From a virus (taxonomy: Duplodnaviria; Caudoviricetes): a stretch of DNA of 64,000 nt. How positions within the stretch are numbered: the stretch's first letter is position 1; every line of letters starts with the position of its first letter. The stretch is taken from the IMG/VR virus record IMGVR_UViG_3300044645_001661; one strand, written 5' to 3'. Of the stretch, positions 1 through 64,000 are shown one piece after another. The translations under genes and the position numbers were made by a program. The notes under the pieces were generated by a model. That model was not told where the DNA came from. It made no database searches and saw nothing but the letters and a program-made list of their open reading frames with translations.

Positions 1-1
1 T

Positions 2-340
2 ATTGTAAGAGAACAACTTCCAGATCAAATGATTTGGATTCAGTCTTGGTTAAACTATCAAAGTTATAATGAAGTTTTACCTTGGCATAATCATACTTCA
101 AGTTGGCATGGGTACATATCAATAGAACCTCAAGATACTGTAACTGAATTTGAGAATTGGTCCATCGAAAATGAATGTGGAAATATTTACTTTGGTCCTG
201 GTGGATATTTACATCGTGTAGTTAATAAGTCAAATTATAAAGGAAAGAGAATTACGATAGGTTTTGACATTATTTTAGAAGAAGATTATAATGGCATTAT
301 ACTACCTACAGAAAATTTTGGTGCAATCCCATTACTATAA
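2..340 (+). CDS. Putative 2OG-Fe(II) oxygenase-like protein (probably 5'-truncated by window edge)
   Basis: Frame is open from position 2 through the ATG at 29; HNH...HRV...RITIGFD pattern of cyanophage double-stranded beta-helix oxygenases. Confidence 0.55.
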   Translation: MVREQLPDQMIWIQSWLNYQSYNEVLPWHNHTSSWHGYISIEPQDTVTEFENWSIENECGNIYFGPGGYLHRVVNKSNYKGKRITIGFDIILEEDYNGIILPTENFGAIPLL

Positions 341-1026
341 TGTTTGAAGTTAATAGTGAATTAAAAGTAAAAATAGAAAAAGTAAAAGATATTACTTGGG
401 AATCTATATCTGATGGTGTTGTAAAATATAGTTCAGATACAGTTGAAAAAATGGTTTTTATAATCGATGATTTTTATAAAAATCCAGATGAGATACGGGA
501 TTGTGCAATAAAATCAAAAACTTATACTGATAAAGAACGTCTTGCTGGTGCTATTGGTAGACGGGTATGGGATGAAGAATTTGAAATAATGAATCAATTA
601 AATATTAATCTTTGTCCAGTTTTTGAACAATTATGTTTATATCCAAAATGGCATATTGAATTTGATAAAGAACATCATTACAATAAATGGCAATATATGA
701 GATTTGTTGTTAATGTTACTAGTAATAAGGAAATTGTTAATTCTGGTAGAGATTGGAAAACTATATGTCATGTTGATGGTCCATATAATAAATGGGCAGC
801 ATTAGTATTTTTGAATAAAGAAAATGAGTGTGAAGGTGGTACTAGTTTTTATTCTGTAAGTATTCCAAATTCTGATGGAACTACAAATTCACCAAAATTA
901 GAATATACATGTGATATGAAATATAATAGATGTATCTTGTATGACGCAAATCAAATACATGGTGCAGTGATGGAACCACATATGTTTAAAACATGTGATC
1001 GTTTAACTCAAATAATGTTTTTTTAA
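340..1026 (+). CDS. 2OG-Fe(II) oxygenase-like protein (DUF6445-like)
   Basis: HVD...HGA...RLTQIMF; IIDDFYKNPD motif resembles the protein at 15863-16348. Confidence 0.6.
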   Translation: MFEVNSELKVKIEKVKDITWESISDGVVKYSSDTVEKMVFIIDDFYKNPDEIRDCAIKSKTYTDKERLAGAIGRRVWDEEFEIMNQLNINLCPVFEQLCLYPKWHIEFDKEHHYNKWQYMRFVVNVTSNKEIVNSGRDWKTICHVDGPYNKWAALVFLNKENECEGGTSFYSVSIPNSDGTTNSPKLEYTCDMKYNRCILYDANQIHGAVMEPHMFKTCDRLTQIMFF

Positions 1027-1092
1027 TCTTCTAAATAAAATTGAATCGTGCTATAATTATAGCAATATTAATTACACTGAGGTTGACTGTAA

Positions 1093-2229
1093 ATGAGATC
1101 CAAGGCATTTTTTATAAATGGTGGAGCTGGCAGAGTGATTTGCTCCATCCCTGCATTTGAAAAATACGCAGAAACTCATGACGATTTTGTTATAGTTTGT
1201 GAAGGGGGAACTGATTTTTATAAAGGACATCCAATTCTGCACAAATATGTTTTTGATAATTGGCATAAAGGTCTATTCGAAAAAGAAATTAAACATAGAG
1301 ATTGTATAACTCCAGAGCCATATCGATCTTGGCATTATTACAATCAGAAGTGTAATCTTGCTCAAGCATTTGATGTTATCATTAATGAATTGGATGAACC
1401 GAGAGAAATTGGTGATCCAACAATTCATTTAAATAAAATGGAACTTCTTGCTGGTTATAATTCTGTGGAAGAAATTAAAGCAGGAACTGGTAAGGATAAA
1501 GTTTTAGTTGTACAACCTTTTGGTAGATCTGTTGAACAAGTCGGGGCAGATTTTATTGCAGATCCAACATCTCGTAGTTTTTCTCTCAATAATATTGTAG
1601 AAATTATTAACGAACTTAAAAAAGATTATGCAATTATTATTATGAGTGAGATTCATTTTCCTCTTGAAGAAAATGAAGAAAAATCTAAATATCGTGTCGC
1701 AAGACCACAAATTACAGATATGAGAATGTGGGCAAGTATTATCAATGCTTCAGATCACTTCCTGGGTTGTGATAGTATGGGGCAACATATTGCTAAAGCA
1801 TTTGGTAAAACTGCTACTGTTGTTTTGGGATCAACATATCCAGAAAATATTTCATATCCAAATTCAAAGGATTTTAATATTATTGATGCTGGATTAGATA
1901 GGAGAAAATATAGCCCTATTCGTATCTCTATTGATGAAGAAATTGATCGATATAATGATGAAGCAATGGAGTTGAATAAGCAAAAAATACAAGAAGTTAT
2001 TTCTTCTGTTAAAAAAAGTTTAGGTAAATCTGTTGCTTATACTGGAAATTGGAAACCATCTAATGCAGCACAAAGTTCTTGTTGTCCAACTACTCAAAAT
2101 GCTCTTCCTATGGCACCAGAAATAAAGGCACCCTCTACTCCAGTATTGATGCCAAAAGAAAATAAAGGATTTGGTGGAAAAGAATCATTAGATAAAGAAA
2201 TTAATAACATTTTAAAAAAACTTAAGTGA
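1093..2229 (+). CDS. GT-B glycosyltransferase, GT9/heptosyltransferase-like
   Basis: N-terminal GGAGRVICSIP; C-terminal lobe LVVQPFG...FLGCDSMGQHIAKAFGK matches the GT9 DSG/H pattern. Confidence 0.65.
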   Translation: MRSKAFFINGGAGRVICSIPAFEKYAETHDDFVIVCEGGTDFYKGHPILHKYVFDNWHKGLFEKEIKHRDCITPEPYRSWHYYNQKCNLAQAFDVIINELDEPREIGDPTIHLNKMELLAGYNSVEEIKAGTGKDKVLVVQPFGRSVEQVGADFIADPTSRSFSLNNIVEIINELKKDYAIIIMSEIHFPLEENEEKSKYRVARPQITDMRMWASIINASDHFLGCDSMGQHIAKAFGKTATVVLGSTYPENISYPNSKDFNIIDAGLDRRKYSPIRISIDEEIDRYNDEAMELNKQKIQEVISSVKKSLGKSVAYTGNWKPSNAAQSSCCPTTQNALPMAPEIKAPSTPVLMPKENKGFGGKESLDKEINNILKKLK

Positions 2230-2239
2230 GGTATAATAA

Positions 2240-4042
2240 ATGACACAATGGATTGCTGCTATTGCTAGAGGGCATAACTCTGGGGTTTGTCTTCTTAAAG
2301 ATGGTGAATTAGTTTTATCTATTGAGGAAGAGCGTTTATCTAGGGCAAAATATGATGGTGGACCATTGGCGTCAATGGTTAAAATTCTTGAATATACTGA
2401 TAAACTTGATTATTTGGTAATCGCACATACACAACCTTTAAGTGACGCTGGAAGAATTGATTTTTCTGGTGATGATATCTATACTGGTCTTGCAAGAAAA
2501 CTTGGATTAATTGATAGAAATCAAGATAATTATAATCATCCTCAAGTTATAGATTTAAGTAGAAATCATCATAAACTTCATGCTGCATGTGCATTTTATC
2601 GTTCTGGATTTGAAAGTGCAGTATCATTAGTTGTTGATGGTGCTGGAACTTTTATTCCAATGCAAATTGGGCGAAATCAAGAAATGACCTGGGAACTTGA
2701 ATCTATTTTTAGTTGTGAATATCCAGCGTTATTCAAAACTCTTTATAAGCATCAATCTGGAAGAGGTCCTTGGGCATCTGTAAGAATACCCGAAATGCCT
2801 AGTGATACTGAAGGTGAAGACGGAACACATGAATTAGTTCTTGATGATAGTGCTGGTATTACAAAAGCATATGAAGCAGCAACACAATATTGTGGTTGGC
2901 CTCCCATTGAAGCAGGTAAAACTATGGGATTATTCCCTTATGGAAAACCAAATGATAATATTCCTGCAATTTATACTGATGGTAATGGTGGTAGTTGGAA
3001 GACTTCTGATCGAAATGTTATTATTCCAACCTATCCTAACGGTGCATTAGTTAATGAAGGTAGATATGAATTTCTTAGAACACCAGAAGAATTTGATGAT
3101 CTAACACTTCTTGAGAATCGTCGTGATATGGCATATGCTATTCAAACACAATCACAACAAATGGTTCTTGATTTAATTCGTAAAGCAGTTGAAATGACTG
3201 GAAATAATAATGTCGTTATTTCTGGTGGATATGGTCTTAATTGTGTTGCAAACTATTGGTATCTTGAGCAACTTAAAGATGAAAACATTAATCTTTATGT
3301 TGAACCAGTAAGTAATGATGCTGGAACTGCAATTGGTGCTGCATTAATATGGCATCATAAAGTCAATGAAGATAATAATGTAAAAGAAAAAATTCAAAAT
3401 CTTTATACTGGACCTAGTTATAATTACAGTAATCAAGAGATTAATTTAGTCTCGGAAAAATATAATGCGACGGAAGTAACATCTGCATCTTATGAAGATG
3501 TTATTGAGTTAATCATGGATAAAAATATTGTCGCAGTATTCCAGGGAAGGTCGGAAGCTGGTCCTAGAGCACTTGGTAATAGATCCATTCTTTATGATCC
3601 AAGAGATCCAAATGGTAAAGATCATGTAAATCGTATTAAGAGAAGAGAATACTTTAGACCTTTTGCTGGATCTATTCTTCATGAGCATGTTCATGATTGG
3701 TTTGATCTTCGTGGTATGGAAGATTCTCCCTTCATGATGTATGCTGTAAATTGTAAAGAAGGTATAGAAGAAAAAATTCCTGCAATTATTCATGTTGATG
3801 GAACTTGTAGAATTCAAACTGTTACTCAAGAACAGAATTTGCATTACTATAATTTAATCAATACCTTCTACGAAAAAACTGGTTGTCCTATTATTTTTAA
3901 TACATCATTTAATCTTGGTGGAGAACCTCTGGTTGAAACTCTTGATGATGCTGTAAGAACTCTTGCTAATAGTTTAATTGAATATCTGTATTTGCCAGAA
4001 TACAATACTTTAATTTACGTTAAAAATCAGGAGGATGAATGA
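2240..4042 (+). CDS. Carbamoyltransferase (NodU/CmcH/TobZ family), copy 1
   Basis: HNSG, EEERLSRAK, HHKLHA, VVDGAG, GKTMGL, SGGYGLNC, NDAG, GPRALGNRSIL, KRREYFRPFA, HVDGTCRIQT, NTSFN. Confidence 0.93.
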   Translation: MTQWIAAIARGHNSGVCLLKDGELVLSIEEERLSRAKYDGGPLASMVKILEYTDKLDYLVIAHTQPLSDAGRIDFSGDDIYTGLARKLGLIDRNQDNYNHPQVIDLSRNHHKLHAACAFYRSGFESAVSLVVDGAGTFIPMQIGRNQEMTWELESIFSCEYPALFKTLYKHQSGRGPWASVRIPEMPSDTEGEDGTHELVLDDSAGITKAYEAATQYCGWPPIEAGKTMGLFPYGKPNDNIPAIYTDGNGGSWKTSDRNVIIPTYPNGALVNEGRYEFLRTPEEFDDLTLLENRRDMAYAIQTQSQQMVLDLIRKAVEMTGNNNVVISGGYGLNCVANYWYLEQLKDENINLYVEPVSNDAGTAIGAALIWHHKVNEDNNVKEKIQNLYTGPSYNYSNQEINLVSEKYNATEVTSASYEDVIELIMDKNIVAVFQGRSEAGPRALGNRSILYDPRDPNGKDHVNRIKRREYFRPFAGSILHEHVHDWFDLRGMEDSPFMMYAVNCKEGIEEKIPAIIHVDGTCRIQTVTQEQNLHYYNLINTFYEKTGCPIIFNTSFNLGGEPLVETLDDAVRTLANSLIEYLYLPEYNTLIYVKNQEDE

Positions 4043-5523
4043 AACCACTTCGTAGAATTGTAATAGTTGGGGGAGGAACTTCTGCTTGGTTGACTGCTGC
4101 GTTCCTCTTAAACAGAACTAGAAAATATTGTGAGATAGTTGTAATTGATAAAGAACAAGGTCAAACTGTTGGTGTTGGAGAAGCAACTGTTTTAAGTTTT
4201 AAACCATTTATGGAGGCATGTGGATTTCCAATTGAATCCTGGTTTAATCAAATAGATGCTACTTTTAAATCTGGAATTTTATTTGCAAATTGGCAAAAAG
4301 AAGGGGAAGATATTTGGCACCCATTTGCATTCCCAGCATATGATTGGGCTAATACAAACTTATTGAATATCTGGACTCAATGTAAAGATCTTGATTTTAA
4401 ATTGAATGCTACAGCATTATATCATCCTTCAGTGGATGAGAATAAAATAGATCCAACAAATCTACCCGCATATGCATACCATATTGATTGTGGTAAATTA
4501 GTTAAATTTATCCAAAATAAAATTATGGATAAAATAACTTTTGTTCAATCCGAGGTTGTTGATATTGTTAGAGATAATACTGGCAATGTCCAGTACTTAT
4601 TGTTAAGTGATGGACAAGAAATAGAATCTGATTTATTTGTTGATTGTACTGGATTTAAGAGATTAATTGGATCCAAACCAGATACTGTAAATCTTCGTGA
4701 TAGGTTGTTTTGTGATACTGCGGTTGCTGGGCATATTCCATATAATGATATTAAAAATGAAATGAGACCTTATGTAATATGTGATGCAGTTGAGCATGGA
4801 TGGATTTGGAATATTCCTGTTCAAACCAGAATTGGATCTGGGTTAGTTTTTAATAGATCTATTACAGACCCAGAAGAAGCAAAAGATTATTTTGTTAATT
4901 ATTGGGATAATAGAGTAGAACGTGAATCACTAAAAGTTATTGATTGGACTCCTTATTATCATAATAACTTTTGGGAAAATAATGTTGTATGTATTGGATT
5001 ATCTGCTGGATTTATTGAACCATTAGAAAGTACTGGTGTAGCATTAATTTGTGCTGGAGTAATTGGATTGGGAGAAGCACTTAAAGGATCTTCTTATAAT
5101 ATGCAAGACATTAATTTGTATAATTGTAAGATGAAATGTTTCTTTGAGAATGCTGTAGACTTTGTAAATATGCATTATTCTAGATCTCAAAAGAGTGGAA
5201 AATTCTGGGAGTGGGTTAAAGAAACTCATCAAATAACTGATACTCAAAAATATTATGAATTTGAACTTGAGCATAATCCATATCAAGTTCCTAATGATGG
5301 AGATTTTATGTTTGCTGGTGAAAATTGGAGTGTATGGTTATTTCAATTAATGGATGTAGAAAATATTTTATATAAAAATAATGGATTGTCCGAAATTCAA
5401 ACGAGACGAATAATTTCAGATTTTCGTAAAAATGAACTAGAAAAGCATAAAAATTCTGTGCTCCATTATAATTATGTTAAAGGTTATTCAACTATGATAA
5501 ATGACAATAAAAATAATAGATAA
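4039..5523 (+). CDS. Flavin-dependent (tryptophan-type) halogenase
   Basis: IVGGGTSAW FAD loop, GVGEAT, ATFKSGI (catalytic Lys), DCTGF, GWIWNIP, FIEPLESTG. Confidence 0.9.
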   Translation: MKPLRRIVIVGGGTSAWLTAAFLLNRTRKYCEIVVIDKEQGQTVGVGEATVLSFKPFMEACGFPIESWFNQIDATFKSGILFANWQKEGEDIWHPFAFPAYDWANTNLLNIWTQCKDLDFKLNATALYHPSVDENKIDPTNLPAYAYHIDCGKLVKFIQNKIMDKITFVQSEVVDIVRDNTGNVQYLLLSDGQEIESDLFVDCTGFKRLIGSKPDTVNLRDRLFCDTAVAGHIPYNDIKNEMRPYVICDAVEHGWIWNIPVQTRIGSGLVFNRSITDPEEAKDYFVNYWDNRVERESLKVIDWTPYYHNNFWENNVVCIGLSAGFIEPLESTGVALICAGVIGLGEALKGSSYNMQDINLYNCKMKCFFENAVDFVNMHYSRSQKSGKFWEWVKETHQITDTQKYYEFELEHNPYQVPNDGDFMFAGENWSVWLFQLMDVENILYKNNGLSEIQTRRIISDFRKNELEKHKNSVLHYNYVKGYSTMINDNKNNR

Positions 5524-5980
5524 TTTTTTAGAAAAACAATACTTCAATGAATTAGAAGATACTATACTTGGACCAATGTTTCCTTGGTTTTTTCAAAAAG
5601 GTATAGTATCACCGTATGATGGATATTCTCAATTTATTCATCTTTTTTATACTGATTATGAACCAAAAACAAAATATTTTGGATTGATATTTCCCATATT
5701 TGAAATTTTAGGTGCATCATCTGTTGTAAGATCTAAAGCTAATTTACTTATAAAAACTGACAATATAATTCAACATGATTTTCATTCGGATCATCCAGAT
5801 TGCACAACTGCTATTTTATATCTAAATACAAATAACGGAAAAACGATATTTGAGGATGGAACGGAAGTTGAAAGTATTGCCAATCGGTTAATCGTTTTTA
5901 ATTCTAATCAAAAACATACTGGTACAACTTGTACTGATGAATACAATAGAGTAGTAATTAATTTTAATTATCATGTCTAA
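5501..5980 (+). CDS. 2OG-Fe(II) oxygenase
   Basis: HSD...TAILYLN...HTG...RVVINFNY. Confidence 0.75.
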   Translation: MTIKIIDNFLEKQYFNELEDTILGPMFPWFFQKGIVSPYDGYSQFIHLFYTDYEPKTKYFGLIFPIFEILGASSVVRSKANLLIKTDNIIQHDFHSDHPDCTTAILYLNTNNGKTIFEDGTEVESIANRLIVFNSNQKHTGTTCTDEYNRVVINFNYHV

Positions 5981-6392
5981 AGAAATAACTAAAGTATTTG
6001 TAAACGGAACATTTGATCTTTTGCATAAAGGGCATATTGAAATGTTAAATTATGCAAAATCAAAAGGTGATATTTTATATGTTGCCATTGACACTGATCA
6101 AAGAGTCAAAGAAAAAAAAGGAGAATCAAGACCAATCAATAGTCAAAATGATAGGGCAGAATTTTTAATTAATTTAAAATCTGTTGATTATGTTGTTTTA
6201 TTCAATACCGATGAAGAATTGGAATATTTGGTTAAAAGTATAGAACCTGATATAATGGTTGTAGGTTCTGATTGGATTGGTAAAACTGTTATTGGATCTG
6301 AACACGCAAAGGAATTAAAATTTTTTAATAGATTAGATGGATACTCAACTACAGGCACAATTGAACGTATTATTAATAGGGGAGAAGTGTGA
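5973..6392 (+). CDS. hldC: Heptose-1-phosphate nucleotidyltransferase (RfaE domain II / HldC-like)
   Basis: NGTFDLLHKGH (HIGH motif), KGESRPIN, GSDW, GYSTT. Confidence 0.8.
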   Translation: MSKEITKVFVNGTFDLLHKGHIEMLNYAKSKGDILYVAIDTDQRVKEKKGESRPINSQNDRAEFLINLKSVDYVVLFNTDEELEYLVKSIEPDIMVVGSDWIGKTVIGSEHAKELKFFNRLDGYSTTGTIERIINRGEV

Positions 6393-7143
6393 AGATGAAT
6401 ATCTTTATGGTGATGTAGAACGCATCAGTCCAGAAGCTCCAGTACCAATACTTAAATATACTCACACAGAAATATATTCTGGAATGTCTTCTAATGTTAA
6501 AAATAATCTAGAGTCTTTTGGTATAAATGTAGTTCATATAACAAATAAAGAATCTATTAAAAAAACTAGAGTAGTTCATAATGGTAGTAAACAACAACTT
6601 CTAAGAATTGATAATGATGTAAAAGTATCTCCGATTAAACCCTCTGAGGTTCGGAGTGCTTTTTTGCATTTTTCATATGATGCAGTTGTTGTATCTGATT
6701 ATGATAAAGGTCTTCTTACAACTGATGACCTTAAAGTAATTTGTCAAAACTTTAATGGTCCCGTTTTTATTGATACTAAAAAACGAGATTTATTTACTGA
6801 AAAGAATGTAATTTTTAAAATAAATCAGAGAGAATATAATAACCTCATATCTTATCCAGAGGATGTACATTTAATTGTTACTATGGGTAGTGATGGAGTT
6901 AAATACTTGGGGTATACATATCCATCTGAAAAAGTAAATGTATTTGATGTTGTTGGTGCTGGTGATACCTTCTTAGCAGCATTTGTACACTCTTACTTGA
7001 CATGTAAAGAAGATAGGTTTAGATTTTCTGAATCTATTAAATATGCAAATAAAGCAGCAGCAATTGCTGTTCAACATTTTGGTACATATACATTATCAGA
7101 AGATGATATTAGGAGTTTAAATAATGGCAATATATTGCATTGA
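6337..7143 (+). CDS. hldA: PfkB-family heptose-7-phosphate kinase (RfaE domain I / HldA-like)
   Basis: RISPEAPVP, SDYDKG, DVVGAGDTF. Confidence 0.85.
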   Translation: MDTQLQAQLNVLLIGEKCEDEYLYGDVERISPEAPVPILKYTHTEIYSGMSSNVKNNLESFGINVVHITNKESIKKTRVVHNGSKQQLLRIDNDVKVSPIKPSEVRSAFLHFSYDAVVVSDYDKGLLTTDDLKVICQNFNGPVFIDTKKRDLFTEKNVIFKINQREYNNLISYPEDVHLIVTMGSDGVKYLGYTYPSEKVNVFDVVGAGDTFLAAFVHSYLTCKEDRFRFSESIKYANKAAAIAVQHFGTYTLSEDDIRSLNNGNILH

Positions 7144-7453
7144 TATTGATGGTACAATTTGTGAAAATGGAGCATGTAAAGTGTGTGCATATGAAGGAAG
7201 TATGCCTCATTTAGAACGAATTGAAAAAATTAATCAACTTTATGAAGATGGGCATACAATAAAATATTTTACCGCTAGGGGAATGGGTAGATACAATGAT
7301 GATGCTCAAAAGGCGAGGGATAAATTTTATAATTTAACTAAAATGCAATTAGAATTATGGGGATGTAAATACCATGAATTGATAATGGGTAAACCATCAG
7401 CAGACTACTATATAGATGATAAAGCAATAAAAGACAATGATTTCTTCAATTGA
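7124..7453 (+). CDS. Small HAD-superfamily phosphatase
   Basis: DIDGT motif I, FTARG motif II, GKPSADYYIDDKA motifs III/IV. Confidence 0.75.
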   Translation: MAIYCIDIDGTICENGACKVCAYEGSMPHLERIEKINQLYEDGHTIKYFTARGMGRYNDDAQKARDKFYNLTKMQLELWGCKYHELIMGKPSADYYIDDKAIKDNDFFN

Positions 7454-7790
7454 ATTTGTTCCTAAAGGATGGGGATTTGAAAAGTGGATCGTTAATAATG
7501 AACAATATTGTGGTAAACTTCTTTATTTTGTAAAGGGTAGAAAATGTTCTTGGCATTATCATAAGATAAAAGACGAAACATTTTATGTTCAATCTGGATT
7601 GTTAATACTTCATTATGGGTATGATGATGATATTAATCTAGCACAAAAAAGAACACTTAAAAAAGGAGAAAAATTTCACGTCCCAGTTGGACTTAGACAT
7701 AGAATGTATGCCCTAGAAGATACTGAATTATTTGAATTTTCTACTCAACATTTTGAAGAAGATAGTATTAGAATTATTAAGGGGGACTAA
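7437..7790 (+). CDS. Cupin-fold sugar(-phosphate) isomerase-like protein
   Basis: VPKGWG, CSWHYHKIKDETFY, HRMYALED, EFST. Confidence 0.7.
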   Translation: MISSIEFVPKGWGFEKWIVNNEQYCGKLLYFVKGRKCSWHYHKIKDETFYVQSGLLILHYGYDDDINLAQKRTLKKGEKFHVPVGLRHRMYALEDTELFEFSTQHFEEDSIRIIKGD

Positions 7791-8374
7791 TGGAACTGCA
7801 AGACTTGATTGTAGAATATCCTAATTTTATATCTGATGAATGTGCGGATAAAATACGTTCCTGGTTTTTAGAAAATGAACATCTTCATATAGATGGATCT
7901 GTGTCTGGATATGGAGAGTCTGGGTATCAAAATTATGTTAGATTGGATGTTAAAAAGGCAAAACAATCTAATCCACCACCAGATCACGAAATATCACATT
8001 TAATGACACAAATTATTTGTGATGTATATACTAATTACAGTAACATAAGACCTTCAGTAACAATGGATTATGTTTGCATTAAAGACTATTCTGTAAGAGT
8101 CTATGAAAAAAATAATGGGTATTTTGATTGTCATATTGATCAAGGTCCTGGTGGTAATGTAACTAGAACGTTTGCGGTAATAATATATTTAAATGATGTG
8201 GTGGAAGGTGGGGAGACAGAATTTCCACATTATGATATAAAAGTTAAACCAGAAAAAGGTAAAGTTTTAATATTTCCTTGTAACTATTTGTTTCCTCATA
8301 GTGGAAACACTCCAATATCTGGAGAAAAATATATTGCCACTGCTTTTATTAACTACAAAGAATTTTCATGTTAG
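7790..8374 (+). CDS. 2OG-Fe(II) oxygenase (prolyl 4-hydroxylase-like)
   Basis: HID, IYLNDVVEGGETEF, HSG, KYIATAF. Confidence 0.85.
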   Translation: MELQDLIVEYPNFISDECADKIRSWFLENEHLHIDGSVSGYGESGYQNYVRLDVKKAKQSNPPPDHEISHLMTQIICDVYTNYSNIRPSVTMDYVCIKDYSVRVYEKNNGYFDCHIDQGPGGNVTRTFAVIIYLNDVVEGGETEFPHYDIKVKPEKGKVLIFPCNYLFPHSGNTPISGEKYIATAFINYKEFSC

Positions 8375-8982
8375 AATATAATATAACTAAACCTTTTGGT
8401 CCTATCATTTTTGAATGTTTTTGCCCACAAAATGTGGTGGATAATTTTAATAATTTCATTGATAATATGGATCAAGAAACAAAAGAACTATGTTCCTCTA
8501 AGCATAGTAAAGTTCAAGGATTTCCTGATCTATTATCAAGAGGATTTGAGATTGTATATTTGACAAGTGATCAATTAGATACTATTGGATTTTCATCTTT
8601 TATTGCTAATGCTTCTGAAGAATATATGAAAGTTCATGGTGTGAATAGTGCGGATATATATTTTAACAATTCACATTTTTCAGAGTTATTTGTTGATGTT
8701 TGGGTTAATAGATATTTTCAAAATGACTATACACCACCACATGATCATGCTGGACATATATCTGGAATAACGATATTGGATTTACCAGAAGATTCGGATT
8801 GGTATGATTTACATAATTTGGAATTTATTTGGAATAATGAGCATCATAGACCTGAGCAGAAAATAGGAAAAACTTTTTTGTTTCCCAGTAACCTTATGCA
8901 TTGGGTTACTAAACAAAAAAGTCTTTTAGAAAGAAGGACTATTAGTTTTAATTTACTTGTAAATACTCAGCAACAGACTTGA
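8368..8982 (+). CDS. Putative 2OG-Fe(II) oxygenase (TIGR02466-like)
   Basis: WVN...PPHDH...FPSNLMHWV...RRTISFN. Confidence 0.7.
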   Translation: MLEYNITKPFGPIIFECFCPQNVVDNFNNFIDNMDQETKELCSSKHSKVQGFPDLLSRGFEIVYLTSDQLDTIGFSSFIANASEEYMKVHGVNSADIYFNNSHFSELFVDVWVNRYFQNDYTPPHDHAGHISGITILDLPEDSDWYDLHNLEFIWNNEHHRPEQKIGKTFLFPSNLMHWVTKQKSLLERRTISFNLLVNTQQQT

Positions 8983-9742
8983 AGTTATAATTTTTTAACC
9001 AACTCATATCTGCACAAGTATAAGTTTGATATTTACCAACTAAATGATCTGGGAAGGGAATGGTATTAATTTTACCATTCTCTTTTTTTGCAACTAATTC
9101 TGCAACCTCTTGGAATGAAATTGGATTTCCTGTGCCAATGTCATAAATTCCACTTGGTGCATCATTGTTTAAAACAATATCAACAATATCATCAACACAA
9201 ACAAAGTCACGAAGAAATTTGTCTGATCCTTCAAATAAATTAAGTTCTCCAGTTTCTCTAATTTCTTTGGTGAATTTACTAACTGGACTTGCTTGATTTC
9301 CTTTATGATCTTCTCCATCACCGTACACATTAAAATAACGGAATCCCTGAATCAATTGGAATTGGTCTAAGTTATCTAATACACAATAATCAATTTGAAG
9401 TTTTGAAATTGCGTATTGATTTAATGGATTAATCTGCCCATTAGTGTTTCCGTATACTGATGCTGAAGATGCATATTTTACTGGAATTTTATATTCGATT
9501 GCTTTATTAAATAAGGCACAAGAAAATGCTACATTATAATGCCATAATTTTTGTAGATTTTTTTCTGTGGTCGATGATATTGCACCTTGATGTATGATAA
9601 GACTTACTTTGTCCCAATCTTCAAATTCTCTTAATAATCTCCAAGAATCTTCTTGATCTATTAATAGTATGTCTTCATTTGTACTGATTTTATTTACAAA
9701 ATGTTGACCAATAAAACCAGATGATCCTGTAAGTATAATCAT
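8948..9742 (-). CDS. hldD: ADP-L-glycero-D-manno-heptose 6-epimerase-like extended SDR
   Basis: TGSSGFIG, HQGAISSTTE, YASSASVYG, YAISK (YxxxK), FRYFNVYG, RDFVCVDD, YQTYTCAD; GGAG SD upstream. Confidence 0.85.
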   Translation of the reverse strand: MIILTGSSGFIGQHFVNKISTNEDILLIDQEDSWRLLREFEDWDKVSLIIHQGAISSTTEKNLQKLWHYNVAFSCALFNKAIEYKIPVKYASSASVYGNTNGQINPLNQYAISKLQIDYCVLDNLDQFQLIQGFRYFNVYGDGEDHKGNQASPVSKFTKEIRETGELNLFEGSDKFLRDFVCVDDIVDIVLNNDAPSGIYDIGTGNPISFQEVAELVAKKENGKINTIPFPDHLVGKYQTYTCADMSWLKNYNFKSVAEYLQVN

Positions 9743-9793
9743 AATTCTCCTATTATAATAAATAATAACATAAAAAAGACTAAAAGTATATCA

Positions 9794-10450
9794 ATGTCCT
9801 TTGGATCTCTAGCCTCATATTCTACAATAAATAACTTCCCACAAATATTATATACTTCGCCATCTTCAAATTTTTCTGAAGGTAGTGTATATGTGGTTAA
9901 TATGAATTCTTTCCCCGTTAAAATTAGAGTTGCGGTTTTGGGGAGCAATGATATAAGTGATTTACTAATTTCAGATTACATTATATATAACCATACAATT
10001 CCAACTGGAGAAAAATTTGTCTCCGATAAAATATTTTTAAAAGATGGTGAGTCTGTAGTTGTTAGAGCAGATTTGCCTAATGTTAAATTTACTTTCCGTG
10101 GTAGCGAAGTTGGGTTATCAACTTCAACTTGTGGAATTTTATCTGCCTTTAGTCCAGTAACTAATGTTAAAATTGGTGCTGGACAAACGGTATTCAATAT
10201 TCCAGTATCTATACTTGAAACAGATGCTAATTTATACATAACTAACACCTCACCAGATTATGTTGAGGTTAGTGTTGGTATTGGTACAACCATTGGCTCA
10301 AACCATTATTTGGTATATAATGAGAGAGTTGATCCTGGAAATTATTTTTGTCAGAACGACATTAAATTGGGTGCTGGAGAAATTATTTTTGCGAAGGCTA
10401 CATCAACAGATATAAATATAGTCGCTTTAGGAAAAACTACAAACAGATAA
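9794..10450 (+). CDS. Hypothetical protein with two internal repeated beta-rich modules (possibly virion-associated)
   Basis: 218-aa ORF; halves share a YIIYN/YLVYN...LKDGE/LGAGE pattern; AATAAATA late-type box at 9757-9764. Confidence 0.55.
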   Translation: MSFGSLASYSTINNFPQILYTSPSSNFSEGSVYVVNMNSFPVKIRVAVLGSNDISDLLISDYIIYNHTIPTGEKFVSDKIFLKDGESVVVRADLPNVKFTFRGSEVGLSTSTCGILSAFSPVTNVKIGAGQTVFNIPVSILETDANLYITNTSPDYVEVSVGIGTTIGSNHYLVYNERVDPGNYFCQNDIKLGAGEIIFAKATSTDINIVALGKTTNR

Positions 10451-10692
10451 TGATGAAATTTACAGTTTACTCTAAGTATGGTTGTCCATATTGTACCAAA
10501 GTTGAAGAAGTTTTAAAATTGGCAAATATTGAACATAAGGTTTATAAATTAGATGATGATTTTACCCGAAATCAATTCTATGCAGAATTTGGTGAAGGTG
10601 CCACATTTCCACAAGTATTGCTAAATGATCAACAACATCTTGGTGGATGCACTGAAACAGTGAAGTATTTGAAAGAACAAAATTTAGTGTAA
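10450..10692 (+). CDS. nrdC: Glutaredoxin
   Basis: CPYC active site, TFPQV, GGCTE. Confidence 0.92.
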   Translation: MMKFTVYSKYGCPYCTKVEEVLKLANIEHKVYKLDDDFTRNQFYAEFGEGATFPQVLLNDQQHLGGCTETVKYLKEQNLV

Positions 10693-11331
10693 GTCGAATA
10701 AAAAATTGTAAATATATTTTTCAGCAAATTCTTTATTATAATGTGCTTTTAAAATTCCATAAGCTGGATCTGTAGAAGACAGATGGTAATCATATCCCTT
10801 TTGATAAAGGTATGATACTTCTGTCTTTTTTGAATTTTCTATGCATTTTTTATATTGAGATATATATTGCGTAAATTGCTCTATGTATTCTTTATAAAAA
10901 CAACTATCGGAACTTTTAATCCATAATTTTTTTGAGAAGTATTTGTTTAAATCATATATTTTAGATTGTTCCTTTTTCCTATCTCCAAAATCTGATAGGT
11001 AAGAATCAATATATTTTGAATTGTATTCTGGATCTGATTTTAGTGGGTGAAAGTCTATAGTTCCAAAATATTTTTTACTTGAAGTTCCCAAATATTCAGT
11101 ACCAAGAATTGGAAACTCGTAGTTAAAGTCTGGATACAATACTAAAGACTCTGCAAAAAATTTATTTTTTATATTTAATTCACACAACCTTATCCTTCTT
11201 AATTTATCTGTCTTCCAAATGTATGAGGTTATAGTAGATTCATTTTCTGTAATGTGGTTGCTTAACCATGGGGGTAAATCTACTGATTCTAAATTATTGA
11301 ATGTGCCTAGTAAGATATCTTTTAAACTCAT
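10684..11331 (-). CDS. Ferredoxin-dependent bilin reductase (PebA/PebS-like)
   Basis: LRRIRL, LYPDFNYEFPILG, IDFHPL, YFSKKL, YD..LSSTDPAYGIL...FAEKYIYNFLF follow the FDBR pattern. Confidence 0.75.
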   Translation of the reverse strand: MSLKDILLGTFNNLESVDLPPWLSNHITENESTITSYIWKTDKLRRIRLCELNIKNKFFAESLVLYPDFNYEFPILGTEYLGTSSKKYFGTIDFHPLKSDPEYNSKYIDSYLSDFGDRKKEQSKIYDLNKYFSKKLWIKSSDSCFYKEYIEQFTQYISQYKKCIENSKKTEVSYLYQKGYDYHLSSTDPAYGILKAHYNKEFAEKYIYNFLFDLH

Positions 11332-11377
11332 GCACTTATAATATAAATTATTATAACAATATTTATTTGTTACTTTT

Positions 11378-12964
11378 ATGAGAATTTTATCAATTTTTGA
11401 TGGTCACGATGCGTCAGCAACTGTTTTAAATAATGGTGTTGTTGAGTATTATTTAAAAGAAGAAAGATTCTCTAAAGTAAAAAAGGATAAGAGGACTGAC
11501 AATATATTTAAAATTTGCTTAGAAAATTTTGTAGATAAGTGTGACTATTTTATTTTTAAAACTAATGATACTAATGAAGTAAAGGATAATAAAAATAAAA
11601 TAATTCAGCAAAAGAATAAAAATATAGTGATGATAAATTCAAATACTCATCATCACTTATATCATGCATCAATTGCTTTTTATAATAGTGGATTTGAAAA
11701 AAGTATAGTAATAGTAGTAGATTCTTCTGGTGCAATATTAAAAGATATGCATGAATGTGAATCTGTTTATATTTTGGAATATCCAGATAAAATAACACCA
11801 ATTTATAAAAATCATCATAGTTCTAACCCACAAAACTTAGATAAAATTATTGATGGATGTCAATACATTTGTAAATCACAGTATGGAATAGGAAATTTGT
11901 ATGATGGAGTGTCTATGATTATGGGACAAACCATTGATGATTGTGGTAAGGCAATGGGTTTGTCATCATATGGAAATAGAATTCCTGATTTTATTAATTT
12001 TTTTGATAAGGCAATTGATGAACCAATAGTAGCATTAGATAATGTGGAAGAAAAATTATTTTTCAATTTAATTGATAATGGAAAAAATGTAAAAATTACA
12101 GAAGATAATTATCAGTTTTATGCAGATTATTGTTTTGAGGTTCAAGTTCAAACGCAAGAAGCTATTTGTAAATTAGTAAAAAATTCTATTGAAAAAACTG
12201 GTATAAAAAATGTTTGTATAAGTGGTGGATATGGAATGAATATAATATCCAATCATTTATTGACTAAAAAATTTCCTGATATTGATTTTTATTTTGAACC
12301 TCTTTGTGATGATGGTGGAATATCTATAGGTGCAGCAATGTATGCATATAGAAAGATGACTAAAGATTCAAAAATAATTCCAATAGAAAATACTTTTGTT
12401 CATGGTTTTAATTATGATATATCAAAATATAAAGGAGATAAAATTGAAATAAAACAACTTGCTGAAATCCTATACGATAATAAATCTGTTGCAATATATA
12501 ATAATCTTGCTGAATCTGGGCAAAGGGCATTGGGTAATAGATCTATATTATTCAATGCGTTAAATCTTAATGCAAAAGAAATAGTTAATGGTATTAAAAA
12601 AAGAGAATGGTATAGACCTTTTGCTGCTATAGTTTTAGAAGAAGACGCGAATCAATATTTTGATATGGGAAATTTAAAATCAAATCCTTTTATGACAGTT
12701 TGCTTTCCAGTAAAAACTGATATAATTCCAGGTGTAACGCATGTAGATAAAACTTGCAGAGTCCAAACGGTTAATAGTGGACACCTAAAAGAACTTCTGC
12801 TAGAATTTAAAAAAATTAGCGGGCATGGAATTCTTTTGAATACAAGTTTTAATCTTGCTGGGGAACCATTAGTAGAAACACCTGAAGATGCATTTAAAAC
12901 TTTAAATAACTCATCCTTGGATTTTCTTTGGTTTTGTCAATCAAAACAGTTGTTTAATTCTTAA
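11378..12964 (+). CDS. Carbamoyltransferase (NodU/CmcH family), copy 2
   Basis: GHDAS, KEERFSKVK, HHLYHA, GKAMGLSSYG, SGGYGMN, DDGG, QRALGNRSIL, KKREWYRPFA, HVDKTCRVQT, NTSFN. Confidence 0.92.
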   Translation: MRILSIFDGHDASATVLNNGVVEYYLKEERFSKVKKDKRTDNIFKICLENFVDKCDYFIFKTNDTNEVKDNKNKIIQQKNKNIVMINSNTHHHLYHASIAFYNSGFEKSIVIVVDSSGAILKDMHECESVYILEYPDKITPIYKNHHSSNPQNLDKIIDGCQYICKSQYGIGNLYDGVSMIMGQTIDDCGKAMGLSSYGNRIPDFINFFDKAIDEPIVALDNVEEKLFFNLIDNGKNVKITEDNYQFYADYCFEVQVQTQEAICKLVKNSIEKTGIKNVCISGGYGMNIISNHLLTKKFPDIDFYFEPLCDDGGISIGAAMYAYRKMTKDSKIIPIENTFVHGFNYDISKYKGDKIEIKQLAEILYDNKSVAIYNNLAESGQRALGNRSILFNALNLNAKEIVNGIKKREWYRPFAAIVLEEDANQYFDMGNLKSNPFMTVCFPVKTDIIPGVTHVDKTCRVQTVNSGHLKELLLEFKKISGHGILLNTSFNLAGEPLVETPEDAFKTLNNSSLDFLWFCQSKQLFNS

Positions 12965-12993
12965 CATTAATATATAATTTAATTTGGGAGAAC

Positions 12994-13362
12994 ATGAACT
13001 TAATGACCACCAATCTTTTCGATGTTTATCATGATGTTGAAAAGGCTATTGATCTTGCTTTTGATGGAAAATTTGTTTTAAAATTTTATGATTATTTAAA
13101 AATTAATAGTGCAAAAAGATGTCAAGTTGAGTCTTTTATTGAAAGTAATACTGCTACTAATATCAATAGTATTATTTTAGATTTGGATGATTATCTTGAA
13201 GGTGGACAAGACGATGTGCATAAGCAACTACGTGAAGCATATGGGCATATACCCAAACCACAAGCAAGAAAGATTAGAAATTACCTTTACGGCATTTTAG
13301 AAGATGCTTGGAGATATAGTAATGATAGGAGACCAGGAAGAAGAAAAAAGCAAACTAAATAA
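12994..13362 (+). CDS. Conserved cyanophage-type hypothetical protein
   Basis: 122-aa ORF ending in basic RPGRRKK; QLREAYGHIPKPQARKI. Confidence 0.6.
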   Translation: MNLMTTNLFDVYHDVEKAIDLAFDGKFVLKFYDYLKINSAKRCQVESFIESNTATNINSIILDLDDYLEGGQDDVHKQLREAYGHIPKPQARKIRNYLYGILEDAWRYSNDRRPGRRKKQTK

Positions 13363-13534
13363 TCAAGAGCCCGATATTAATCGGGGATTTGAGTTAATGT
13401 TAAGACAGAATAATAGGAGGGAAAATTCATTAACGCCAAAAACATTTGAGATAATGTTTGGTAAAATGGTTTCTCTCTTCAAACGAGAGTTCCATATTCA
13501 GTTCCAGTTTATCTTTGATGTAAGAAAGATTTAA
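13304..13534 (+). CDS. Hypothetical protein (start uncertain)
   Basis: ORF fills the gap between neighbours, same strand. Confidence 0.45.
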   Translation: MLGDIVMIGDQEEEKSKLNNQEPDINRGFELMLRQNNRRENSLTPKTFEIMFGKMVSLFKREFHIQFQFIFDVRKI

Positions 13535-13551
13535 CTCTCGGGAGAAAAAAA

Positions 13552-13776
13552 ATGTTAGCAGTAGCTCTTACTTTAGGAACATTAATTTCTATTATGTTCT
13601 TTTTTGTTGGTGTATTATGTGGGTGGATGGTCAAACAATATTTAATTGAAAGAAATTATACCGCGTATACACATCCCGAAATGTTTGATGAAAACGGTAA
13701 CGTAATTCCAGACGAAATTTTAGCAGTACGATTTGAAAATGACTATGACTACAACGAAGACGAAGAAGACGACTGA
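13552..13776 (+). CDS. Small membrane-anchored hypothetical protein
   Basis: N-terminal hydrophobic helix, HPEMFDENGN motif, acidic tail; GGAG SD. Confidence 0.65.
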   Translation: MLAVALTLGTLISIMFFFVGVLCGWMVKQYLIERNYTAYTHPEMFDENGNVIPDEILAVRFENDYDYNEDEEDD

Positions 13777-14323
13777 AAAGACTAATAAAATTACAATTAC
13801 AGAACTTCAACCTAATGCTTTTCAGTTTGAAATTTTAGAACTAGTATCAAAACAAAGATCAAATATTAACAAGGTTGAAGTTCTTAAAAAATATAGAAAT
13901 GATGCTTTAGTATCAATTCTAATTTGGAATTTTGATGAATCTATTATTTCACTTTTACCACAAGGTGATGTTCCATATTCTCGTGTAGAAGAGCAGTCAT
14001 CTTTTAATGATACTTTATCTGCTTCTTTATCTAAGGCAAATAAAGTTGAAGGTCTTAGTAGAGCTGATGAGTTTATTAGAGAAAGGCACACTTCTATTCG
14101 CAATGAATTTGAAAATTTTTATAATTATCTTCAAGGTGGAAATCCAGGACTTAGTTCTCTGCGTAGAGAAACTATGTTCATTCAAATGTTAGAAGGTCTT
14201 CATCCTCTTGAAGCAGAAATTATGTGTCTGGTTAAGGATAAAAGATTAACAGATAAGTATAAAATTAGTCTTGATAATATTAAGGAAGCATATCCCGATA
14301 TTGTTTGGGGAGGTCGCTCTTAA
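13733..14323 (+). CDS. Conserved T4-like cyanophage hypothetical protein
   Basis: LPQGDVPY, LRRETMFIQMLEGLHPLEAE pattern. Confidence 0.65.
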   Translation: MKMTMTTTKTKKTTEKTNKITITELQPNAFQFEILELVSKQRSNINKVEVLKKYRNDALVSILIWNFDESIISLLPQGDVPYSRVEEQSSFNDTLSASLSKANKVEGLSRADEFIRERHTSIRNEFENFYNYLQGGNPGLSSLRRETMFIQMLEGLHPLEAEIMCLVKDKRLTDKYKISLDNIKEAYPDIVWGGRS

Positions 14324-14580
14324 TGTGTAAAATTATTCATGAAAATTGTGATGCATCAATGGCAGAGGACAAAACTTTGCCATCTAATTCTTATCTTGTT
14401 AACTATTATAACGAAGATAATCTTAGATACGATATTGTTATTTGTAATAAAAGATCCGATATTTTCGATATGTATTGGGACAAATATAGGGAAGGACTAC
14501 AATCTATAAAATGGACTGATGGTAGAGTCAATCCAAAACTTTGGGGTATAGCACCTAAGGAGGCAAAAAAGAAAAAATGA
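14323..14580 (+). CDS. Hypothetical protein
   Basis: TAATG coupling with upstream stop; GRVNPKLWG motif. Confidence 0.6.
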   Translation: MCKIIHENCDASMAEDKTLPSNSYLVNYYNEDNLRYDIVICNKRSDIFDMYWDKYREGLQSIKWTDGRVNPKLWGIAPKEAKKKK

Positions 14581-14783
14581 CAACAGGATTTGGTGAATCT
14601 ACAAATAAAAAAGGTAAAGCAACAGTAATAGTTGATGATGATGAAGTTAAAAAATTAATAAAAGAATATAAAAAAATAAAGAAATATATGAAGTCTTCAT
14701 TATATAAAATTATGACACTTGATGGAACTGAAAAAAAAGTGTCTAATTTATTAGAAGAATATGGTGAAGATGATATTGCCTGA
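14577..14783 (+). CDS. Hypothetical protein
   Basis: ATGA-coupled 68-aa ORF. Confidence 0.55.
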   Translation: MTTGFGESTNKKGKATVIVDDDEVKKLIKEYKKIKKYMKSSLYKIMTLDGTEKKVSNLLEEYGEDDIA

Positions 14784-15501
14784 GTGGAAAGAAAAAATAT
14801 TTAATTTAGATTGGAAAAAATATAATGATACTTTGTATAACTCAGTATCATTTAATTATTTTCCTAAAGAACAATTAGATATTGATCTTATTGGTGAAAC
14901 TGATGTTTTTTATAAATCTGATGTTTTTAAGATAGTATATGTTCCAATATATAAAAATGCATCTACATCAATAAAAAATTCTTTAAATTTTGAACCAGTT
15001 TATATTAAACCAAAAAAAGAAAAAGTATTTGATATTGATATACCAGAACAATATAGAGATTATAAATTTTTTACAATTATTAGAGATCCAAAAAGCAGAT
15101 GGATTTCTGGGATTAATGAATTTATAAACATATATCAAGATCTCGGTGTAGATTTTGATGGAGATATAAAAGGATCAAGAAAAAAATTTTTACTTGAATT
15201 AAAGAATAATAAGTTTATATTTGATGGTCATACTAGACCGCAGTTATCAAGTATAGATTTTTGTTTTAAATATGATATTGATCTGACACTCATTAAAATG
15301 GATGAAAGATTGGAAGAAAAAATATCAACATTTATCAAAGATCCTATTAAATTGAGACATGATAATCCTATAGAAAAATATAAATTTAAGTTAGAAAATT
15401 ATAATTTTTGTTATCAGATATTAAATCGATATTGTATGAAAAATACTTCTTTCTTAGATTTGTATTCACTGGATTTTTATCTTTATAATAACTCTTTTTA
15501 A
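14761..15501 (+). CDS. Sulfotransferase-family protein (Sulfotransfer_2-like)
   Basis: YVPIYKNASTSIK (5'-PSB) and FTIIRDPKSRWISG (3'-PB), HTRPQ. Confidence 0.7.
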   Translation: MVKMILPEWKEKIFNLDWKKYNDTLYNSVSFNYFPKEQLDIDLIGETDVFYKSDVFKIVYVPIYKNASTSIKNSLNFEPVYIKPKKEKVFDIDIPEQYRDYKFFTIIRDPKSRWISGINEFINIYQDLGVDFDGDIKGSRKKFLLELKNNKFIFDGHTRPQLSSIDFCFKYDIDLTLIKMDERLEEKISTFIKDPIKLRHDNPIEKYKFKLENYNFCYQILNRYCMKNTSFLDLYSLDFYLYNNSF

Positions 15502-15539
15502 ACAAATCTAAATATAAAATAATCTTTTTTTTGTTTGGA

Positions 15540-15866
15540 ATGGGTAAGCATTATCTCCTCAATTTATATGGTTGTTCTTTTTCTTTATTAAACGATTTAG
15601 AATTTCTAATAGACCTTTTAGAAAATGCTGCGTATGCTAGTGGGGCTACAGTATTGGAAACTGTATATAAAAAGTTTGATCCTCAAGGGGTAACTGTGTT
15701 GTGTTTATTATCAGAAAGTCATATTAGCATTCATACATGGCCAGAAGAAGGTAAGGCTGCATGTGATGTTTATACCTGCGGTTCTTCTAATCCCAAAATA
15801 GGATGTGATATTATAATTGAACAATTAAAATCTGAAAATCATACATTAAGTTATATTGAAAGATGA
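15540..15866 (+). CDS. speD: S-adenosylmethionine decarboxylase proenzyme (prokaryotic class 1b)
   Basis: GKHYL, FDPQGVT, LSESHISIHTWPE (autocleavage site), DVYTCG; ATG at 15540 preferred to TTG at 15531. Confidence 0.9.
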   Translation: MGKHYLLNLYGCSFSLLNDLEFLIDLLENAAYASGATVLETVYKKFDPQGVTVLCLLSESHISIHTWPEEGKAACDVYTCGSSNPKIGCDIIIEQLKSENHTLSYIER

Positions 15867-16348
15867 AGATTGATACGATTATTATAGATAATTTTTTAGA
15901 TAATCCCGACCTAGTAAGAAATTCTGTATTAAAAATTCCATTTAAACATTCTGGTACATTTCCTGGATTTAGGAGTGATGCTGCAGATAAAGAATATCAA
16001 AAAATGGTTGAAGTTAAATTGACACAAATATTAGGCACAAGTAATATTAAATTTAGAAAAGATAGAGATTGTTTTAGATTTCAATTATGTCTTCAAGATG
16101 CTGGCACTTGGATACATAAAGATGACACTGAATGGGCAGGAGTTTTATATTTAACACCAGATGCTGATATAAATTCTGGTACGGGAATATTTGACGAGAA
16201 TCAAAATTTAGTTACTGTAATAGGTAATGTTTATAATAGATTGGTATTGTATAGAGGAGATTTATTTCATAGAAGTTTGATTTCTGGATTTGGTGATGAT
16301 GTAGATACTGGAAGACTCACCCAAGTATTCTTTTTTGATTTGTATTAA
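15863..16348 (+). CDS. 2OG-Fe(II) oxygenase-like protein (DUF6445-like)
   Basis: IIDNFLDNPD, FPGFRS, HKD, WAGVLYLTP, HRS, RLTQVFF. Confidence 0.65.
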   Translation: MKIDTIIIDNFLDNPDLVRNSVLKIPFKHSGTFPGFRSDAADKEYQKMVEVKLTQILGTSNIKFRKDRDCFRFQLCLQDAGTWIHKDDTEWAGVLYLTPDADINSGTGIFDENQNLVTVIGNVYNRLVLYRGDLFHRSLISGFGDDVDTGRLTQVFFFDLY

Positions 16349-16365
16349 ATTACTCTATTATATAA

Positions 16366-17250
16366 ATGAAAGAAATAAATAAAAAAAATCTTTATACCGT
16401 TACTCCAAAAAGATTATTTACCTTTGGGTGTAGTTTTACTAAGTATGCTTTGGCAACATGGGCTAATATACTTGGATTTGAATTAAATAAAACTGTTGGT
16501 TGTGAATTTTATAATTTTGGTAAATGTGCATCTGGTAATGCATATATATCAAATATTATTTCGCAAGCAGATCAGTACTATAATTTTAATTTTGATGATC
16601 TTGTAATTGTTTGTTGGACAAGCATTACAAGAGAAGATAGATGGATAACTAATAAATGGGATTGTCCTGGTAACATATATTCACCAAATACAACATATGA
16701 TAAAATTATTGTTAAAAAAATAGCAGATAATATTCATTTTTTGATGAGAGATTTGTCAAATATAAAACTGGTGGATTCTTTATTAAAACATAAAACACAG
16801 TATCATTTTCTCTCGATAAAAAATCTATGTGATAGTAAATTACATGTTGATGTTAATTCTTTTAATAAATTAAAAAAAAATTATCAAAGTATAATTGATA
16901 AAATATATCCTAGTTATTATGAAGTTTTATGGGAAAATGATCTCAGAATAAAAAATATTAATGATAAACAAATTATACATAAGAATTATAAAGAAGGTCA
17001 TCCATTGCCATTAGAGCATTTATATTATTTGCATAATATATTTGATTATAATTTTTCAAATGATACTAAACTTATTGTGAAAAAAATTAATAATGAGTAT
17101 AAAAATTTAATTTTAGATTTATATTCTAATCAACATGAAGAGTGTCATCCAGCAGATCTTCCTAAAGAAAAACAAAAAAAATTTTATTTAGAATGTGAAA
17201 AGTTTTTTATATATAAGTCCAAAACGTTATCTGATCTAATAATTGTATAA
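16366..17250 (+). CDS. Hypothetical protein, SGNH-like N-terminus
   Basis: RLFTFGCSFT, NFGKCASGN, VCWTSITREDR; C-terminal GHP. Confidence 0.55.
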   Translation: MKEINKKNLYTVTPKRLFTFGCSFTKYALATWANILGFELNKTVGCEFYNFGKCASGNAYISNIISQADQYYNFNFDDLVIVCWTSITREDRWITNKWDCPGNIYSPNTTYDKIIVKKIADNIHFLMRDLSNIKLVDSLLKHKTQYHFLSIKNLCDSKLHVDVNSFNKLKKNYQSIIDKIYPSYYEVLWENDLRIKNINDKQIIHKNYKEGHPLPLEHLYYLHNIFDYNFSNDTKLIVKKINNEYKNLILDLYSNQHEECHPADLPKEKQKKFYLECEKFFIYKSKTLSDLIIV

Positions 17251-17266
17251 TATTTTACAAAAGAAC

Positions 17267-17295
17267 TTGACTATATAAGTCAATGGGTATATAGT
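17267..17295 (+). promoter_or_regulatory. Sigma70-type promoter for the riboswitch-like leader
   Basis: TTGACT (17267-17272), 17 nt, TATAGT (17290-17295); predicted start just before the CGTTC at 17303. Confidence 0.65.
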
Positions 17296-17302
17296 GTGCC
17301 CA

Positions 17303-17353
17303 CGTTCATTCGCTATTTGCGAATAGCGAACGGAAGTAAGCCGACTCGGAACG
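17303..17353 (+). ncRNA. glnA-like (glutamine riboswitch-like) aptamer, copy 1
   Basis: P1 CGTTC/GAACG, 9-bp P2 TTCGCTATT/AATAGCGAA, junction ACGGAAGTAAG resembling the glnA motif. Confidence 0.6.
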
Positions 17354-17356
17354 GAT

Positions 17357-17525
17357 CGTTCATCTATGGAAGCACTCATCCTTACTTGCTTGCAAGCACA
17401 ACTGATTTCCACCCGAGTTTACAAAGCAGAGATGCCGAAACAAACTCGTAACGATCTTATTTGGGAGGTTAAACAAATCTCCCCAAAAGAGTGTAAAGTA
17501 GACGCAAAAGCCGACTGAAGGAACG
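17357..17525 (+). ncRNA. glnA-like aptamer, copy 2, with an ORF inserted in P2
   Basis: 5' CGTTCATCT; 3' AGACGCAAAAGCCGACTGAAGGAACG; shares AAGCCGACT with copy 1. Confidence 0.5.
17366..17518 (+). CDS. 50-aa small protein nested in the riboswitch-like RNA (MEALILTCLQ...DAKAD)
   Basis: Manually translated ATG-TGA ORF, 153 nt; below the ORF-track cutoff. Confidence 0.55.
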   Translation: MEALILTCLQAQLISTRVYKAEMPKQTRNDLIWEVKQISPKECKVDAKAD

Positions 17526-17556
17526 CTCTTTAGCCTCAAAATTAAGGAGAAACCTA

Positions 17557-17724
17557 ATGTCTAAAGTCGTATATCGTGGTGTTGAATATGACACCAATGA
17601 TCGTCCAAATCAAACTTTGAAAAGAGAACCTCATGTAGAAATCTATCGTGGAGCAATGTTCTGGGTAGATGAAAATGGAAACAAATTCTCCATGGAAAAG
17701 GTACAGGGAGGTAAAGCAAAATGA
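17557..17724 (+). CDS. DUF4278-like small protein (MSKVVYRGVEYDT...)
   Basis: Two YRG motifs; strong SD AAGGAGA at 17544-17550. Confidence 0.7.
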   Translation: MSKVVYRGVEYDTNDRPNQTLKREPHVEIYRGAMFWVDENGNKFSMEKVQGGKAK

Positions 17725-17822
17725 ATACTTACTTCGTTCGCTATCTTAAGAAAAAAGCAAAGAAGGAAAAACTTCTCAAAGATGCACAATTAAATATGGC
17801 AAAACAACCACAGATTGCATAA
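17721..17822 (+). CDS. 33-aa basic peptide (MNTYFVRYLKKKAKKEK...)
   Basis: ATGA-coupled to the DUF4278-like gene; ends before the terminator. Confidence 0.5.
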   Translation: MNTYFVRYLKKKAKKEKLLKDAQLNMAKQPQIA

Positions 17823-17827
17823 TTTTT

Positions 17828-17856
17828 AAAGGAGGATTGACATCCTCCTTTTTTTT
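17828..17856 (+). terminator. Intrinsic terminator whose loop carries a -35 box
   Basis: GGAGGAT-TGAC-ATCCTCC followed by T8; TTGACA 17837-17842, 17 nt, TAAAAT 17860-17865. Confidence 0.8.
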
Positions 17857-17886
17857 ATGTAAAATGAAAAAAAGATTTGAATCTTT

Positions 17887-18045
17887 ATGGACAAAGAAAG
17901 AATAAAATTAATCATTAGTAATATGGAATTATTAATTGATTCATTGAAGAAAGAAGTTCTTTTGGAAGATGTAGTTGAAGAACAACAATTTTCTTCATCA
18001 GTGTTTGGTGATTATGATGAAGTATTTGAAGAATATGATGATTGA
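17887..18045 (+). CDS. 52-aa hypothetical protein (MDKERIKLIISNMELLIDSLKKEV...)
   Basis: Manual translation; directly downstream of the promoter at 17837-17865. Confidence 0.55.
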   Translation: MDKERIKLIISNMELLIDSLKKEVLLEDVVEEQQFSSSVFGDYDEVFEEYDD

Positions 18046-18088
18046 TTTTATTACTTGGTAAATATTAATACAAAAAATTTTTAAATTT

Positions 18089-18841
18089 ATGAAACCTATT
18101 AAAGCAAAAGATTTACTCGAACTTGATAAAAGACTTGAAGTTGTAAAACTTCAAGGATATCCCATTCCTGAACAGGTAATATGGCAAGCAGGAAAAGGTG
18201 ATTACTCGGAAGTTCCAATTCATAACGTAAAAGTTCCCAGTCAGCAAGAGTGTGGGGAATGGATTGTTGAACAACTTCTTGCGAATGAGCGTGGGCATTG
18301 GGGTCCTCTAGAGCATCCTCAAATTACATTCTCTTGTTCTGGTTTTGTTCATAACGTAATTGTTCAAGCAAGAACTCACCGAATTGGAACTACTTGGGAT
18401 GTTCAATCGCAACGTTATACTGGTAAGCGTGTAGTTAAAGTTGCCAAGCGTGAACTTGATGTTGAAGAAGTCTTCTACGTTCGCCCTGAGGGGTTCTATA
18501 CTAATCGTAAAGGTAAGAAGTATGAATGGACTGCTGAGAACCGTCAACGCAAACTGGGGCGTATTCTGAGTGAGTGTGAAGAGTATGCTGAGTATTATGA
18601 TCAGGGAATGTGTGAAGAGCATATTCGTGATTATCTTCCCCAAGCAATTCGTCAGAACTTTGTAGTATCTTTTAATTTACGTTCTGTACTTCACTTTATG
18701 GATCTTCGTTCAAAACTTGATGCTCAACTTGAAATTCAAGCACTATGCGATGCATTTGCACCAGAACTTCAAAAATGGTCTCCAAGTGTTTGGCAATATT
18801 ATGAAGAAAAGCGTTTACACAAAGCAAGATTGTCACCCTGA
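18089..18841 (+). CDS. thyX: Flavin-dependent thymidylate synthase
   Basis: GHWGPLEH, RTHRIGTTWDVQSQRY (RHR...S.R), EHIRDYLPQA, NLRS.LHF.DLR, AQLEI. Confidence 0.92.
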   Translation: MKPIKAKDLLELDKRLEVVKLQGYPIPEQVIWQAGKGDYSEVPIHNVKVPSQQECGEWIVEQLLANERGHWGPLEHPQITFSCSGFVHNVIVQARTHRIGTTWDVQSQRYTGKRVVKVAKRELDVEEVFYVRPEGFYTNRKGKKYEWTAENRQRKLGRILSECEEYAEYYDQGMCEEHIRDYLPQAIRQNFVVSFNLRSVLHFMDLRSKLDAQLEIQALCDAFAPELQKWSPSVWQYYEEKRLHKARLSP

Positions 18842-18847
18842 GGAACT

Positions 18848-19006
18848 ATGAAAACCTGGTGTTTAAAAGACCATTTAACTGGTCATATATTTAAAGTCAT
18901 TTTTAGTGAAGATGAATTGAAAGAATATTTGAATAAAAATCCAGATATTTCTGAATGTATAGACTGTATTGAATGTGATGATGCTTCTACTATATTGATC
19001 GAATAA
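18848..19006 (+). CDS. 52-aa hypothetical protein (MKTWCLKDHLTGH...)
   Basis: Manual translation; AGGA SD. Confidence 0.5.
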   Translation: MKTWCLKDHLTGHIFKVIFSEDELKEYLNKNPDISECIDCIECDDASTILIE

Positions 19007-19042
19007 AATTAAAATAAATATTACTGTAAATTAATGTAACTT

Positions 19043-19285
19043 ATGGCGATTTATCCTATCATTAATAACGAGACTGGGGAAAAAAAGATCATTGAGATGA
19101 GTGTACATGACATTACTCAATGGTATAAAGATAATCCAGAATGGACTAGAGATTGGTCTAAAGGATGTGCATCTTTTGGAGAAGTTGGAGAATGGAAAGA
19201 TCAACTTATTAAAAAACATCCTGGATGGAATGAAGTCCTAGAAAAAGCATCTAAAGCACCCAAGTCCCTTGTTAAGAAAATCTAA
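19043..19285 (+). CDS. Conserved hypothetical protein upstream of phoH
   Basis: YPIIN.ETGE, HPGWNEVL; AATAAATA at 19013-19020. Confidence 0.65.
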   Translation: MAIYPIINNETGEKKIIEMSVHDITQWYKDNPEWTRDWSKGCASFGEVGEWKDQLIKKHPGWNEVLEKASKAPKSLVKKI

Positions 19286-20043
19286 TGGCAAGAAGAAGAA
19301 GAACTGATGAGCATCAACCAATAGGTGTTGGTATGACTGCAAAACAAATGAAAAGAAAAAAACCTGTTAATACGGAATTACTTTTAGATATTGATCCTTT
19401 AACAGAGAATCAAAAAAAATTATTCTCTTCATATAGTGAAAGTAAAAATCTTGTGGCATATGGTGCTGCTGGAACTGGTAAAACATTTATCACTTTGTAT
19501 AATGCATTGAAAGATGTTTTAAAAGAACATTCTCCTTATGAAAAGATATACATCGTTCGTTCATTAGTTGCTACCAGAGAAATTGGATTTCTTCCTGGAG
19601 ATCATGAAGATAAATCTTCTCTGTATCAAATTCCTTATAAGAACATGGTTAAATACATGTTCCAACTTCCAAGTGATACTGAATTTGAGATGTTATATGG
19701 CAACTTAAAGACACAAGGAACTATAAGTTTTTGGTCAACATCATTTCTTCGAGGAACTACATTAGATAATGCCATTATTATAGTTGATGAATTTCAAAAC
19801 TTGAATTTTCATGAACTTGATAGTATAATTACTCGTGTTGGTGAAAATACAAAAATTTGTTTTTGTGGAGATGCGACTCAATCGGATCTTGTAAAAACAA
19901 ATGAGCGTAATGGTATTATTGATTTTATGAAGATTTTACGAGTAATGCCTTCTTTTGACATCATTGAATTTGGTGTAGAGGATATTGTTCGTTCAGGTCT
20001 GTGTAAAGAATATATTATTGCAAAAACTGAGTTAGGATTTTAA
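19285..20043 (+). CDS. phoH: PhoH-like ATPase
   Basis: GAAGTGKT, REIGFLPG, FLRGTTLD, IVDEFQN, GDATQSDL. Confidence 0.95.
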   Translation: MARRRRTDEHQPIGVGMTAKQMKRKKPVNTELLLDIDPLTENQKKLFSSYSESKNLVAYGAAGTGKTFITLYNALKDVLKEHSPYEKIYIVRSLVATREIGFLPGDHEDKSSLYQIPYKNMVKYMFQLPSDTEFEMLYGNLKTQGTISFWSTSFLRGTTLDNAIIIVDEFQNLNFHELDSIITRVGENTKICFCGDATQSDLVKTNERNGIIDFMKILRVMPSFDIIEFGVEDIVRSGLCKEYIIAKTELGF

Positions 20044-20723
20044 TGTTTAAACATATTGAATTGGATCTCCCCAAATTAGAACGGGAGAATATAGATGGTG
20101 TTCGTTATTATAAAATACCTGATGGAAATGAACTTTTAAAATTATTTTCTATCACTTCAGTTACCAGTCATAAAAATCGCCAGTTCTTTGCTAACTGGCG
20201 TAAAAAAATTGGTGAAGAAAAGGCGGATAAAATTACTAAGCAGGCAACCAGTCGCGGGACTGATATGCACACTTTAGTTGAACATTATTTGATTAACGAT
20301 CAAGAACTTCCTAAAGTTCAACCTTTATCTGATTTCTTATTTAAAATTGCTAAACCAGAATTAAATAAGATAAATAATATTCATGCTCTAGAGTCTTCTC
20401 TTTACAGTAAAGTATTAGGTGTTGCGGGAACAGTAGATTGTATTGCTGAATTTAATGGAGAATTGGCAATAATTGATTTTAAAACCTCAAAAAAACCTAA
20501 ACCTAGAGAATGGATTGAACACTATTTTGTTCAATGTGTAGCATATGCATGTATGCTTTATGAGTTAACTGGAATTACCGTTAAAAAATTGGTAATCATT
20601 ATGTCTTGTGAAAATGGAGAATGTGTTGTTTATGAAGAATACGACAAAGAAAAATACATCAAACTACTCATACAGTATATTAGAGAGTTTGTTCAATACA
20701 AATTGGGAACATATGAAACCTGA
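20043..20723 (+). CDS. PD-(D/E)XK exonuclease (Cas4/exonuclease A-like)
   Basis: RGTDMH, AGTVDC, IIDFKTS, YFVQ..AY. Confidence 0.85.
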   Translation: MFKHIELDLPKLERENIDGVRYYKIPDGNELLKLFSITSVTSHKNRQFFANWRKKIGEEKADKITKQATSRGTDMHTLVEHYLINDQELPKVQPLSDFLFKIAKPELNKINNIHALESSLYSKVLGVAGTVDCIAEFNGELAIIDFKTSKKPKPREWIEHYFVQCVAYACMLYELTGITVKKLVIIMSCENGECVVYEEYDKEKYIKLLIQYIREFVQYKLGTYET

Positions 20724-21003
20724 TAAACAAACAAAAAGTAATTTAGAACAAAAAGAATTTGAAAAAGTATTAGAAAATAAGTTTTTCTGTCCTACTAAAT
20801 TCGCACAAGAAATTGAAGCATTAGTTCATCATAATAATGATATGAATTATATTGATGCTATTATTCATTTTTGTGATAAAAATAGTATTGATTTAGAATC
20901 TGTTCCTAAACTTATATCTAAACCATTAAAAGAAAAAATTAAGTATGATGCAATGGAACTTAATTTCTTAAAAAGAACTTCCAGGGCTAAGTTAATTTTT
21001 TAA
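20713..21003 (+). CDS. 33: Late-promoter transcription coactivator gp33
   Basis: YIDAIIHFC, ESVPKLISKPLKEKI, LNFLK; ATG 20713 preferred to 20608. Confidence 0.85.
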   Translation: MKPDKQTKSNLEQKEFEKVLENKFFCPTKFAQEIEALVHHNNDMNYIDAIIHFCDKNSIDLESVPKLISKPLKEKIKYDAMELNFLKRTSRAKLIF

Positions 21004-21018
21004 TTTTTAATTTATATT

Positions 21019-21609
21019 ATGACACCTTTTGATGTTTATAAAACATATCTTGCTTTAAAAAATCACTTTACTAAAGATAGTTACGACTATCATAAGTATT
21101 GTGGTAAAAGTAGAGCTACGCTACAATCCTTCTATAAAAGGAAGGATAGATATTGGTTTGAAAAATTATCTAGACAAAAGAGTGATCAGGAAGTTATAAA
21201 TTTTTTTGTTGCCAATTTTGTTTCTTGTGATGATCCTCAATCGTTATGGATTGGAGAAATAATTAGAGAAGGTGAAACTAGATACGTTGATTGGGAAAAA
21301 AAGAAACAATCCCTTTCATATCATTTTAAAGAACAGGTAAGTAATATATTTAATAAAAATAATTTTGATGAGATGTTTTTTGTAGAAGGATCATCTCATC
21401 CACAAATATTAAAGCAACATTTGCAAAATAATATCTCCTTAGAAACTTTTATTATACTTGATAAAATTTTTGGATTTGTAAAAGTTTTTGATAAGAAATT
21501 AAATGATCCTGTGTGGAAATTTATATCTGCTAGGATAAAAAAATATTCTTCGTTTCTAAATATTGATATATTTAAGTATAGAAAAATTTTAAAGGAGTGT
21601 GTATTATGA
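21019..21609 (+). CDS. 59: Helicase loader gp59
   Basis: VYKTYLALKNHF..DSYDY.KY.GK, RKDRYWFEKLS, ISLET.IILD. Confidence 0.9.
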   Translation: MTPFDVYKTYLALKNHFTKDSYDYHKYCGKSRATLQSFYKRKDRYWFEKLSRQKSDQEVINFFVANFVSCDDPQSLWIGEIIREGETRYVDWEKKKQSLSYHFKEQVSNIFNKNNFDEMFFVEGSSHPQILKQHLQNNISLETFIILDKIFGFVKVFDKKLNDPVWKFISARIKKYSSFLNIDIFKYRKILKECVL

Positions 21610-21947
21610 GTTTTTTTGAATCAGATGTAGTTCGTGCAGAGATGGTAGAAATTTCTGAACTACAAGAAGATCTTTATAATAGTGTTTTTAAATTTTACCA
21701 AATGGATCATAAAGGTAAAATGCAACATGTTGATTTACTTCAAAGGTTATTGGATAAACAAAAAGTCTTATATACCAGATTATCTTTATCTGATGATCCA
21801 GAAGCAAAAAAGATGAAAGAAAATATATCAAAGTCTGCTGTTATGATGGGACTACCAGCAAATGTTGATATGAATGTGATCTTCACTAATATGCAAACTT
21901 TGATTGAAAAAATGAAAGAACAAATTGGTAAATTTGAAAACACTTGA
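21606..21947 (+). CDS. Conserved cyanophage protein (DUF1825-like)
   Basis: MSFFESDVV, LLDKQKVLYTRLSLSDDPEA. Confidence 0.65.
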   Translation: MSFFESDVVRAEMVEISELQEDLYNSVFKFYQMDHKGKMQHVDLLQRLLDKQKVLYTRLSLSDDPEAKKMKENISKSAVMMGLPANVDMNVIFTNMQTLIEKMKEQIGKFENT

Positions 21948-21972
21948 CATGGACGGGCATCTGCAATATATT
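21944..21972 (+). promoter_or_regulatory. Sigma70-type promoter of gene 32
   Basis: TTGACA (21944-21949), 17 nt, TATATT (21967-21972). Confidence 0.65.
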
Positions 21973-22043
21973 GGTTTAGTGCCCACCGCAGATGCCCTAA
22001 CGGGCACCCAAAGGCCAAATCTAACTTAATCTGAGGTAATCTA

Positions 22044-23009
22044 ATGTCTTTTTCTGATCTTAAAAAACAATCTTCTCTTGGTTCTCTTACACAAAAACTT
22101 GTTAAAGAGATGGAGAAGATGAATACATCTTCTAATGGTGCTGATGATCGTCTCTGGAAACCAGAGATGGATAAGACTGGTAATGGGTACGCAGTTGTTC
22201 GATTCCTACCTTCTCCTGAAAGTGAAGATCTTCCGTGGGTAAAAATGTATGCCCATGGATTTCAAGGTCCTGGTGGATGGTATATTGAAAACTCGCTCAC
22301 TACTATTGGACAAAAGGATCCAGTTTCTGAATACAATCGTGAATTGTGGAACAGTGGTAGTGACAAAGATAAAGAAACTGTTCGTAAGCAAAAGCGTAAA
22401 CTATCTTACTACTCTAACATTTACGTAGTTAAGGATCCTGCAAATCCCGCCAATGAAGGTAAAGTATTTCTCTTCAAGTATGGTAAAAAAATCTTTGATA
22501 AGATTATGGCAGCAATGCAACCTGAATTTGAAGATGAGACCCCTATCAACCCCTTTGATTTTTGGCAAGGTGCAAACTTTAAGTTGAAAATCCGTAAGGT
22601 TGATGGTTACTGGAACTATGATAAGTCTGAGTTTGATCGCCCAGAACCTCTTCTGAATGATGATGAAGCAATGGAAGCAATTTGGAAAAAGGAATATTCC
22701 CTTAATCAATTGATTGCTCCGACCGAATTTAAAACATACGAAGAACTTGAAAAGCGTCTTAAGTATGTCCTTGGTCAAAAATCTGCTGCTCAACGTCCTG
22801 TTGATGAAGAGGTTGATGATGAAGACAACTCTCGCGGTTCTTATACTCCTAACTTTGAATCTCGTCGTCAGACTTCCGAACTTCCCGAAGACCTTAGTTC
22901 TCAACTAAGTTCTCTTTCTTCTAGTTCTTCTAGTTCTTCTAGTTCATCTTACGGTGAAGATGAGGATGATGATGCTATGAGTTACTTTCAAAAACTTGCA
23001 GAAAGTTGA
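22044..23009 (+). CDS. 32: Single-stranded DNA-binding protein gp32
   Basis: DDRLWKP, GNGYAVVRFLP, HGFQGPGGWYIENSLTT, NYDKSEF, Ser-rich linker and acidic tail DDDDAMSYFQKLA. Confidence 0.96.
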   Translation: MSFSDLKKQSSLGSLTQKLVKEMEKMNTSSNGADDRLWKPEMDKTGNGYAVVRFLPSPESEDLPWVKMYAHGFQGPGGWYIENSLTTIGQKDPVSEYNRELWNSGSDKDKETVRKQKRKLSYYSNIYVVKDPANPANEGKVFLFKYGKKIFDKIMAAMQPEFEDETPINPFDFWQGANFKLKIRKVDGYWNYDKSEFDRPEPLLNDDEAMEAIWKKEYSLNQLIAPTEFKTYEELEKRLKYVLGQKSAAQRPVDEEVDDEDNSRGSYTPNFESRRQTSELPEDLSSQLSSLSSSSSSSSSSSYGEDEDDDAMSYFQKLAES

Positions 23010-25349
23010 TTAATCGTAATATCTAGGGTTATCACCTCTCTTAAGGGTTCTGGACAAATATTGTTCAGAACCTTTTTTATATGTCATGATATTTTCAATA
23101 TCGTCAAATACTATACTTAAATAATCTGATTTTAAAACATAGATTGATCTTTTTTTCTCTTCTAACTCTATCTCATAATCATAGTTTGTTACTGGTTTTG
23201 ATACTTTATCACCTTCAATTTCTATAACTTTTTGTTCCTTTCTATCATAATATTGAACTCCGTCTGATATTTTTCTGTACCAGTTAAATCCATTATACTT
23301 CCATATTTGACCATTAATTTCAAATAATTCATCTACTTGTGGTTCGTATATATTTCCAGGAGGACTAATTGTTACTTGTGGTGCTGTTTCATATCCTCTT
23401 CCAGTATTTGTAAGTATTAAATCAATGATTACCCCATCTTCAACTAGTGCTCTTCCAGAAGCTGGAATTGGATCTAATGGTGCTTGTATTGTGACTTGAG
23501 GTGGTTGTCTATAATTATATCCTGGATCCGTAATTACTATTTGATTTACCTTTCCATCCGCATAAAGGGCATATCCTTGAGTTGTTCTTGCTGGAATTGG
23601 TGGTTGTATTGAAATTGTTGGTGGTTCAGAATATCCTCCACCTGGATTGGTTAGTACAAAACTACCTATATTTTCTCCACTTAGTGTTACATATCCTCTT
23701 GCTTGTAAGTCAATATTATATCCATATGCTTTTCTAGTTGAAGATCCAGAAATTATTAATCTAGTTCTTGCAGAATTTATAAAAACATCTTGAGGTAATG
23801 TATCTTTTGAAGAAAAATCTAAACTTGTTACTAGAGATGCAGTTCTAATATCCCAAGCAGTAGTTAAAGAAAATGCATATACTGTATTTGAACCACCAAC
23901 AAATAAATCTTTACCAGTATCATTAAAATTGAATCCTAAAATATTAAAATCATTGGTTATTGCTGATATATTTAATGATGATACTTGTATCGGTGATAAT
24001 GTCGTAATATCCCATGCAACAGATAATGAATATTTTCTAATTGTATCTGGAGATTCTCCATCTAGAATAAACAGAGATCTTCCATTATCTTGGAATCTTA
24101 CACCAGCTGGGGTTGATACTGATACGCTGGATTTATAAATTACAGATGTTAATAACCAAGGATTTCCTAAAGTATATTGGGCAATTTTATATCCACTTGA
24201 TGTTAGTCCAGAAACATACATTCTTGTTCCATCTGGACTAAATTCTACACCAGTTGCATATGTAAATGCTACACCAGTGGTTAAATTATATGTTCCAACA
24301 TAAGATGCAGTAGTAATATCCCATGGTGATGATAGTGTATATTGTTCTATTCTTCCTTGAGTATAACCAGACGCTCCATGGGCAGTATACATTCTGTCTC
24401 CATCTGGAGAGATGTACATACCTTCAAGACCAGTATTGATAGTTTGTGAAGGCATTTCACCTAAGAATATAGCATTACTAATAATATCTTCTGGATAAGA
24501 AAACTCTAATATAGGTAAAAATGTATATCCTTCTCCAGAATTGCCTATAGAAACTGAGGTTACTGTTCCTGCAGCACCAATAGTGACGTTAAATTCGGGT
24601 GGTATGGTTGGTGGTGGAGGAGTAAAAGATACTAATGGTTGATAAGTATATCCTCTACCAAAGTCTACAATTGAGACTGAAGCAACTTCTCTCTCACCTA
24701 AAACTGTTGATAAGACTGCAGTTGCAATTGCGACTCTTCCTTGAGGAGGATTCTCAATATATACCTGCACACTTTCATCGTATGCAGTTCCTGCAGAGAT
24801 TAAATTGAGATTTATAATACTTGAATTACTTATTGTTGATGATGCTAATGCCTGCTCTCCAGATATAGATTCTGGTAATTCTATATCATTATTTAATTCT
24901 ATTGTGTATTCTGGTGCGTTATAAAATCCTTCATCTACAAATGTTCCAGAAGGGACAATTGTAATTGAATCTGAAGTTTTATATTCTATGGTCTCATAGT
25001 GATGTATTCCTGAGTAAATATTTTCATAAGAACCATATTTTTCTAAAAGATATTTGTCAAAGGCATATTGAGTCTTTGGCCATTCATTATATACATTCAA
25101 TATATTATTTGATAATAAAACTACCCAATCTAATGTGGAATCATCGTATATTTTTTTAGCGATATTATCTGGGCGTTCATCTCCAATAATATTATATTTT
25201 GTAAAATATTTTAAGTTACCAAATATGTCGTCTCTTATCTTCCCTCTTTTAAATAAATTCTTTACAGGAACATAGTCATTAAGATTTCTCTTTCCTGGAA
25301 ATCTACTTACATATTCAAAATCGGGTACGTTTCTAAAATAGAATGCCAT
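23010..25349 (-). CDS. 53: Baseplate wedge gp53 with a large internal insertion
   Basis: N-terminal KNLFKRGKIR, DERPDNIA, WVVLLSNNI (LysM-like) and C-terminal TNYDYE..LEEKKR.I..LK enclose about 500 extra aa. Confidence 0.8.
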   Translation of the reverse strand: MAFYFRNVPDFEYVSRFPGKRNLNDYVPVKNLFKRGKIRDDIFGNLKYFTKYNIIGDERPDNIAKKIYDDSTLDWVVLLSNNILNVYNEWPKTQYAFDKYLLEKYGSYENIYSGIHHYETIEYKTSDSITIVPSGTFVDEGFYNAPEYTIELNNDIELPESISGEQALASSTISNSSIINLNLISAGTAYDESVQVYIENPPQGRVAIATAVLSTVLGEREVASVSIVDFGRGYTYQPLVSFTPPPPTIPPEFNVTIGAAGTVTSVSIGNSGEGYTFLPILEFSYPEDIISNAIFLGEMPSQTINTGLEGMYISPDGDRMYTAHGASGYTQGRIEQYTLSSPWDITTASYVGTYNLTTGVAFTYATGVEFSPDGTRMYVSGLTSSGYKIAQYTLGNPWLLTSVIYKSSVSVSTPAGVRFQDNGRSLFILDGESPDTIRKYSLSVAWDITTLSPIQVSSLNISAITNDFNILGFNFNDTGKDLFVGGSNTVYAFSLTTAWDIRTASLVTSLDFSSKDTLPQDVFINSARTRLIISGSSTRKAYGYNIDLQARGYVTLSGENIGSFVLTNPGGGYSEPPTISIQPPIPARTTQGYALYADGKVNQIVITDPGYNYRQPPQVTIQAPLDPIPASGRALVEDGVIIDLILTNTGRGYETAPQVTISPPGNIYEPQVDELFEINGQIWKYNGFNWYRKISDGVQYYDRKEQKVIEIEGDKVSKPVTNYDYEIELEEKKRSIYVLKSDYLSIVFDDIENIMTYKKGSEQYLSRTLKRGDNPRYYD

Positions 25350-25351
25350 TT

Positions 25352-26782
25352 TTAGTAACCTATTTCTTTAGAAGAGTCGTCATAATCTTTTGCATATATT
25401 GGTTCAAGTTCCATGAATTGTAAACTTAGATTATATGAAAACATTGAATGACTTTTGTTGTCTCCATTTTCCATAAAATCTTCATTAAATGTCATATAAG
25501 AACCATCTGGAGTGTAGTCAACACTACATGCTTGTAATGCACATTTTTTTATTTTATTAATTCCTTTGTGTGGTTTTCCTTGATAAAAATATGATATTTC
25601 ATAAACACAAGGTGCTTTTAAAAACAAATCTTTTGGTGTAGTCACTACTGCCATGGTTTGTTTAAAAAATCTAATAATTCCTTTTACTTGTTCTGCCTCT
25701 TGTATTGATCTTGGTGATAGTTTAAAATTAAATGTAAAAGGTCTTAAAGTAGGACCATCAAATAGTAGTTCTAAGTTTGGGTTTACAATCGCACCAGTTA
25801 ATCTTGCTGCTAAATTTGTTTGTACTGCTTGTTCTGCTGCATATAATGCAACAAAGTTTTTTATTTGTGAGGACACTTCACCATCTTGTGTCGTTCTTAA
25901 AGCATTCTCTAATGCTGCTGTAGCACCTTCTGCACCGCCGTTTATGGTTCCTAAAGCTAGATTTGCACCTCCCATCTGTAATGGTGTTATTGTACCCTCA
26001 TTCCACTTAACACCATTTTGATCTGTAACTGAAGGTTGAATTGGGAGTCTTACTGATCCTTTTATTTCTTGCTTTAAATCTCTTTCTTTAAAGCTGAAAA
26101 TATTACCACTTGCACCATTAACATCTCTCCCACCATATTTAAATGCTTTAAAAACAATATAATCTGTTGGTTGTGATCCTTGATTTAATGGGTATTTATA
26201 ATCTGCATATTGATCTCTTTGTCCTACTCCTTCAAAATTTAAATTTGCTATTCCAGACAAATCTACAGGAGTTGATGTGTTATCTTGATCATTTTGATTT
26301 GCTACATCACCACCAGTAGCGGCAGAGTCTGCTGGGTTTGATGATGCTGGTGGAGTTATAACTCTAGTTTGTTCTTGTTTTGATGTTATACCACTAGATT
26401 CTAATGCCCTAGTTACTTGTACTGATGTGTTTTTATTTAAATTACCGTTTGAATTTTTTAATGAATTTGCGGCATCTGTTCCTAAAACAGGTTTTCCATC
26501 TGAATCTTTTAATAATTCCCAAGTTTGACCATCAGAGGTTTTTGCTGCTGGAACCCAACTTCCTTTATTTGTTACTACACCAGCTAAAGTTATTTGTCCA
26601 GAAACATTTGCAGGTTTCCAATAATAAAGTGTTGTAGTTCCACCAGATACTGCTGCTCCACCAGATTGTTGGGATATTGCAGTTGAAGTTCTATAAAATC
26701 CATTTGTAGTGTCTTTACCAGTTCTAGTTCCAAATTCATTACTACAAATTTGACCTTGGGGGCATTTAAAATTTCCTGCCAT
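25352..26782 (-). CDS. 48: Baseplate tail-tube cap gp48
   Basis: NPNLELLFDGPTLRPFTFNFKLSPRS..EA..V..IIRFFK, CALQ..SVDYTPDG, L.F.ELEPI. Confidence 0.88.
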   Translation of the reverse strand: MAGNFKCPQGQICSNEFGTRTGKDTTNGFYRTSTAISQQSGGAAVSGGTTTLYYWKPANVSGQITLAGVVTNKGSWVPAAKTSDGQTWELLKDSDGKPVLGTDAANSLKNSNGNLNKNTSVQVTRALESSGITSKQEQTRVITPPASSNPADSAATGGDVANQNDQDNTSTPVDLSGIANLNFEGVGQRDQYADYKYPLNQGSQPTDYIVFKAFKYGGRDVNGASGNIFSFKERDLKQEIKGSVRLPIQPSVTDQNGVKWNEGTITPLQMGGANLALGTINGGAEGATAALENALRTTQDGEVSSQIKNFVALYAAEQAVQTNLAARLTGAIVNPNLELLFDGPTLRPFTFNFKLSPRSIQEAEQVKGIIRFFKQTMAVVTTPKDLFLKAPCVYEISYFYQGKPHKGINKIKKCALQACSVDYTPDGSYMTFNEDFMENGDNKSHSMFSYNLSLQFMELEPIYAKDYDDSSKEIGY

Positions 26783-26784
26783 TT

Positions 26785-27426
26785 TTAATTCCCCCTAAAG
26801 TCTAAATCATTTTTACCATATCCTTTATAAGTTCTTACTCCTCTTAGCATTTTTTTAAATGTTTTGTTAGTGTCTTTCCAAACATCAGTTACTAAAATGG
26901 ATTTTTCTTTGCCTTCTTTTATTGATACAAAAGATTCAATTGGTATATTTATGGCAGTTATCCATTCATCAAATGCTACATCTAATAATAAACCTTTAAT
27001 TTGATTTATATTATATTTAGACACAGAACTATATGGTAAATTCAATCTACCTCCCATTAAATTTTCTGTTATTATTTGTCTTTTTGGTGGATCAATATAA
27101 TGTAAATTACTTCCAGTAAAAGAATTTCCTGAGGTTGAAATTATATAAACTAAAGGATTTTTATCAAAATACTTTAAATTTTTTGAAGATGCTTCATATT
27201 CAAACATCATCAAATGTCCAACTTTTGGAATTCTTCTTAATACGTTTGTATCTTTGTCTTCTTCTTTACCATTATCTTTTTGCTCATCTAATATTAGTCT
27301 TTGTGGGTCATTTTTATATTTTTCTGATAACCGTGCAAAAGCTCTTCGATAGAAAAATGGAGATTTTCCTTTTCCTTCTAAGTTTACTTCTTCGTTAAGT
27401 TCTTCGAACAGAGTTTTTTTAGACAT
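26785..27426 (-). CDS. 2: DNA end-protector gp2-like protein
   Basis: GHLMMFEYEA, YFDKNPLV, F.G.NLHY; sits next to gp4. Confidence 0.65.
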   Translation of the reverse strand: MSKKTLFEELNEEVNLEGKGKSPFFYRRAFARLSEKYKNDPQRLILDEQKDNGKEEDKDTNVLRRIPKVGHLMMFEYEASSKNLKYFDKNPLVYIISTSGNSFTGSNLHYIDPPKRQIITENLMGGRLNLPYSSVSKYNINQIKGLLLDVAFDEWITAINIPIESFVSIKEGKEKSILVTDVWKDTNKTFKKMLRGVRTYKGYGKNDLDFRGN

Positions 27427-27869
27427 TACTTTATACCTAAATCATCTTCTGTTATAATTTTAAATTCTAGAAGTCTATCTTTACACCATTCTTCTGCGGC
27501 ATTCCACTTTGCTTTATTTACTTCATACAATTGGGCTTCATATAAAAATGATTTGGTTATTCTGGATTTTCTTTTTGGTGGAGCGGTTTGTCTTTTTGGT
27601 TTGACTTCAACTACATAAGTTTTTATAGTTCCAGTTTTATCTTTCATTTTTACTATAAAGTCTGGGTAATACTTATGAACTCTTCGGTCAATTGGTGATA
27701 TGTAGGGGATAAAAAATTCTTCACTTGCCCACTCTAAAATATTTTCATTCAAGTCACACCATTTGCAAAATTTACGTTCCCAACTACTTCTACAAATAAT
27801 ATTATTTGGATTTCCTTTATATTTTTGTGGGTTTGATGGTCGGTATTTGCTTTTTATGCTTTCATTCAT
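27426..27869 (-). CDS. 4: Head completion nuclease gp4
   Basis: YKGNPNNII.RSSWERKFC.WCD, YYPDF, EVKP, KW.AA. Confidence 0.92.
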   Translation of the reverse strand: MNESIKSKYRPSNPQKYKGNPNNIICRSSWERKFCKWCDLNENILEWASEEFFIPYISPIDRRVHKYYPDFIVKMKDKTGTIKTYVVEVKPKRQTAPPKRKSRITKSFLYEAQLYEVNKAKWNAAEEWCKDRLLEFKIITEDDLGIK

Positions 27870-27900
27870 AAATTAACTACATAGTATATAATAGTAAAAA

Positions 27901-27908
27901 TATTTATA
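27901..27908 (-). promoter_or_regulatory. T4-type late promoter TATAAATA for the gp4-gp2-gp48-gp53 unit
   Basis: TATTTATA on + strand, 31 nt upstream of the gp4 start. Confidence 0.65.
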
Positions 27909-27909
27909 G

Positions 27910-28773
27910 ATGGCGGGTAAAAGTCTTCCAGCGATAAATCCTGGGGTATCAATGTCTAGAATAAAAAGTAGACTATTGCAGCCTGCTTTAACATCTAATT
28001 ATTCTGTTATAATTGCTCCACCAGGTAAAGCCTCTTTTCCTAGACAATCTGGGGATAAGGGGTTTGCTTTGTCATTCATAGAAAAACAAATAGGAAAACC
28101 AGTAGATAATGAATTATTAGAACTATCTTGTTCTGAGGCATCATTACCAGGATCATCATTTGCAACAATTGATATTAATAATGATTATATGGGGATAACC
28201 CAAAAACATGCATACAGGAGATTATATGATGATAGGGCAGACTTTACATTTTATGTGACTCAAGATAGTAACTATTATCAAATTAGATTTTTTGAGGCAT
28301 GGATGAGATATATTGCAAATGAGCAATATATTCAGGGAGTTTCTGCTAATGATAAACTTTCTTCCGCATCGATATCTAGAATACAATATCCAGAGTTCTA
28401 TAAATCAATTATACAAATTGTTAAATATGAGAGAGATTATGGCACTGGTAGATCATCTCAATCACCATTATTAATCTATAATTTTGTAGATGCATTTCCA
28501 GTGAGTTTAAATTCTATTCCAGTATCTTATGAATCTTCTTCTTTATTAAAAGTTACTGTATCTTTTTCTTATACTAGATATGCTGTTGATGATTTAACAA
28601 CTGTTGCTGAGACAACAGTTCCTGATAGAAATCCAAATTCAACTGGAAATCCAGATGTTCCACCTGGAACTACAACAGTTCAGTTAAATGGATCAAGAGG
28701 AACTGATATTCCAAGAACTGTTGCTATACAGGATGGTAGATCTACATTATCGCAAATATATGATGATGTATAA
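27910..28773 (+). CDS. 54: Baseplate-tail tube initiator gp54-like
   Basis: CSEASLPGS.F.T, RRLYD...FTFY, FEAWM.YI, AFPVSL.SIPVSY...LKVTVSF.Y.RY. Confidence 0.75.
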   Translation: MAGKSLPAINPGVSMSRIKSRLLQPALTSNYSVIIAPPGKASFPRQSGDKGFALSFIEKQIGKPVDNELLELSCSEASLPGSSFATIDINNDYMGITQKHAYRRLYDDRADFTFYVTQDSNYYQIRFFEAWMRYIANEQYIQGVSANDKLSSASISRIQYPEFYKSIIQIVKYERDYGTGRSSQSPLLIYNFVDAFPVSLNSIPVSYESSSLLKVTVSFSYTRYAVDDLTTVAETTVPDRNPNSTGNPDVPPGTTTVQLNGSRGTDIPRTVAIQDGRSTLSQIYDDV

Positions 28774-28787
28774 GATCTCAAAAACAC

Positions 28788-28795
28788 AATAAATA
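28788..28795 (+). promoter_or_regulatory. Late-type promoter AATAAATA
   Basis: One mismatch to TATAAATA, 25 nt upstream of the gp26-like start. Confidence 0.5.
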
Positions 28796-28820
28796 AAGTA
28801 ACTGAATTTTATAGGAGATT

Positions 28821-29540
28821 ATGCCTTTACCAAAAATTTCTGCCCCAACATATGAGTTGGAATTGCCTTCTACTAGTCAAGTTATACAATATAGACCATT
28901 TTTAGTAAGAGAAGAAAAACTATTAGTTTTAGCATTGGAGAGTGAAGATACTAAACAAATTACGACAGCAATTAAAACAGTTATTAAAAACTGTATACTT
29001 ACAAAAAATATAAAGGTAGAATCATTACCAACATTTGATATTGAATATTTGTTTTTAAATATTCGTGGAAAGTCGGTTGGTGAAGAACTTGAAGTAAATA
29101 TTATTTGTCCTGATGATGAACAGACTACAGTTCCTGTAACTATTGATATTGATGATATTCAAGTGCAAAAAAATGATAAGCACAAAACACAGATTAAAAT
29201 TGATGATTCCATAATGATGGAAATGAAATATCCTTCATTGGATCAATTTATTAAGAGTAATTTTGACTTTACTGGTAATAGTAATATGGAGCAATCTTTT
29301 GATTTAGTTGCTTCTTGTGTGGATAAAATTTATACGGAAAATGAAGCATGGTCTTCTTCTGATGTAACCAAAAAAGAAATTGTTGAATTTCTAGATCAAA
29401 TGAATTCTTCTCAATTTAAAATGATTGAAGAATTCTTTGATACGATGCCAAAACTTTCTCATGAAATTAAAGTTACCAATCCAAATACTGGTGTTGAAAG
29501 TACTGTCGTACTGGAGGGCCTGTCAAGTTTTTTCGTATAG
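28821..29540 (+). CDS. 26: Baseplate hub subunit/assembly chaperone gp26-like
   Basis: MPLPKI..PTYELELPS, YRPFLVREEK.L, FDIEYLFL.IR.KSVGE, CP, FF..MPKL, ends EGLSSFFV. Confidence 0.85.
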   Translation: MPLPKISAPTYELELPSTSQVIQYRPFLVREEKLLVLALESEDTKQITTAIKTVIKNCILTKNIKVESLPTFDIEYLFLNIRGKSVGEELEVNIICPDDEQTTVPVTIDIDDIQVQKNDKHKTQIKIDDSIMMEMKYPSLDQFIKSNFDFTGNSNMEQSFDLVASCVDKIYTENEAWSSSDVTKKEIVEFLDQMNSSQFKMIEEFFDTMPKLSHEIKVTNPNTGVESTVVLEGLSSFFV

Positions 29541-29563
29541 CTCTAGTCCATATGGACTTGGAG
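29513..29563 (+). promoter_or_regulatory. Candidate -1 programmed ribosomal frameshift cassette
   Basis: GGAGG 29513-29517, slippery T TTT TTC 29528-29534, hairpin 29541-29563; the -1 frame is open into the ATG at 29552. Confidence 0.65.
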
Positions 29564-29719
29564 AATTATTATAAGTTGAATTTTTCTTTGATTCAATATC
29601 ATAAATATTCATTAACAGAGATTGAAAATTTGATACCGTGGGAACGGGACATTTACGTTACTTTATTGAAGGCTCATTTGGAAGAAGAAAAACTTAAACA
29701 ACAACAAAATGTCGGCTAA
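29552..29719 (+). CDS. 51: Baseplate hub assembly catalyst gp51-like (possibly the C-terminal part of a frameshift fusion)
   Basis: MDLENYYKLNFSLIQYHKYSLTEIENLIPWERDIYV; 55 aa, manually translated; no SD. Confidence 0.75.
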   Translation: MDLENYYKLNFSLIQYHKYSLTEIENLIPWERDIYVTLLKAHLEEEKLKQQQNVG

Positions 29720-32111
29720 TAAACCAAAGTTTATAGATAAATTTTGGCCAATATCTACTATTGTAGCGAGTAGAACTGGGCAATATAAAAAAATACTTGC
29801 TCAACGAATGGAAGTGAGCAAGTATTTAATTGAAAATAACTTTGGTGTGAAGGCAGATAAAGTAGCAGATACTTTTATTAACGCATATTTGGCGTCTGAT
29901 AAGGATTATCCAGCACCAATTGAGTCTGTACAAAATCCACAATCCAATAAAGATTTTAGTTTACGTGACCAGTATATTTTATTTTTGTGGAATTACTATG
30001 TAAATGATAAAAGTAAAAAGACAAAAATACCAAAAGAAGTTCCACCTAAAGAACAATCTAAAAGTAATGTTCTAGATCCTTCTGGTGCATTAACTTTATA
30101 TGAAGGTACTAAAGAAGAAGACTTAGTTAATGAGGAAATTGATGAAAGAATATTAAAAATACTTGGGATACAAGATATTTTTGATATTGATTATGGTACT
30201 TATTTAAGTCTTCTAAAAGAAAAATTAGTAACAATAAGTATGGGGGATAAAAAAATCCCCAGAGAAGAACAGATATTATTGCAAGATGAATTTAAAAGAG
30301 TAAAGGGAAAGGTTGGTAGATTTAAAGTAAGAAGTAAAAAAATAAATGCAGATAATATTGGAACAACTGGTCCAATAAGAGTATCTAAACAGCAATATTT
30401 TCTTGCTGGAAAAGTTTCTGTACCTGATGTTTCTAAAGAATCTGCAAATATTGGGAGTTCAATAAAAAAAGATATTGAAGCAATAAAAAATTCTATAATT
30501 TCTATTGCCTCTCTTCTTGCATCTCAAAATAAATTGATTCAAAAAGATGCAGAGAATCAAAGAAAAATTGGTGAAAATTTAAAAAGGGGTAAAAGGGAAG
30601 AAGACTTAGAGAAAAGAGATAACAAGTTAAAAACATTAGCATCAAAAGTCTTAGCACCATTCCAAAGTATTCTTGACAAAATAATTAATTTTATTGTTTG
30701 GACTTTGCTTGGCCGTTTAATGGTCAAATTTATAGATTGGATATCGGATAAAAAAAATAAAAAGAAAATTGATACTTTAGTTAGATTTATTGGTGATTGG
30801 TGGCCTGCATTACTAGGAGCATTTTTATTATTTGCAACTCCTTTAGGTGGATTTGTTAGATCTATCATCGGAACAGTTACCAAATTAACATTTAAACTGA
30901 GTAAATTTGCAATTCCAAAATTACTCAACTTTGTAAAAGCAAATCCTGTTACAGCAGCTCTTATTGGTGGTAGTATTGCTGCTGGAGTTGGTGCTTATGC
31001 ATCTACACAACAAGTTGATAAAACAAGAAAAGAAAATAAAAAATCTGATCCATCTACAGTATTACCTCAAGAAACTGCAAAAACTGGTAAAGGACCAGGT
31101 GCTGCACAATTATCACAAGAGCAAATACAGAGTCGTGGATTTAATATGTTTAGAGGTGGTGGATTGATCCCTAAATTTGGGGATTATCAGAAACCTACTC
31201 CAATTAAAAATATTGGATTTGAAAGTGGTGGTACTATCACAGATGATACTGGTGTTAGAATTGCTGGAGCTGGGAAAGATACTCAGTTGATTGCTGCTCA
31301 ACCTGGAGAGATTGTTATCTCTAAACCAGCAGTTGATAAGTATGGGGCAAACTTCTTCTTAGGATTAAACAAGTCTGGTGGAGGAACTAACGTTCCTAAA
31401 ATGGTGAATAATATTCAATTGGCTGCTGGTGGTGGAATGGTTGGGGCATTAGTTCCAGAAAAACCATCTGCGGCTGCCAAGAAATCTGTTTTTAATCCTG
31501 AGGTTGCTAATAAAAAATCCATGATGAGTCTTAATAATGTTGTGAATGTTGCAAGTTCTTTGGATCAAAATAAAAAATTGACAACTCCAACAAAAATGTT
31601 TGGTGATACCTCAGATACTTTACAAAATGTACCAACTGCGAACAAAAAATCAAGTCAAAAGGCACCTTCTATTAAACCATTTTCACTCAAACCTCCAAGA
31701 ACACAACCAAATAATAAACCTTCTAATTTACAAATATCTAATGACATAAATTCAGTTTCTATAAAAGACGCTGCTTTACAATCATTTAGACCATTATCAC
31801 AAAAAATGCCTTTCATTGTACCATTTATTAATAATGCAATGACAATGATAAGTGGTGTTGGTGATACCCTAGTTGATCTTAGAAAAAGAAATATTAATAT
31901 ACGACCAAATATTAAACAATATATTCCAGAACCACCAAGTGGAAGATCTAAATCTAATGTTATTACATTACCTCCAGTAGTAAAACAATCTACAGAATCT
32001 TCTGGAACTAGAATGAATGCTATAAGAGATGTTGAAGATTTTCCTGCATTTATGATGAGTTCTCATCGAAAAAATAACATTCAAATATACGGTATAGGTG
32101 GTATAAACTAA
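29709..32111 (+). CDS. Large tail/baseplate-associated protein, tape-measure-like
   Basis: Coiled-coil and Gly/Ala-rich helical segments (IGDWWPALLG), GGTITDDTG...DTQL motif; position after gp26/gp51. Confidence 0.55.
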   Translation: MSANKPKFIDKFWPISTIVASRTGQYKKILAQRMEVSKYLIENNFGVKADKVADTFINAYLASDKDYPAPIESVQNPQSNKDFSLRDQYILFLWNYYVNDKSKKTKIPKEVPPKEQSKSNVLDPSGALTLYEGTKEEDLVNEEIDERILKILGIQDIFDIDYGTYLSLLKEKLVTISMGDKKIPREEQILLQDEFKRVKGKVGRFKVRSKKINADNIGTTGPIRVSKQQYFLAGKVSVPDVSKESANIGSSIKKDIEAIKNSIISIASLLASQNKLIQKDAENQRKIGENLKRGKREEDLEKRDNKLKTLASKVLAPFQSILDKIINFIVWTLLGRLMVKFIDWISDKKNKKKIDTLVRFIGDWWPALLGAFLLFATPLGGFVRSIIGTVTKLTFKLSKFAIPKLLNFVKANPVTAALIGGSIAAGVGAYASTQQVDKTRKENKKSDPSTVLPQETAKTGKGPGAAQLSQEQIQSRGFNMFRGGGLIPKFGDYQKPTPIKNIGFESGGTITDDTGVRIAGAGKDTQLIAAQPGEIVISKPAVDKYGANFFLGLNKSGGGTNVPKMVNNIQLAAGGGMVGALVPEKPSAAAKKSVFNPEVANKKSMMSLNNVVNVASSLDQNKKLTTPTKMFGDTSDTLQNVPTANKKSSQKAPSIKPFSLKPPRTQPNNKPSNLQISNDINSVSIKDAALQSFRPLSQKMPFIVPFINNAMTMISGVGDTLVDLRKRNINIRPNIKQYIPEPPSGRSKSNVITLPPVVKQSTESSGTRMNAIRDVEDFPAFMMSSHRKNNIQIYGIGGIN

Positions 32112-32112
32112 A

Positions 32113-35100
32113 ATGGCTGTATTAGATCCTAAAAAATTATTACCATCTTCTAAAGAAGAAAATAAAAAGGCATCTTATAGTAATGCTACTCGATTTTTAG
32201 TACCTGCAAAGAACGTACAGTATAGAGATACTGCACCAGTTCCTCAAGAACTTGAGCAACAAGAATCTAATAAAGATTTAAACAAAGATATTTTAATAAT
32301 AAAAGAAAAAGTAATATCTATAGAAGATATTTTAAAAAAAAGTTTAGATTTACAAAAGAAAACGCTAATTGGTAAGAGTAAAGAATTAGAAAATAAAAAA
32401 AGGGTAAAAAAAGAGAACATTTTAGAACAAAAAAAAGATAAATCACTCCCTGGAGGTTTATCTATTCCCACTAAAAGACTGGGATTACTTGATAGTATTA
32501 AAAATTTTGTCACTAGCACTTTACTTGGATTTGTTTTAGTAAGATTAGTAAAATATCTTCCACAAATAATTGAGTTCAGTAAAAAATTAACTCCAGCAAT
32601 AACTTTCATTGAAAGTTTTATTGGTGGAATGGCTGATAAACTAGTCAGTTTTATTGAAATTGGATATGGTGTTTATGATAAAGTTAGAGATACTATCAAA
32701 AATATTGGTGGGGAAAATCTCCAAAAAACATTTGATCAATTCTCTGGACAATTAAACACATTTATTAATCTTGCTATAATTGCTGGAATGTCCACCATAG
32801 GTGGAACTGATTTTGGAATGGGTAAAAAGAAACCAAAAGGTGGATTTGGTAATCAAAAAGGTATTAGTGGAGGGAAACAATTACCAGCAAATGATAGACT
32901 CAATCGTTATTTGAATCGTGGTAAAGAAGCAAAATTAATTGAAAGAAAATTTGGTAATAGTGCAGCAAGATATTATGAAGAACTAAGAGATTCTGGTAAA
33001 AATTCTTCACAAGCATTTAAAGAAGTTAAGAAAAGATTTCAACCAAGAGGATTATTTAATCGCAGAAATATTTCTGGACTTGCTGGAGATGGGCAAACTG
33101 CAGGACAAGTTGGAAGAAGGGGAATTGGAAGAACTGCTAATAGATTTGCAGCAAGAACTTTTGGTAAAGGTGGTGCAAAAATTGCTAGTGGTGCTACTAA
33201 GGCACTTGGTAGATTTCCAATTATTGGACCTTTAGTTGATTTTGCTTTTAGATATTTTGTTTTACGTGAACCTTTAGGGAAAGCAACTGCGGGTGCAGTT
33301 GGTGCTGGAGTTGGGCAAGCACTTGGAACTTGGCTGGGTGGTACTGTTGGTGGTGTTGCTGGAAGTGTAGTTCCAATTATTGGTAATTTAATTGGTGCTG
33401 GTGCTGGTGCTGCAATTGGTGGACTACTAGGTGGATTGATTGGTGACCAATTGGGTGTGAGTTTATATGAAACAATTACTGCTTATCAAAGACCTGAAAA
33501 AATTGAAGGACGTGCTAAGGGTGGACAAATATCTACACGAAGTGGAAAGCAAGTAGGTGGAAAAATACAAAGAACATTTAAACGAACAAAACCAAAACCA
33601 CCCAAAATATCTGAAAGACCAGTTCAAATTGGTAAAGATGTTGGTGGAAGAGATGTAATAGAAAAAGTATTTAATCCAGAGGATCCAAAAAATTCTCAAC
33701 AAATGAGCTCTTTGAGGGTTTTAACAACTGCGTCTAGTGAGCTTAAAAAACCAAACAGTTCATTTTTTGGACAAATTATGGGCGTTGGTGTTGATCTTGT
33801 AATGGGTCAAAAACCAAACAAAAATTTTTATGACCGAGTTGGAAATGCTTTTGGTTCCGTTATTCAGCAATTGATTGATGCAAATGCTGATATAGCAGTT
33901 AATGATACTGCAAGATCTATTTTAGCAATGGCTAATGGTGGAATAGTTCCTACTATGTTGTCAAATGATAAATTAAATTTTGGTGAAAGAGTTGGAAATT
34001 CTGTTGCTGGAATGTTTAGACAATTTGTAGAAAGGCAATCTGATATAATTTTAAATTCTATTAAACTAGAGTCTGAAAAAACACCTCCTGCTGGATCTGT
34101 TACTGGAGATTCTACTGTGGGGATGGATGGAGAACTCGCTGCTGGAACTTTATCGAGGGGTCAAATAAGTATTGAACAACTTGTTGGATTAGCTAAAGGT
34201 GCTGGATTTAGTCAATCTGATGCCGTAATTATGGCTGCAATTGCTATGGCAGAATCTGGTGGAAATTCGAACGCACATAATAATAATCGAGCTACTGGAG
34301 ATAACTCTTATGGATTATGGCAAATTAATATGATTGATAGTCTTGGACCAGAAAGACTTAAACAATTTGGAATTTCGAATTATGAACAGTTAAAAGATCC
34401 CGTAATTAATGCACATGCTGCTAAAAAAACAAAAGAAAGTCAGGGATTTTCTGCCTGGTCAGTTTATAAAAGTGGTGCCTACAAGTCATATTTAAACGCT
34501 GCACAAAGAGCTTCAGGATCTCCAGCGATTACGGTATATAAACCATCTACTGGTGGAAATATTGATCCAAATATGAAGATGGGATCTCAACAAGGAAGTT
34601 TGCAATCAGTGAGATCTTTAGCTGAAAGTATGGGAGTACCATTATTTTCATCTTATCGCCCAGGTTCTAGAGGATTTCATGGTGTTGGTAGAGCAATGGA
34701 TTTTTCGAATGATAGTAAAGGACTGGGAACTTCACAACAACTTGCATTGGCAAAAGAAATTGTTAAAAGATATGGAAGTTCTGTACAAGAATTGATATAT
34801 ACTCCTCTTGGATTTGGAATATCTGGGGGTAAAAAAGTTCCTTTAACGCATTGGGGTCCTCCTTCAAAATCTAAATGGGCTGGTGGAGATCCTTCCAATA
34901 CAAATGCTGCTCATTATGATCATGTGCATGTTGCTTTTAAAAAAGGTGGATATACTGGTGATGGTGGTGTTGGTATGCTTCATAAAAACGAAATGGTTAT
35001 GTCTTCAAAAGCAGTTAGTTTATTTGGAAGAGAAACTTTTGAAGCAATGAATGAGATGGGAAATAAAATGCATGATATGAAACCATCTGCAAAAATATCA

Positions 35101-35295
35101 AAAGTAAATAAAAAATCTTATGCTCCAGAAAGTATAAAATCACAAGCATCATATGAGTCTACTGGAATGAAAGTTGTAATACTTCCAATACATGAGAGAA
35201 TTAAATCTACATCTACTATTGGATCTGGTGGAAAAATTCCTACTATTGGAAGATCCGCACACATAGATAATAGTATCGAATCGGCACTAGCATGA
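32113..35295 (+). CDS. Tape-measure-like protein with lytic transglycosylase and peptidase-like domains
   Basis: Gly-rich GAGAAIGG segments; AIAMAESGG...SYGLWQIN (SLT-like); HGVGRAMDF...HYDHVHVAF (His-Asp-His metallopeptidase-like). Confidence 0.65.
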   Translation: MAVLDPKKLLPSSKEENKKASYSNATRFLVPAKNVQYRDTAPVPQELEQQESNKDLNKDILIIKEKVISIEDILKKSLDLQKKTLIGKSKELENKKRVKKENILEQKKDKSLPGGLSIPTKRLGLLDSIKNFVTSTLLGFVLVRLVKYLPQIIEFSKKLTPAITFIESFIGGMADKLVSFIEIGYGVYDKVRDTIKNIGGENLQKTFDQFSGQLNTFINLAIIAGMSTIGGTDFGMGKKKPKGGFGNQKGISGGKQLPANDRLNRYLNRGKEAKLIERKFGNSAARYYEELRDSGKNSSQAFKEVKKRFQPRGLFNRRNISGLAGDGQTAGQVGRRGIGRTANRFAARTFGKGGAKIASGATKALGRFPIIGPLVDFAFRYFVLREPLGKATAGAVGAGVGQALGTWLGGTVGGVAGSVVPIIGNLIGAGAGAAIGGLLGGLIGDQLGVSLYETITAYQRPEKIEGRAKGGQISTRSGKQVGGKIQRTFKRTKPKPPKISERPVQIGKDVGGRDVIEKVFNPEDPKNSQQMSSLRVLTTASSELKKPNSSFFGQIMGVGVDLVMGQKPNKNFYDRVGNAFGSVIQQLIDANADIAVNDTARSILAMANGGIVPTMLSNDKLNFGERVGNSVAGMFRQFVERQSDIILNSIKLESEKTPPAGSVTGDSTVGMDGELAAGTLSRGQISIEQLVGLAKGAGFSQSDAVIMAAIAMAESGGNSNAHNNNRATGDNSYGLWQINMIDSLGPERLKQFGISNYEQLKDPVINAHAAKKTKESQGFSAWSVYKSGAYKSYLNAAQRASGSPAITVYKPSTGGNIDPNMKMGSQQGSLQSVRSLAESMGVPLFSSYRPGSRGFHGVGRAMDFSNDSKGLGTSQQLALAKEIVKRYGSSVQELIYTPLGFGISGGKKVPLTHWGPPSKSKWAGGDPSNTNAAHYDHVHVAFKKGGYTGDGGVGMLHKNEMVMSSKAVSLFGRETFEAMNEMGNKMHDMKPSAKISKVNKKSYAPESIKSQASYESTGMKVVILPIHERIKSTSTIGSGGKIPTIGRSAHIDNSIESALA

Positions 35296-36563
35296 CCGCA
35301 AATAAAGAAGCACAATCTGCTAATATTAAAAAGTTTATCATTTACTCTAATAGAGGAAGTGGTTCTTGTGATGTGTCTGCTGGTGTTGTGTTGTTTGATT
35401 ATTATGAGAGTGTGTTAGAACATACAGTAACGGTTTCTGTTACAATTATTGATACTGGAAATGCTGCAAATAATAAAACTGTTCTAGAAGGACTAAAATT
35501 ATCTGGATTTGAAAAGGTTGAACTTGAGTTTGAAGATAATTATGGAAATGTATTAAAATTTGATGAATTATATGTATCTAAAATTAGAAATATTTTTTCA
35601 GATAGACAAAATGCAGTATTTACTTTAGATATTGTAAGTAAAGAATATCTGACGAATCAATTTACAAACTCTGAAGTTTATCGAAGATTTGATGGAGAAA
35701 TATCAGAATCTGTAATGAGAATTCTGAGAGATAACATAAAAACTGATAAAATTATAGATGTAGATACAACCGTAAACAAATATAATTTTATTGGTGGAGG
35801 TAAAAAACCATTTAAACTTGCCACAGAGGTTGCAAAATTATCAGTTCCTAGTGGGTCATCTGGAACTTCTGCTGGATATTTTTTATTTGAAACTTATGAT
35901 GGGTTTAAATTTAAATCTATAGATAAATTATTTGAACAAGAACCCGTAAAAAAATATATTTTTAATGGAACTACATTACTTCCACCAGGATATGATGCTA
36001 AAATATTAAGATATGATGCCAGCAAAACAATTGATGTAATGTCTAATTTGATTATGGGATCTTATGAAAGTAAAATGGAATCGTTTGATCCATATACAGA
36101 TAAATTTAAAACCACTAAGCAATTGTCATCAGAACAGCAGGAAGAACTTGGTGGATTAGAGTCTCCCAAATTAGGTGAAGGTTTTGAGGGTGCAACTAGA
36201 AGATCTTATAAAAGAATGGATGTTGGGCATTTACCCGAACCAGCAAACAATAGTAAGGCTCAACTTCAAAAATCGACAAAAGAAAATTTAGATTCTAATA
36301 ATGTTCTTATTCAATCTTCTATGAGATATAATCAGGTTTTTACTCTGATATTAAGTATTATTATTCCAGGAGATTGTTCATTAAGAGCTGGTGATTTAGT
36401 TTTTTGTGATTTCCCAGAACAAGGTGAAAAGGACACAATTATGGCAGACAAGGAATTAAGTGGTATATATATGATATCAGATATATGTTTTCACATTACA
36501 CCAAGTTCAACTCTAACAAAGATAAATTTGGTTCGTGATTCATTTGGAAGAAAACCAAGGTAA
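35292..36563 (+). CDS. Baseplate hub protein (gp27/GpD-like)
   Basis: YYESV, GYFLFETYDGFKFKSID, IPGD..LRAGD, LSGIYMISDICF, RDSFGRK. Confidence 0.6.
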   Translation: MTANKEAQSANIKKFIIYSNRGSGSCDVSAGVVLFDYYESVLEHTVTVSVTIIDTGNAANNKTVLEGLKLSGFEKVELEFEDNYGNVLKFDELYVSKIRNIFSDRQNAVFTLDIVSKEYLTNQFTNSEVYRRFDGEISESVMRILRDNIKTDKIIDVDTTVNKYNFIGGGKKPFKLATEVAKLSVPSGSSGTSAGYFLFETYDGFKFKSIDKLFEQEPVKKYIFNGTTLLPPGYDAKILRYDASKTIDVMSNLIMGSYESKMESFDPYTDKFKTTKQLSSEQQEELGGLESPKLGEGFEGATRRSYKRMDVGHLPEPANNSKAQLQKSTKENLDSNNVLIQSSMRYNQVFTLILSIIIPGDCSLRAGDLVFCDFPEQGEKDTIMADKELSGIYMISDICFHITPSSTLTKINLVRDSFGRKPR

Positions 36564-36568
36564 AAATC

Positions 36569-36781
36569 ATGGATACCATCAATCAACATATTGAACAGGA
36601 TAAAAAAATTCTTGATGATCCTTTAACTTCTCCTCAATGTCGTCGTCACACCGAAGATGAATTGAAGTCATTAGAATCATATAAAGAAAATCATCCAAAT
36701 GATGATCACGATCCTTCTCCTTTAGAATTATTTTGTGATGAAAATCCTGATGCTCCTGAATGTAGAATATACGAAAGTTAA
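36569..36781 (+). CDS. cp12: Calvin-cycle inhibitor CP12 (phage type)
   Basis: SPQ.RRH..DEL..LE.Y...HP, LELFCDENPDAPECRIY C-terminal Cys pair. Confidence 0.88.
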   Translation: MDTINQHIEQDKKILDDPLTSPQCRRHTEDELKSLESYKENHPNDDHDPSPLELFCDENPDAPECRIYES

Positions 36782-36784
36782 TAA

Positions 36785-39118
36785 ATGGAATTTGCTGGAT
36801 CTTTTTTATTTGAATCGGATAAACCATGGTTAATATGGGAAGGAATTGTTGCACCTAGAAGTGAATGGCCCAGAGATGATGAGGGTCTTGAAACTAGAGA
36901 GCAATTACAAAATTGGGCTTATCGTGTCAAGGTGAGAATACAACATGTTCATCCTGCGGATAAAAAAATACTTCCAGATTCTGCTCTTCCTTGGATTGAA
37001 GTCCCTACAACTATTATGGGATCTGGGCATAAAGGTACTGGAATAACCCCTGGAATTACTCAAGGAACTAGAGTTTGGGGTATTTGGGGAAGTCCCTCTA
37101 CAAAAACCAATCCCATAATGTTGGGTGTTAAAGTAAATAATGATCAAACAGAATTAGTAAAAACTCAACCATCTGACGCAGCATTTACTCCTTACAGTGG
37201 ATATACTCCTGAAGATATTGTCGCTGGATATGATGTACCTTTAGCAAAGGGATTACCTTTAGAAGGAATAAATTATCCAAATATTTGGAGTATTTCTGAT
37301 TTAGACATATTAAATGAACCTAAATTTGCTGTAGCAGCACCATCAGACTGTGAAAAAATTCCTTTAAGAGGAATTCAAAAATCAATTCAAGGTTTAATAC
37401 AAGATATTGAAAAAGTTCAAAGTCAATTGAAAAGATGGCAAAATTCTGCACAAGGTTGGATTGCTGATAAAAAAGCTTACATTCAAAAATTAATTGACAA
37501 AGCGGCAAAATTTATTTCTAAAGCACTCAAATGGGTATTTGAAGAAATTAGAAAATATGTTTTGGAACAAATAAATGATAAAACAAAAAAACTTTATTAT
37601 TTGGTAAATCCACCAGATAGAGATAAAGTAAAAGCTGCAAAAGATACTGTTGTAGAATTAATAATTTGTTTGTTTAATAAGTTAATTGCCAATCTAATTA
37701 AAATGGTTGGTAGATTTTTATTTAATGCTTTTGATAAATTTATCACTGTTCCTGAATGTGTAGTTGAAAACTTTATTGCCAATTTATTAGGTAATATATT
37801 GGGTCTTGTTAGTGGACTAGTAGATAAAATACTTGGAACTTTATCTTCTATTTTGGGTACAGTTTTTAGTATCGCTGATGGTATTCTTGGACTTCTTAAA
37901 GCGATTCTTGGATTTTTCTTATGTGATGAAAAACAAGAATGCCCACAAGCTAAAGAATGGGATATATTTGAAGCTGGAGAACCTGGATCTATTTTTGATT
38001 TCGATTCTATTATAAGTAAGGCTAAAGGTATTGCTGCTAGTGTATCTGGGTTATCCAGTATTGATGATTTGAATATTAATTTCTCCAACATGATTTCTGG
38101 TAAAGGATCTGCATTTGATGCTTGTAATACTGGACCAGTATTTTGTGGTCCCCCCGCAGTTCAAATTTGGGGTGGTGGTGGATCTGGTGCCATAGGAAAT
38201 GCTATAATAAGTGCTTCTGGAGATTTATTGGGTGTTGATATAATTGCAGGTGGATTTGGATATACTGAAGCACCATATGTTAATTTTAAAGATCCTTGTG
38301 GAAAAGGTAAAGGTAGTAGAGGTAGAGTTGTAATTGATGATGATGGTAGTGGAAATGGAACTGGGTCCGTATCAAATGTAGTTATTTTAGATGAAGGGTA
38401 TGGATATTTACCCTCACCAAATGGAGATCTTGGTGGTGATGGGAGAACGTGGGCAACAAATAATCAAACAATTGTTCAAAGATCTAGTGGTAGTTATGAT
38501 CTTCCTTATGATCCAGGTGAAGAAATAATTCCAGAGTTAAGAGGTGGTGATCGAGTAATTAGGCCAGAAGATAGGACTATATTGAACACTATTGCCGTTT
38601 TGGGTGGAGGTTCTAATAATCCTACTAATTTTGATCCTACTAATATTGGAATTGCTGGAAGTAGTACTGGTAGTTCAAGTATAGGATTTGCTGGAACTGA
38701 TACTGCATCTAATAATATTTCTGTACCTGGAACTGGTATTGGTGGAGGAACAGATTTTAAATCTTTCCCAAGAATTAATGTTGGTTCTTATCCTGTAATT
38801 TTATATCTTTGTGGTATTGATATTGAGAATGCTGGTATAAATTATTCTAGTGAAGATAAAATTGTCATAGAACCAAATACTGGTGGAGCTGTTGTAGAAC
38901 CAATTTTTGGACCATTTGGTGTATTAACTGGAATTAATATTATTGATGGTGGAAAAGGATTTACTGAAAGACCAAATATTTACATTAATTCTGAAACAGG
39001 TTATAATGCAAAATTGAATCCTATATTTTGTGTTAGTAGATTTGGTGATGATACTGATGGTGAAGTTCCCAAAAATGTCAATATTATTAGAGTAGTAGAT
39101 TGTGTGGGTAAAGTTTAA
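36785..39118 (+). CDS. 5: Baseplate hub/spike gp5-like protein (OB-fold N-terminus, no lysozyme motif seen)
   Basis: YRVKVRI..HP...LPW; repeated I...G.GY..P modules in the C-terminal half. Confidence 0.6.
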   Translation: MEFAGSFLFESDKPWLIWEGIVAPRSEWPRDDEGLETREQLQNWAYRVKVRIQHVHPADKKILPDSALPWIEVPTTIMGSGHKGTGITPGITQGTRVWGIWGSPSTKTNPIMLGVKVNNDQTELVKTQPSDAAFTPYSGYTPEDIVAGYDVPLAKGLPLEGINYPNIWSISDLDILNEPKFAVAAPSDCEKIPLRGIQKSIQGLIQDIEKVQSQLKRWQNSAQGWIADKKAYIQKLIDKAAKFISKALKWVFEEIRKYVLEQINDKTKKLYYLVNPPDRDKVKAAKDTVVELIICLFNKLIANLIKMVGRFLFNAFDKFITVPECVVENFIANLLGNILGLVSGLVDKILGTLSSILGTVFSIADGILGLLKAILGFFLCDEKQECPQAKEWDIFEAGEPGSIFDFDSIISKAKGIAASVSGLSSIDDLNINFSNMISGKGSAFDACNTGPVFCGPPAVQIWGGGGSGAIGNAIISASGDLLGVDIIAGGFGYTEAPYVNFKDPCGKGKGSRGRVVIDDDGSGNGTGSVSNVVILDEGYGYLPSPNGDLGGDGRTWATNNQTIVQRSSGSYDLPYDPGEEIIPELRGGDRVIRPEDRTILNTIAVLGGGSNNPTNFDPTNIGIAGSSTGSSSIGFAGTDTASNNISVPGTGIGGGTDFKSFPRINVGSYPVILYLCGIDIENAGINYSSEDKIVIEPNTGGAVVEPIFGPFGVLTGINIIDGGKGFTERPNIYINSETGYNAKLNPIFCVSRFGDDTDGEVPKNVNIIRVVDCVGKV

Positions 39119-39702
39119 TGACAAAGGCTAAAATACATAATCCATTAAAACTTGGTAATGATTATGGGCAAATAAAATTTGGGCACATTAATATTAATAA
39201 TCATGTTGCTGGTGTAATGATACGTAATGGTCCTCCAGCACCTGCTGCGGAACATTATATGCAGCTTATGTCTACTGGGACTATGGCTGGTGGAACAATT
39301 AATAGATGTCCTGGAGTCTATCAGATTTGGTGTGGTAATAATCCAGTAACAAATGTATCATTTGTTTTAAATGCTGTTGATGGGGATATCATTATTCGTG
39401 CTCCAAATGGTAGAATAATGATGGAAGCAAAAAATATTGATATTAGAGCAAATGGTGATAGTAACAAAAGTGGATTTGTAAATATTGATGCTAATGAAAA
39501 AGTAATTATTCGTTCTAAAAATATTGAACTTAATGCATCTTCAGTAGCAAAATTTTTCTCTTCTGGATTATGTGAAGTAGTTGGCAAAAATACATTAAAT
39601 TTTGCTGGAGGTTTAATTGATTGTGCAGATGGTGCTACCTCCGTTAAAAAATCTAAAGGAATATCTAACTTAGAAAATCAAGAAGCAAGGGACTCGACTT
39701 AA
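39118..39702 (+). CDS. Baseplate spike-associated beta-helix-like protein
   Basis: Beta-rich A.DGDIIIRAPNGRI.MEAKNIDI; follows the gp5-like gene. Confidence 0.5.
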   Translation: MTKAKIHNPLKLGNDYGQIKFGHININNHVAGVMIRNGPPAPAAEHYMQLMSTGTMAGGTINRCPGVYQIWCGNNPVTNVSFVLNAVDGDIIIRAPNGRIMMEAKNIDIRANGDSNKSGFVNIDANEKVIIRSKNIELNASSVAKFFSSGLCEVVGKNTLNFAGGLIDCADGATSVKKSKGISNLENQEARDST

Positions 39703-39703
39703 T

Positions 39704-40483
39704 ATGAAATTACCTGACGTAGAAGTTAAAAAAAGATTATTTGTTGGTGTTGGTGATCCGTCACTTGTATTGGGATTGGGACCAACAGAAATTAGAGGAT
39801 CTGCGTATGTAGAAGGACCAGAAGTTGTTGGAGATCCAAAAGTTTTTGGTGCAGGACCAAAAGCTACCTTGATGGTTGGTCCAAATAAAAACTCAGACTC
39901 TCCACCAAATATTATTCCTGGTGCTTTATGTACTGGTAACAATTCACCTTATTCATTAGGTGTAATTGGTAATGCTGCTATTTTTACACATCTCGATGTA
40001 AATGGTAACATTAGTGCTGGTAATAATATTATTGCTCAGGGTGAAGTGATGTCACGTTGTGGTGGGCATATTCTTTCTGCTAAAAAGAATTTTGACATTC
40101 CACACCCGACAAAAGAGGGGTGGAGACTTCGCCATACTTGCCCAGAAGGACCATCTAATGATGTATATTTTCGAGGTAAAACTAAAAAAAATATTATAGA
40201 ACTTCCAGAATACTGGTTAAATTTAGTTGATGAAGATTCTATAACTGTTAATTTAACACCGATTGGAATAAATCAAGACCTAGTTGTTGAGGATATTAAA
40301 GATAATAAAATTTATATAAAAAATAATGGATTCCCAATACATTGCTTTTATCATGTTTATGGTGAAAGAAAAGATGGTGAAAAACTAATTCCTGAATACG
40401 AAGGTTCTACCCCTGCAGATTATCCAGGTAATAATGATGAATACTCTGTATCTGGATATCATTATGATGTTAAGGAGGATTAA
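39704..40483 (+). CDS. Tail-associated protein with C-terminal KxFDIxHP domain
   Basis: KNFDIPHPTKEGWRLRHTCPEGP...YFRG...LPEYW...GERKD. Confidence 0.55.
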   Translation: MKLPDVEVKKRLFVGVGDPSLVLGLGPTEIRGSAYVEGPEVVGDPKVFGAGPKATLMVGPNKNSDSPPNIIPGALCTGNNSPYSLGVIGNAAIFTHLDVNGNISAGNNIIAQGEVMSRCGGHILSAKKNFDIPHPTKEGWRLRHTCPEGPSNDVYFRGKTKKNIIELPEYWLNLVDEDSITVNLTPIGINQDLVVEDIKDNKIYIKNNGFPIHCFYHVYGERKDGEKLIPEYEGSTPADYPGNNDEYSVSGYHYDVKED

Positions 40484-40485
40484 AA

Positions 40486-41142
40486 ATGGCTGAAGAAGGA
40501 ACTTTTGTATCAAAAAGAGTTGGACGAAGAAATTGTGGAGATAAAGGTATTAAAGGACCATTCTCTACAAAATTTGATTATATTTTAAAATCTTTGACTG
40601 GGGATGATGATTATCCAAAAGAAGCATGTACTCCCTGGATTCATTATAACGTTAAGGTTGGAAATTTAAAGGCGGATCAAATTGTTCAAGCAGCAGATGT
40701 TAAAACTGCATCAGTTAGTTCATTAAATGCAAAGGCTGCAGTTTGGGATTCTAAGAAATCTTTTGATATTCAACACCCAACAAAACAAGAACATCGTCTT
40801 AGATATATTTGTCTGGAAGGACCAACTGCAGATGTATATTTGCGTGGAAAACTAGTAAATAACTCTTATATTGAGTTGCCAGATTATTGGAAAGATTTTG
40901 TTGATATGGAAACTTTAGCGATAACGTTAACTCCAAATGGACATTGGCAAGAATTATTTGTCGATAAAATTGAATGGGGTAATAAAATTCATATCAAAAA
41001 TAATTCTGGAACTTCAATTAATTGTGATTATGTTGTGTTTGGTGAACGTATTGATACAAATAAAAATATTTCTGAGTATCAAGGCTTGACACCAGCAGAC
41101 TATCCAGGGGATAATAAGGAATATAATATTAACGGTAAGTGA
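40486..41142 (+). CDS. Paralog of the upstream KxFDIxHP-domain protein
   Basis: KSFDIQHPTK..RLRYICLEGP...YLRG...LPDYW...GERID...TPADYPGDN. Confidence 0.55.
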   Translation: MAEEGTFVSKRVGRRNCGDKGIKGPFSTKFDYILKSLTGDDDYPKEACTPWIHYNVKVGNLKADQIVQAADVKTASVSSLNAKAAVWDSKKSFDIQHPTKQEHRLRYICLEGPTADVYLRGKLVNNSYIELPDYWKDFVDMETLAITLTPNGHWQELFVDKIEWGNKIHIKNNSGTSINCDYVVFGERIDTNKNISEYQGLTPADYPGDNKEYNINGK

Positions 41143-41816
41143 TGCATAGAGTACATGAAGCATTCCCCCTGATTGTTTATCAGGGAATGGTGGATTGTCA
41201 CGAAAAAATTAAGAGTAATCTTGATGAACTTCGTGACTATTGGTTTGATGGATATCAGAATGAAAGTCCAGAATATTCTGGTAGAATTTTTGTTCATCAA
41301 AAAAAGTCTTGTAAACCTTTTTTTGAAGAATTACGTACACATGTTGATAATTATTTTGGATATTTAAATGTTGATTATTCAAAATTAGATTATCATATTA
41401 TCAAATCTTGGGTTGGATATCATCAAGATGATGAGACACCATCTGTAAAACCTCATAATCACAATGCATCAGATTTGAGTTTTGTTTATTATGTTAAAAC
41501 TGATGAGACTTCTGATAAATTTTGCGTAGCACAAGAAAAAAATCCTAATGAATGTGTTGGTGATTTGTTCATGGAAGCAATGCAAAGAAATTTAATTACT
41601 GGATATAATAAGTATAATTGTAATGTTTATAGTATTACTCCTATTGAAGGTAGTGTTGTAATATTTCCAAGTAAAATTGGTCATTTTACTCAAAAGTTTA
41701 CCGAACGACAAGGGGAGAGGTTAGTTATTCCTGGAGATATTCGAGTTACTTTAAAACCACAAAATCCAGATTATCATCAAGGGTCTACACATCCTTCTCA
41801 ATGGTTACAACTTTGA
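41139..41816 (+). CDS. Putative 2OG-Fe(II) oxygenase (TIGR02466-like)
   Basis: KSW...PHNH..SDLSFVYYV...IFPSKIGHFT...RLVIPGD. Confidence 0.65.
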   Translation: MMHRVHEAFPLIVYQGMVDCHEKIKSNLDELRDYWFDGYQNESPEYSGRIFVHQKKSCKPFFEELRTHVDNYFGYLNVDYSKLDYHIIKSWVGYHQDDETPSVKPHNHNASDLSFVYYVKTDETSDKFCVAQEKNPNECVGDLFMEAMQRNLITGYNKYNCNVYSITPIEGSVVIFPSKIGHFTQKFTERQGERLVIPGDIRVTLKPQNPDYHQGSTHPSQWLQL

Positions 41817-42543
41817 GAGGGTCGTGTTTTTTATAGATCTTTTGGACCTCTGACATCCAAGGTTCATCTCTCATCATCCAATCCATATCATAATCAAGTG
41901 TGATATGCTCTGGACCAATATACCTGTCGATGTATGATTTGATTAGGGTTTCTCCAAGAGAGACATCACCCCAATCATTATCGTGCATCTCTTTTGTTTT
42001 CGTATATAATTTAAGATATTTTTTCATCCAATAACAGTTACCATGGGCAAAGTAATCCACGTAAGAATCTTCTGGATTACACGGTCCTGGATGAACTTTC
42101 CATGCTGGTAGGACTAAATCTTTATCTGGTTGAAGTTTAAAATTTTTAATAGAAAAGTCGCCTCTACATTTGATAATAGTGTCATATTCCATGGGATTAA
42201 AAAGACGCAATCCCAAATAATTAGAATACCATTGTCGGAGGATTCTATATGACCATTCTCTTCCATTTATTTCTAACCCATTTGATTTGAATTTAAATTC
42301 TGGAAGAGTCTCTTTATCTCTAAACAAGTAGTTTTTAGGTTTATATTCTTTTATTATTTTATCTATATCTATCCGAACTATTCCAGATCCCATGTAAAGT
42401 TCGGAATAATTGTAAGAACTGATATATACATCAGTTGAATACTTGTCAATAATATTAGATTTTATGTTTTGGAAGTGGTTCTCCCAATTTCTCATGTATC
42501 CAGTCAATAATAATGCTATTTTCATTTCATTTTTAAATATCAT
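41785..42543 (-). CDS. Hypothetical protein, possibly glycan-related
   Basis: KIALLLTGYMR, YD.IIKCRGD, DYFAHG, GE.LIK pattern. Confidence 0.5.
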   Translation of the reverse strand: MIFKNEMKIALLLTGYMRNWENHFQNIKSNIIDKYSTDVYISSYNYSELYMGSGIVRIDIDKIIKEYKPKNYLFRDKETLPEFKFKSNGLEINGREWSYRILRQWYSNYLGLRLFNPMEYDTIIKCRGDFSIKNFKLQPDKDLVLPAWKVHPGPCNPEDSYVDYFAHGNCYWMKKYLKLYTKTKEMHDNDWGDVSLGETLIKSYIDRYIGPEHITLDYDMDWMMRDEPWMSEVQKIYKKHDPLKVVTIEKDV

Positions 42544-42571
42544 ATATATAAAATTATAATGATAATTTAAA

Positions 42572-43366
42572 ATGTCTGAACTTGTAAATTTATTAACTTT
42601 AGAAGCATCTCAATTAGAACAGAACTCTGATGGACTTCCAGAGTATCGTGATAGGGCTGCTGGATTAGCTGCTTCTTATAGATTGCCATCAAAACAATTT
42701 GATGATTTGGCATTAAATCTTTTAACTTCTGCAAATGCTGCAAAAGCTACTGCAGTATCTTTAGGTGGCAATACTGGATTAAATACATCTTGTTATACTG
42801 CAGATACTGCTTGGATTACTTCCACTTATGGAAGTCTTGTTGCTAGTGTTGGTGTTGCATCTGCGGCGTCTTTAGGGATTGTTGGATTAGGATCAATACC
42901 AATTGCATATGGTATAATTAAGGGTGATGCACTAGAAGCATATACATACCCTAAAGTGGATAATTTAGACGTAAGTGTTGAGAATCCATTTGAAGGTGAA
43001 GGATATGTCACTGTAAATTCAGGAAATTCTGGTATTGGTAAAAATACTCGATATACTGTAAACGGTGGATCTACAATTGGTAATGTATTTTCAATATCAA
43101 GTTCACCGATTCCAATATTCGGTGGAACTTGTCCTGGGTCTACTATAGCATCAGGTGTATCACCATTAATAACTCAATATTCAAATTCATCTGCTGGAAT
43201 ATCTTCGTATAATACTTTAGCAACTAAAGTGAAAAAATATAAAACAGAATATGAATTTCATGTGTGGTCTTATAATAGAAAAATAAAAGAAAATGATGAT
43301 GATTCTGCAGATCAACTTGTAGTAGCGGGAATTCTCACAGATCCTGTGTATGGTGGACCTTATTAA
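42572..43366 (+). CDS. Hypothetical, probably virion-associated protein
   Basis: 264 aa, Ser/Gly-rich, VGLGS/GIG motifs shared with tail proteins here. Confidence 0.5.
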   Translation: MSELVNLLTLEASQLEQNSDGLPEYRDRAAGLAASYRLPSKQFDDLALNLLTSANAAKATAVSLGGNTGLNTSCYTADTAWITSTYGSLVASVGVASAASLGIVGLGSIPIAYGIIKGDALEAYTYPKVDNLDVSVENPFEGEGYVTVNSGNSGIGKNTRYTVNGGSTIGNVFSISSSPIPIFGGTCPGSTIASGVSPLITQYSNSSAGISSYNTLATKVKKYKTEYEFHVWSYNRKIKENDDDSADQLVVAGILTDPVYGGPY

Positions 43367-43386
43367 ATGGCATCCCCAGGGGGGGC

Positions 43387-43418
43387 TTGACAACCGTTTA
43401 AGATCTTGCTATTATAAT
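43387..43418 (+). promoter_or_regulatory. Sigma70-type promoter
   Basis: TTGACA 43387-43392, 17 nt, TATTAT preceded by TGC (overlapping TATAAT 43413-43418). Confidence 0.65.
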
Positions 43419-43448
43419 CAGGTAAACAACGCAACAACCACAATAAAT

Positions 43449-43652
43449 ATGATTGATGAAAACGTTGATGAATATTTGACACGTTGCGTAGTTGATACAA
43501 GTACACGTACTTTTTTAATCTATTCAAATCTGGGAGATGAAAAAGTAATTGAATGTAACAATTCTCAAGAATTTTTAAACGTTCTTTCTTTTGTTAGGAG
43601 TGTGCTTGGATCTGATACTTTGGTTTATGCAGACCCCCTTGTAAAGGGGTAA
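43449..43652 (+). CDS. Hypothetical protein (MIDENVDEYLTRCVVD...)
   Basis: ATG 43449 lies downstream of the promoter and is preferred to 43350. Confidence 0.55.
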   Translation: MIDENVDEYLTRCVVDTSTRTFLIYSNLGDEKVIECNNSQEFLNVLSFVRSVLGSDTLVYADPLVKG

Positions 43653-43657
43653 TATAT

Positions 43658-43728
43658 GCGGGTGTGGTGTAGCGGTAACATACCATCCTTCCAAGTTGTA
43701 GTCACGGGTTCGATTCCCGTCACCCGCT
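43658..43728 (+). tRNA. trnG: tRNA-Gly (UCC)
   Basis: Acceptor GCGGGTG/CACCCGC, loop CTTCCAA, T-arm ACGGG-TTCGATT-CCCGT; CCA not encoded; weak anticodon stem. Confidence 0.88.
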
Positions 43729-43774
43729 TACCAAAATAGAATTTTGGTATCAAAAATTTTTACAAAATCTTTTT

Positions 43775-43993
43775 ATGAATCCTTATAAAATTTCTTATAG
43801 GACCCTATGTGAATCTGTGGTTAAAACAACCCCAGAAAATGTAAAAGAGGCAAATGAAGGTTTGTTTTATTGTACCATGACTTTGCCAGCTGCTGCTAAG
43901 CATTGTGGCATGTCACAAAAAGAAATGAAATTGACTTTTTATGAATATTTAAAATACAATCCTGCATCTTATATCGATGATAGGGGGGAATAA
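43775..43993 (+). CDS. Hypothetical protein, possible small helix-turn-helix
   Basis: TLPAAAKHCGMSQKEMK. Confidence 0.55.
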   Translation: MNPYKISYRTLCESVVKTTPENVKEANEGLFYCTMTLPAAAKHCGMSQKEMKLTFYEYLKYNPASYIDDRGE

Positions 43994-44028
43994 CTAAAGG
44001 GATTGAGTATAACTCTCCGCCCCCCATA

Positions 44029-44036
44029 TATAAATA
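44029..44036 (+). promoter_or_regulatory. T4-type late promoter TATAAATA
   Basis: Exact consensus 13 nt upstream of ATG 44050. Confidence 0.6.
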
Positions 44037-44049
44037 AATGGTGATTCTT

Positions 44050-44319
44050 ATGGCGTACAGAATCGATGCCACGTACTGTTGGTATAATAAAGGAAGTATG
44101 ATTGTAAAAATGTATTTTATTAATCATATACCATTTACTTTTGATGAACTTCCCGCCATTTCTATAGAAGATCCAGAATTAATTTCTATTGCTGATAAAA
44201 ATAGAAGATACGATCCTGAAGATTTATACAAAACTTCTTTTTATTTGATTGATGAGGAAGCACATCCTTGTTTATTCCCAATAGAATTAGAAAATCCTGA
44301 AGATCTTCCTGTAGATTAA
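44050..44319 (+). CDS. Conserved cyanophage-type hypothetical protein
   Basis: YCWY...MYFINHIPFTFDELP...EEAHPCLF. Confidence 0.6.
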   Translation: MAYRIDATYCWYNKGSMIVKMYFINHIPFTFDELPAISIEDPELISIADKNRRYDPEDLYKTSFYLIDEEAHPCLFPIELENPEDLPVD

Positions 44320-44320
44320 T

Positions 44321-44392
44321 GCCTTTCTAGCTCAGTGGTAGAGCACTCGCCTTGTAAGCGAGCGGTCATCGGTTCAAGTCCGATGGAAGGCT
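44321..44392 (+). tRNA. trnT: tRNA-Thr (UGU)
   Basis: Acceptor GCCTTTC/GGAAGGC, D-arm GCTC/GAGC, anticodon arm CTCGC-CTTGTAA-GCGAG, T-arm ATCGG-TTCAAGT-CCGAT. Confidence 0.95.
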
Positions 44393-44408
44393 TGAGTTTA
44401 TTACTCTT

Positions 44409-44564
44409 ATGTCACTAATTTCACAACGAGATCGAGATATTACTATTGAAGCACTCGATTTTTATATCTTTAGTAAAGGTGTTGATTTTACTGAGGAAAA
44501 AAGAATGGAAATCAATGCCCTTATTAATTGGTTGAAGTTGGAGAAATTTAAAAATGAAAATTAA
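44409..44564 (+). CDS. 51-aa hypothetical protein (MSLISQRDRD...)
   Basis: Manual translation. Confidence 0.5.
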   Translation: MSLISQRDRDITIEALDFYIFSKGVDFTEEKRMEINALINWLKLEKFKNEN

Positions 44565-44718
44565 TTTGTGGTATTGTACTGAAATGAAGCAATGGAGATG
44601 GACATTAACTGATGATCATCGTCCAGTTGTTAAACAAGAATCTGGACAACAACCAGAATTAAGAGTTGCTATGAATGATATTGCAAATACTGTAGAATAT
44701 ATGCTTGACAACCATTAA
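44554..44718 (+). CDS. 54-aa hypothetical protein (MKINLWYCTEMKQWRWTL...)
   Basis: Manual translation; overlaps the previous ORF by 11 nt. Confidence 0.55.
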   Translation: MKINLWYCTEMKQWRWTLTDDHRPVVKQESGQQPELRVAMNDIANTVEYMLDNH

Positions 44719-44733
44719 AATTTATCTTATAAT
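44705..44733 (+). promoter_or_regulatory. Perfect-consensus sigma70 promoter
   Basis: TTGACA 44705-44710, 17 nt, TATAAT 44728-44733. Confidence 0.8.
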
Positions 44734-44738
44734 TAATA

Positions 44739-44800
44739 TGCGATACTAATTCGCAGTGACCCAAAAAGTGTGACGGTAGAACCCTCCTTGTGAGGGTTTT
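44739..44800 (+). ncRNA. Candidate small RNA of about 60 nt
   Basis: No ORF between promoter and hairpin AACCCTC-CTTGT-GAGGGTT followed by TT; 5' hairpin TGCGA/TCGCA. Confidence 0.4.
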
Positions 44801-44866
44801 ATTGTATTTCTATTGCGGATTTTTAAGTGAATAAATAAATCATAATAGAAATCTTAGTATAATAAA

Positions 44867-47800
44867 ATGGGTCTTAGTCGCTTAGATAATTTCTTAAAGA
44901 ATAGTAGAGGTGATATTTTATATGTTGATCCCTCAAGTATAGATTCAACTGACAGTATTGAGAATCAAGGTAATTCTCTGGTCAGACCCTTTAAAACTAT
45001 TCAAAGAGCCTTAATAGAAGCCGCAAGATTTTCTTATCAAAGAGGTCTGGATAATGATCGCTTTGGTAGAACAACAATTATCGTTTATCCTGGAGAACAT
45101 TTAATTGATAATAGGCCAGGATGGATACCTATACATGATAATCCAGTAGCTGGTAATAATTGGTTAACCAGAGGTGGGGCAGTATCTAATGAATTCCCAG
45201 AATTTAATTTAAATTCTAACTTTAATATTAATGATGATACTAATGATCTTTATAAAATGAATAGTGTATATGGGGGTATTATTATTCCTCGTGGTACATC
45301 TATTGTTGGTATGGATCTTAGAAAAACTAAAATCCGTGCTAAATTTATTCCCAATCCAGAAGATTCTACAATTGATAGAACATCAATTTTTAGAGTAACT
45401 GGATCTTGCTATTTTTATCAATTTACATTTTTTGATGCGGACCCAAATAGTGTTGTATTTAAAGATTATGGTCCTACTAAGTTTGTTCCAAATTTCTCTC
45501 ACCACAAACTTACGTGTTTTGAATATGCTGATGGTGTAAATCCAGTAATTATTGATGATGATTATATTACATATAAAACCACAAAGACTGATTTAGATTT
45601 ATATTATGATAAAATAGCTCTTACATATGGATCTTCCAGTGGAAGATTGATAAGTCCAGATTTTCCAAATAGTGGAGTTGATGTTCAAACAAAAATTGAT
45701 GAATATAGAATTGTTGGATCAAAAGGACAAAATGTTGGTATTACAAGTATTAAAGCTGGTGATGGTGTAGTATCTTCAACCACAATCACTGTTGATATCG
45801 AAGAATCAATCGGTGGATTGGATGTAGATACTCCAATTAGAATTGAGGGTGTTCCTACTGCTGGTTATAATGGTCAATATGTTGTAAGTACTTCGGAAAG
45901 TTCTACTAGAATTACTTATAAAACATCTTCTGCTCCTGCTAATCCTCTACCAACAATTGTTAGTGGAACTCCAACTCTTAATATTGTTGTAGATACTGTT
46001 ACCTCTGCATCTCCATATATCTTTAACTGTTCTCTTAGATCAGTATTTGGTATGTGTGGTCTTCATGCTGATGGTAATAAAGCCGATGGATTTAAGTCCA
46101 TGGTTGTGGCACAATTTACAGGCATTGGTCTACAAAAAGATGATAATGCATTTTTAAAATATAATTCTACTTCTGGTGTATACGAAGATAAAACAGCAGT
46201 ATCGAATATTCATACAAATTCTTCTGCGGTATATAAACCAGAATATGAAAACTTCCACATTAAGGCATCCAACGATGCATTCTTACAGTTAGTTTCTGTA
46301 TTTGCTATTGGATATGCAAATCACTTCTTAGCGGAAAGTGGTGGTGACCACTCTATTACAAACTCTAACTCAAACTTTGGTGCAAAATCTCTTGTCGCTA
46401 GGGGATTTAAAAAAGAAGCATTCCCAAGAGACGATACTGGATTTATAACACATATTATTCCTCCTCAAGAAATTCAGAGTGAAGATATTAACATTGAATA
46501 CACTTCTATTGACGTAGAAGCAACAGTAGGTATTGGAAGCACTACAAGATTATATCTTTACAACGAAACCGATTTAGCTAATCCCCCATTATCTGTTGTT
46601 GATGGATATAGAATTGGATCTAAAATAAATGATGAACTGAAAGTTCTTCTTAATATAAACGGACAATCTACAACAAAAACATCGAAAATTATAATGCCAA
46701 ATACCCAAGGAAGGGGTATTTATGAAAGTTCTTCTTATAAAGAAGCTATTGTTGGCCGAACAAATATTGGTATTAATAGTATTTCTTCTAATACTTTTAC
46801 TTTAACTGCACCCCACCAATTTATACAGGGTGAATCTTTAAGAGTTTATAGTAGTGATGGTGAACTTCCTGATGGATTAAATCATAACCAAGTTTATTAT
46901 GCTATTACTGCGGGAATTAATTCCAATCAAGTTAAACTTGCACAAACTTTTAATGATACAATTACTGAAGATGCTGTAATTGTTAATAATAAGGGTGGTA
47001 TTTTAACATTTGAAAGTAGAGTATCTGACAAAAAATCTGGAGATATTGGGCATCCAATTCAATTTGATAGTGGTAATGGGCAGTGGTATATTACTGTCAG
47101 TGGAATATCTAGTTACAATCAAATATATTCTAGTGTTGTTGGTCTTGGAACTACGACTCTGGGAAGAACAACTCCAAGAACATTTATTACTAGAAAGTCT
47201 GATACTAGATCATTAACCGATAAGATTTATAAAGTTCGTTATGTAATACCAAAAGATTCTGCAGTTGTTGCAAGACCACCTAGAGATGGATTTGTAATTC
47301 AAGAATCTAATACTACTATTGGTGCAACACAAGAAGAAATTGGAAAATATAATAGTGTTGATGCTGTAATTTTAAATAATTCATCGGAATTAAGGAATTA
47401 TAGATTTATATCTAATGCTATTTGGGATTCCGTTGGTATTGCAACTCTTACTACTGAAATTCCACATGAATTATCTGTGGGATCATTGATTCAGATCAAT
47501 AATATTAAATCTGGATTTAATACTACTGGTATTGGTAATAGTGGATTTAATGGTGAATATTATGTAACTTCTAAACTTTCTAGAAGAGAATTCACAATTG
47601 GATTAACTACAAATCCAGGATTATTCCAAAGTGATACCTCAACTAGAGATATAAATTTACCATATTATAAGAGAGTTAGATTCAATAATACTTTTGTAAT
47701 ATACAAATCAGAAGAAATTCAGCAGTATGTTCCAAATACCAAAGACGGTGTTTATCACTTAACTATTGTTGATTCTTCCAATTCTCCTTCTGTTGAACCA

Positions 47801-50695
47801 TTTACTCAATTAAGGTTCTCACAACCAGTAAAAAATCTTTATCCACAATTAGATAGAGACAATATTAATTCTGATCCAGATCCAACAGTATCTTTTGCAT
47901 TACCTTCTCCATTAGGATTAGTTGAAGTTAATAATCCTCAAAATTCTATTACTAGAGAAAGTATTGTAAGAAGCATTAATGATTTTGCTGTAGGTTTTGG
48001 ATTAACAGATATTCAGTCTTCTTCTGGATTAGCACATACATTATACACTAGAATTGATCATGGATTGAATAGAATTACTAGAGTTGGTATTGTAAGTGCT
48101 GGTGAAAATTATGGATCTGGATCTGGATCTATTGAAACCCTTTATAATGCTAAATTAGTAGGATTTGCTGGATCTACAACTGGAAATTATGCCACTGCAA
48201 ATATTAAAGTTGATGCCTTAGGTAGAATAACAGATGTTAGAGTTATTGATGGTGGATCTGCTTATGGAATTGGCAATACTCTTTCTGTAGTTGGTGTAGG
48301 TACAACTTTAGGTCATATTGTTGGTGTAGTATCTGTAACTCAAATTAATAATGATATTGGTAATGTAATTTCTATAAGTGGTTTATACGATAAAGTTTTT
48401 GGGTCTTATAATAATCTTTATAGAATTACTGGAATTAATGTAGGACAGACCAATCAAATTCAAGTTGTATCTTCTTCTGAGGTAATAGCACAATATCCAT
48501 TTACTGGATCTACCCCTATTGCTGGAGTTAATACCAATGGATTGAGTAAAATTAATGCCACTCTTTTAAATACAGTTGAATCTTATGTTACTGGTAATTC
48601 TTTAGGGATTACATCATTTACATATAATAATGTAACTGGAATTGCAAGTGTTACAACACTTCAATCTCATGGATTTGTGAATGGTACTAAATTCAAAGTT
48701 GGTGGATTTAATCAAAGCGTTTATAATGGTAATTTCATTGCATCAAAAATTGTTGGATTAAATGATTTTGAATTTAATATTGGAATAGGTACGACCTCAC
48801 CAATATCTTCTGGAACTGCATACATTTATATACCAGGATTTGCCGCACAAGGTGGATTGCTGTCTGTAGATAATGAAGCAAATTCGAGTAGACTTGTTGC
48901 TCAATATGCTGGAATTACAACTACTTTAGATGTTGCATTAGTAGATCCAACAATCAATACTCTTACAGTTACAAATGCATTAGATCGTAACTGGCAAGCT
49001 GGTGATTATATTATTGTTAATACCGAAATAATGCGTATTAGTGAAACTGTTGTAATTAATACTGCAATAGATGTATTCCGTGGATTATTTGGAACTTCGA
49101 AGCAATCTCATCCAGCAGGATCTGTTGTTAAGAGAGTAAGATTTAAACCTATTGAATTTAGAAGAAACTCTATCTTACGTGCTTCTGGACATACATTCGA
49201 ATATCTTGGATATGGCCCAGGTAACTACTCCACAGCACTTCCTGAAAGACAAGATAGACAGTTTATTGATGTTGAAAGAGTCTTATCTCAATCTGTAAGT
49301 GATGACGGTGGAACTCCAATTTATAATGGATTAGATGATAATGGTAATACCTATACAGTTAATAAAGTAACAAACGCATCTACTGGTCAAGACTTATTAA
49401 CTAAAGCACCAATTCCAACTGTTAGAGGTGAAGACATTACCTCTAATACACAAGCAGTAGGTTTTGATGTAGATTCTACAGATGACCTGACAGTTGCTAG
49501 AGGATTAAAAGTTGAAGGTGGAACTGAGTCTACTATCATCTCAGAATTCAATGGACCAGTAATTTTTACTGAGAAAATAACATCAACTTCTGAAGATGGA
49601 ATTTTAGCGTCTTCTTTATTCCTCCAAGGTGAATCTACAACTTCTAGAAAATATACTGTAGGAATTGCTACTCCAGGATTATCTGGAAATGCTGGAGATA
49701 TTGTCTATAAAGCAGATCCTAATGGTGGAGTTGCTGTTGGTTGGGTTTATACATTAGAGAATTCCTGGCAAGAATTCGGTCCTATTAAATCTGTAGGAAC
49801 AGAAAGATATTGTGGTATCTTTAGTGGTGCATTTGTTGGTGATGGATCTGGTCTCGATAATGTATCTGACGTTTGGGTATTTGATGGTATTGGTATCTCT
49901 ACCACAAGAGCTGTTGGTATGGGAACAACTTCATCTGTTCCAAGTGTTGCACTATATGTTGGTGGTAATGCTATATTTGCTGGTGTTACTACAATTAGAA
50001 CAAACCAGTTAACTTTTGACGTTCCAAATGGATTCCTTGTTAATACTGGTATAACCACATTTAATCAGCAAGTTAATGTTAATACATTAAGAACAATTGG
50101 TATTTCAACATTCCAAAATGATGTTATTATTACAACAAATCCAGCAACTACTGGTGATACTGCTGGTAATTTCCTAAGATTTGTTCAATCTGATACATCA
50201 ATTACTTCTGCCTACCAGTATGGTGGAATTAATTGGGAGGGTAATGATATTGGTAATAATGGTGTAAGAGGATATATTAGAGGTGTTGCTGAAGGTAGTA
50301 CAGGACAATTTGCTATTACATTCGGAACACAACAATCTGGACCTTCTGCACCAATTGAGCAACTTAGAATTGCTTCTGATGGTAATATAACTGCTAGTGG
50401 TGAAATTACTGCACTATCTGATGAAAGATATAAAACAAACGTAAAAAATATTGATGATCCTCTTGCTAAAGTTCTACAACTTCGTGGTGTAGAATATGAT
50501 AGAATTGATAAAGAACAACATACTATTGGACTCATCGCTCAAGAAGTAGAAAAAGTCCTCCCAGAATTAGTTCATGAAAATCATGAGGGAGTAAAATCAG
50601 TTGCATATCAAAATATGGTTGCAATTCTGATTGAGGCGATTAAGGAACAACAAACACAAATTGAAGATCTGAAGAAGCGACTAGACAATCTATAA
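44867..50695 (+). CDS. Giant virion structural/tail fibre-like protein with C-terminal peptidase S74 intramolecular chaperone
   Basis: MGLSRLDNFLK...YVDP N-terminus, beta-rich body with GIG(S/T) motifs; SDERYKTNV...LRGVEY...GLIAQEVE...VAYQN coiled-coil tail; AATAAATA at 44830-44837. Confidence 0.8.
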   Translation: MGLSRLDNFLKNSRGDILYVDPSSIDSTDSIENQGNSLVRPFKTIQRALIEAARFSYQRGLDNDRFGRTTIIVYPGEHLIDNRPGWIPIHDNPVAGNNWLTRGGAVSNEFPEFNLNSNFNINDDTNDLYKMNSVYGGIIIPRGTSIVGMDLRKTKIRAKFIPNPEDSTIDRTSIFRVTGSCYFYQFTFFDADPNSVVFKDYGPTKFVPNFSHHKLTCFEYADGVNPVIIDDDYITYKTTKTDLDLYYDKIALTYGSSSGRLISPDFPNSGVDVQTKIDEYRIVGSKGQNVGITSIKAGDGVVSSTTITVDIEESIGGLDVDTPIRIEGVPTAGYNGQYVVSTSESSTRITYKTSSAPANPLPTIVSGTPTLNIVVDTVTSASPYIFNCSLRSVFGMCGLHADGNKADGFKSMVVAQFTGIGLQKDDNAFLKYNSTSGVYEDKTAVSNIHTNSSAVYKPEYENFHIKASNDAFLQLVSVFAIGYANHFLAESGGDHSITNSNSNFGAKSLVARGFKKEAFPRDDTGFITHIIPPQEIQSEDINIEYTSIDVEATVGIGSTTRLYLYNETDLANPPLSVVDGYRIGSKINDELKVLLNINGQSTTKTSKIIMPNTQGRGIYESSSYKEAIVGRTNIGINSISSNTFTLTAPHQFIQGESLRVYSSDGELPDGLNHNQVYYAITAGINSNQVKLAQTFNDTITEDAVIVNNKGGILTFESRVSDKKSGDIGHPIQFDSGNGQWYITVSGISSYNQIYSSVVGLGTTTLGRTTPRTFITRKSDTRSLTDKIYKVRYVIPKDSAVVARPPRDGFVIQESNTTIGATQEEIGKYNSVDAVILNNSSELRNYRFISNAIWDSVGIATLTTEIPHELSVGSLIQINNIKSGFNTTGIGNSGFNGEYYVTSKLSRREFTIGLTTNPGLFQSDTSTRDINLPYYKRVRFNNTFVIYKSEEIQQYVPNTKDGVYHLTIVDSSNSPSVEPFTQLRFSQPVKNLYPQLDRDNINSDPDPTVSFALPSPLGLVEVNNPQNSITRESIVRSINDFAVGFGLTDIQSSSGLAHTLYTRIDHGLNRITRVGIVSAGENYGSGSGSIETLYNAKLVGFAGSTTGNYATANIKVDALGRITDVRVIDGGSAYGIGNTLSVVGVGTTLGHIVGVVSVTQINNDIGNVISISGLYDKVFGSYNNLYRITGINVGQTNQIQVVSSSEVIAQYPFTGSTPIAGVNTNGLSKINATLLNTVESYVTGNSLGITSFTYNNVTGIASVTTLQSHGFVNGTKFKVGGFNQSVYNGNFIASKIVGLNDFEFNIGIGTTSPISSGTAYIYIPGFAAQGGLLSVDNEANSSRLVAQYAGITTTLDVALVDPTINTLTVTNALDRNWQAGDYIIVNTEIMRISETVVINTAIDVFRGLFGTSKQSHPAGSVVKRVRFKPIEFRRNSILRASGHTFEYLGYGPGNYSTALPERQDRQFIDVERVLSQSVSDDGGTPIYNGLDDNGNTYTVNKVTNASTGQDLLTKAPIPTVRGEDITSNTQAVGFDVDSTDDLTVARGLKVEGGTESTIISEFNGPVIFTEKITSTSEDGILASSLFLQGESTTSRKYTVGIATPGLSGNAGDIVYKADPNGGVAVGWVYTLENSWQEFGPIKSVGTERYCGIFSGAFVGDGSGLDNVSDVWVFDGIGISTTRAVGMGTTSSVPSVALYVGGNAIFAGVTTIRTNQLTFDVPNGFLVNTGITTFNQQVNVNTLRTIGISTFQNDVIITTNPATTGDTAGNFLRFVQSDTSITSAYQYGGINWEGNDIGNNGVRGYIRGVAEGSTGQFAITFGTQQSGPSAPIEQLRIASDGNITASGEITALSDERYKTNVKNIDDPLAKVLQLRGVEYDRIDKEQHTIGLIAQEVEKVLPELVHENHEGVKSVAYQNMVAILIEAIKEQQTQIEDLKKRLDNL

Positions 50696-50702
50696 ACTGT
50701 CA

Positions 50703-50739
50703 GGGGGGTTGACAACCCCCCTTTTTTATGGTGTATAAT
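50703..50739 (+). terminator. Intrinsic terminator overlapping a sigma70 promoter
   Basis: GGGGGGTT-GAC-AACCCCCC followed by T6; TTGACA 50709-50714 in the hairpin; TATAAT 50734-50739. Confidence 0.8.
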
Positions 50740-50750
50740 AATGGAGTAGT

Positions 50751-53700
50751 TTGATTTTATTATCTGTGTCCCTGGTCAATATCTACGTTGATAGTCTTAA
50801 AAGCGGCGTAAATTCTTTCAACGTTGGTCAGACAATTTATACTTATGATCATCGTCATCGCAATAGTGACTATGGTAAAGCAAAGCAGACGCTTGCTCAA
50901 ACAAAAGACCAGTACATTAATTACGCCTGGTGGACAAATGTATCTACTCGTGATGATGGTAAGGACGCTGGACACGATAAGATTATTCATTCTTGGTTGG
51001 ATACTCTTCCTGGGATGAAAAGGATTGGTGCAAAAAATAGTGAGACTTTTGAATTTGATCCAAAATTTTATAATCTTGAGATCATCGTTCAAATGATCTA
51101 TGAGAAATTTTTCTCTGGTAAGGAAAAAGTATATACTGAATTTAAACCTCGCCCATATCAACAGAAGTTTTTGCAAAAAATTGCTTCTGCATGGAATGTT
51201 AGTGAAGAATTTTTGTTGTTTGCCAAGTGCCGTGCAGGTAAGTCTGCTATGGTTCTCAAGCATATTGTAGATAGTAATTATAAACTTTCTCTGGTTTGTT
51301 CTCGTCAAAGGTCACCAGAAGCTTCTTGGGAAAATGATTCTAACGAATTCTTTCCTACAATTAAATACATTTCTGTTCAAGATCCTTCTTGGGAAACGTA
51401 TCTTGAATACTGGATGGAACGTGATGTAAATATTGTTCTATGGGGTACTGTACAGAGCTTTATTACACGTATTGATAGGATTCATAATATTGATTTTGTT
51501 GCTTTTGATGAAGCACATATTGGTGGTACTGCTAAACAGTTCACCACTCTTCGCAACAAAATTAAAAGTCGTATCTGCTATATTTCTGGGACTGCTCATA
51601 AACTTTGCTGGATGTTCCCTGATGAACGCCAAAAGTTTGTGTATACTTATTTTGATGAACAATTTGATGTTCAAAATGGTGTTTTTAAGCGTCCTAAAAT
51701 GAACATTGCTTTCGCAAAATACCAAACTTCTGCATATCAGGAAATTTTTGGTGATGATCCTGATGCTATGAAGAATATCTTCACAATGGAAGATGATAAG
51801 TTTTTGTATGAGATTCTTGTTCGGGAATTTATTCACAAATACTTTGGTCCCCAACGAGAGATTCGCATTGGAGATCGTCTTTTAAGGGGTACATATCACA
51901 TGATGGCACTTCCTAGTGTCAAAGCATGTCATGCATTTCAAAAGTTGGTGCATTGTTATTATCCTTCCCTAGTTGTTACTTCAGATACTAATAAAGATCA
52001 AGATGATATTAACCGATTTCTTGAAGAAAATTCAAAAGCACTTATCATTACACAATCTGCAAACGTTCTTGGTGTAACTGCCAAAAAAATTGATACCGTT
52101 ATTAATTGTAAAGGTGGTGAATCTATTGAGTTTTGGACTCAATTTGCTTTCCGTGGTGGTTCTGGTGTTCATGATTGGTGGGTGATTGATTTTGATGCTC
52201 AGAGGTGTCTCCGTGCCATTCACACAGCATTCCAACTTGCATGTGATAATAATCCTGCACTATCTCAATATAGTGTAGTTGACTTTACCAATATTCACGA
52301 ATGGAATGATGGATTTAAAGAACTCAGTAAAGAACTTTTTGAAGATGCCCTCGCCGCTGATGTTGAGGGAAGCATCTCTACCATTACCAGTATCGTAGAA
52401 TCTCTGGACCTTAGTAAGATTAGCGATTTTAATCTAAAACTCAAAACCGATCTTTCCACGGTTATGAAAGAATCACAACTTAACGATGAGGGTGCCAACA
52501 ACAAAAGTTGTATCGTTCGGGAGACTGAGCGTGTAAAAAAGTCTAATGACCTTGACACTTTGAAGAAGCAGACTGTCAAGGCACTTCTTGAGTCTATTCC
52601 TCTGACCATGTTCTACATCATTCGTAATGGTCAAAATGTATATTCAATCAATGATGTTATTGGTTCTGCAGTTTATCCTTCTGTTACTGGTGACTGTGAG
52701 GGTATTCTTGATGATGTGATTAGTAAGAACCCTCATAGCATTGAACTTTTAACTCGTCGTATTGGTATTGTTTCTAATAGTATTCAAAAGAGTATTAGGA
52801 ATTCCGTTTCTCATACTATTAATGAGTTGTCTGTGTCTTCTCAAATTCAACAGTCTATTCCTGTCGAACTTTTTGATCTTATGATTGATAACTGCAATGA
52901 TCTTTCTAACGTCTACATGTTTGGTGATCCTAGTGGATCTCACACTGCCCGTCTTTTAGAGCGACAAGTGGATCCAAATAACATTACCGTATGGGAGAGT
53001 TGCAATAGTCATCGTAATCGTGTAAAATATATCAATGATAGTATTAATATTGTTGACTCTCATCCAGATATGAAGTTTACCGCCATTTTAGCAAATCCTC
53101 CATATAACGATCCCACCAAAAAAGCAAAGAACAATAAACTTTGGCCTATTGTGGTTGAACAGCACCTTGAACTGGTTGCTCCTGGAGGAGACATTTGTGA
53201 AGTTACTCCTTCATCTGTTCTTGGAACAACAGGTAAAGGTAAAAAGTTTATGAAGTTGTTCTCTACAAAGTATAATCTAAAAATGATTGATTATACTGCA
53301 GATGATTACTTTACTGAGGGTGTTGCTATTTGTCGTTGGCATCTTACAAATGAACCTTATCAGGGTAAAACCACTGTCATTACTCATGATGGTTCCTTTA
53401 CTTGGGATTTGCGAGATGGTCTTCCTCTTGTTGGAGATTCTGCTCTTAAGCATTCTATCCTTAATAAGATTGCTAACTCTAACCATCCACGTATTCCTCT
53501 AAAGATGGGTCAAGCAATTGCTAAAGAAGATCATATTCCTGATGGCAAGTATGAGATCTACCACTCTTCTAAAAAAGTTAAACGCACCAATATTGTTCCT
53601 ACAACTGGAGATGTGCTAAAGTTTATTGTTCCATTCTCTTCTACGTATAAGAATGGTGGCATCTTTACCTCTAGCGGATTTGTGGGTATGTTTAATTGTT

Positions 53701-53921
53701 GGTGTCCAATTACTTCGGAAGAAGAAGGGGATCGTCTTAGTAAAATCTTTGACAATAAAATTATTCAGTTCTTTATTGATAATTACAAAAAGACTGCTGG
53801 ATTTACTCCCGCCATTAAAAATGGTGAAGTACCTGACATTACAGACTATGCTAATTTGTCTGATCAATTTGGTTTTACTGAAGAAGAAGTTGAGTATTTA
53901 AAGAAAAATAATGCCATCTAA
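50751..53921 (+). CDS. Multidomain nuclease-like / SF2 helicase / N6-adenine methyltransferase-like protein (start may be GTG 50766)
   Basis: NVGQT (T5orf172/GIY-YIG-like), AKCRAGKS, FDEAH, SGT, QFAFR, degenerate motif I FGDPSGS, ILANPPY, C-terminal TRD-like region. Confidence 0.75.
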   Translation: MILLSVSLVNIYVDSLKSGVNSFNVGQTIYTYDHRHRNSDYGKAKQTLAQTKDQYINYAWWTNVSTRDDGKDAGHDKIIHSWLDTLPGMKRIGAKNSETFEFDPKFYNLEIIVQMIYEKFFSGKEKVYTEFKPRPYQQKFLQKIASAWNVSEEFLLFAKCRAGKSAMVLKHIVDSNYKLSLVCSRQRSPEASWENDSNEFFPTIKYISVQDPSWETYLEYWMERDVNIVLWGTVQSFITRIDRIHNIDFVAFDEAHIGGTAKQFTTLRNKIKSRICYISGTAHKLCWMFPDERQKFVYTYFDEQFDVQNGVFKRPKMNIAFAKYQTSAYQEIFGDDPDAMKNIFTMEDDKFLYEILVREFIHKYFGPQREIRIGDRLLRGTYHMMALPSVKACHAFQKLVHCYYPSLVVTSDTNKDQDDINRFLEENSKALIITQSANVLGVTAKKIDTVINCKGGESIEFWTQFAFRGGSGVHDWWVIDFDAQRCLRAIHTAFQLACDNNPALSQYSVVDFTNIHEWNDGFKELSKELFEDALAADVEGSISTITSIVESLDLSKISDFNLKLKTDLSTVMKESQLNDEGANNKSCIVRETERVKKSNDLDTLKKQTVKALLESIPLTMFYIIRNGQNVYSINDVIGSAVYPSVTGDCEGILDDVISKNPHSIELLTRRIGIVSNSIQKSIRNSVSHTINELSVSSQIQQSIPVELFDLMIDNCNDLSNVYMFGDPSGSHTARLLERQVDPNNITVWESCNSHRNRVKYINDSINIVDSHPDMKFTAILANPPYNDPTKKAKNNKLWPIVVEQHLELVAPGGDICEVTPSSVLGTTGKGKKFMKLFSTKYNLKMIDYTADDYFTEGVAICRWHLTNEPYQGKTTVITHDGSFTWDLRDGLPLVGDSALKHSILNKIANSNHPRIPLKMGQAIAKEDHIPDGKYEIYHSSKKVKRTNIVPTTGDVLKFIVPFSSTYKNGGIFTSSGFVGMFNCWCPITSEEEGDRLSKIFDNKIIQFFIDNYKKTAGFTPAIKNGEVPDITDYANLSDQFGFTEEEVEYLKKNNAI

Positions 53922-54327
53922 AAATAAACATAACAAAAAGCATGGATCTCAACTTGAGAGATCTGATGAGAGAATCAAACAGACGCAGGAGGTATTTACT
54001 CCTCCTGCCCTAATTGATAAAATGATTTTGGATATTCCAGAAGAGGTTCTTAAAGATCCAAGTTCTAAATTTATTGATAACTGTGCTGGTGACGGTAATT
54101 TTTTAGTTCAATTACTTAAAGCACTTAGACAATATCATACTGAACAGCATATTGTAGATAATATGTTATATGCTGTGGAGTTAATGGAAGATAATCATAA
54201 AGAATTATGTAAAAGAATTGGGGTGTCCACCTCCCATCCTCACTATGTGTGCTATGATGCCCTGGAATATCATTACCGATTTGATGGTACGTTAGGACCA
54301 ATTACCTTAGACCAATTTTTGAACTGA
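53911..54327 (+). CDS. Small AdoMet-binding methyltransferase fragment (motifs X, I-III only)
   Basis: QEVFTP, FIDNCAGDGNF, YAVEL, DALEY; no NPPY/DPPY. Confidence 0.8.
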   Translation: MPSKNKHNKKHGSQLERSDERIKQTQEVFTPPALIDKMILDIPEEVLKDPSSKFIDNCAGDGNFLVQLLKALRQYHTEQHIVDNMLYAVELMEDNHKELCKRIGVSTSHPHYVCYDALEYHYRFDGTLGPITLDQFLN

Positions 54328-54388
54328 CCACTCTGCTGCCCCAGGGCGGCATATTTTGCTGTATAATAACTTTATTGAGATTGAGACC

Positions 54389-55618
54389 ATGATTCTTCGC
54401 CCCCACCAGCACGAAGCATTGCAGATCATGCTTAAGGAGCGTCTTGGCATCGTTGTATTCCCCACTGGTGGCGGCAAGAGTCTTGTTGCCATTATGGATG
54501 CCAAGCGTCAATTTGACGAGGGTAATAAAACTATTGTTGTTGTTGCTCCTCGCCTCATGCTTGCTCGGCAATTGTCTTCCGAGTTTCTTGAGCACATCAC
54601 CAATGCTTCTGTGATGCATGTTCATTCTAAAAGTGATCTTCCCTACTTTACTACTACAGATCCTAATCAGATCTATGCTTGGAATTATCATACTAATGGT
54701 AATAAATTGATTGTTACCACTTATCATTCTCTTCATCGTATTCAAGAGTCTGGTATTAAGGTTGATAGCATTTACTTTGATGAAGCACACAACTCTACTA
54801 AAAGGAATTTCTTCGATTCCACTAAGTATTTTTCTGTTAATTCTGATCGCTGTTATTTCTTTACTGCTACTCCTAAGTATTCTGCTACTTCTTCCAAACC
54901 AGGTATGAATAATAGTGATGTTTATGGTCGGGTTATTTGCAATGTTCCTGCACCTGCACTGGTCAATAATGGATCATTGATTCCTCCTAAAATTAATCCC
55001 ATTAATATCGGTAGCATTCGTCTTAAGGGCGAAGAGGCGGCAGAACGCGATTGTATGACTTTGTTGGATACTATTTGTAATGAAGACCATATGGATAAAG
55101 TTTTGATTGCTGCTCCTAACACTAAGGTTATGGTCCGTATGCTTGCTGAGACTGATTTTATGAAAGAAGTGCGGTCTATGGGGTATGATCTCCTCTGGAT
55201 TACCAGCAAACATGGTGCATTTTTGAATGATCAGAAAATCTCCCGTGAACAGTTTTTTCAATTGGTCAATCAGTTTGGTGCAGATCCTGACAAAAAATTT
55301 ATCGTCATGCATTATTCTATTTTGAGTGAAGGTATCTCTGTTCCTGGTCTTACTTCTTTGATTATGATGCGTCAAATGAATGTTATTGAGATGTGCCAAT
55401 CTGTTGGTCGTGTTTTGCGTCTTCATCTTGATGATGTCAAGCGTATTCAGAATGGTACACTTACTCCAGGCAAACTTAGCGACTACACCAAATCATTCGG
55501 TCTAGTTCATGTTCCTGTTTACAGTAATGTTGGTATTGCTACTGTTAAGCGTCTCCAAAATATCGTAGATACGGTATTTGTACAAGGTCAACCTGCAATT
55601 TCTACTATTAAGCGATGA
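54389..55618 (+). CDS. SF2 helicase (ResIII/DEAD-like)
   Basis: LRPHQ, FPTGGGKS, FDEAH, TATP, LSEGISVPGL, QSVGRVLR; TGTATAAT at 54360-54367. Confidence 0.88.
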   Translation: MILRPHQHEALQIMLKERLGIVVFPTGGGKSLVAIMDAKRQFDEGNKTIVVVAPRLMLARQLSSEFLEHITNASVMHVHSKSDLPYFTTTDPNQIYAWNYHTNGNKLIVTTYHSLHRIQESGIKVDSIYFDEAHNSTKRNFFDSTKYFSVNSDRCYFFTATPKYSATSSKPGMNNSDVYGRVICNVPAPALVNNGSLIPPKINPINIGSIRLKGEEAAERDCMTLLDTICNEDHMDKVLIAAPNTKVMVRMLAETDFMKEVRSMGYDLLWITSKHGAFLNDQKISREQFFQLVNQFGADPDKKFIVMHYSILSEGISVPGLTSLIMMRQMNVIEMCQSVGRVLRLHLDDVKRIQNGTLTPGKLSDYTKSFGLVHVPVYSNVGIATVKRLQNIVDTVFVQGQPAISTIKR

Positions 55619-55788
55619 AAGAAGGATTTATTACTAAAGATGGTTATGCCGCCGTTCCATTTGGAAATCAACTTATGGTCATTTATGATGGACAGCAGTT
55701 AAAGGTCTGTAGGACCGAACGTTCTGCCCGCAATTTTATCAAACAACATTCGTCTCAACCCAAATCTGGAACTGTTTTTATTAATTAA
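55615..55788 (+). CDS. 57-aa hypothetical protein (MKEGFITKDGYAAVPFG...)
   Basis: Manual translation; ATGA coupling. Confidence 0.55.
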   Translation: MKEGFITKDGYAAVPFGNQLMVIYDGQQLKVCRTERSARNFIKQHSSQPKSGTVFIN

Positions 55789-55791
55789 ATT

Positions 55792-55986
55792 ATGAAATCT
55801 AAATTCATCTACGTCTCTCCTATCACCAAAAAAGCAAAGTACAACTTTTCTTCCATAATGAATTCCCTTCATTCTTGTAGGGTTAAAGATGAAAAGGATG
55901 ATATGATTTATTTGGAATCTCTTAATAAGATGTATTATTTTTGGGTCAACAAAAAGAAAGATCCTAATTGGAAAATTGAAAAATAA
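55792..55986 (+). CDS. Hypothetical protein
   Basis: 64-aa ORF in a co-directional run. Confidence 0.55.
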   Translation: MKSKFIYVSPITKKAKYNFSSIMNSLHSCRVKDEKDDMIYLESLNKMYYFWVNKKKDPNWKIEK

Positions 55987-56467
55987 TATGTGGCAGATAA
56001 AACATCTTGAATATGATTATGCAGATTATTTTGACAAATGGATATCATATTTTAAATATAAATCTGATTTACTTCAAGATACTACAAACAACTGCCTATC
56101 TAAAAATTGCTTTGCAACAAAAAATCTGCTAAAATTTGTAGGTGATGTTGAATTTTTAGATATTATTGAAGAATTAAAATCTACTTGTGAGGAATATGTA
56201 AATAAAAAACTAAAATACTTTTATTTGCATATGATTGATTATGAAAATGGTGGTGAAATGGCACCACATAAACACGATCATAATGAAGACTATAGTTTTA
56301 TTCTTTATCTTAATTCTTGTAATGATGGAGATACCGTTCTCCATCTTGATTCTGAAATAAAAATAAAACCAGTTAAAAATAAAATGGTATTATTTTCTTC
56401 GGATATTGTTCATTCTGCTATTTTTTCCAATCAAAAAAGAATTCTTGTTGGGGGACTAAAACTATGA
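55976..56467 (+). CDS. 2OG-Fe(II) oxygenase-like protein
   Basis: HKHDH, FILYLN...GDT, HSA, KRILVG. Confidence 0.7.
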   Translation: MKNNMWQIKHLEYDYADYFDKWISYFKYKSDLLQDTTNNCLSKNCFATKNLLKFVGDVEFLDIIEELKSTCEEYVNKKLKYFYLHMIDYENGGEMAPHKHDHNEDYSFILYLNSCNDGDTVLHLDSEIKIKPVKNKMVLFSSDIVHSAIFSNQKRILVGGLKL

Positions 56468-57018
56468 AATCTTATGAGATTACTCATTTTTCTTATCGGC
56501 ACTGGCCTTCATACCATGATGAGGGATGTTATAAATTAAATCTTGTCTTTCGTGCTTGGGAGGTTGAAGAATATTCATACATAAAGCAAAGATTTATGGA
56601 TGAATGTAATGAATGGAAAAAAACAGAAATAGTTACTGATCTTGATCTCTATGAAAAATATAGAGATGGCATAAGAATGCTAGATGCAGATACTGGTAGA
56701 GAACTTCTTAGTGAAAAAAGGACTGAAGAAGAAAAGGCACTAGACGACAGGAAATATATTCCAATTCAATTTGTAAATGATAATAACTTGGAGAGAGAAG
56801 AGGTATATACCAAGGGATATGAGGAGAATTGGAATAGTATGTTTAAATATATTGAAAAATTTGATTGTTTTCAATTTTATGAATATTTTAAAATCAATTC
56901 AGTCACAAAAGGTATAATTCAATACATAGAAGAACTTAAAAAGGTAGAAAATCCTGATACATATTACGCAGAGCAATTGTATCATGCTATTAAATGTTTA
57001 GAACATTGGTGGGACTGA
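56464..57018 (+). CDS. Hypothetical protein
   Basis: 184-aa ORF, ATGA-coupled. Confidence 0.55.
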   Translation: MKSYEITHFSYRHWPSYHDEGCYKLNLVFRAWEVEEYSYIKQRFMDECNEWKKTEIVTDLDLYEKYRDGIRMLDADTGRELLSEKRTEEEKALDDRKYIPIQFVNDNNLEREEVYTKGYEENWNSMFKYIEKFDCFQFYEYFKINSVTKGIIQYIEELKKVENPDTYYAEQLYHAIKCLEHWWD

Positions 57019-57050
57019 ATCAAGATATATAATAAAGTTGTTATTTTATA

Positions 57051-57296
57051 ATGTTAACTCAATTACAATTAATCTTTCTTACTATATTTGCATTTGTTAC
57101 TTATGCTATGGTAACAGATCCAAATGTGGTAAGATTTTTTGATTTATGTATTAAATTATTAAAAATAAACACAGAAAGATTTTTTTGGATGATAAGATTT
57201 CATCCTTTAGTTACGACCAATCCTGTAAGTCAATGGTTGATGATGCGTAAATATATGAAACAAGCAGAAAAACTACAAAAAGAATTAAATGAGTGA
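57051..57296 (+). CDS. Small membrane-associated hypothetical protein
   Basis: N-terminal hydrophobic segment. Confidence 0.55.
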   Translation: MLTQLQLIFLTIFAFVTYAMVTDPNVVRFFDLCIKLLKINTERFFWMIRFHPLVTTNPVSQWLMMRKYMKQAEKLQKELNE

Positions 57297-57306
57297 GAGT
57301 TATTAA

Positions 57307-58023
57307 ATGGAAGAAGATTTAAGAGTTAAACATGCAGATATTTTAAAAGATCCAGATGGTCCTTTAAATCATTATAATGTAATATATCCAGATGATCCAA
57401 GAACGCACAATCATTTTGATTTTTGTGGTAATACAATTTATAGGGCATATAATGTATTAAGTTTAGAAGATCGTCAAGCATTGTTAGAAGAGATTGACGA
57501 TGAATTGTCTAAAAATCCTAATTGGGATTTGTCGGTAGAAGCAACTAAAGAACTTAGTACTAGAAAGTTAAAAAATAAAGAATGTTGGGTTAATTTTTTT
57601 AAAATGGTGAAAACCCATTTGTACAATTATGCAAAGATAACAAATAATCCAAAAATTCTGGAATTAAAAATTCAATCTTATTGGGCAAAAAGATTGAGAG
57701 ATGTTTCTGAGGAAAAATATGCAGAAGAATTGTATATAAACTACGGAAATACTCATAGTCATCAACATTTTGATTTGGGATTAATTTTTTATTTGCAAAA
57801 TCCTTCAAGGATTTATGGAACATTGATTGAAAATAATGGACGTGAAGTTGTAATTCCTGGTGACGAAAATTCTTTGCTTTTACATCATTCTGCAGTAAAT
57901 CATCAACCAGCACATCCACCTCCGATAGTCGCAAAAGATTATTATAGATGTGTCATCGTTGCAGATTTTATGTATCCAGATAAAGATAAAAAAATGAGAG
58001 TTGCGGATGACAGAAAAAGATAA
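57307..58023 (+). CDS. 2OG-Fe(II) oxygenase-like protein
   Basis: HSH...FYLQNP...HQP...RCVIVADF. Confidence 0.55.
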   Translation: MEEDLRVKHADILKDPDGPLNHYNVIYPDDPRTHNHFDFCGNTIYRAYNVLSLEDRQALLEEIDDELSKNPNWDLSVEATKELSTRKLKNKECWVNFFKMVKTHLYNYAKITNNPKILELKIQSYWAKRLRDVSEEKYAEELYINYGNTHSHQHFDLGLIFYLQNPSRIYGTLIENNGREVVIPGDENSLLLHHSAVNHQPAHPPPIVAKDYYRCVIVADFMYPDKDKKMRVADDRKR

Positions 58024-58240
58024 AAAAATTTATAAAAATATTTTTAAAAAAATATTAGAGAATAAAAAGGATACCATGTCCTATGAGGAAGGGACATGGT
58101 TGATGGAACGACCAGAAATGATGGATCTTGCAAAAAAATTAAATGCAAAGGTAAAAATAATGGCTAGATTTCCAGAATATAAAAATACCATAGAAGAAAT
58201 ACTTTTTATTCTTGACTTATCAGACAGGTTTTTAAGATAA
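58001..58240 (+). CDS. Hypothetical protein
   Basis: 79-aa ORF. Confidence 0.45.
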   Translation: MRMTEKDKKIYKNIFKKILENKKDTMSYEEGTWLMERPEMMDLAKKLNAKVKIMARFPEYKNTIEEILFILDLSDRFLR

Positions 58241-58257
58241 GAATAATTTATACCCTG

Positions 58258-58286
58258 TTGTCTTTTTGATCTTTTTTTGCTACCAT
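58258..58286 (+). promoter_or_regulatory. Sigma70-type promoter of the RNA ligase operon
   Basis: TTGTCT 58258-58263, 17 nt, TACCAT 58281-58286 preceded by TGC. Confidence 0.5.
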
Positions 58287-58308
58287 TGGAACATAGTAAA
58301 CCAGAATC

Positions 58309-59451
58309 ATGCATTACAAATTTCCAACAATTACACATTTGGATCAAGTTAAGAATGCTATTGAAGGTTATGACGAATTTCGTGTAACTGATAAAGGATT
58401 CTATACTGTTGTAAATTATGCTGTAGCTTTTGATAATACTTTTGATATTAATGATGAAAATGATATTAATGGTATGATTCGTAGGGAATGTCGGGGATTA
58501 ATTTTTGATGTTGATGGTAATTTGATTTCGCGTCCCTATCATAAGTTTTTTAATTTAAATGAAAGAGAAGAAACTCATATTGATACTGTAGGATTTGATC
58601 TTCATACTGTTCTTGAAAAAATGGATGGATCAATGATTCGTCCTATTCCAACAGAACATGGATTTAGACTTGCCACAAAAGCAGGAATTACTGATGTTGC
58701 AATAAATGCTGAAATTTTTATTTCAGATAAACCAGAATATGCAAATTTTATTAATCATTGTATTGCTCGGAATTTAACTGCAATCTTTGAATGGTGTTCT
58801 CGTAAAAACAGAATTGTTGTTGATTATCCAGAAGATAAATTAATTCTTACTGCTCTAAGAAGTATTAAAAATGGATCTTATTGTTCATATAATAATCTGC
58901 GTCTTCTAACAGAACAATATAATATTCCTCTGGTTAAAAAATGGCCAGATAATATGAATATCCAAGAATTGGTTGAGTATGTTCGTAATCTTGAGGATGA
59001 AGAAGGTATTGTTCTAAGGTTTGACAATGGACATATGTTGAAAATTAAAGCGGAAGAGTATGTACTTCGTCATAAAACTAAAGAGCAAATCAGTCAAGAA
59101 AAAAATGTTTTGGATGTAATTATTGAAGATAAAGTTGATGATGTAATTCCTTTGCTATTAGATTCTGATGCAAGTAGATTGAAATATTTTCAAAAAGCAT
59201 TTTGGATTAATGTGGATGATGTTGCATTTAATTTAGCTGAGACATATCAAAAAGGAAAACACTATCAAGATAAAAAATCCTTTGCTGTAGAATTTGTTCA
59301 AAAACTTAGTCCTCATTTACAACCATTCATGTATGCAATGAATTCTGGAAAAGGTTCTAAAAGTCTCTTGGTAGAATCTATTAAAAAATCATTAACCTCA
59401 CAAACTAAAATAGACCAATCTCGTTGGATGTGGGGAAACTTAGTTTGGTAA
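58309..59451 (+). CDS. rnlA: RNA ligase 1 (T4 Rnl1 family)
   Basis: RECRGLIF, RPYHKFFNLNE, EKMDGS (KxDG), FEWCS..NRIV..Y, EGIV, LKIKAEEY. Confidence 0.9.
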   Translation: MHYKFPTITHLDQVKNAIEGYDEFRVTDKGFYTVVNYAVAFDNTFDINDENDINGMIRRECRGLIFDVDGNLISRPYHKFFNLNEREETHIDTVGFDLHTVLEKMDGSMIRPIPTEHGFRLATKAGITDVAINAEIFISDKPEYANFINHCIARNLTAIFEWCSRKNRIVVDYPEDKLILTALRSIKNGSYCSYNNLRLLTEQYNIPLVKKWPDNMNIQELVEYVRNLEDEEGIVLRFDNGHMLKIKAEEYVLRHKTKEQISQEKNVLDVIIEDKVDDVIPLLLDSDASRLKYFQKAFWINVDDVAFNLAETYQKGKHYQDKKSFAVEFVQKLSPHLQPFMYAMNSGKGSKSLLVESIKKSLTSQTKIDQSRWMWGNLVW

Positions 59452-59455
59452 ATTT

Positions 59456-59932
59456 ATGGAAACCATATTACTAGAACCACATAAAACAATATTAGTTCTT
59501 AATGCAAGTTATGAACCAATAAATTTTTGTAATTGGAAAAGGGCTATTGTGCTTCTTTTAAAAGAAAAAGCACAACTACTGTCATCTAGAGTAATTCGTT
59601 TAATTAATTACATACAGTTACCAATTTCTAAAATAATGTCATGTAAACCATCAAGACAGTTGGTTTATAAAAGAGATGATAATCGTTGTCAGTATTGTGG
59701 ATCAATAAAACAACTTACTATTGATCATGTAATACCAAAATCTAAAGGTGGTAAAGACACCTGGGAAAATTTAGTTGTTGCTTGTATGTTATGTAATACG
59801 AAAAAAGGTGATAGGACACCAGAAGAGTGGGGAGTTCCATTGCATCAAAAACCAAAGGCACCATTTAATAAAATGACAATTAGTTTAAAAACCTCTAATG
59901 TTCCTGAATGGAAGGAGTATGTTTATGCCTGA
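59456..59932 (+). CDS. HNH endonuclease (McrA/HNH_5-like)
   Basis: LVLNASYEP, RD..CQYCG, TIDHVIP, GG..WENLV.AC..CN..K. Confidence 0.92.
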   Translation: METILLEPHKTILVLNASYEPINFCNWKRAIVLLLKEKAQLLSSRVIRLINYIQLPISKIMSCKPSRQLVYKRDDNRCQYCGSIKQLTIDHVIPKSKGGKDTWENLVVACMLCNTKKGDRTPEEWGVPLHQKPKAPFNKMTISLKTSNVPEWKEYVYA

Positions 59933-60413
59933 ACTTTTAATGCTTTGTGGTATTCCTACCTGTGGGAAATCCACATATGTTGAAAAACTGAAGAACTTGG
60001 ACTACTGGAAGGATGCAGTAGTTCTTTCTACTGATAATTACATTGAAAAACAAGCACAACGAATGGGTCTGACTTATAATCAGATTTTTGATGATGTGAT
60101 TGATGATGCAACTAGGGAACTTGAACTTGAGTTGAATATGGCAAAGGATAAAGGAAAGAACATCATTTGGGATCAGACAAACTTATCAGTCAAGACCCGA
60201 AAGAAAAAACTTTCTAAAGTCCCTTCCATTTACCGCAGGGATGCTGTATACTTTGTCATATCACTAGAGGAGGCACTGGAACGGAACGATCACCGTGAAG
60301 GGAAGTTTATTCCAAAAAGCATCTTAAAGAGGATGTGGCATCAATTTGAAATTCCAACTCGCAATGAGGACTTTGATTATGTTGAAAAAGTTGAGGTTCA
60401 AGGAACCGTATAA
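59925..60413 (+). CDS. P-loop polynucleotide kinase-like protein (AAA_33)
   Basis: CGIPTCGKST, STD, WDQTN, R. Confidence 0.8.
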   Translation: MPELLMLCGIPTCGKSTYVEKLKNLDYWKDAVVLSTDNYIEKQAQRMGLTYNQIFDDVIDDATRELELELNMAKDKGKNIIWDQTNLSVKTRKKKLSKVPSIYRRDAVYFVISLEEALERNDHREGKFIPKSILKRMWHQFEIPTRNEDFDYVEKVEVQGTV

Positions 60414-60609
60414 TCATCATATTGAATATACAAATGATATTGACCGCATCGTGAAGATCTTTGCGGATCGTGGATATGAAATCTCACACTCTGATGCAAT
60501 CCGTGCCTGGGAAGAATTTTCTGATAGTATGTGTGCTGGATGGATGTGTCTTGGAGAAGATGATGAAGTGTTCCACGATGCTTTTTATTATTTTGAGGAA
60601 GTGGTGTGA
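60379..60609 (+). CDS. Hypothetical protein (start uncertain)
   Basis: AWEEFSDSMCAGWM motif; overlaps the kinase end. Confidence 0.5.
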   Translation: MLKKLRFKEPYNHHIEYTNDIDRIVKIFADRGYEISHSDAIRAWEEFSDSMCAGWMCLGEDDEVFHDAFYYFEEVV

Positions 60610-61058
60610 CTGAACGTAATTGTTTTATTTTTGATTTGGATGGAACTATTTGTAATGTCCATCATCGCAAACAATATGTTGCCACTAAGCCCCGTAATTG
60701 GGATGCTTGGAATAAAGGTCTGGTAAATGATACTCCTCATTTAGCAGTTCAAAAAGTATTTCAAGCACTTCGTAATGATTGTGAAGTTGATTTAATTATT
60801 GTTTCTGGTCGTTCGGATGATTATAAGGAACAAACAGTTCAATGGTTGACTGACAATCAAATCTTTTATGATGAGATTTATATGAGAAAGTATGAGGATC
60901 ATCGTGATGATTGTATTGTCAAAGGTGAAATTGCTGACGAAATTCAGAAAACTCATAATATTATTGGAGTTTTTGATGATCGGCAGCGTGTGGTAAATAT
61001 GTGGATTCAGCGTGGTATCTTTGTATTTGATGTTGCACAAGGTCTGGGGAACTTCTGA
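60606..61058 (+). CDS. HAD 3'-phosphatase (PseT phosphatase domain-like)
   Basis: FDLDGT, VSGR, MR...DHRDDC.VK, FDDR..VV.MW; GTG start. Confidence 0.85.
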   Translation: MTERNCFIFDLDGTICNVHHRKQYVATKPRNWDAWNKGLVNDTPHLAVQKVFQALRNDCEVDLIIVSGRSDDYKEQTVQWLTDNQIFYDEIYMRKYEDHRDDCIVKGEIADEIQKTHNIIGVFDDRQRVVNMWIQRGIFVFDVAQGLGNF

Positions 61059-61060
61059 TT

Positions 61061-61375
61061 ATGATTGACACACTTATTGCTGGATTGACTTGCGGAATTG
61101 CAACTTTTTACGGAATTGGAGACGGATTTCATGGACAAACAACTGCTAACGGTGAGCGGTTTGATGCTTATCGTTGGACTGCAGCTCATCCTTATCTACC
61201 TATGGGTAGCAAAATTAGGGTAACGAACCAAAACAACGGAAAACAAGTTATTGTAAGAGTAAATGATCGTGGTCCATATAGTCATGCTGATTTGGATCTT
61301 TCTTATGCTGCCTTTGCTCATATTTCTTCTACGAGTAAGGGTAACGCTACTGTATGTTGGAGAGTAGTTGGATGA
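61061..61375 (+). CDS. rlpA: RlpA-like double-psi beta-barrel (lytic transglycosylase-like)
   Basis: ATFYG..FHG.TTANGERFD...TAAH..LP.GS..RVTN..NGK.V.VRVNDRGP...DLS..AF. Confidence 0.88.
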   Translation: MIDTLIAGLTCGIATFYGIGDGFHGQTTANGERFDAYRWTAAHPYLPMGSKIRVTNQNNGKQVIVRVNDRGPYSHADLDLSYAAFAHISSTSKGNATVCWRVVG

Positions 61376-62172
61376 AAGTTCGTTTAGTCAGTGATTTACA
61401 TTTGGAAATGTGTGAACACGGGCATGGAGTTCCTGACCTTGGAGAGGGTGAAGTTCTGATCCTTGGTGGGGATATTCTCTGTGCTCGCCACTTCAAAAAG
61501 AATGGTTCTCTCAAAGAAGTTTATACTAACTTCCTAAAGAAGTGTGCTGACAATTTTATGCATGTTCTGTATATCACAGGGAATCATGAAGCATATGGAT
61601 ACAACTATGAAGGAACCTGGAATGTTCTAAAAGAGAATCTTCCTGAAGGTATTCAACTGATGGAAGATAATGTGGTGAAGATTGCTGATTGGGTTTTTAT
61701 CGGTTCTACTTTTTGGACTGACTTCCGTAATGGAAATGCCCTGGAAATGATGGAAGCGGCACAGTGTATGAATGATTATAAGACTATTCGTATCACTCCA
61801 AAGTATCGTAAGATGAATCCTGATGATACATATGGTTTCCATCGTAAATCTAAGCAGTTTCTTCTGGAACAGTTAGAACTTTTTAAAAACCAGAAAATCT
61901 GGGTTCTCACGCACCACGCACCTTCTTACCAGTCCGTTCACGAAAAATACCGAAAATCGGGCATCGCAAACGGTGCCTATGTCAGCGATCTTGACGGTCT
62001 CATCCTGGACAACCCTGAGATTAGGGTCTGGTCCCACGGTCACACCCATACTTCATTTGACTATAAAATCGGTGAATGTCGGATTGTTTGCAATCCCAGA
62101 GGATACTACAATGGTTACAACAATAGAGATTTGAACTTGGACTTTGACCCTAACTTTGAGATTGAGTTATGA
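61372..62172 (+). CDS. Calcineurin-like metallophosphoesterase
   Basis: SDLHLE, GGD, GNHE, THHAP, HGHTH, NPRGY. Confidence 0.9.
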   Translation: MKVRLVSDLHLEMCEHGHGVPDLGEGEVLILGGDILCARHFKKNGSLKEVYTNFLKKCADNFMHVLYITGNHEAYGYNYEGTWNVLKENLPEGIQLMEDNVVKIADWVFIGSTFWTDFRNGNALEMMEAAQCMNDYKTIRITPKYRKMNPDDTYGFHRKSKQFLLEQLELFKNQKIWVLTHHAPSYQSVHEKYRKSGIANGAYVSDLDGLILDNPEIRVWSHGHTHTSFDYKIGECRIVCNPRGYYNGYNNRDLNLDFDPNFEIEL

Positions 62173-62366
62173 ATTACAAAACTTTTGATGATTGGTTTGA
62201 TGAGTTGGAGGGATTTTCCTATCGATCTGAGCGGTTTTGGGATGATTTTGAGTATGCGTCTCAAACTAAAGATTATTCTATGATCAAAAAATGGTTAAAA
62301 ACTGCTTGGGAGATTGGATATCAAAGCTCAGAAAGTAAATTTTATGGTGGGACAAAAAATGATTGA
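62169..62366 (+). CDS. Hypothetical protein
   Basis: F..WF.ELEGFS.RSERFW motif; ATGA coupling. Confidence 0.55.
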   Translation: MNYKTFDDWFDELEGFSYRSERFWDDFEYASQTKDYSMIKKWLKTAWEIGYQSSESKFYGGTKND

Positions 62367-62526
62367 TACTGTTAGATTTCCTTATCCGAATTTTCCATTT
62401 AGATTGGAGTATGAAGAAAATAAGGTTAAGAAAGTTTGTCATTTTGAATGTAAAGAACATCTCGATAAATATTTGGAACGACATAAACTTAAAAAAAATA
62501 AAGTTAAAATAGAAAATCGTAAATGA
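62359..62526 (+). CDS. Hypothetical protein
   Basis: FPYPNFPFRL...CHFEC.EHL. Confidence 0.5.
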   Translation: MIDTVRFPYPNFPFRLEYEENKVKKVCHFECKEHLDKYLERHKLKKNKVKIENRK

Positions 62527-63356
62527 AAACCTTTAAAGTTCCGCACATAGAATTACATGTAACGCATACTTGCAATTTTAGTTGTGAAGGATGTTCTCAT
62601 TATTCAAATCACGGACATTCTGGAACTTTATCTCTAAAAGAATGTGATGAATGGTTGTATTCTTGGAGTAGAAGATTGCAACCAGAATTGTTTACTATAT
62701 TGGGTGGAGAACCAACTCTTAATAAGAATTTAATTGATATAATTTATCTGGTAAGAATGATGTGGCCAGATACTGCAACTGCAATTGATTTAGTATCAAA
62801 TGCAAGTTTTTTGCATATGCACTCTGATTTACCACAAGCGTTGCTTGATACTGATACTACTTTAGCAATTTCAATTCATAGTAAAATACATCCTGGGTAT
62901 GTAAATAAATTTAAAAAAGGATATAGATTGGCTAAAGAATGGAGAAAGCAGTATGGAATAAATTTAGAATTTTGGGACTTTACAACAGATACATGGATGC
63001 CCCAATATAAAGGATTTGGCAATAATATGATGCCATATGAAGATAATGATCCAAGAAAAAGTTGGGAAAAATGCTTATCTAAAAAGGCTCTACAAATACA
63101 TGAAGGTAAATTGTGGAAGTGTCCACCTCTGGCATATTTACCGATGCAAACAAAAAAATATGAACTTGACAAAAAATGGGATCCTTATTTAAAATATAAA
63201 CCATTGGATATAAACTGTTCTGATCAAGAACTTGAAGAATTTTTAAATAGGGAAGATGAGTGTTTTTGTGCTATGTGCCCAGCAAATATTGACAATCCAT
63301 ATCAAAAAAATGATCCAACTCTTCCTGTAAGTTATTGGGAGAAGTTAAACTCATGA
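62523..63356 (+). CDS. Radical SAM protein
   Basis: CNFSCEGC (CxxxCxxC), LGGEP, C-terminal C...KCP...CAMC. Confidence 0.88.
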   Translation: MKTFKVPHIELHVTHTCNFSCEGCSHYSNHGHSGTLSLKECDEWLYSWSRRLQPELFTILGGEPTLNKNLIDIIYLVRMMWPDTATAIDLVSNASFLHMHSDLPQALLDTDTTLAISIHSKIHPGYVNKFKKGYRLAKEWRKQYGINLEFWDFTTDTWMPQYKGFGNNMMPYEDNDPRKSWEKCLSKKALQIHEGKLWKCPPLAYLPMQTKKYELDKKWDPYLKYKPLDINCSDQELEEFLNREDECFCAMCPANIDNPYQKNDPTLPVSYWEKLNS

Positions 63357-64000
63357 TTACCTGGGGAATATCATCAGAAAGTCACAATGCAGCTCTCTCT
63401 GTATTTGTTAATGACACATTAGTTTTTGCTAGTGAAAGTGAAAGATTTAGTGGTATAAAAAATGATGCATATTTGAATGATGATATTATTAACTATGCAC
63501 TAAAGTTTGGAAAACCAGAACTGGTCTGTTGGTATGAGAACCCGTATAAGAAAACACTTAGACAACTTCTTGCAGGTCAAGGATGGATCCAAAACGTCAA
63601 GAAGTATGTTGATGTTCCAATCAAGTATTATGATCACCATTATACTCATGCTTGTGCTGGTTATTTCACCAGCAAGTTTGATGAATGTTGTGTGGTGGTT
63701 ATTGACGCTATAGGTGAATTTCAGACACTCACTATCTGGGAAGCAAACGGTAATAGATTAAAACTTAAGTTTCAACGTAAATATCCACACAGCATCGGAC
63801 TTTGGTACTCTGCGATGACTCAAAGGTGTGGATTAAAACCAAATGAAGAAGAATATATCCTCATGGGCATGTCTGCTTATGGGGATAAACTTCTTTATGA
63901 AAATGATATCTACAGAGATTTTATAGGATTTAGGACTGCAACATTTAAAAAAAACTTACATAAAGGATGTAGAGATTGGAGACCTGACATTAAAAACACT
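63353..64000 (+). CDS. Carbamoyltransferase copy 3 (runs off the window end)
   Basis: Manual translation: MITWGISSESHNAA, SERFSGIKND, WYENP, DHHYTHA, IDAIGE, SIGLWYSAMT, EEYILMGMSAYG; absent from the ORF track because it has no stop. Confidence 0.88.
   Translation, partial: MITWGISSESHNAALSVFVNDTLVFASESERFSGIKNDAYLNDDIINYALKFGKPELVCWYENPYKKTLRQLLAGQGWIQNVKKYVDVPIKYYDHHYTHACAGYFTSKFDECCVVVIDAIGEFQTLTIWEANGNRLKLKFQRKYPHSIGLWYSAMTQRCGLKPNEEEYILMGMSAYGDKLLYENDIYRDFIGFRTATFKKNLHKGCRDWRPDIKNT

What the first reader, a model, noticed from the sequence alone, without database searches (positions are those of the whole stretch)
17267..17865. Tandem glnA-like riboswitch with a 50-aa ORF nested inside the second aptamer, controlling a DUF4278-like peptide operon
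Seen in sequence: a sigma70 promoter ends just before two tandem CGTTCA...ACG(G/C)AA.(T/A)AAGCCGACT...GGAACG units. In the first, P2 is a 9-bp hairpin. In the second, the P2 position holds an entire ATG-TGA ORF (17366-17518), whose last codons (DAKAD-stop) are the conserved aptamer junction GACGCAAAAGCCGACTGA. Downstream come a strong SD, a YRG-repeat 55-aa protein, a coupled 33-aa basic peptide and a terminator. Established: glnA-class RNAs bind glutamine, often occur in tandem, and cyanobacterial glutamine riboswitches precede gifB or DUF4278 genes. Inference: a phage nitrogen-status sensor in which ribosomes translating the nested ORF would unfold aptamer 2, coupling translation to ligand sensing. 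P3 is much shorter than in canonical glnA, so the ligand could differ.
Basis: partly seen in the sequence, partly recalled or inferred. Interest (0 to 1): 0.8.

Follow-up and report, generated by a model that had tools for sequence, protein, structure and literature searches.

The report
Gene nested inside interlocked glutamine riboswitch
A lake cyanophage starts a small operon with a glutamine-sensor RNA made of two cores folded one inside the other, and one stem of it closes around a real 50-codon gene, so sensor folding and translation of that gene must compete on one RNA; I found no published description of this layout.

Summary
Downstream of a sigma70-type promoter, 17301-17528 carries two glutamine-riboswitch (glnA/RF01739-like) cores. 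The ATG-TGA frame 17366-17518 fills the P2 loop of the second core.

The frame is a real gene:
- 126 of 128 such frames in 157 related viral loci keep the same boundaries.
- dN/dS is 0.15.
- Two Cys are invariant.
- It belongs to PHROG 504.

The stem around it is real RNA structure: 344 of 345 cells are paired, with 3-4 pair types per position.

Covariation places the P3-like pairs and the long-range "linchpin" pair between the two units (154/154, 153/154 and 157/157 loci), not within them (84/154). The RNA is therefore one nested structure. An outer canonical type-1 core encloses an inner, circularly permuted core, and the two share one central helix.

The linchpin partner C17526 opens an SD-sequestering hairpin in front of a DUF4278/IF17-like YRG gene.

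The regulatory logic is inference. I favour a glutamine-set toggle between the nested gene and the YRG gene. Ligand binding was not tested.

This scan had already noted the same layout on at least 10 other genomes. I found no published description.

The parts
17245..17258 (+). NtcA-type box GTA-N8-TAC, upstream of the -35 element
   Evidence: Read from the sequence. The motif occurs in 111 of 147 distinct upstream regions of related loci, against 9 of 147 after shuffling. It mostly lies 57-62 nt before the first CGTTCA; here the distance is 58 nt. Protein binding was not tested.
17267..17295 (+). sigma70-type promoter TTGACT-17-TATAGT; the predicted start lies about 17300-17302, just before the sensor
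   Evidence: Consensus scan, 10 of 12 matches. A similar -35/-10 pair is found in 127 of 147 related loci. The transcription start was not mapped.
17303..17308 (+). 5' strand of the outer P1 (CGUUC) plus the junction A; in the nested reading it pairs with 17521-17525
   Evidence: Invariant in all loci. Which GAACG it pairs with cannot be settled by covariation. The assignment follows from the covarying linchpin and central helix.
17309..17330 (+). Outer P2 hairpin: 9 bp and a UGCG loop
   Evidence: Sequence and MFE fold. P2 pairs covary in relatives. The same hairpin sits at the inner P2 in 20 relatives.
17331..17338 (+). Outer junction CGGAAGUA: ligand strand with linchpin G17333, and the AGUA half of the E-loop
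   Evidence: G17333 covaries with C17526. Across 157 loci this pair is C:G in 116 and G:C in 41, with no exception. In the ORF-less set it is paired in 43 of 43. AGUA occurs only in unit 1.
17339..17346 (+). 5' strand of the central helix (AGCCGACU); pairs with 17509-17516
   Evidence: The end pairs are standard pairs in 153 of 154 and 154 of 154 loci, with 4 pair types each. The cis alternative pairs in only 84 of 154.
17347..17362 (+). Inner core: junction CG, inner P1 hairpin GAACG-GAU-CGUUC (17349-17353 with 17357-17361; loop G17354 is the linchpin partner of C17505), and junction A17362
   Evidence: The strands are invariant. The G17354:C17505 equivalent is paired in 43 of 43 ORF-less loci and in 155 of 157 of all loci. 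That this hairpin forms, rather than two cis P1 helices, is inferred.
17363..17367 (+). 5' strand of the inner P2 closing stem (UCUAU); contains A and U of the nested start codon
   Evidence: Pairs with 17498-17502. In 69 distinct ORF-bearing relatives, pairs 1-5 are paired in 344 of 345 cells, with 3-4 pair types at pairs 3-5. The stem also appears in the MFE fold.
17366..17518 (+). Nested gene, 50 codons plus TGA; small 2-Cys helical-hairpin protein (PHROG 504 family)
   Evidence: 94 of 96 inner-unit frames end at the same in-core stop. dN/dS is 0.15 in frame and 0.86 in the +1 frame. C8 and C43 are invariant in 86 proteins. 124 homologues of about 50 aa were found. The window's own match to phrog_504 is weak (E 0.0096); relatives match at up to 8e-13. 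AF2 gives two helices, pLDDT 86.6.
17498..17502 (+). 3' strand of the inner P2 closing stem (GUAGA); lies inside codons 45-46 of the nested gene
   Evidence: Covaries with 17363-17367. The residue before D-A-K-A-D (W, I, E, K, R or V in relatives) tracks the bases 5' of the start codon.
17503..17508 (+). Inner junction CGCAAA, with linchpin C17505
   Evidence: Alignment and pair counts. It has the same CGC as the ligand strand of the solved type-2 riboswitch (PMC6698751).
17509..17516 (+). 3' strand of the central helix (AGCCGACU); U17516 is the first base of the nested stop codon
17517..17526 (+). GAAG half of the E-loop, 3' strand of the outer P1 (GAACG 17521-17525), and linchpin partner C17526
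   Evidence: GAAG occurs only in unit 2. C17526 covaries with G17333.
17526..17549 (+). SD-sequestering hairpin: CUCUUUAG (17526-17533) pairs with UUAAGGAG (17542-17549)
   Evidence: MFE folds. It is present in nearly all loci of the window's (G..C) class. Two loci carry the compensated form CGCUU with AAGCG.
17557..17724 (+). 55-aa YRG-repeat protein, DUF4278/IF17-like
   Evidence: Pfam DUF4278 E 5e-4, 20.8 bits, below the 25.3 cut-off. 60 of 63 orthologues match. phrog_5049 E 3e-9. A YRG protein follows the sensor in 133 of 134 loci.
17721..17822 (+). 33-aa basic helix peptide, start overlapping the previous stop (ATGA)
   Evidence: ORF list. By eye, the same segment is fused to the N- or C-terminus of the YRG protein in relatives, or is a separate gene. 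It matches no family.
17828..17859 (+). Intrinsic terminator: 10-bp stem and a T run

Best explanation
Region 17301-17556 is the leader of a three-gene mini-operon of a freshwater T4-like cyanophage. It folds, at least in one of its states, into one interlocked double glutamine sensor rather than two beads on a string.

Outer core. This is a canonical type-1 (glnA) three-way junction.
- P1 pairs 17303-17307 with 17521-17525.
- P2 is the 9-bp hairpin.
- The junction strand is CGGAAGUA, and it faces GAAG as an E-loop.
- The linchpin pair is G17333:C17526.

Central helix and inner core. The P3 of the outer core is an 8-position helix, 17339-17346 with 17509-17516. At its far end it opens into a second, circularly permuted core.
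- P1 of this inner core is closed by the 3-nt linker (17349-17361).
- Its linchpin is C17505:G17354.
- Its P2 stem (17363-17367 with 17498-17502) closes around a translated 50-codon gene.

Geometry of the nested gene.
- Its start codon lies in the P2 stem.
- Its stop codon UGA is made of the last base of the central helix plus the first two bases of the E-loop strand.
- Ribosomes on this gene and the folded sensor therefore exclude each other.

Expression platform. C17526 is also the first base of a hairpin that hides the SD of the DUF4278/IF17-like gene. As proposed for the Synechocystis gifB leader, glutamine binding should pull C17526 into the linchpin pair and free the SD.

Inferred logic.
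- At low glutamine the RNA is loose, the nested 2-Cys protein is made, and the YRG gene stays masked.
- At high glutamine the double core locks. The nested AUG is buried and the YRG gene is switched on.

What is shown and what is inferred.
- Shown: the sequence anatomy, the coding status of the nested frame, the covarying helices, and the conservation in more than 150 viral contigs.
- Inferred: glutamine binding, two binding sites, the choice of P1 partners, and the direction of regulation.
For: - Core identity: RF01739 match at 31.4 bits on unit 1. ORF-less copies of unit 2 score 37-38 bits. An own model built from ORF-less relatives recovers 17301-17528 at 65.2 bits, E 3e-15, as the only hit in the window.
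- Nested gene: 126 of 128 nested frames keep their boundaries; dN/dS 0.15 against 0.86 out of frame; two invariant Cys; 124 homologues; PHROG 504. RNAalifold found no consensus structure at all for 20 window-like units, so none in the ORF interior.
- P2 stem around the gene: 344 of 345 cells paired, several pair types per position.
- Nested topology: inter-unit pairs 154/154 and 153/154 against cis 84/154. Linchpin of unit 1 with the base after unit 2: C:G in 116 loci and G:C in 41, with no mixed state. Formal counts on 43 ORF-less loci are. 'Short' variants (AGUCG with CGACU) can pair only between units. AGUA occurs only in unit 1 and GAAG only in unit 2.
- Platform: the SD hairpin starts exactly at the linchpin partner, and two loci carry a compensated variant.
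- Context: the YRG/DUF4278 gene follows in 133 of 134 loci.
- Literature: DUF4278 is part of the glutamine synthetase inactivating factor IF17, and the type-1 switch turns its translation on (PMC6212724). The linchpin and ligand contacts are described in PMC6698751.
Against: - No ligand-binding, structure-probing or expression data exist for this RNA.
- Unit 1 of the window is below Rfam's gathering score (31.4 against 35), and there is no RF01704 hit.
- The P1 strands are invariant. Covariation therefore cannot say whether P1 forms outer/inner (nested) or cis with a kissing central helix.
- Covariance models with the nested and the cis structure score the window alike (65.2 against 67.5 bits). 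The nested model wins only on variant loci, by 4-9 bits.
- The linchpin swap C:G to G:C may be a single evolutionary event, since the G..C class looks like one freshwater/estuarine clade.
- Two positions of the central helix are A.C or C.A mismatches in most loci.
- The nested start codon has no SD.
- Minimum-free-energy folding alone does not predict the long-range P1.
- The direction of regulation of the nested gene is pure inference.
Confidence: 0.55

Rival explanations
1. Plain tandem. Two independent glnA-type aptamers lie side by side. Each has its own P1, a short cis P3 and its own linchpin, and the second merely has a long P2 loop.
For: Rfam's model aligns each unit on its own. A covariance model with the cis structure scores the window slightly higher than the nested one (67.5 against 65.2 bits). 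Unit 1 would fold first during transcription. Tandem glnA RNAs are reported in the literature (PMC2864571).
Against: The cis P3 outer pair is a standard pair in only 84 of 154 loci, against 153-154 for the inter-unit pairs. In the window's class both cis linchpins are G.G and C.C mismatches. Short variants cannot form a cis P3 at all. Neither unit alone has both halves of the E-loop.
Confidence: 0.08
2. Same central helix, different topology. Both P1 helices form in cis. The two 8-nt segments kiss and the ligand strands are domain-swapped, giving a pseudoknotted dimer-like fold. Alternatively the RNA alternates between this fold, the cis fold and the nested fold, and that exchange is the switch.
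For: All P1 strands are identical, so any partner choice is possible. The solved type-2 riboswitch crystallised as a domain-swapped dimer exchanging strands at exactly the linchpin pair (PMC6698751). The covariation is equally compatible with this fold.
Against: It needs a pseudoknot. The nested fold explains every covarying pair with nested helices and restores the canonical order of elements, including the E-loop.
Confidence: 0.12
3. Passenger gene. The P2 loops are simply tolerant sites where small genes can sit and be exchanged. The sensor works as in ORF-less relatives, and the nested gene is just co-transcribed, with no regulatory coupling selected for.
For: 47 of 157 loci have no nested gene and 18 have two. 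P2 modules, hairpin or gene, swap between the two positions. Peripheral loops of other structured RNAs tolerate ORFs, for example group I introns (own knowledge).
Against: The start codon is always 3-6 nt after CGUUCA, inside the stem (one outlier). The stop is always inside the core, in the same frame in 91 of 96 inner-unit frames. Three homologous gene families occupy these loops, and no other gene type does. Physical exclusion between ribosome and fold is unavoidable.
Confidence: 0.15
4. Positive coupling. Ribosomes finishing the nested gene open the downstream structure or re-initiate, so nested-gene translation turns the YRG gene on and the sensor mainly gates the nested gene.
For: The stop lies 38 nt before the next AUG. 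The operon is compact, and the second and third genes are coupled by ATGA.
Against: A ribosome stopped at 17516-18 should unwind roughly to 17524-17528. That covers the outer P1 but only one to three of the eight pairs of the SD hairpin (geometry from general knowledge of the ribosome's mRNA channel; not tested). ORF-less relatives keep the same platform.
Confidence: 0.07
5. Relic or re-used RNA. The cores no longer bind glutamine. The conserved pieces serve another role, such as a protein binding site, an RNase site or a recombination module.
For: Scores lie at or below Rfam's threshold. The junctions deviate from the consensus.
Against: By sequence comparison, all bases that contact glutamine in the solved type-2 structure (C1, G2, C39, G40 and the G-C of the ligand strand; PMC6698751) are present in both cores when read as nested. 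Purifying conservation is strong across more than 150 divergent contigs. The sensor is linked to the same gene family as in cyanobacteria.
Confidence: 0.03

Closest known systems
Type-1 glutamine riboswitch (glnA RNA, Rfam RF01739), e.g. the Synechocystis gifB (IF17) leader (PMC6212724; structure by Ren et al. 2015 as cited there)
   Same: CGUUC/GAACG P1, P2 hairpin, CGGAAGUA junction, E-loop, long-range G:C linchpin whose C starts an SD-masking helix, and a downstream DUF4278 gene.
   Different: P3 is not a small hairpin. It is a helix that carries a second, circularly permuted core. One or both P2 loops hold protein genes, so P1 spans 220-450 nt. Single units fall at or below Rfam's threshold. 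Binding has not been tested.
Type-2 glutamine riboswitch (Downstream-peptide motif, RF01704; PMC6698751)
   Same: The inner core has the CGC ligand strand and a C:G linchpin, lacks an E-loop, and serves the same gene family. The crystal form swaps strands at the linchpin.
   Different: No RF01704 hit in the window; relatives score 24-29 bits against 33. There is no 3' pseudoknot hairpin. The inner P1 is closed by a loop.
Tandem riboswitches, e.g. the glycine riboswitch and the tandem glnA RNAs of Weinberg 2010 (PMC2864571)
   Same: Two ligand-sensing cores in one leader; inter-core contacts are expected to give a sharper response.
   Different: Here the cores are not side by side. They are nested and share a helix, and each binding pocket seems to need strands that Rfam assigns to different units.
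ORFs inside sensing leaders: mgtL in the Salmonella mgtA leader (own knowledge) and uORFs in the M. tuberculosis B12 riboswitches (PMC11260477)
   Same: Translation of an ORF inside the leader competes with alternative RNA folds.
   Different: Those ORFs lie in expression platforms, and for mgtL (own knowledge) it is the act of translation that matters. Here the ORF lies inside the aptamer itself and encodes a conserved protein under purifying selection (dN/dS 0.15).
Group I introns with homing-endonuclease ORFs in peripheral loops, e.g. T4 td/I-TevI (own knowledge)
   Same: A structured RNA whose terminal loop carries a whole protein gene; translation into the core would disrupt folding.
   Different: A ribozyme, not a ligand sensor. 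The ORF there is a mobility gene; here it is a 50-70-aa 2-Cys protein with no nuclease features.

Membership tests
Glutamine riboswitch type 1 (RF01739) | Covariance-model score at or above the gathering score (35 bits) | tested here: not met
   Window unit 1 scores 31.4 bits, and there is no hit at gathering. ORF-less relatives with the same 3' half as unit 2 score 38.1 and 37.2 bits.
Glutamine riboswitch type 1 (RF01739) | P1 (CGUUC/GAACG) and a P2 helix supported by covariation | tested here: met
   P1 strands are invariant. P2 pairs covary in the short forms and in the ORF-bearing forms.
Glutamine riboswitch type 1 (RF01739) | E-loop (AGUA facing GAA) next to P3, and the long-range G:C linchpin | tested here: met
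   Met only when the structure is read as nested. AGUA is in unit 1 and GAAG in unit 2. G17333:C17526 covaries. In the cis reading both features fail.
Glutamine riboswitch type 1 (RF01739) | Selective binding of L-glutamine | not testable with these tools
   Needs in-line probing or ITC.
Glutamine riboswitch type 2 (RF01704) | Covariance-model hit and a 3' pseudoknot hairpin | tested here: not met
   No hit in the window at E up to 10. Relatives score 24.6-28.8 bits against 33.
DUF4278 (PF14105; IF17-like) | Pfam score at or above the gathering score (25.3 bits) | tested here: not met
   The window protein scores 20.8 bits, E 5e-4. 60 of 63 orthologues match at E up to 0.01 (best 1.2e-7), and all share the two YRG motifs. 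This is a family-level relative; the single-sequence score is below the cut-off.
PHROG 504 (cyanophage small protein, function unknown) | Profile match | tested here: inconclusive
   The window protein matches at E 0.0096, 16.6 bits. Relatives aligned with it match at 4e-8 to 8e-13, and the 86-sequence alignment has two invariant Cys.
Regulatory leader peptide / uORF | A short ORF whose product is not itself conserved | tested here: not met
   dN/dS 0.15, invariant Cys pair, confident two-helix model, and homologues of 49-66 aa in three related families.

The most novel reading that the evidence does not exclude
The double core is an obligate two-site, interlocked glutamine sensor. Its intercistronic pieces assemble across whole genes, and it works as a translational toggle. 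From one mRNA the phage makes the nested 2-Cys protein(s) when glutamine is low, and the IF17-like YRG protein, a candidate inhibitor of host glutamine synthetase, when glutamine is high. The P2 loops act as exchangeable gene cassettes flanked by the conserved core.
Probability: 0.35. Interest if true: 0.9.

Novelty: new variant of a known kind. Interest (0 to 1): 0.85.

Why it matters
- Riboswitch aptamers are treated as compact non-coding domains. Here a sensor folds around translated genes, so a ribosome and a ligand compete for the same RNA. That is a directly testable new mode of gene control.
- What databases and papers count as 'tandem' phage glutamine riboswitches appears to be one nested structure. 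This changes how such elements should be modelled and searched. Rfam's threshold misses the window's copy altogether, and a 2017 survey found only two glutamine aptamers in cyanophage genomes (PMC5473149). Two capped scans here returned more than 150 viral contigs.
- It links phage infection to host nitrogen status through an IF17-like protein and an unknown 2-Cys protein family. This is relevant to how cyanophages steer nitrogen metabolism in lakes and oceans.

Tried and rejected
- Complex prediction of the nested protein with the YRG protein: no answer (score 0.02). This is not evidence either way.
- Fold searches of the AF2 model: the hits at the top of the viral-library list were mostly cyanophage proteins of unknown function, and there was no informative PDB match. 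They give no clue to function.
None parsed as a double core, so nothing can be said about host genomes.
- No whole genome is held for the window.
- Metatranscriptome contigs (four aquatic RNA runs): they cover relatives of 17293-17790 and bridge the sensor, the nested gene and the YRG start. They are contigs of relatives in RNA libraries that may hold DNA, so they do not show transcription, ends or levels.
- Covariance models with cis against nested structure do not discriminate on the window (67.5 against 65.2 bits).
- RNAalifold on 20 window-like ORF units returns no consensus structure. Thermodynamic folding does not predict the long-range P1.
- Glutamine-codon attenuation was considered and dropped. 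The LQAQ motif is confined to one subfamily.
- A lipoprotein or signal-peptide reading of the N-terminus was considered. Only the 'MTKALLLLAWVPLL' subfamily looks like a signal peptide; the window's protein has only seven residues before the Cys.
- Ames & Breaker 2011 could not be read. I therefore cannot exclude that it mentions the inter-unit pairing.
Full report
**What is there.** The window is a low-GC T4-like cyanophage from lake water; ThyX and PhoH lie just downstream.
- a promoter TTGACT-17-TATAGT (17267-17295);
- unit 1: CGTTCA, a 9-bp hairpin, and ACGGAAGTAAGCCGACTCGGAACG (17303-17353);
- a 3-nt linker;
- unit 2: CGTTCA (17357) and, 145 nt later, ACGCAAAAGCCGACTGAAGGAACG (17502-17525);
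- the frame 17366-17518, which fills the gap between the two halves of unit 2;
- an SD, a 55-aa YRG protein, an ATGA-coupled 33-aa frame, and a terminator.

**Is it a glutamine-riboswitch relative?** At Rfam's gathering scores the window gives only two tRNAs. With relaxed thresholds unit 1 matches RF01739 at 31.4 bits (E 8e-5; gathering score 35). Nature supplies one. S-PM2, S-CREM1 and many viral contigs have the same two units with a short hairpin where the ORF sits. Such units, with a 3' half identical to the window's unit 2, reach 38.1 and 37.2 bits. A covariance model built only from 43 ORF-less double units finds 17301-17528 as the single hit in the 64-kb window (65.2 bits, E 3e-15). It places a 131-nt insert in one hairpin loop.

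**The nested frame is a gene.**
- Two capped scans of viral contigs gave 157 parsable double units. Of these, 78 carry a long insert in unit 2 only, 14 in unit 1 only, 18 in both, and 47 in neither.
- Of the 128 inserts, 126 are frames with the same boundaries. They start at an ATG 3-6 nt after CGTTCA (one outlier). They stop inside or just before the 3' core.
- The other two are open frames that read through that stop to the next one downstream.
- For unit 2, 91 of 96 frames stop at the same T(G/A)A, in the frame GAC-GCA-AA.-...-GAC-TGA.
- In 21 window-like sequences the interior codons give dN/dS 0.15 in frame and 0.86 in the +1 frame. Variability is highest at third positions, and the other two frames average about 4 stops each.
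- The proteins are very diverse (mean column identity 34%), but two Cys are invariant (C8 and C43).
- 124 homologues of about 50 aa exist in the large protein collection.
- Relatives match PHROG 504 at up to E 8e-13; the window's own match is weak (E 0.0096).
- AlphaFold2 with this alignment gives a two-helix hairpin, pLDDT 86.6. Its only similar structures are mostly cyanophage proteins of unknown function.
- The genes nested in unit 1 (61-69 aa; PHROG 6471 and a signal-peptide-like group) are homologous to the unit-2 family (hhalign 96%, E 3e-9). They keep the same Cys-to-Cys spacing of about 36 residues.

**The stem around the gene is RNA structure.** In 69 distinct ORF-bearing unit-2 sequences, the five pairs next to the junction are paired in 344 of 345 cells, with 3-4 pair types at positions 3-5. 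Examples are UCCCA/UGGGA, UCUA/UAGA, UCCUCA/UGAGGA and UCCUUA/UAAGGA. Shuffling partners among sequences drops the mean helix length from 6.35 to 3.88. As a result, the residue before D-A-K-A-D (W, I, E, K, R, V) follows the bases 5' of the start codon rather than any protein logic. RNAalifold returned no consensus structure at all for these units, so it gives no sign of conserved structure in the ORF interior.

**The two units are interlocked, not tandem.** Three observations point the same way.
1. *Linchpin.* In solved glutamine riboswitches a base of the ligand strand (ACG-x) pairs with the base just 3' of P1 (y). This is G:C in type 1 and C:G in type 2 (PMC6212724, PMC6698751).
   - The loci here are either x1 y1 x2 y2 = C G C G (116 loci) or G G C C (39, including the window; 2 more are G A C C). 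There are no mixed states.
   - In the second class both cis pairs are mismatches. In contrast, x1:y2 is paired in 157 of 157 loci and x2:y1 in 155 of 157.
2. *P3 pairs.* The end pairs of the 8-nt segments that Rfam folds into tiny cis hairpins are standard pairs between units in 154/154 and 153/154 loci, with four pair types each. Within units they pair in only 84/154.
   - The formal count on 43 ORF-less sequences agrees. Cis linchpins are paired in 32 of 43 and the cis P3 outer pair is 15 paired against 18 unpaired. The nested linchpins are paired in 43 of 43 each, and the central-helix ends in 42 of 43 and 33 of 33.
   - 'Short' variants (AGUCG in unit 1, CGACU in unit 2) form a perfect 5-bp inter-unit helix and no cis hairpin at all.
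3. *E-loop.* AGUA occurs only in unit 1 and GAAG only in unit 2. A canonical E-loop therefore exists only across units.

**The nested fold.** All covarying pairs fit one nested fold.
- *Outer core:* P1 (17303-07 with 17521-25), P2 hairpin, CGGAAGUA, central helix (17339-46 with 17509-16), GAAG, and linchpin G17333:C17526.
- *Inner core, circularly permuted:* P1 (17349-53 with 17357-61) closed by the linker, P2 around the gene, CGCAAA, and linchpin C17505:G17354.

**Caveats on the topology.**
- P1 strands are invariant, so a pseudoknotted 'kissing' version with cis P1 helices cannot be excluded.
- The linchpin swap may be one evolutionary event.
- Covariance models with either structure score the window alike (65.2 against 67.5 bits). 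The nested model is better by 4-9 bits on variant loci, and the cis model by 2-3 bits on the commonest type.

**Expression platform and context.**
- In the window's class the base after the outer P1, C17526, opens an 8-bp hairpin that buries the SD (17526-33 with 17542-49). Two loci carry a compensated version. This mirrors the model for the gifB leader, where the linchpin C and its neighbours mask the ribosome binding site until glutamine binds (PMC6212724).
- The regulated gene is a YRG-repeat protein in 133 of 134 loci, and DUF4278 is matched by 60 of 63 orthologues. The window's own score (20.8 bits) is below Pfam's cut-off. DUF4278 is part of IF17, the glutamine synthetase inactivating factor (PMC6212724).
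- By eye, the 33-aa frame is a helix segment that relatives fuse to either end of the YRG protein.
- An NtcA-type box (GTA-N8-TAC, 17245-58) lies upstream of the promoter. It is found at the same distance in most relatives: 111 of 147 loci against 9 of 147 after shuffling.

**How it probably works (inference).**
- The nested AUG lies in the inner P2 stem, directly after the inner P1 hairpin.
- The stop UGA is the last base of the central helix plus the first two bases of the E-loop strand.
- A ribosome on the nested gene therefore unfolds the inner core, the central helix and the outer E-loop and P1. Conversely, a locked sensor hides the AUG.
- A ribosome stopped at 17516-18 should reach about 17524-28. 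That is enough to open the outer P1 but not the SD hairpin.
- I therefore favour a toggle. At low glutamine the nested protein is made and the YRG gene stays masked. At high glutamine the sensor locks, the nested gene goes off, and the linchpin frees the SD.
- Rivals are a passenger gene with no selected coupling, positive coupling, and a relic RNA. Their odds are given in the rival list.

**Modularity.** The same 9-bp hairpin sits at the inner P2 in 20 loci and at the outer P2 in 12 loci whose inner P2 holds a gene, including the window. One ORF subfamily occurs in unit 2 of one contig and unit 1 of another (45% identity). Modules in the P2 loops thus appear to be exchanged, probably by recombination between the repeated cores.

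**Comparison with what is known.**
- The parts (type-1 and type-2 glutamine cores, a DUF4278 target, an SD-masking helix) are known.
- I found no description of protein genes inside aptamer loops, nor of the nested double core. The papers I could search were Weinberg 2010, Klähn 2018, Huang 2019, McCown 2017 and the S-CREM1 and Melnitz phage papers. Ames & Breaker 2011 was not readable.
- McCown 2017 found only two glutamine aptamers in cyanophage genomes.
- The S-CREM1 paper lists one 99-nt glnA hit spanning both units. That would be compatible with a model reading across them, but I could not inspect the alignment.
- Earlier follow-ups of this scan reached the same reading on at least 10 other genomes. 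I derived mine before reading them, and they are not independent evidence.

**Verdict.** It is a new variant of a known riboswitch class. Interest is high, with the regulatory logic still to be tested.

Noticed in passing
window 17245-17258: NtcA-type palindrome GTA-N8-TAC, 9 nt upstream of the -35 box. It is conserved at the same distance in most related loci (111 of 147, against 9 of 147 after shuffling). This suggests nitrogen control of transcription on top of the RNA sensor.
   Followed up: partly
window 17721-17822, and loci such as L146:8451-8615, L054:1970-2116: By eye, the 33-aa basic peptide corresponds to a helix segment (N.L..I.KQIEK...L..AQ) that relatives fuse to the N-terminus or the C-terminus of the YRG protein, or keep as a separate gene. 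This looks like a split and shuffled two-module protein.
   Followed up: partly
window 17837-17865 and 17887-18045: A near-consensus promoter (TTGACA-17-TAAAAT, 11 of 12) overlaps the terminator hairpin. It precedes a 52-aa acidic ORF; S-SRM01 and S-PM2 have a small gene of similar size at the same relative position.
   Followed up: no
loci L007, L029, L034 and others: In 32 of 157 relatives the outer P2 loop also holds a gene (61-69 aa, PHROG 6471 or a signal-peptide-like group). Its stop is often the UAA of the AGUA-A E-loop strand. Both nested stops therefore fall on the two strands of the same E-loop.
   Followed up: yes
alignment A4, columns 40/97 and 43/94 (window 17341/17514 and 17344/17511): Two positions of the central helix are conserved C.A and A.C mismatches in most loci. 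A few variants have standard pairs there instead. This may be a specific motif rather than noise.
   Followed up: no
marine-class loci, e.g. L007, L009, L052: In the C..G class there is no obvious anti-SD helix. By eye, a short covarying hairpin starts at the base after the outer P1 (GGAU/GUCC, GGG/CCC, GGGU/ACCC). The expression platform seems to differ between the two classes.
   Followed up: partly
window 43658-43728 and 44321-44392; L012:11262-11350: Two tRNA genes in the window, and a PhotoRC-II RNA (64 bits) in a related contig.
   Followed up: no
window 17293-17790: Contigs from four aquatic metatranscriptome runs cover relatives of the predicted transcription unit and nothing of its flanks. 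The flanks are less conserved, so relatives' contigs may simply not map there. One 343-nt contig bridges the first core, a diverged nested gene and the YRG start.
   Followed up: partly

Follow-up and report, generated by a model that had tools for sequence, protein, structure and literature searches.

Comparative sequence evidence for a probable programmed −1 ribosomal frameshift joining gp26-like and gp51-like coding regions in T4-like phages

A −1 frameshift in the gene of the tail assembly chaperone (TAC) is reportedly a hallmark of long-tailed phages, as Levin, Hendrix and Casjens in 1993 and Xu, Hendrix and Duda in 2004 are said to have described. One source summarises this frameshift as conserved in the TAC genes of long-tailed phages, with lambda gpG/gpGT and P2 E/E+E′ as its cases (PMC5009743). 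In E. coli dnaX (tau/gamma), a −1 frameshift site consists of an upstream SD, the slippery heptamer A AAA AAG and a downstream hairpin, and the shifted frame ends almost immediately, which gives a shorter product. As for the heptamer itself, in E. coli U_UU.U_UU.Y counts as one of the −1 heptamers with the highest efficiency (PMC4066793). In T4, gp26 and gp51 are chaperones of hub assembly, and gp51 is not found in the particle (PMC3004832). A 2016 recoding review has the bypassing of gene 60 as its sole T4 entry, and our full-text literature search found no report of a gp26/gp51 frameshift, nor did we find it annotated. Here we describe a gp26-like gene of a T4-like phage that very probably carries a programmed −1 ribosomal frameshift giving a short and a long form, a reading that we draw from comparative sequence analysis.

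The gene lies in a stretch of 64,000 nt (the window) of the record IMGVR_UViG_3300044645_001661 (Duplodnaviria; Caudoviricetes), a T4-like phage from lake water (Table 1). Its product is a full-length member of the PF12322 T4_baseplate (gp26/gp51) family, scoring above the gathering threshold (1.3e-75, 254.2 bits over residues 9-238; cutoff 24.5); it also matches phrog_150 at 2.6e-80, and its AF2 model has a pLDDT of 91.3. The gene ends in AGT TTT TTC GTA TAG, and from the heptamer onward the −1 frame stays open through the linker into the ATG of the gp51-like ORF at 29552. This ATG sits 11 nt past the gp26-like stop, a distance that is invariant in the window's clade, and no SD was found between the two. 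Translation of the simulated fusion gives 299 aa and 34.6 kDa, the short form having 27.3 kDa, with the junction ...EGLSSFF-RIALVH-MDLENYYK... and the predicted junction peptides VTNPNTGVESTVVLEGLSSFFR and IALVHMDLENYYK. The gp51-like ORF also matches the C-terminal positions 241-280 of phrog_150. A preliminary description of this DNA had pointed to an in-register T TTT TTC at 29528-29534, to the lack of a −1-frame stop in 29534-29551, and to a gp51-like start codon without its own SD and inside a stem, all of which are present in the window. A free 55-aa peptide could be made from ATG 29552 too.

Table 1. Features of the gp26-like/gp51-like locus and its neighbors (positions are those of the window)
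Feature	Position	Strand	Remarks
Upstream tail-tube-fold protein	27910..28773	+	PF23849 Phage_TTP_2 2.9e-17; phrog_45 tail tube
gp26-like gene, zero-frame short form	28821..29540	+	239 aa, 27.3 kDa
SD-like GGAGG	29513..29517	+	10 nt 5′ of heptamer; possible stimulator, this phage only
Slippery heptamer T TTT TTC, X XXY YYZ register	29528-29534	+	In register with zero frame
−1-frame linker R-I-A-L-V-H, formally "intergenic"	29534..29551	+	CGT ATA GCT CTA GTC CAT, stop-free
Zero-frame stop TAG	29538..29540	+	One codon past heptamer
Hairpin, 9 bp, one bulge, 4-nt loop	29541..29563	+	Starts 6 nt 3′ of heptamer, encloses ATG 29552
gp51-like ORF, 55 aa if begun at ATG; putative C-terminal domain of the long form	29552..29719	+	phrog_634 5.2e-26
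Two large downstream proteins	29709..35295	+	800 aa; 1060 aa; candidate tape measure/hub

Both parts of the locus have direct homologues in T4, where gp26 resembles the short form and gp51 resembles the body plus the extension. T4 gp26 (208 aa) matches the short form including its C-terminal GLxxFF, and T4-type gp51 is composed of a PF12322 body and a C-terminal tail that matches the profile built from the extensions. PF12322 scores the two T4-type proteins similarly, at 196 bits for gp26 and 193 bits for gp51 (gp51 residues 1-201), and the extension profile reaches 25.2 bits against residues 207-249 of EnA02 gp51 and 23.1 bits against residues 208-244 of T4 gp51. The gp51-like ORF finds its homologue in the C-terminal ~45 residues of T4-type gp51, a relative carries the label PF28602 Gp51_C in precomputed annotations, and the simulated 299-aa fusion aligns with T4 gp51 (249 aa) in collinear fashion, gap-free across the junction. 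T4 gp51 indicates that function resides in the covalently joined form. T4 differs from the window in that its two proteins come, without recoding, from paralogous genes transcribed in divergent directions, whereas here one locus would give both; T4 gene 26 spells the FF as TTC TTT, which is non-slippery, and the corresponding junction in T4 gene 51 reads GTG TTT AAG.

The slip site was compared across 323 related loci with 263 unique junctions, ranging from cyanophages to KVP40 and to phages of Aeromonas, Pseudomonas and Stenotrophomonas; cultured relatives include KVP40, P-SSM2/4, P-HM1, S-SM2 and pf16. T TTT TTN is found in register at 320 of the 323 loci, and the 263 junctions spell it TTTTTTC (234), TTTTTTT (22) or TTTTTTA (7). 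The codon before the Phe pair ends in T at every junction (263/263), even though five different codons are used (AAT, AGT, GAT, TCT and ACT), and the first Phe codon is TTT in 263/263. FF dipeptides elsewhere in these genes served as an internal control: these are spelled TTC TTT (158), TTT TTT (87), TTT TTC (21) or TTC TTC (20), so that the first Phe is TTC at 62% of sites, and any base can precede them. Seven lineages have TTA (Leu) as the second codon, which changes the residue and retains the slippery pattern. Phe codons are TTT in 71% of cases, and the genome is AT-rich. The heptamer is thus conserved more than the encoded residues and codon bias demand, and comparative evidence places the heptamer and the frame arrangement far beyond chance. 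The zero-frame stop follows one codon past the heptamer at 240 of the 263 junctions and eight codons past it at 19, and the two-frame arrangement is present in the finished isolate genomes of P-SSM4, P-HM1, KVP40 and pf16. The alignment of junctions across cyanomyoviruses therefore came out as the preliminary description had predicted, and the pattern reaches well beyond the cyanophages. K452 and SD25 have no heptamer, and their ATG overlaps the stop. The two terminal Phe residues also form a conserved protein motif, which T4 gp26 has too, so that the conservation of the slip site is partly at the amino acid level. Elsewhere in the genes of the window, T TTT TTY occurs six times in register as compared with three and two times out of register, counts that are small and give no sign of avoidance.

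Beyond this site, the sequence varies as a coding region in the −1 frame would. The −1 extension is open in all 263 junctions, with a length of 56-68 aa. Upstream of the heptamer, entropy is highest at the third position of the zero frame (1.57 versus 1.09/0.77), and downstream of it at the third position of the −1 frame (1.36 versus 0.80/0.60); the codon periodicity shifts right at the heptamer, from the linker onward, and does so within the window's own clade as well. The linker is conserved across relatives as R-I-A-L-x-H, with Arg, Ile/Val, Leu/Met and His being kept through synonymous variation (for His, CAT 53 and CAC 14 in the window's clade). The −1 frame is hence under protein-coding selection from the slip site onward. 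At E<=0.001, a search with the extension returned 2,179 representatives of clusters. In about 125 of the 263 junctions, the first ATG lies at extension codon 18 or later, within the conserved YYxxNFxL(M)QHHKY domain. In many GenBank records the gp51-like region carries no annotation, and gene callers choose scattered starts for it.

The elements flanking the heptamer are less uniform. The preliminary description had placed a GGAGG 10 nt 5′ of the heptamer and a 9-bp stem-loop at 29541-29563, starting 6 nt 3′ of it, and we located both; its proposal of a complete dnaX-like cassette holds for the window, where SD, heptamer and hairpin are all present, and fails for the family as a whole. The GGAGG is found at the 10-nt spacing in only 25/263 junctions, whereas most carry GAAGG or GAGG at the SD-like site, a sequence imposed by conserved Glu-Gly codons. 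The hairpin (−11 kcal/mol, z = −1.87) is by itself only modestly better than chance, with 8/200 shuffles folding equally well or better, and the window's clade keeps the top 4-5 bp of the 9-bp stem, the lower half being unpaired in most close relatives. Other clades carry different hairpins. The 45 nt 3′ of the heptamer fold at −10.3 kcal/mol versus −5.3 kcal/mol in control windows, and the stem of the ACG-2014e clade is 93% paired versus about 50% in slid controls; RNAalifold, run over whole clades, returned no common structure. The GGAGG and the 9-bp hairpin are real in the window and not conserved in the family. The present case differs from dnaX on this point, and further in that the heptamer here is U-rich and that the shift here adds 61 residues.

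Given these patterns, we considered whether something other than ribosomal slippage could account for them. One such reading dispenses with the frameshift: the gp51-like domain would be a free 55-aa protein translated from ATG 29552, where ribosomes would start independently or through termination-reinitiation, with the T-run being kept for other reasons. The invariant 11-nt distance between stop and ATG in the window's clade would fit this scenario, as would the short stop-start spacing, which is typical of translational coupling, and the case of K452 and SD25, which overlap ATG and stop and do without the heptamer. The T-run could also be explained by the FF motif, which even T4 gp26 has, together with the AT-rich codon bias (71% TTT). 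Under such a bias, however, the first Phe should often be TTC, as it is at 62% of sites elsewhere, yet both TTT and the preceding T are seen in 263/263 junctions. Separate initiation also sits poorly with the −1-frame coding selection on the linker, which lies 5′ of the ATG, with the position of the first ATG, which in about half of the lineages comes no earlier than midway through the conserved domain, and with an ATG that in the window has no SD and is buried in a stem. Since T4 gp51 moreover shows the joined form to be functional, we regard production of the free protein as the sole product as very unlikely.

A joined product could, on the other hand, arise at the level of RNA, if RNA polymerase added one U too many on the T6 run and the resulting mRNA was then translated in the ordinary way into the same long form. 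By sequence logic, an extra U yields an identical protein, and homopolymer T runs can provoke slippage of RNA polymerase, which may be the reason why UUUUUUU is under-represented in all frames of E. coli (PMC4066793). Nevertheless, the run is only six or seven T long, and productive slippage by bacterial RNA polymerase has been reported at runs of about nine or more. Conservation, furthermore, acts on the codon register (X XXY YYZ; a T before and usually a C after), which is relevant to a ribosome and not to RNA polymerase, and this motif belongs to those that shift ribosomes efficiently (PMC4066793); we consider this alternative very unlikely. The RNA trace of the locus comes from one metatranscriptome, with a 4% word share and in contigs only. 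An indel introduced by sequencing or assembly, or a decaying pseudogene, would mean that the true gene is one continuous ORF, and the error-prone nature of homopolymer runs and two apparent in-frame fusions in public data (P0134 and P0125) could be taken in its favor. Both fusions lie on Pilon-polished long-read contigs on which gp26 is in 2-4 pieces, and we rejected them as natural fusions, attributing them to homopolymer errors. The two-frame layout, by contrast, is found at 320 independent loci, including finished isolate genomes, and about 19 runs of lake-water DNA, produced in different studies, contain the locus of the window in near-identical form, so that an assembly error does not account for the frame break. 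The indel or pseudogene reading is thus hardly credible and effectively refuted already. In place of P0134 and P0125, T4 gp51 was used as the natural in-frame form; a word-indexed protein search for such a fusion returned close relatives of 239 aa only.

We infer the slip from the conservation of its site, and propose the following course for it together with a chaperone mechanism. The majority of ribosomes would read AGT TTT TTC GTA and halt at the TAG, giving the 239-aa short form. A minority would slip back by one base, with two tRNA-Phe on U UUU UUC, and would go on to read CGU AUA GCU CUA GUC CAU AUG... up to 29717-29719, which would yield a long form of 299 aa made of the gp26 body, the 6-residue linker and the gp51-like domain. 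These two products, which the preliminary description had already put forward, are strongly supported by comparative sequence and by the collinear homology of T4 gp51, and they would be the counterparts of T4 gp26 and T4 gp51, respectively. As a G/GT-like pair, they might serve as chaperones for the complex of baseplate hub and tail-tube initiation, with the efficiency of the slip setting their ratio.

The likeness to lambda G/GT, suggested in the preliminary description, gains support from the tube-fold gene upstream, from the literature on T4 chaperones (PMC3004832) and from the TAC-like fold of the N-terminal domain, albeit with middling scores for the latter. Common to both systems would be an X XXY YYZ −1 slip close to the 3′ end of a small gene involved in assembly, short and C-terminally extended products with a common N-terminal body, and a gene that adjoins a tube-fold gene in a tail or hub module. 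As in lambda, at least one of the T4 counterparts, gp51, is not found in virions although assembly needs it. Structurally, the gp26-like N-terminal domain is likewise matched best by a TAC, that of HK97: the ~90 N-terminal residues align with 2ob9 at Z 7.8 (rmsd 3.5 Å over 85 residues) and with 3fgx and YqbN 3klu at Z 7.3-7.7, and unrelated chains reach 4.1 or less. Foldseek, run with the N-terminal domain, gave probabilities of 0.87-0.95 (0.87 for 2ob9) with E values of 0.12-0.8, and nothing significant with the whole model. The predicted fold of this domain thus appears closest to the HK97 TAC, with moderate confidence, the matches forming a coherent set with middling scores. A PDB sequence-profile search found no TAC, and a Pfam search of the gp26-like protein returned PF12322 alone and no TAC family, which places it outside the recognised TAC sequence families.

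There are also clear differences. TACs have about 100-140 aa, while the gp26-like protein belongs to another family (PF12322) and has about 240 aa with extra domains; its T4 counterparts work in baseplate-hub assembly, unlike G/GT; and with its zero-frame stop one codon past the heptamer, its two frames overlap by a few nucleotides, again unlike G/GT. Hub genes surround the locus. Lambda G/GT has the tape measure downstream, and the genes downstream here are candidates for tape-measure or hub proteins. The preliminary description had set the cassette upstream of tape-measure-like genes; two large proteins are indeed encoded there, and the tape-measure label itself is unproven, as neither matches PF25671 T4_Tape_measure or any other tape-measure family. 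Weak atlas leads to such families (0.82) were all that spoke for this identity, which we did not retain. The 1060-aa protein has an SLT domain (SLT_3 1.1e-17) and a glycine zipper. When the extension was modeled together with the neighboring tube-fold protein, the complex scored 0.00, with a partner pLDDT below 50, which speaks neither for nor against binding.

Taken further, the comparison raises the idea that gp26/gp51 are the missing G/GT equivalent of the T4 superfamily, with the one-gene −1 frameshift being ancestral, T4 genes 26 and 51 having arisen by duplication and gp51 being of the GT type, an idea to which we would give even chances. If true, the essential "catalytic" gp51 of T4 would belong to the GT type and would use its C-terminal domain to recruit a partner, either a tube-fold or a hub protein, and gp51 could be identified concretely as gp26 in its long form. 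Hub assembly in T4 would then be linked to the G/GT paradigm, and the family would show how, in nature, recoding and gene duplication can stand in for each other as routes to a two-protein output. Hundreds of T4-like genomes, in which the gp51-like domain is missed or given arbitrary starts, could have their annotation corrected. On the same reading, the one-gene frameshift would be by far the commonest state, shared by cyanophages, KVP40-like phages, phages of Aeromonas, Pseudomonas and Stenotrophomonas, and marine T4-like phages.

All the elements that the preliminary description had placed at the gp26-like/gp51-like junction (slippery heptamer, open −1 frame, GGAGG and hairpin) are present in the window sequence. 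The gp26-like ORF ends in AGT TTT TTC GTA TAG, and the −1 frame, starting with the final base of the heptamer, reads CGT ATA GCT CTA GTC CAT into the ATG at 29552 without a stop. Simulating the slip yields a long form of 299 aa (34.6 kDa), compared with 27.3 kDa for the short form. The stretch recurs almost word for word in some 19 DNA runs of lake-water metagenomes, which come from different studies, and the frame break is therefore not an assembly error. Based on the comparative evidence below, we consider it very probable that a −1 frameshift joining the two reading frames is real. In the proposed mechanism, two tRNA-Phe would slip in tandem on the heptamer, giving the long form from the gp26-like mRNA. 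In E. coli, H_HH.U_UU.Y motifs, including U_UU.U_UU.C and U_UU.U_UU.U, count among the −1 heptamers that shift most efficiently (Sharma et al. 2014, PMC4066793), so such slippage would be mechanistically ordinary.

Features of the gp26-like/gp51-like junction and the surrounding hub module in the window
Feature	Position	Strand	Details
gp48-like tube cap	25352-26782	minus	hub module, first in order
gp2 and gp4	after gp48-like tube cap	minus	hub module
Tube-fold protein	27910-28773		PF23849; directly before gp26-like in module order
gp26-like ORF	28821..29540		239 aa; PF12322 T4_baseplate (1.3e-75), phrog_150
GGAGG	29513-29517		10 nt 5' of heptamer
Slippery heptamer T TTT TTC	29528-29534		X XXY YYZ register of gp26-like zero frame
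Hairpin, 9 bp, bulged	29541-29563		−11 kcal/mol; 6 nt 3' of heptamer; ATG 29552 inside
gp51-like ORF	29552..29719		55 aa; phrog_634 'baseplate hub assembly catalyst' (5.2e-26)
800-aa protein	start overlaps gp51-like end at 29709-29719		hub module
1060-aa protein	32113-35295		SLT domain, glycine zipper
423-aa tail protein	after 1060-aa protein, before gp5-like		hub module
gp5-like hub/lysozyme	36785-39118		last listed in hub module

Conservation of the heptamer was assessed in 323 loci, comprising the window, IMG/VR loci retrieved with five divergent queries and 14 GenBank phages, each containing the end of a gp26 homologue and at least 200 nt downstream. The suggested check on gp26/gp51 junctions gave a clear outcome that reaches beyond cyanophages, with an in-register T TTT TTN near the gp26 end in 320 of the 323 loci (among 263 unique junctions, TTTTTTC in 234, TTTTTTT in 22 and TTTTTTA in 7). 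Carriers include T4-like cyanophages of Prochlorococcus and Synechococcus (P-SSM4, P-HM1, S-RIM2, S-CAM1, ACG-2014e and MA10), Vibrio KVP40, Aeromonas phiAS5, Pseudomonas pf16 and Milchi, Stenotrophomonas Mendera and uncultured marine clades, with proteins as little as about 23% identical to that of the window. The codon preceding the T-run is AAT, AGT, GAT, TCT or ACT, encoding four amino acids and always ending in T. Other FF dipeptides in the same genes behave differently, being encoded by TTC TTT (158), TTT TTT (87), TTT TTC (21) or TTC TTC (20) and preceded by G (135), A (116), T (18) or C (17), whereas the terminal site reads T-TTT-TTN in 263/263 junctions. Moreover, seven lineages have TTA (Leu) as the second codon, altering the amino acid while retaining the slippery pattern. 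Together, these two observations show that the heptamer is under selection at the nucleotide level, beyond selection for the FF motif.

Outside T4, only two of the collected loci, Vibrio K452 (L093:2200-2240) and Ackermannviridae SD25 (L094:2220-2260), lack the heptamer; they read CTT TTT G and GTT TTT C, respectively, retaining an in-register T_TTT tetramer, and the ATG of their small ORF overlaps the gp26 stop (TAATG). These two phages may have changed over to translational coupling or may use low-level single-tRNA slippage. Among tetramers tested in E. coli, U_UU.U shifts comparatively well (PMC4066793). In a marine clade (L278-L332, e.g. L278:1880-1935), the zero-frame stop lies 8 codons past the heptamer (…GLSDFFVSASPTTT*) rather than 1, because the −1-frame Ile codon is ATC instead of ATA and TAG is thereby lost, which shows that the position of this stop is not critical.

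The gp51-like ORF could instead be translated from its own ATG, but the coding signal argues against separate initiation. As had been claimed for the window, the −1 extension runs open into gp51-like, for 56-68 codons in every collected locus, while −1-frame stops are present upstream, right up to the heptamer. Upstream of the heptamer, column entropy follows the third-position periodicity of the zero frame (1.57 vs 1.09 and 0.77); from the first base past it, the periodicity is that of the −1 frame (1.36 vs 0.80 and 0.60), also over the 12 nt that separate initiation would leave between the two genes (1.46 vs 1.04 and 0.67). The linker read in the −1 frame has the consensus R-(I/V)-(A/G/S)-(L/M)-x-H; among the 68 unique sequences of the window's clade, its Arg is CGC, CGT or CGG and the His codon just 5' of the ATG occurs as CAT (53) or CAC (14), a synonymous drift in a codon expected to be untranslated were the ATG the start. 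In about 125 of the 263 junctions (e.g. S-RIM2, S-CAM1, ACG-2014e, Milchi and phiAS5), the first ATG comes at extension codon 18 or later, past the conserved L..YY.xNFxL segment, so that an ATG-started product would miss part of the domain. Gene callers, across 1.84 billion representatives, place the ORF start anywhere between 17 codons 5' of the slip site and an internal Met (profile position 20). Alternatively, transcriptional slippage on the T6 run would yield an identical long-form protein; the conserved codon register, however, favours the ribosome, and we regard this route as very improbable. In-frame gp26-gp51 'fusions' in two ENA Pilon-polished long-read contigs (L338 and L339) were rejected as spurious, homopolymer errors having split gp26 into 2-4 ORFs, a warning against mining fusions as evidence.

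The preliminary description had proposed a complete cassette of SD, heptamer and hairpin, which holds for the window, but across the family we regard the heptamer as the conserved element. The GGAGG spacing of 10 nt fits the geometry of dnaX but is found in only 25/263 junctions; most carry GAAGG or GAGG, as dictated by conserved Glu-Gly codons. The window hairpin reaches a z-score of only −1.87 against shuffles, 8 of 200 being equally or more stable. Family-wide, the 45 nt 3' of the heptamer fold more stably than same-locus control windows (−10.3 vs −5.3 kcal/mol, mean z −1.6), and stems are strong in some clades, that of the ACG-2014e clade having 9+4 bp (about −15 kcal/mol, 93% paired vs about 50% in slid controls). 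Since GGAGG is rare, the downstream structures vary by clade and the lower half of the window stem is paired in 13-50% of close relatives, the SD and hairpin would at best be lineage-specific modulators of a conserved heptamer.

In T4 and its close relative EnA02, genes 26 and 51 are divergently transcribed. PF12322 spans the whole of T4-type gp26 (196 bits) and also residues 1-201 of gp51 (193 bits), leaving a tail of about 50 residues, which is matched by the profile of the −1 extension (EnA02 residues 207-249, 25.2 bits; T4 208-244, 23.1 bits). A simulated-fusion profile aligned to gp51 over positions 24-284 of 300, without a gap across the junction, where the window fusion reads ...GLSSFF|RIALVHMDLENYYKLNFSLIQYHKYSLTEIENLIPWERDIY... 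and T4 gp26 terminates in ...GLKEFFELL*. From this gap-free collinearity and the end of gp26 at GLKEFFELL, we infer that the short form corresponds to T4 gp26 and the long form, there encoded in a single frame, to T4 gp51. The terminal FF of T4 gene 26 (L337:7803-8429) is TTC TTT, in GAG TTC TTT GAG TTA CTA TAA, and gene 51 (L337:8480-9229) reads GTG TTT AAG at the matching junction. Thus the T-run is missing precisely in the lineage whose long form has its own gene and requires no slip. Non-cyanophage gp26/gp51 members carry paired, Zn-ribbon-like Cys motifs (…C..C… and …CPxCG…), the second of which is lost in the window and cyanophages (VTNPNTG).

According to Leiman et al. 2010 (PMC3004832), T4 gp26 and gp51 belong to the hub assembly chaperones, and gp51 is essential, has no known function and does not occur in the particle. 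By its domains (PF12322 plus the gp51 C-terminal domain), the locus is assigned to the gp26/gp51 family. As in lambda G/GT, an assembly-chaperone gene would give two proteins with a common body through a −1 slip close to its 3' end, at a ratio set by slip efficiency. The gp26-like AlphaFold model has a pLDDT of 91.3 (86.5 for the N-terminal ~90 residues folded alone), and two independent aligners matched this N-terminal domain, whether in the whole model or alone, to the same few chains: the HK97 tail assembly chaperone 2ob9 (VIA Z 7.8, rmsd 3.5 Å, 85 of 104 residues; Foldseek probability 0.87), 3fgx (Z 7.7; probability 0.95, TM 0.56), B. subtilis YqbN 3klu (Z 7.3), which we take to be an XkdN-type tail chaperone of a PBSX-like prophage, and V. 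cholerae PLE (PICI-like element) ORF19 5ir0 (Z 5.2-5.5), with unrelated chains at Z 4.1 or below. The predicted fold is supportive of a tail assembly chaperone (TAC)-like domain but falls short of proof: the matches score in a middling range, none of the Foldseek E-values (0.12-0.8) reaches significance, and gp26-like matched none of the Pfam TAC families. Complex prediction of the extension with the tube-fold protein gave no verdict. Overall, the chances of a G/GT-like chaperone role appear evenly balanced. ORF19 falls structurally with the TAC set, which hints that its phage satellite encodes a TAC-like protein.

Full-text literature searches turned up no paper describing a gp26/gp51 frameshift, and a comprehensive recoding review of 2016 gives only gene 60 bypassing for T4. 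A joined CDS is annotated in 0/14 GenBank phage records, and many GenBank records leave the extension region unannotated. The interest of the predicted frameshift lies in its breadth across phages and in the light it sheds on T4 gp51.

The two large proteins encoded downstream, which the preliminary description had called tape-measure-like, are at most candidate tape measures, as neither matched the T4 tape-measure family. The 11-nt overlap (ATGTCGGCTAA) between gp51-like and the 800-aa gene suggests that the long form or the small ORF may be translationally coupled to that gene. The 1060-aa protein has a tape-measure-like composition, yet matched no tape-measure family; it combines an N-terminal coiled region, the glycine zipper and an SLT lytic transglycosylase domain (PF18896, 1.1e-17) with a C-terminal H…D…HxH-like motif (…HGVGRAMDF…HYDHVHV…), which suggests a second cell-wall hydrolase. 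Further along, 39704-40483 and 40486-41142 are adjacent paralogues of unknown function (both phrog_17490/phrog_28536), apparently a tandem duplication.

Follow-up and report, generated by a model that had tools for sequence, protein, structure and literature searches.

Organization of the locus

The locus lies in a window of 64,000 nucleotides (the whole stretch of DNA that was analysed) from a lytic, T4-like lake cyanophage, and consists of two overlapping genes followed by a helicase gene (Table 1). The first-pass annotation had described the pair as a large open reading frame and an overlapping one of 138 codons; this description holds, and every motif quoted there is found in the translations. 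The large gene has an alternative start at GTG 50766, yielding the 1051-aa protein of the database copy P0155. Judged by their homologues (more than 300 for the large gene and 468 clusters for the small one), both genes are real and conserved.

Table 1. Features of the locus, in window positions.
Feature	Position	Strand	Description
Terminator-like hairpin	50702-50722	+	9-bp stem, 6 GC pairs, T-run; terminates the upstream tail-fibre gene
Promoter-like TTGACA / 19 nt / TATAAT	50709-50739	+	Sequence inspection
Large gene	50751-53921	+	ORF from TTG, 1056 aa (P0001)
T5orf172/GIY-YIG-like N-terminal domain	50766-51113	+	P0001 residues 6-121; pLDDT 89
SF2 two-lobe ATPase	51135-52358	+	P0001 ~129-536; AKCRAGKS (Walker A), DEAH, SGT, QFAFRGGS
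Low-confidence linker, then helical coupler-like region	52359-52895	+	P0001 ~537-715
N-module	52896-53069	+	P0001 716-773; non-canonical Rossmann-like half: FGDPSGSH, ITVWE, NIVD
Gamma-class N6-adenine methyltransferase catalytic half and TRD-like tail	53070-53918	+	P0001 774-1056; strand beta-4 MKFTAILANPPY, motifs IV-VIII
Small gene (C, P0002)	53911-54327	+	138 aa; 11-nt overlap with the large gene
Terminator-like hairpin	54334-54351	+	Separates the small gene from the helicase gene; ends the two-gene unit
Helicase ORF	54356-55618	+	Full ORF
Core cyanomyovirus SF2 helicase	54389-55618	+	ResIII and Helicase_C; neighbour by synteny

Two terminator-like hairpins flank exactly the large and small genes; past the second one lies the TATAAT box of the helicase gene. 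For the promoter proposed upstream of the large gene, both boxes are present, but the spacer between them is longer than the canonical one and the -35 box is overlapped by the GC-rich terminator hairpin. The promoter is absent from the list of the consensus promoter scan, as its spacer falls outside the usual 16-18 nt.

The downstream helicase, for which P-SSM2 gp039 points to ATG 54389 as the likely start, had been assigned its own -10 box, correctly, and also to the methyltransferase locus, to which it does not belong: it is a near-core cyanomyovirus gene found in 419 phage records, versus 59 for the small gene, in S-CAM7 and ACG-2014f it lies a long way from the pair, and it has transcription signals of its own.

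Domains of the large protein

The translation of the large gene contains NVGQT, AKCRAGKS, DEAH, SGT, QFAFRGGS, FGDPSGS (residues 724-730) and NPPY (residues 782-785), and matches the PHROG profiles phrog_22930 and phrog_3689. The model of the N-terminal domain matches T5orf172 or GIY-YIG clusters of AFDB (E 2e-3 to 3e-2, probability ~1, TM ~0.5), hence the nuclease-like N-terminus claimed earlier may be described more closely as a predicted GIY-YIG-superfamily (T5orf172-like) fold. Pfam matches are sub-threshold and occur in two of ten members (GIY-YIG, E 0.023; T5orf172, E 0.15). There is no clear match among solved GIY-YIG structures: a Foldseek search of PDB returned nothing, and the VIA comparisons with At-HIGLE (Z 4.6, rmsd 3.6, 91 aligned residues) and Slx1 (Z 4.0, rmsd 4.7, 92 aligned) were no better than unrelated rows. 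In the alignment of homologues, G, T, K, D, H, E and F are invariant and R is near-invariant, which is compatible with a putative nuclease active site, while being no proof of one.

The SF2 ATPase resembles RadD (Z 23.5, 317 aligned residues); its Walker A and DEAH motifs are invariant among the homologues, and its motif VI lacks the second arginine. The large protein may act both as an ATPase and as a nuclease. In the relatives L014-L020, the gene is divided within the linker and coupler region.

Near the C-terminus, the Eco57I methylase domain (PF07669) is recognized at residues 753-853 (29.7 bits; cut-off, 25.3), and the NPPY, that is, the catalytic motif IV, has the Rossmann beta-4 context. 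In the profile search against solved structures, the large protein aligns to residues 94-174 of M.TaqI (E 1e-6), from motif IV onward only.

The top Foldseek match of the whole model is the Type ISP enzyme LlaBIII (4xqk, E 1.6e-18), and VIA aligns 682 residues of the two (Z 19.8, rmsd 8.6; model residues 124-1025 versus chain residues 174-1438). Both comparisons bear out the likeness to Type ISP enzymes suggested in the first-pass annotation.

The small protein and its partner gene

The small protein (hereinafter C; phrog_4376) contains QEVFTP, FIDNCAGDGNF, YAVEL and DALEY, and its translation has no NPPY. It is a canonical AdoMet-binding half with motifs X, I, II and III, ending just before motif IV. 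The single sequence scores 18.9 bits against N6_Mtase (PF02384), below the cut-off of 20.4, and the profile of C aligns with the N-terminal half of CamA (residues 23-161, E 3e-12), up to the FD that opens beta-4. The canonical motifs are distributed between the two proteins, IV-VIII and the TRD on the upstream one and X-III on the downstream one, so that the one-chain order X-I-II-III-IV-...-TRD is not followed.

Among the IMG/VR viral loci with available upstream sequence, an NPPY gene is situated directly upstream of C almost without exception (74 of 79 loci), mostly overlapping it by 4-26 nt, as would be expected from the co-occurrence anticipated for the pair. In 49 of the 74 paired loci the NPPY partner begins at motif IV (MKFTLAIGNPPY...), in 22 it carries the N-module, being fused to the motor in 11 of these, and in the remaining three it has another N-domain. 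The same pair is encoded by P-SSM2 (gp036/037) and, twice, by S-CAM7. In Klebsiella T4-like phages, gp114 combines a LEM-3 GIY-YIG domain (E 2.7e-15) with NPPF and is overlapped by the gene of the C homologue gp115.

Several relatives carry both halves in one chain. P0027, a protein of 386 aa with the normal order, shares 42% identity with C over residues 12-121 (E 2e-29); about 10 residues after the C-like part comes NPPF, where the sequence has 28% identity with the NPPY region of the window. In P0021, P0045 and P0139 the order is permuted, with NPPY or NPPF at the start and the C-like half at the end; P0021 occurs on two independent phage-like contigs. P0085 and P0153 combine a helicase, the C-like half and NPPY. 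Together with the partners starting at motif IV, the one-chain relatives in both orders agree with the earlier suggestion that the two genes encode complementing halves of a methyltransferase. At locus L086, C overlaps the preceding gene of P0275, a fully canonical one-chain methylase with all motifs from X to IV; thus, C is not always required to complete the fold.

Most related cyanophages have this C together with a minimal NPPY protein of 190-280 aa, and such genes would encode a plain two-subunit methylase. Thus, the NPPY half followed by C looks like a cassette to which the motor module with the N-module was added.

The N-module

The FGDPSGS segment had been considered a degenerate motif I. 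In the AF2 model of the large protein alone, it belongs to a beta1-alphaA-beta2-alphaB-beta3 half (pLDDT ~90) whose strands run into beta4; DPxGxH and VWE are conserved motifs, and between distant lineages the catalytic half is less conserved than the N-module. Hence it is more than a decayed motif: it is a conserved Rossmann-like module travelling with the motor, and occurs only alongside the motor module. Its motif I is similar to EPACAHG of M.TaqI. Being folded and conserved, the N-module leaves the large protein with two candidate N-halves, itself and C. The cis N-module could fill the site that the complex model described below assigns to C, a possibility that counts against a two-subunit enzyme.

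Predicted complex and proposed mechanism

The model of the large protein (N-module included) with C in the presence of SAM reached an ipSAE of 0.78, versus 0.00 for the best of three controls, thereby passing a mark that 58 of 80 solved complexes reach, as do 2 of 110 mismatched pairs, although this pass may stem from likeness to solved one-chain methylases, or be biased by the many alignment rows lacking the N-module. At least 70% of contacts are common to the three runs, with a pLDDT of 81 or more for the partner. Contact is tightest between P0001 residues 776-781 and C residues 53-57, and between N782 and T30 of C. In the model, C beta-1 pairs with the NPPY strand, and the motif I strand and motif X of C lie against NPPY, as a complex prediction had been expected to reveal for complementing subunits.

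We consider it probable that the large and small genes encode a two-subunit, Type ISP-like restriction-modification enzyme with C as its AdoMet-binding half. C would dock on the NPPY/TRD half of the large protein by parallel strand pairing, with its beta-1 against beta-4 of the partner, thereby rebuilding the single Rossmann-fold active site of a gamma-class N6-adenine DNA methyltransferase. The T5orf172/GIY-YIG-like domain, the SF2 ATPase and the helical coupler would provide ATP-driven translocation and cleavage of DNA without the mark. The phage DNA would then be marked, and unmarked host or competitor DNA attacked; the system may serve in restriction-modification for exclusion, in attack on the host DNA or in self-protection.

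Alternative explanations

The cofactor site could be provided in two ways. If the large protein were a self-sufficient Type ISP-like enzyme binding AdoMet by its own N-module, C would be an accessory protein, such as a regulator, a specificity or stability factor, or an alternative N-half. The cis model with its complete Rossmann sheet including the N-module, the purifying selection on the N-module, and L086, where a complete methylase is still followed by C, are in line with this. On the other hand, profile comparison of the N-module with canonical N-halves gives nothing significant (hhalign probability 3.5%), and the solved-structure alignment starts at motif IV. Further, its Klebsiella counterpart lacks DPxGxH and the acidic motif II residues, and C is nevertheless kept; C is retained in 22 of 22 N-module loci, its invariant motif X, I and II residues being identical in loci with and without the N-module; and the complex model sets C at beta-4 even with the N-module included. 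We infer that C rather than the cis N-module provides the cofactor site, and regard a self-sufficient large protein as unlikely.

The two-subunit enzyme could also be devoid of restriction and act in counter-defence only, as a motor-coupled methylase performing processive self-methylation or P1 DarB-like protection, with the T5orf172-like domain binding DNA without cutting it. T5orf172 domains are indeed annotated as DNA-binding, orphan methylases are common in lytic phages, most relatives are minimal two-piece methylases with neither motor nor nuclease-like domain, and the incomplete motif VI points in the same direction. This seems improbable to us, however, given the match to Type ISP enzymes at the level of the whole layout, the conserved R, D, H and E of the N-terminal domain, the Klebsiella phages, in which this methylase half is fused to a bona fide GIY-YIG nuclease domain, and the DarB domain order, which is reversed.

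A more speculative possibility, to which we likewise give little weight, is that the two N-halves swap at the beta-4 edge as a switch: with C docked, the enzyme would methylate; with the cis N-module in place, it would be a translocating nuclease without methylation, and the amount of C would set the balance between modification and restriction. Separately, the family would keep living stages of circular permutation.

Finally, it is very hard to believe that the small gene is debris of a broken or duplicated methylase gene, or a solo actor (e.g. sequestering AdoMet) functionally unconnected with the upstream gene. C does end in a beta-4-start vestige (RFD), as a truncated duplicate would, and no NPPY gene adjoins that of the distant homologue P0039. 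Yet C is 59-86% identical over 80 loci with invariant cofactor motifs, has 468 homologue clusters at E < 1e-10, is near-universally paired with an overlapping NPPY gene, and exists in fused forms.

Evolutionary and functional implications

Amino-methyltransferases are regarded as folds of a single chain, with circular permutation setting their classes apart. Jeltsch in 1999 and Bujnicki in 2002 are said to have argued that such permutation proceeds via duplication and shuffling of gene segments. The origin of the permutations is an old question, and we know of few natural intermediates. Sequence comparison suggests that the present family contains the normal one-chain form, the full enzyme with an extra half, the split pair and the permuted one-chain form; with all stages found in related phages, the route becomes testable by phylogeny and biochemistry.

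If the two-subunit reading is true, the pair is a natural heterodimeric adenine methylase with self-assembling halves and a ready scaffold for split-enzyme tools; we found no published description of such a split methylase in the literature. A Type ISP-like nuclease-motor-methylase in a lytic cyanophage suggests that phages use restriction-like enzymes on the DNA of hosts or rivals. In P-SSM2 and many other records, the two genes of the minimal pair carry the annotation 'hypothetical', and therefore current surveys probably undercount cyanophage methylases.

Comparison with known systems

In P1 DarB, which is packaged in the virion, an N-terminal methylase is followed by a C-terminal helicase. 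The order here is nuclease-like domain, ATPase, methylase, and a DarB-like layout was rejected.

The Type ISP enzymes LlaGI and LlaBIII (5ffj, 4xqk) are similar to the large protein in combining, in one chain, an N-terminal nuclease-type domain, an SF2 ATPase, a helical coupler, a gamma-class N6-adenine methylase and a TRD. The Type ISP nuclease is Mrr-like, of the PD-(D/E)xK type, whereas the N-terminal domain here is T5orf172/GIY-YIG-like, and the alignment with LlaBIII starts only at model residue 124. Besides, the canonical AdoMet-binding half is here a separate 138-aa protein, its cis position being occupied by the non-canonical N-module, and the enzyme comes from a lytic T4-like cyanophage. 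In Type ISP enzymes one polypeptide is enough for both modification and restriction, with ATP-dependent translocation and cleavage at unmodified sites in head-to-head orientation; in the present system the separate, conserved cofactor half is predicted to bind, and the cis N-module is an additional candidate.

As in the gamma-class enzymes M.TaqI, CamA and M.BseCI (N6_Mtase/Eco57I families), NPPY and motifs X, I, II and III are all present across the pair. Here two polypeptides share the fold, the boundary falling exactly between motifs III and IV, and the genes come in permuted order, with IV-VIII/TRD first and X-III second.

Circularly permuted one-chain adenine methylases similar to M.EcoKI are noted in jumbo phages by Iyer et al. 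2021 (PMC7824862); term searches of that text turned up neither the split into two genes nor the T5orf172-helicase fusion. These enzymes belong to the same broad clade, and P0021, P0045 and P0139 are one-chain permutants of this kind.

Natural two-polypeptide C5 methyltransferases are M.AquI and M.EcoHK31I, in which the split lies close to the variable region and motif IX, motif X of M.EcoHK31I staying in the larger subunit (PMC3404938). The present pair is similar in that a DNA methyltransferase fold is predicted to be formed by two separately encoded polypeptides, both of which would be needed for activity; unlike these enzymes, it would be an amino-methylase, split into cofactor and catalytic halves, with a permuted gene order and a fused motor.

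Two predicted halves of a methylase

The small protein C (P0002, 138 aa) carries the methylase motifs X (EVFTP), I (FIDNCAGDGNF), II (YAVE) and III (DAL), the chain ending about 15 residues after motif III; the residues of motifs X, I and II are invariant in 22 cyanophage copies. When solved structures were searched, the profile of C aligned with residues 23-161 of CamA, its N-terminal half (E 3e-12), and the alignment stopped at the 'FD' opening strand beta-4, immediately before NPPY. Judging by its motifs and by the endpoint of the CamA match, C is the canonical cofactor-binding half of a methylase, severed precisely between motifs III and IV. Stand-alone proteins of 120-200 aa make up most of the 2962 protein clusters that the same profile retrieved (468 of them with E < 1e-10); longer relatives were not found by word-based search, but exhaustive profile search did recover them. 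A scan of bacterial genomes with the C alignment yielded one locus, on a cyanophage-like contig in a MAG.

To characterize the partners of C, we classified the upstream gene in 80 IMG/VR loci encoding it (79 with an upstream ORF). An NPPY gene was directly upstream in 74 of the 79 loci, and almost all of these genes share 4-26 nt with C; of the other five, four were cut by contig ends and one had a helicase interposed. Most NPPY genes (49 of 74) begin at motif IV (MKFTLAIGNPPY...) and encode 190-280 aa, without any N-half. Another 22 bear an extra 55-65-aa N-module (GDPxGxH ... VWE ...) before NPPY, half of these (11 of 22) being fused to a 700-aa motor module, like the window gene, and the last three of the 74 have another N-terminal domain. 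The minimal pair is exemplified by gp036/gp037 of P-SSM2, both annotated as hypothetical, and S-CAM7 has both kinds of pair. In Klebsiella T4-like phages, gp114 combines a LEM-3 GIY-YIG domain (E 2.7e-15) with NPPF and is overlapped by the C homologue gp115.

One-chain relatives join the same two pieces. P0027 (386 aa) has them in the normal order: it shares 42% identity with C over its residues 12-121 (E 2e-29), and the region surrounding NPPF at residue 134 is 28% identical to the window NPPY region. P0021, P0045 and P0139 start at NPPY/NPPF and have the C-like half at the end, P0021 being found on two independent phage-like contigs, while P0085 and P0153 are one-chain proteins with a helicase, a C-like half and NPPY. 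Thus, the two pieces are parts of one enzyme family with normal, permuted and split forms. In these phages, C and an NPPY half very probably make up an adenine methylase of two subunits.

Several variants were also observed. The two NPPY-half and C pairs of S-CAM7 (L004, NC_031927) lie at 11117-12561 and 18462-19477. A separate motor gene precedes one of them; the other pair is minimal, and its upstream ORF may, by its sequence, retain a remnant of the N-module (ICCLEYNN..H). A close relative (L013, 4986-6008; methylase part 84% identical) has NAPY in place of NPPY at motif IV, and its catalytic site is possibly inactive or altered. In cyanophage copies of C, residues 100-114, located between motifs II and III, contain invariant C100, H109 and H111 and nearly invariant C114 (C-x8-H-x-H-x2-C), a possible metal site; more distant homologues are without it.

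Two expression mechanisms were rejected. An internal start at M774 that would free the NPPY half has no Shine-Dalgarno-like sequence, and the counterpart of M774 is replaced in three homologous loci (L017, L020, L021), so it was discarded as a general mechanism. A programmed frameshift joining the large gene and C was considered as well, but the overlap lengths vary (4, 11, 14, 17, 20, 26 nt), a pattern consistent with termination-reinitiation rather than with a conserved slippery site.

Role of the N-module

In the large protein of the window (P0001, 1056 aa), the N-module occupies residues 716-773. The first-pass annotation had regarded its FGDPSGS as a degenerate motif I. The stretch is indeed non-canonical, but the module is not decaying: across 15 fused proteins DPSG, VW and a downstream His never vary and the Glu of VWE hardly does, and among distant lineages the N-module (48%) is more conserved than the catalytic half (34%) and the tail (23%). 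The profile of the large protein aligned with the PDB from motif IV onward only, and in the profile-profile comparison with C the aligned part of the N-module was confined to the motif X-like IPxxLxDxM segment (probability 3.5%), which makes the module at most a putative homologue of a canonical N-half. The N-module is confined to loci having the motor module, and in L045 and L078 it is attached to a P-SSM2-type minimal NPPY protein. Thus, motor, coupler and N-module behave as one evolutionary unit, and the NPPY half with C as another.

If the large protein were self-sufficient, C would be an accessory. Every N-module locus keeps C with the same invariant cofactor residues, which argues that the N-module cannot substitute for C. 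Against this argument, the distant metagenomic locus L086 (1-3417) encodes a DEAD/ResIII helicase, a 564-aa gamma-class methylase (P0275) and a C-like half (P0035), in this order; P0275 is a complete canonical one-chain enzyme, yet the overlapping C is still downstream. We consider self-sufficiency of the large protein unlikely, and slightly favour the reading that in the window its cofactor site comes from C and not from the N-module in cis. Either N-half may dock at beta-4 of the window protein, or the two may alternate.

Model of the complex

Three components went into the complex model: AdoMet, C, and the large protein from residue 706 to its end at 1056, a stretch that takes in the N-module. 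Each protein had its own alignment. The model gave an ipSAE of 0.78, the best of three controls giving 0.00. Among solved complexes 58 of 80 attain the mark for a pass, as against 2 of 110 mismatched pairs, a calibration that is only rough here because own alignments were used and the ligand rode along, and halves of one fold can pass through likeness to solved one-chain enzymes. At least 70% of the contacts were common to three runs, with partner pLDDT of at least 81. The tightest contacts link 776-781 of P0001, in strand beta-4, with 53-57 of C, in strand beta-1 (motif I), and also T30 of motif X in C with N782 of NPPY. The modelled contacts are those of an intact Rossmann methylase in geometry. 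No residue of the N-module at 720-770 is in the confident interface, and of its end only 771-772 are listed.

Organization of the locus

The window comes from a T4-like cyanomyovirus. Its closest named relatives by protein are P-SSM2, S-CAM7, ACG-2014f and MA10; megablast found no near-identical DNA to the locus in GenBank phages, and the relatives are seen at the protein level only. All motifs quoted in the first-pass annotation were found in the translated ORFs. The two terminator-like hairpins enclose precisely the large gene and the C gene. A promoter-like site does exist upstream of the large gene, as had been proposed, but its spacer is 19 nt and it overlaps the first hairpin. Within 50702-50739, its TTGACA sits in the loop and stem of the tail-fibre terminator hairpin, hence the same bases lie in both the terminator-like and the promoter-like signal.

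Features of the locus and predicted regions of the large protein (P0155, 1051 aa, is its database copy; P0155 number + 5 = P0001 number)
Feature	Position	Strand	Remarks
Tail fibre	Upstream of three plus-strand ORFs		1942 aa; Peptidase_S74 chaperone end
Terminator-like hairpin	50702-50722		Ends tail-fibre gene
Large-protein ORF	50751-53921	+	1056 aa from TTG; P0155 copy begins at GTG 50766
C ORF	53911-54327	+	138 aa; 11-nt overlap with large gene
Terminator-like hairpin	54334-54351		Between C gene and helicase
Helicase ORF	54356-55618	+	Probable start ATG 54389, from comparison with P-SSM2 gp039
Alpha/beta N-domain	P0155 1-116		AF2
Two RecA-like lobes	Between N-domain and linker		AF2
Low-confidence linker	P0155 556-593		AF2
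Helical region	P0155 596-710		AF2
N-module, beta1-alphaA-beta2-alphaB-beta3	P0155 716-763		AF2, pLDDT ~90
Beta-4, continuous with N-module	P0155 771-776		AF2
Methylase core and TRD-like tail	After beta-4		AF2

The downstream SF2 helicase had been counted as part of the locus. Its own -10 box is present, after a terminator-like hairpin; the helicase occurs in 419 cyanophage records versus 59 for C, and in S-CAM7 and ACG-2014f it is 14-20 kb away from the pair. As a third component, the helicase (54389-55618) was rejected; it is a core gene that adjoins the pair by synteny. C and the helicase are separated in P-SSM2 (L001, 7538-8926), as in many IMG/VR loci, by an inserted gene of roughly 1.2 kb; in P-SSM2 it is gp038 (462 aa), without a Pfam match. 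Just 3' of the helicase, a 163-aa ORF (55976-56467) has a match (PF13640, E 6.5e-7) in the 2OG-Fe(II) oxygenase superfamily; the search assigned no family to the neighbouring small ORFs.

Layout of the large protein and known systems

The AF2 model of the full large protein had pLDDT 80 and pTM 0.68. Among its PDB matches, Foldseek ranked LlaBIII, a Type ISP enzyme, first (4xqk, E 1.6e-18), with LlaGI, CamA, RadD and SauUSI next. In VIA, LlaBIII aligned with the model from residue 124 to 1025 (Z 19.8, rmsd 8.6, 682 aligned), and RadD with the motor (Z 23.5, rmsd 3.5, 317 aligned). NCBIfam and PADLOC searches assigned no family to the large protein.

The N-domain folded alone with pLDDT 89 and, at E 2e-3 to 3e-2 (probability ~1, TM ~0.5), matched AlphaFold DB clusters bearing the name T5orf172 or GIY-YIG nuclease. 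Pfam gave only hints below threshold, Foldseek found no PDB match at E <= 0.001, and VIA-wide returned weak GIY-YIG rows mixed with unrelated ones. G, T, K, D, H and E of the domain are invariant, and R is near-invariant.

In six loci (L014-L018 and L020) the motor module is divided between a pair of ORFs that lie in different frames and share ~19 nt, with the break near residue ~600 of the large protein, within the low-confidence linker; the products are a ~600-aa nuclease-like and ATPase protein and a 430-470-aa protein with coupler, N-module and NPPY. The database has many matching proteins of 593 aa.

By analogy with Type ISP enzymes, the complex might also translocate and cut unmodified DNA, which we hold only tentatively. 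Taken as a whole, the overlapping pair is probably a two-subunit Type ISP-like restriction-modification enzyme with C as the cofactor half. A counter-defence motor-methylase without DNA cutting is quite unlikely. That C, with its invariant motifs, is debris or a free-standing AdoMet binder is hardly credible.

We found in the literature neither a natural adenine methylase split into cofactor and catalytic halves nor a fusion of a split adenine methylase to a T5orf172-helicase module. Two-polypeptide C5 methylases are known, M.AquI and M.EcoHK31I (PMC3404938), and permuted M.EcoKI-like adenine methylases have been noted in jumbo phages (PMC7824862). Given the LlaBIII match and the T5orf172/GIY-YIG-like N-domain, the large protein has a Type ISP-like layout, but differs from LlaBIII in the nuclease-type domain.
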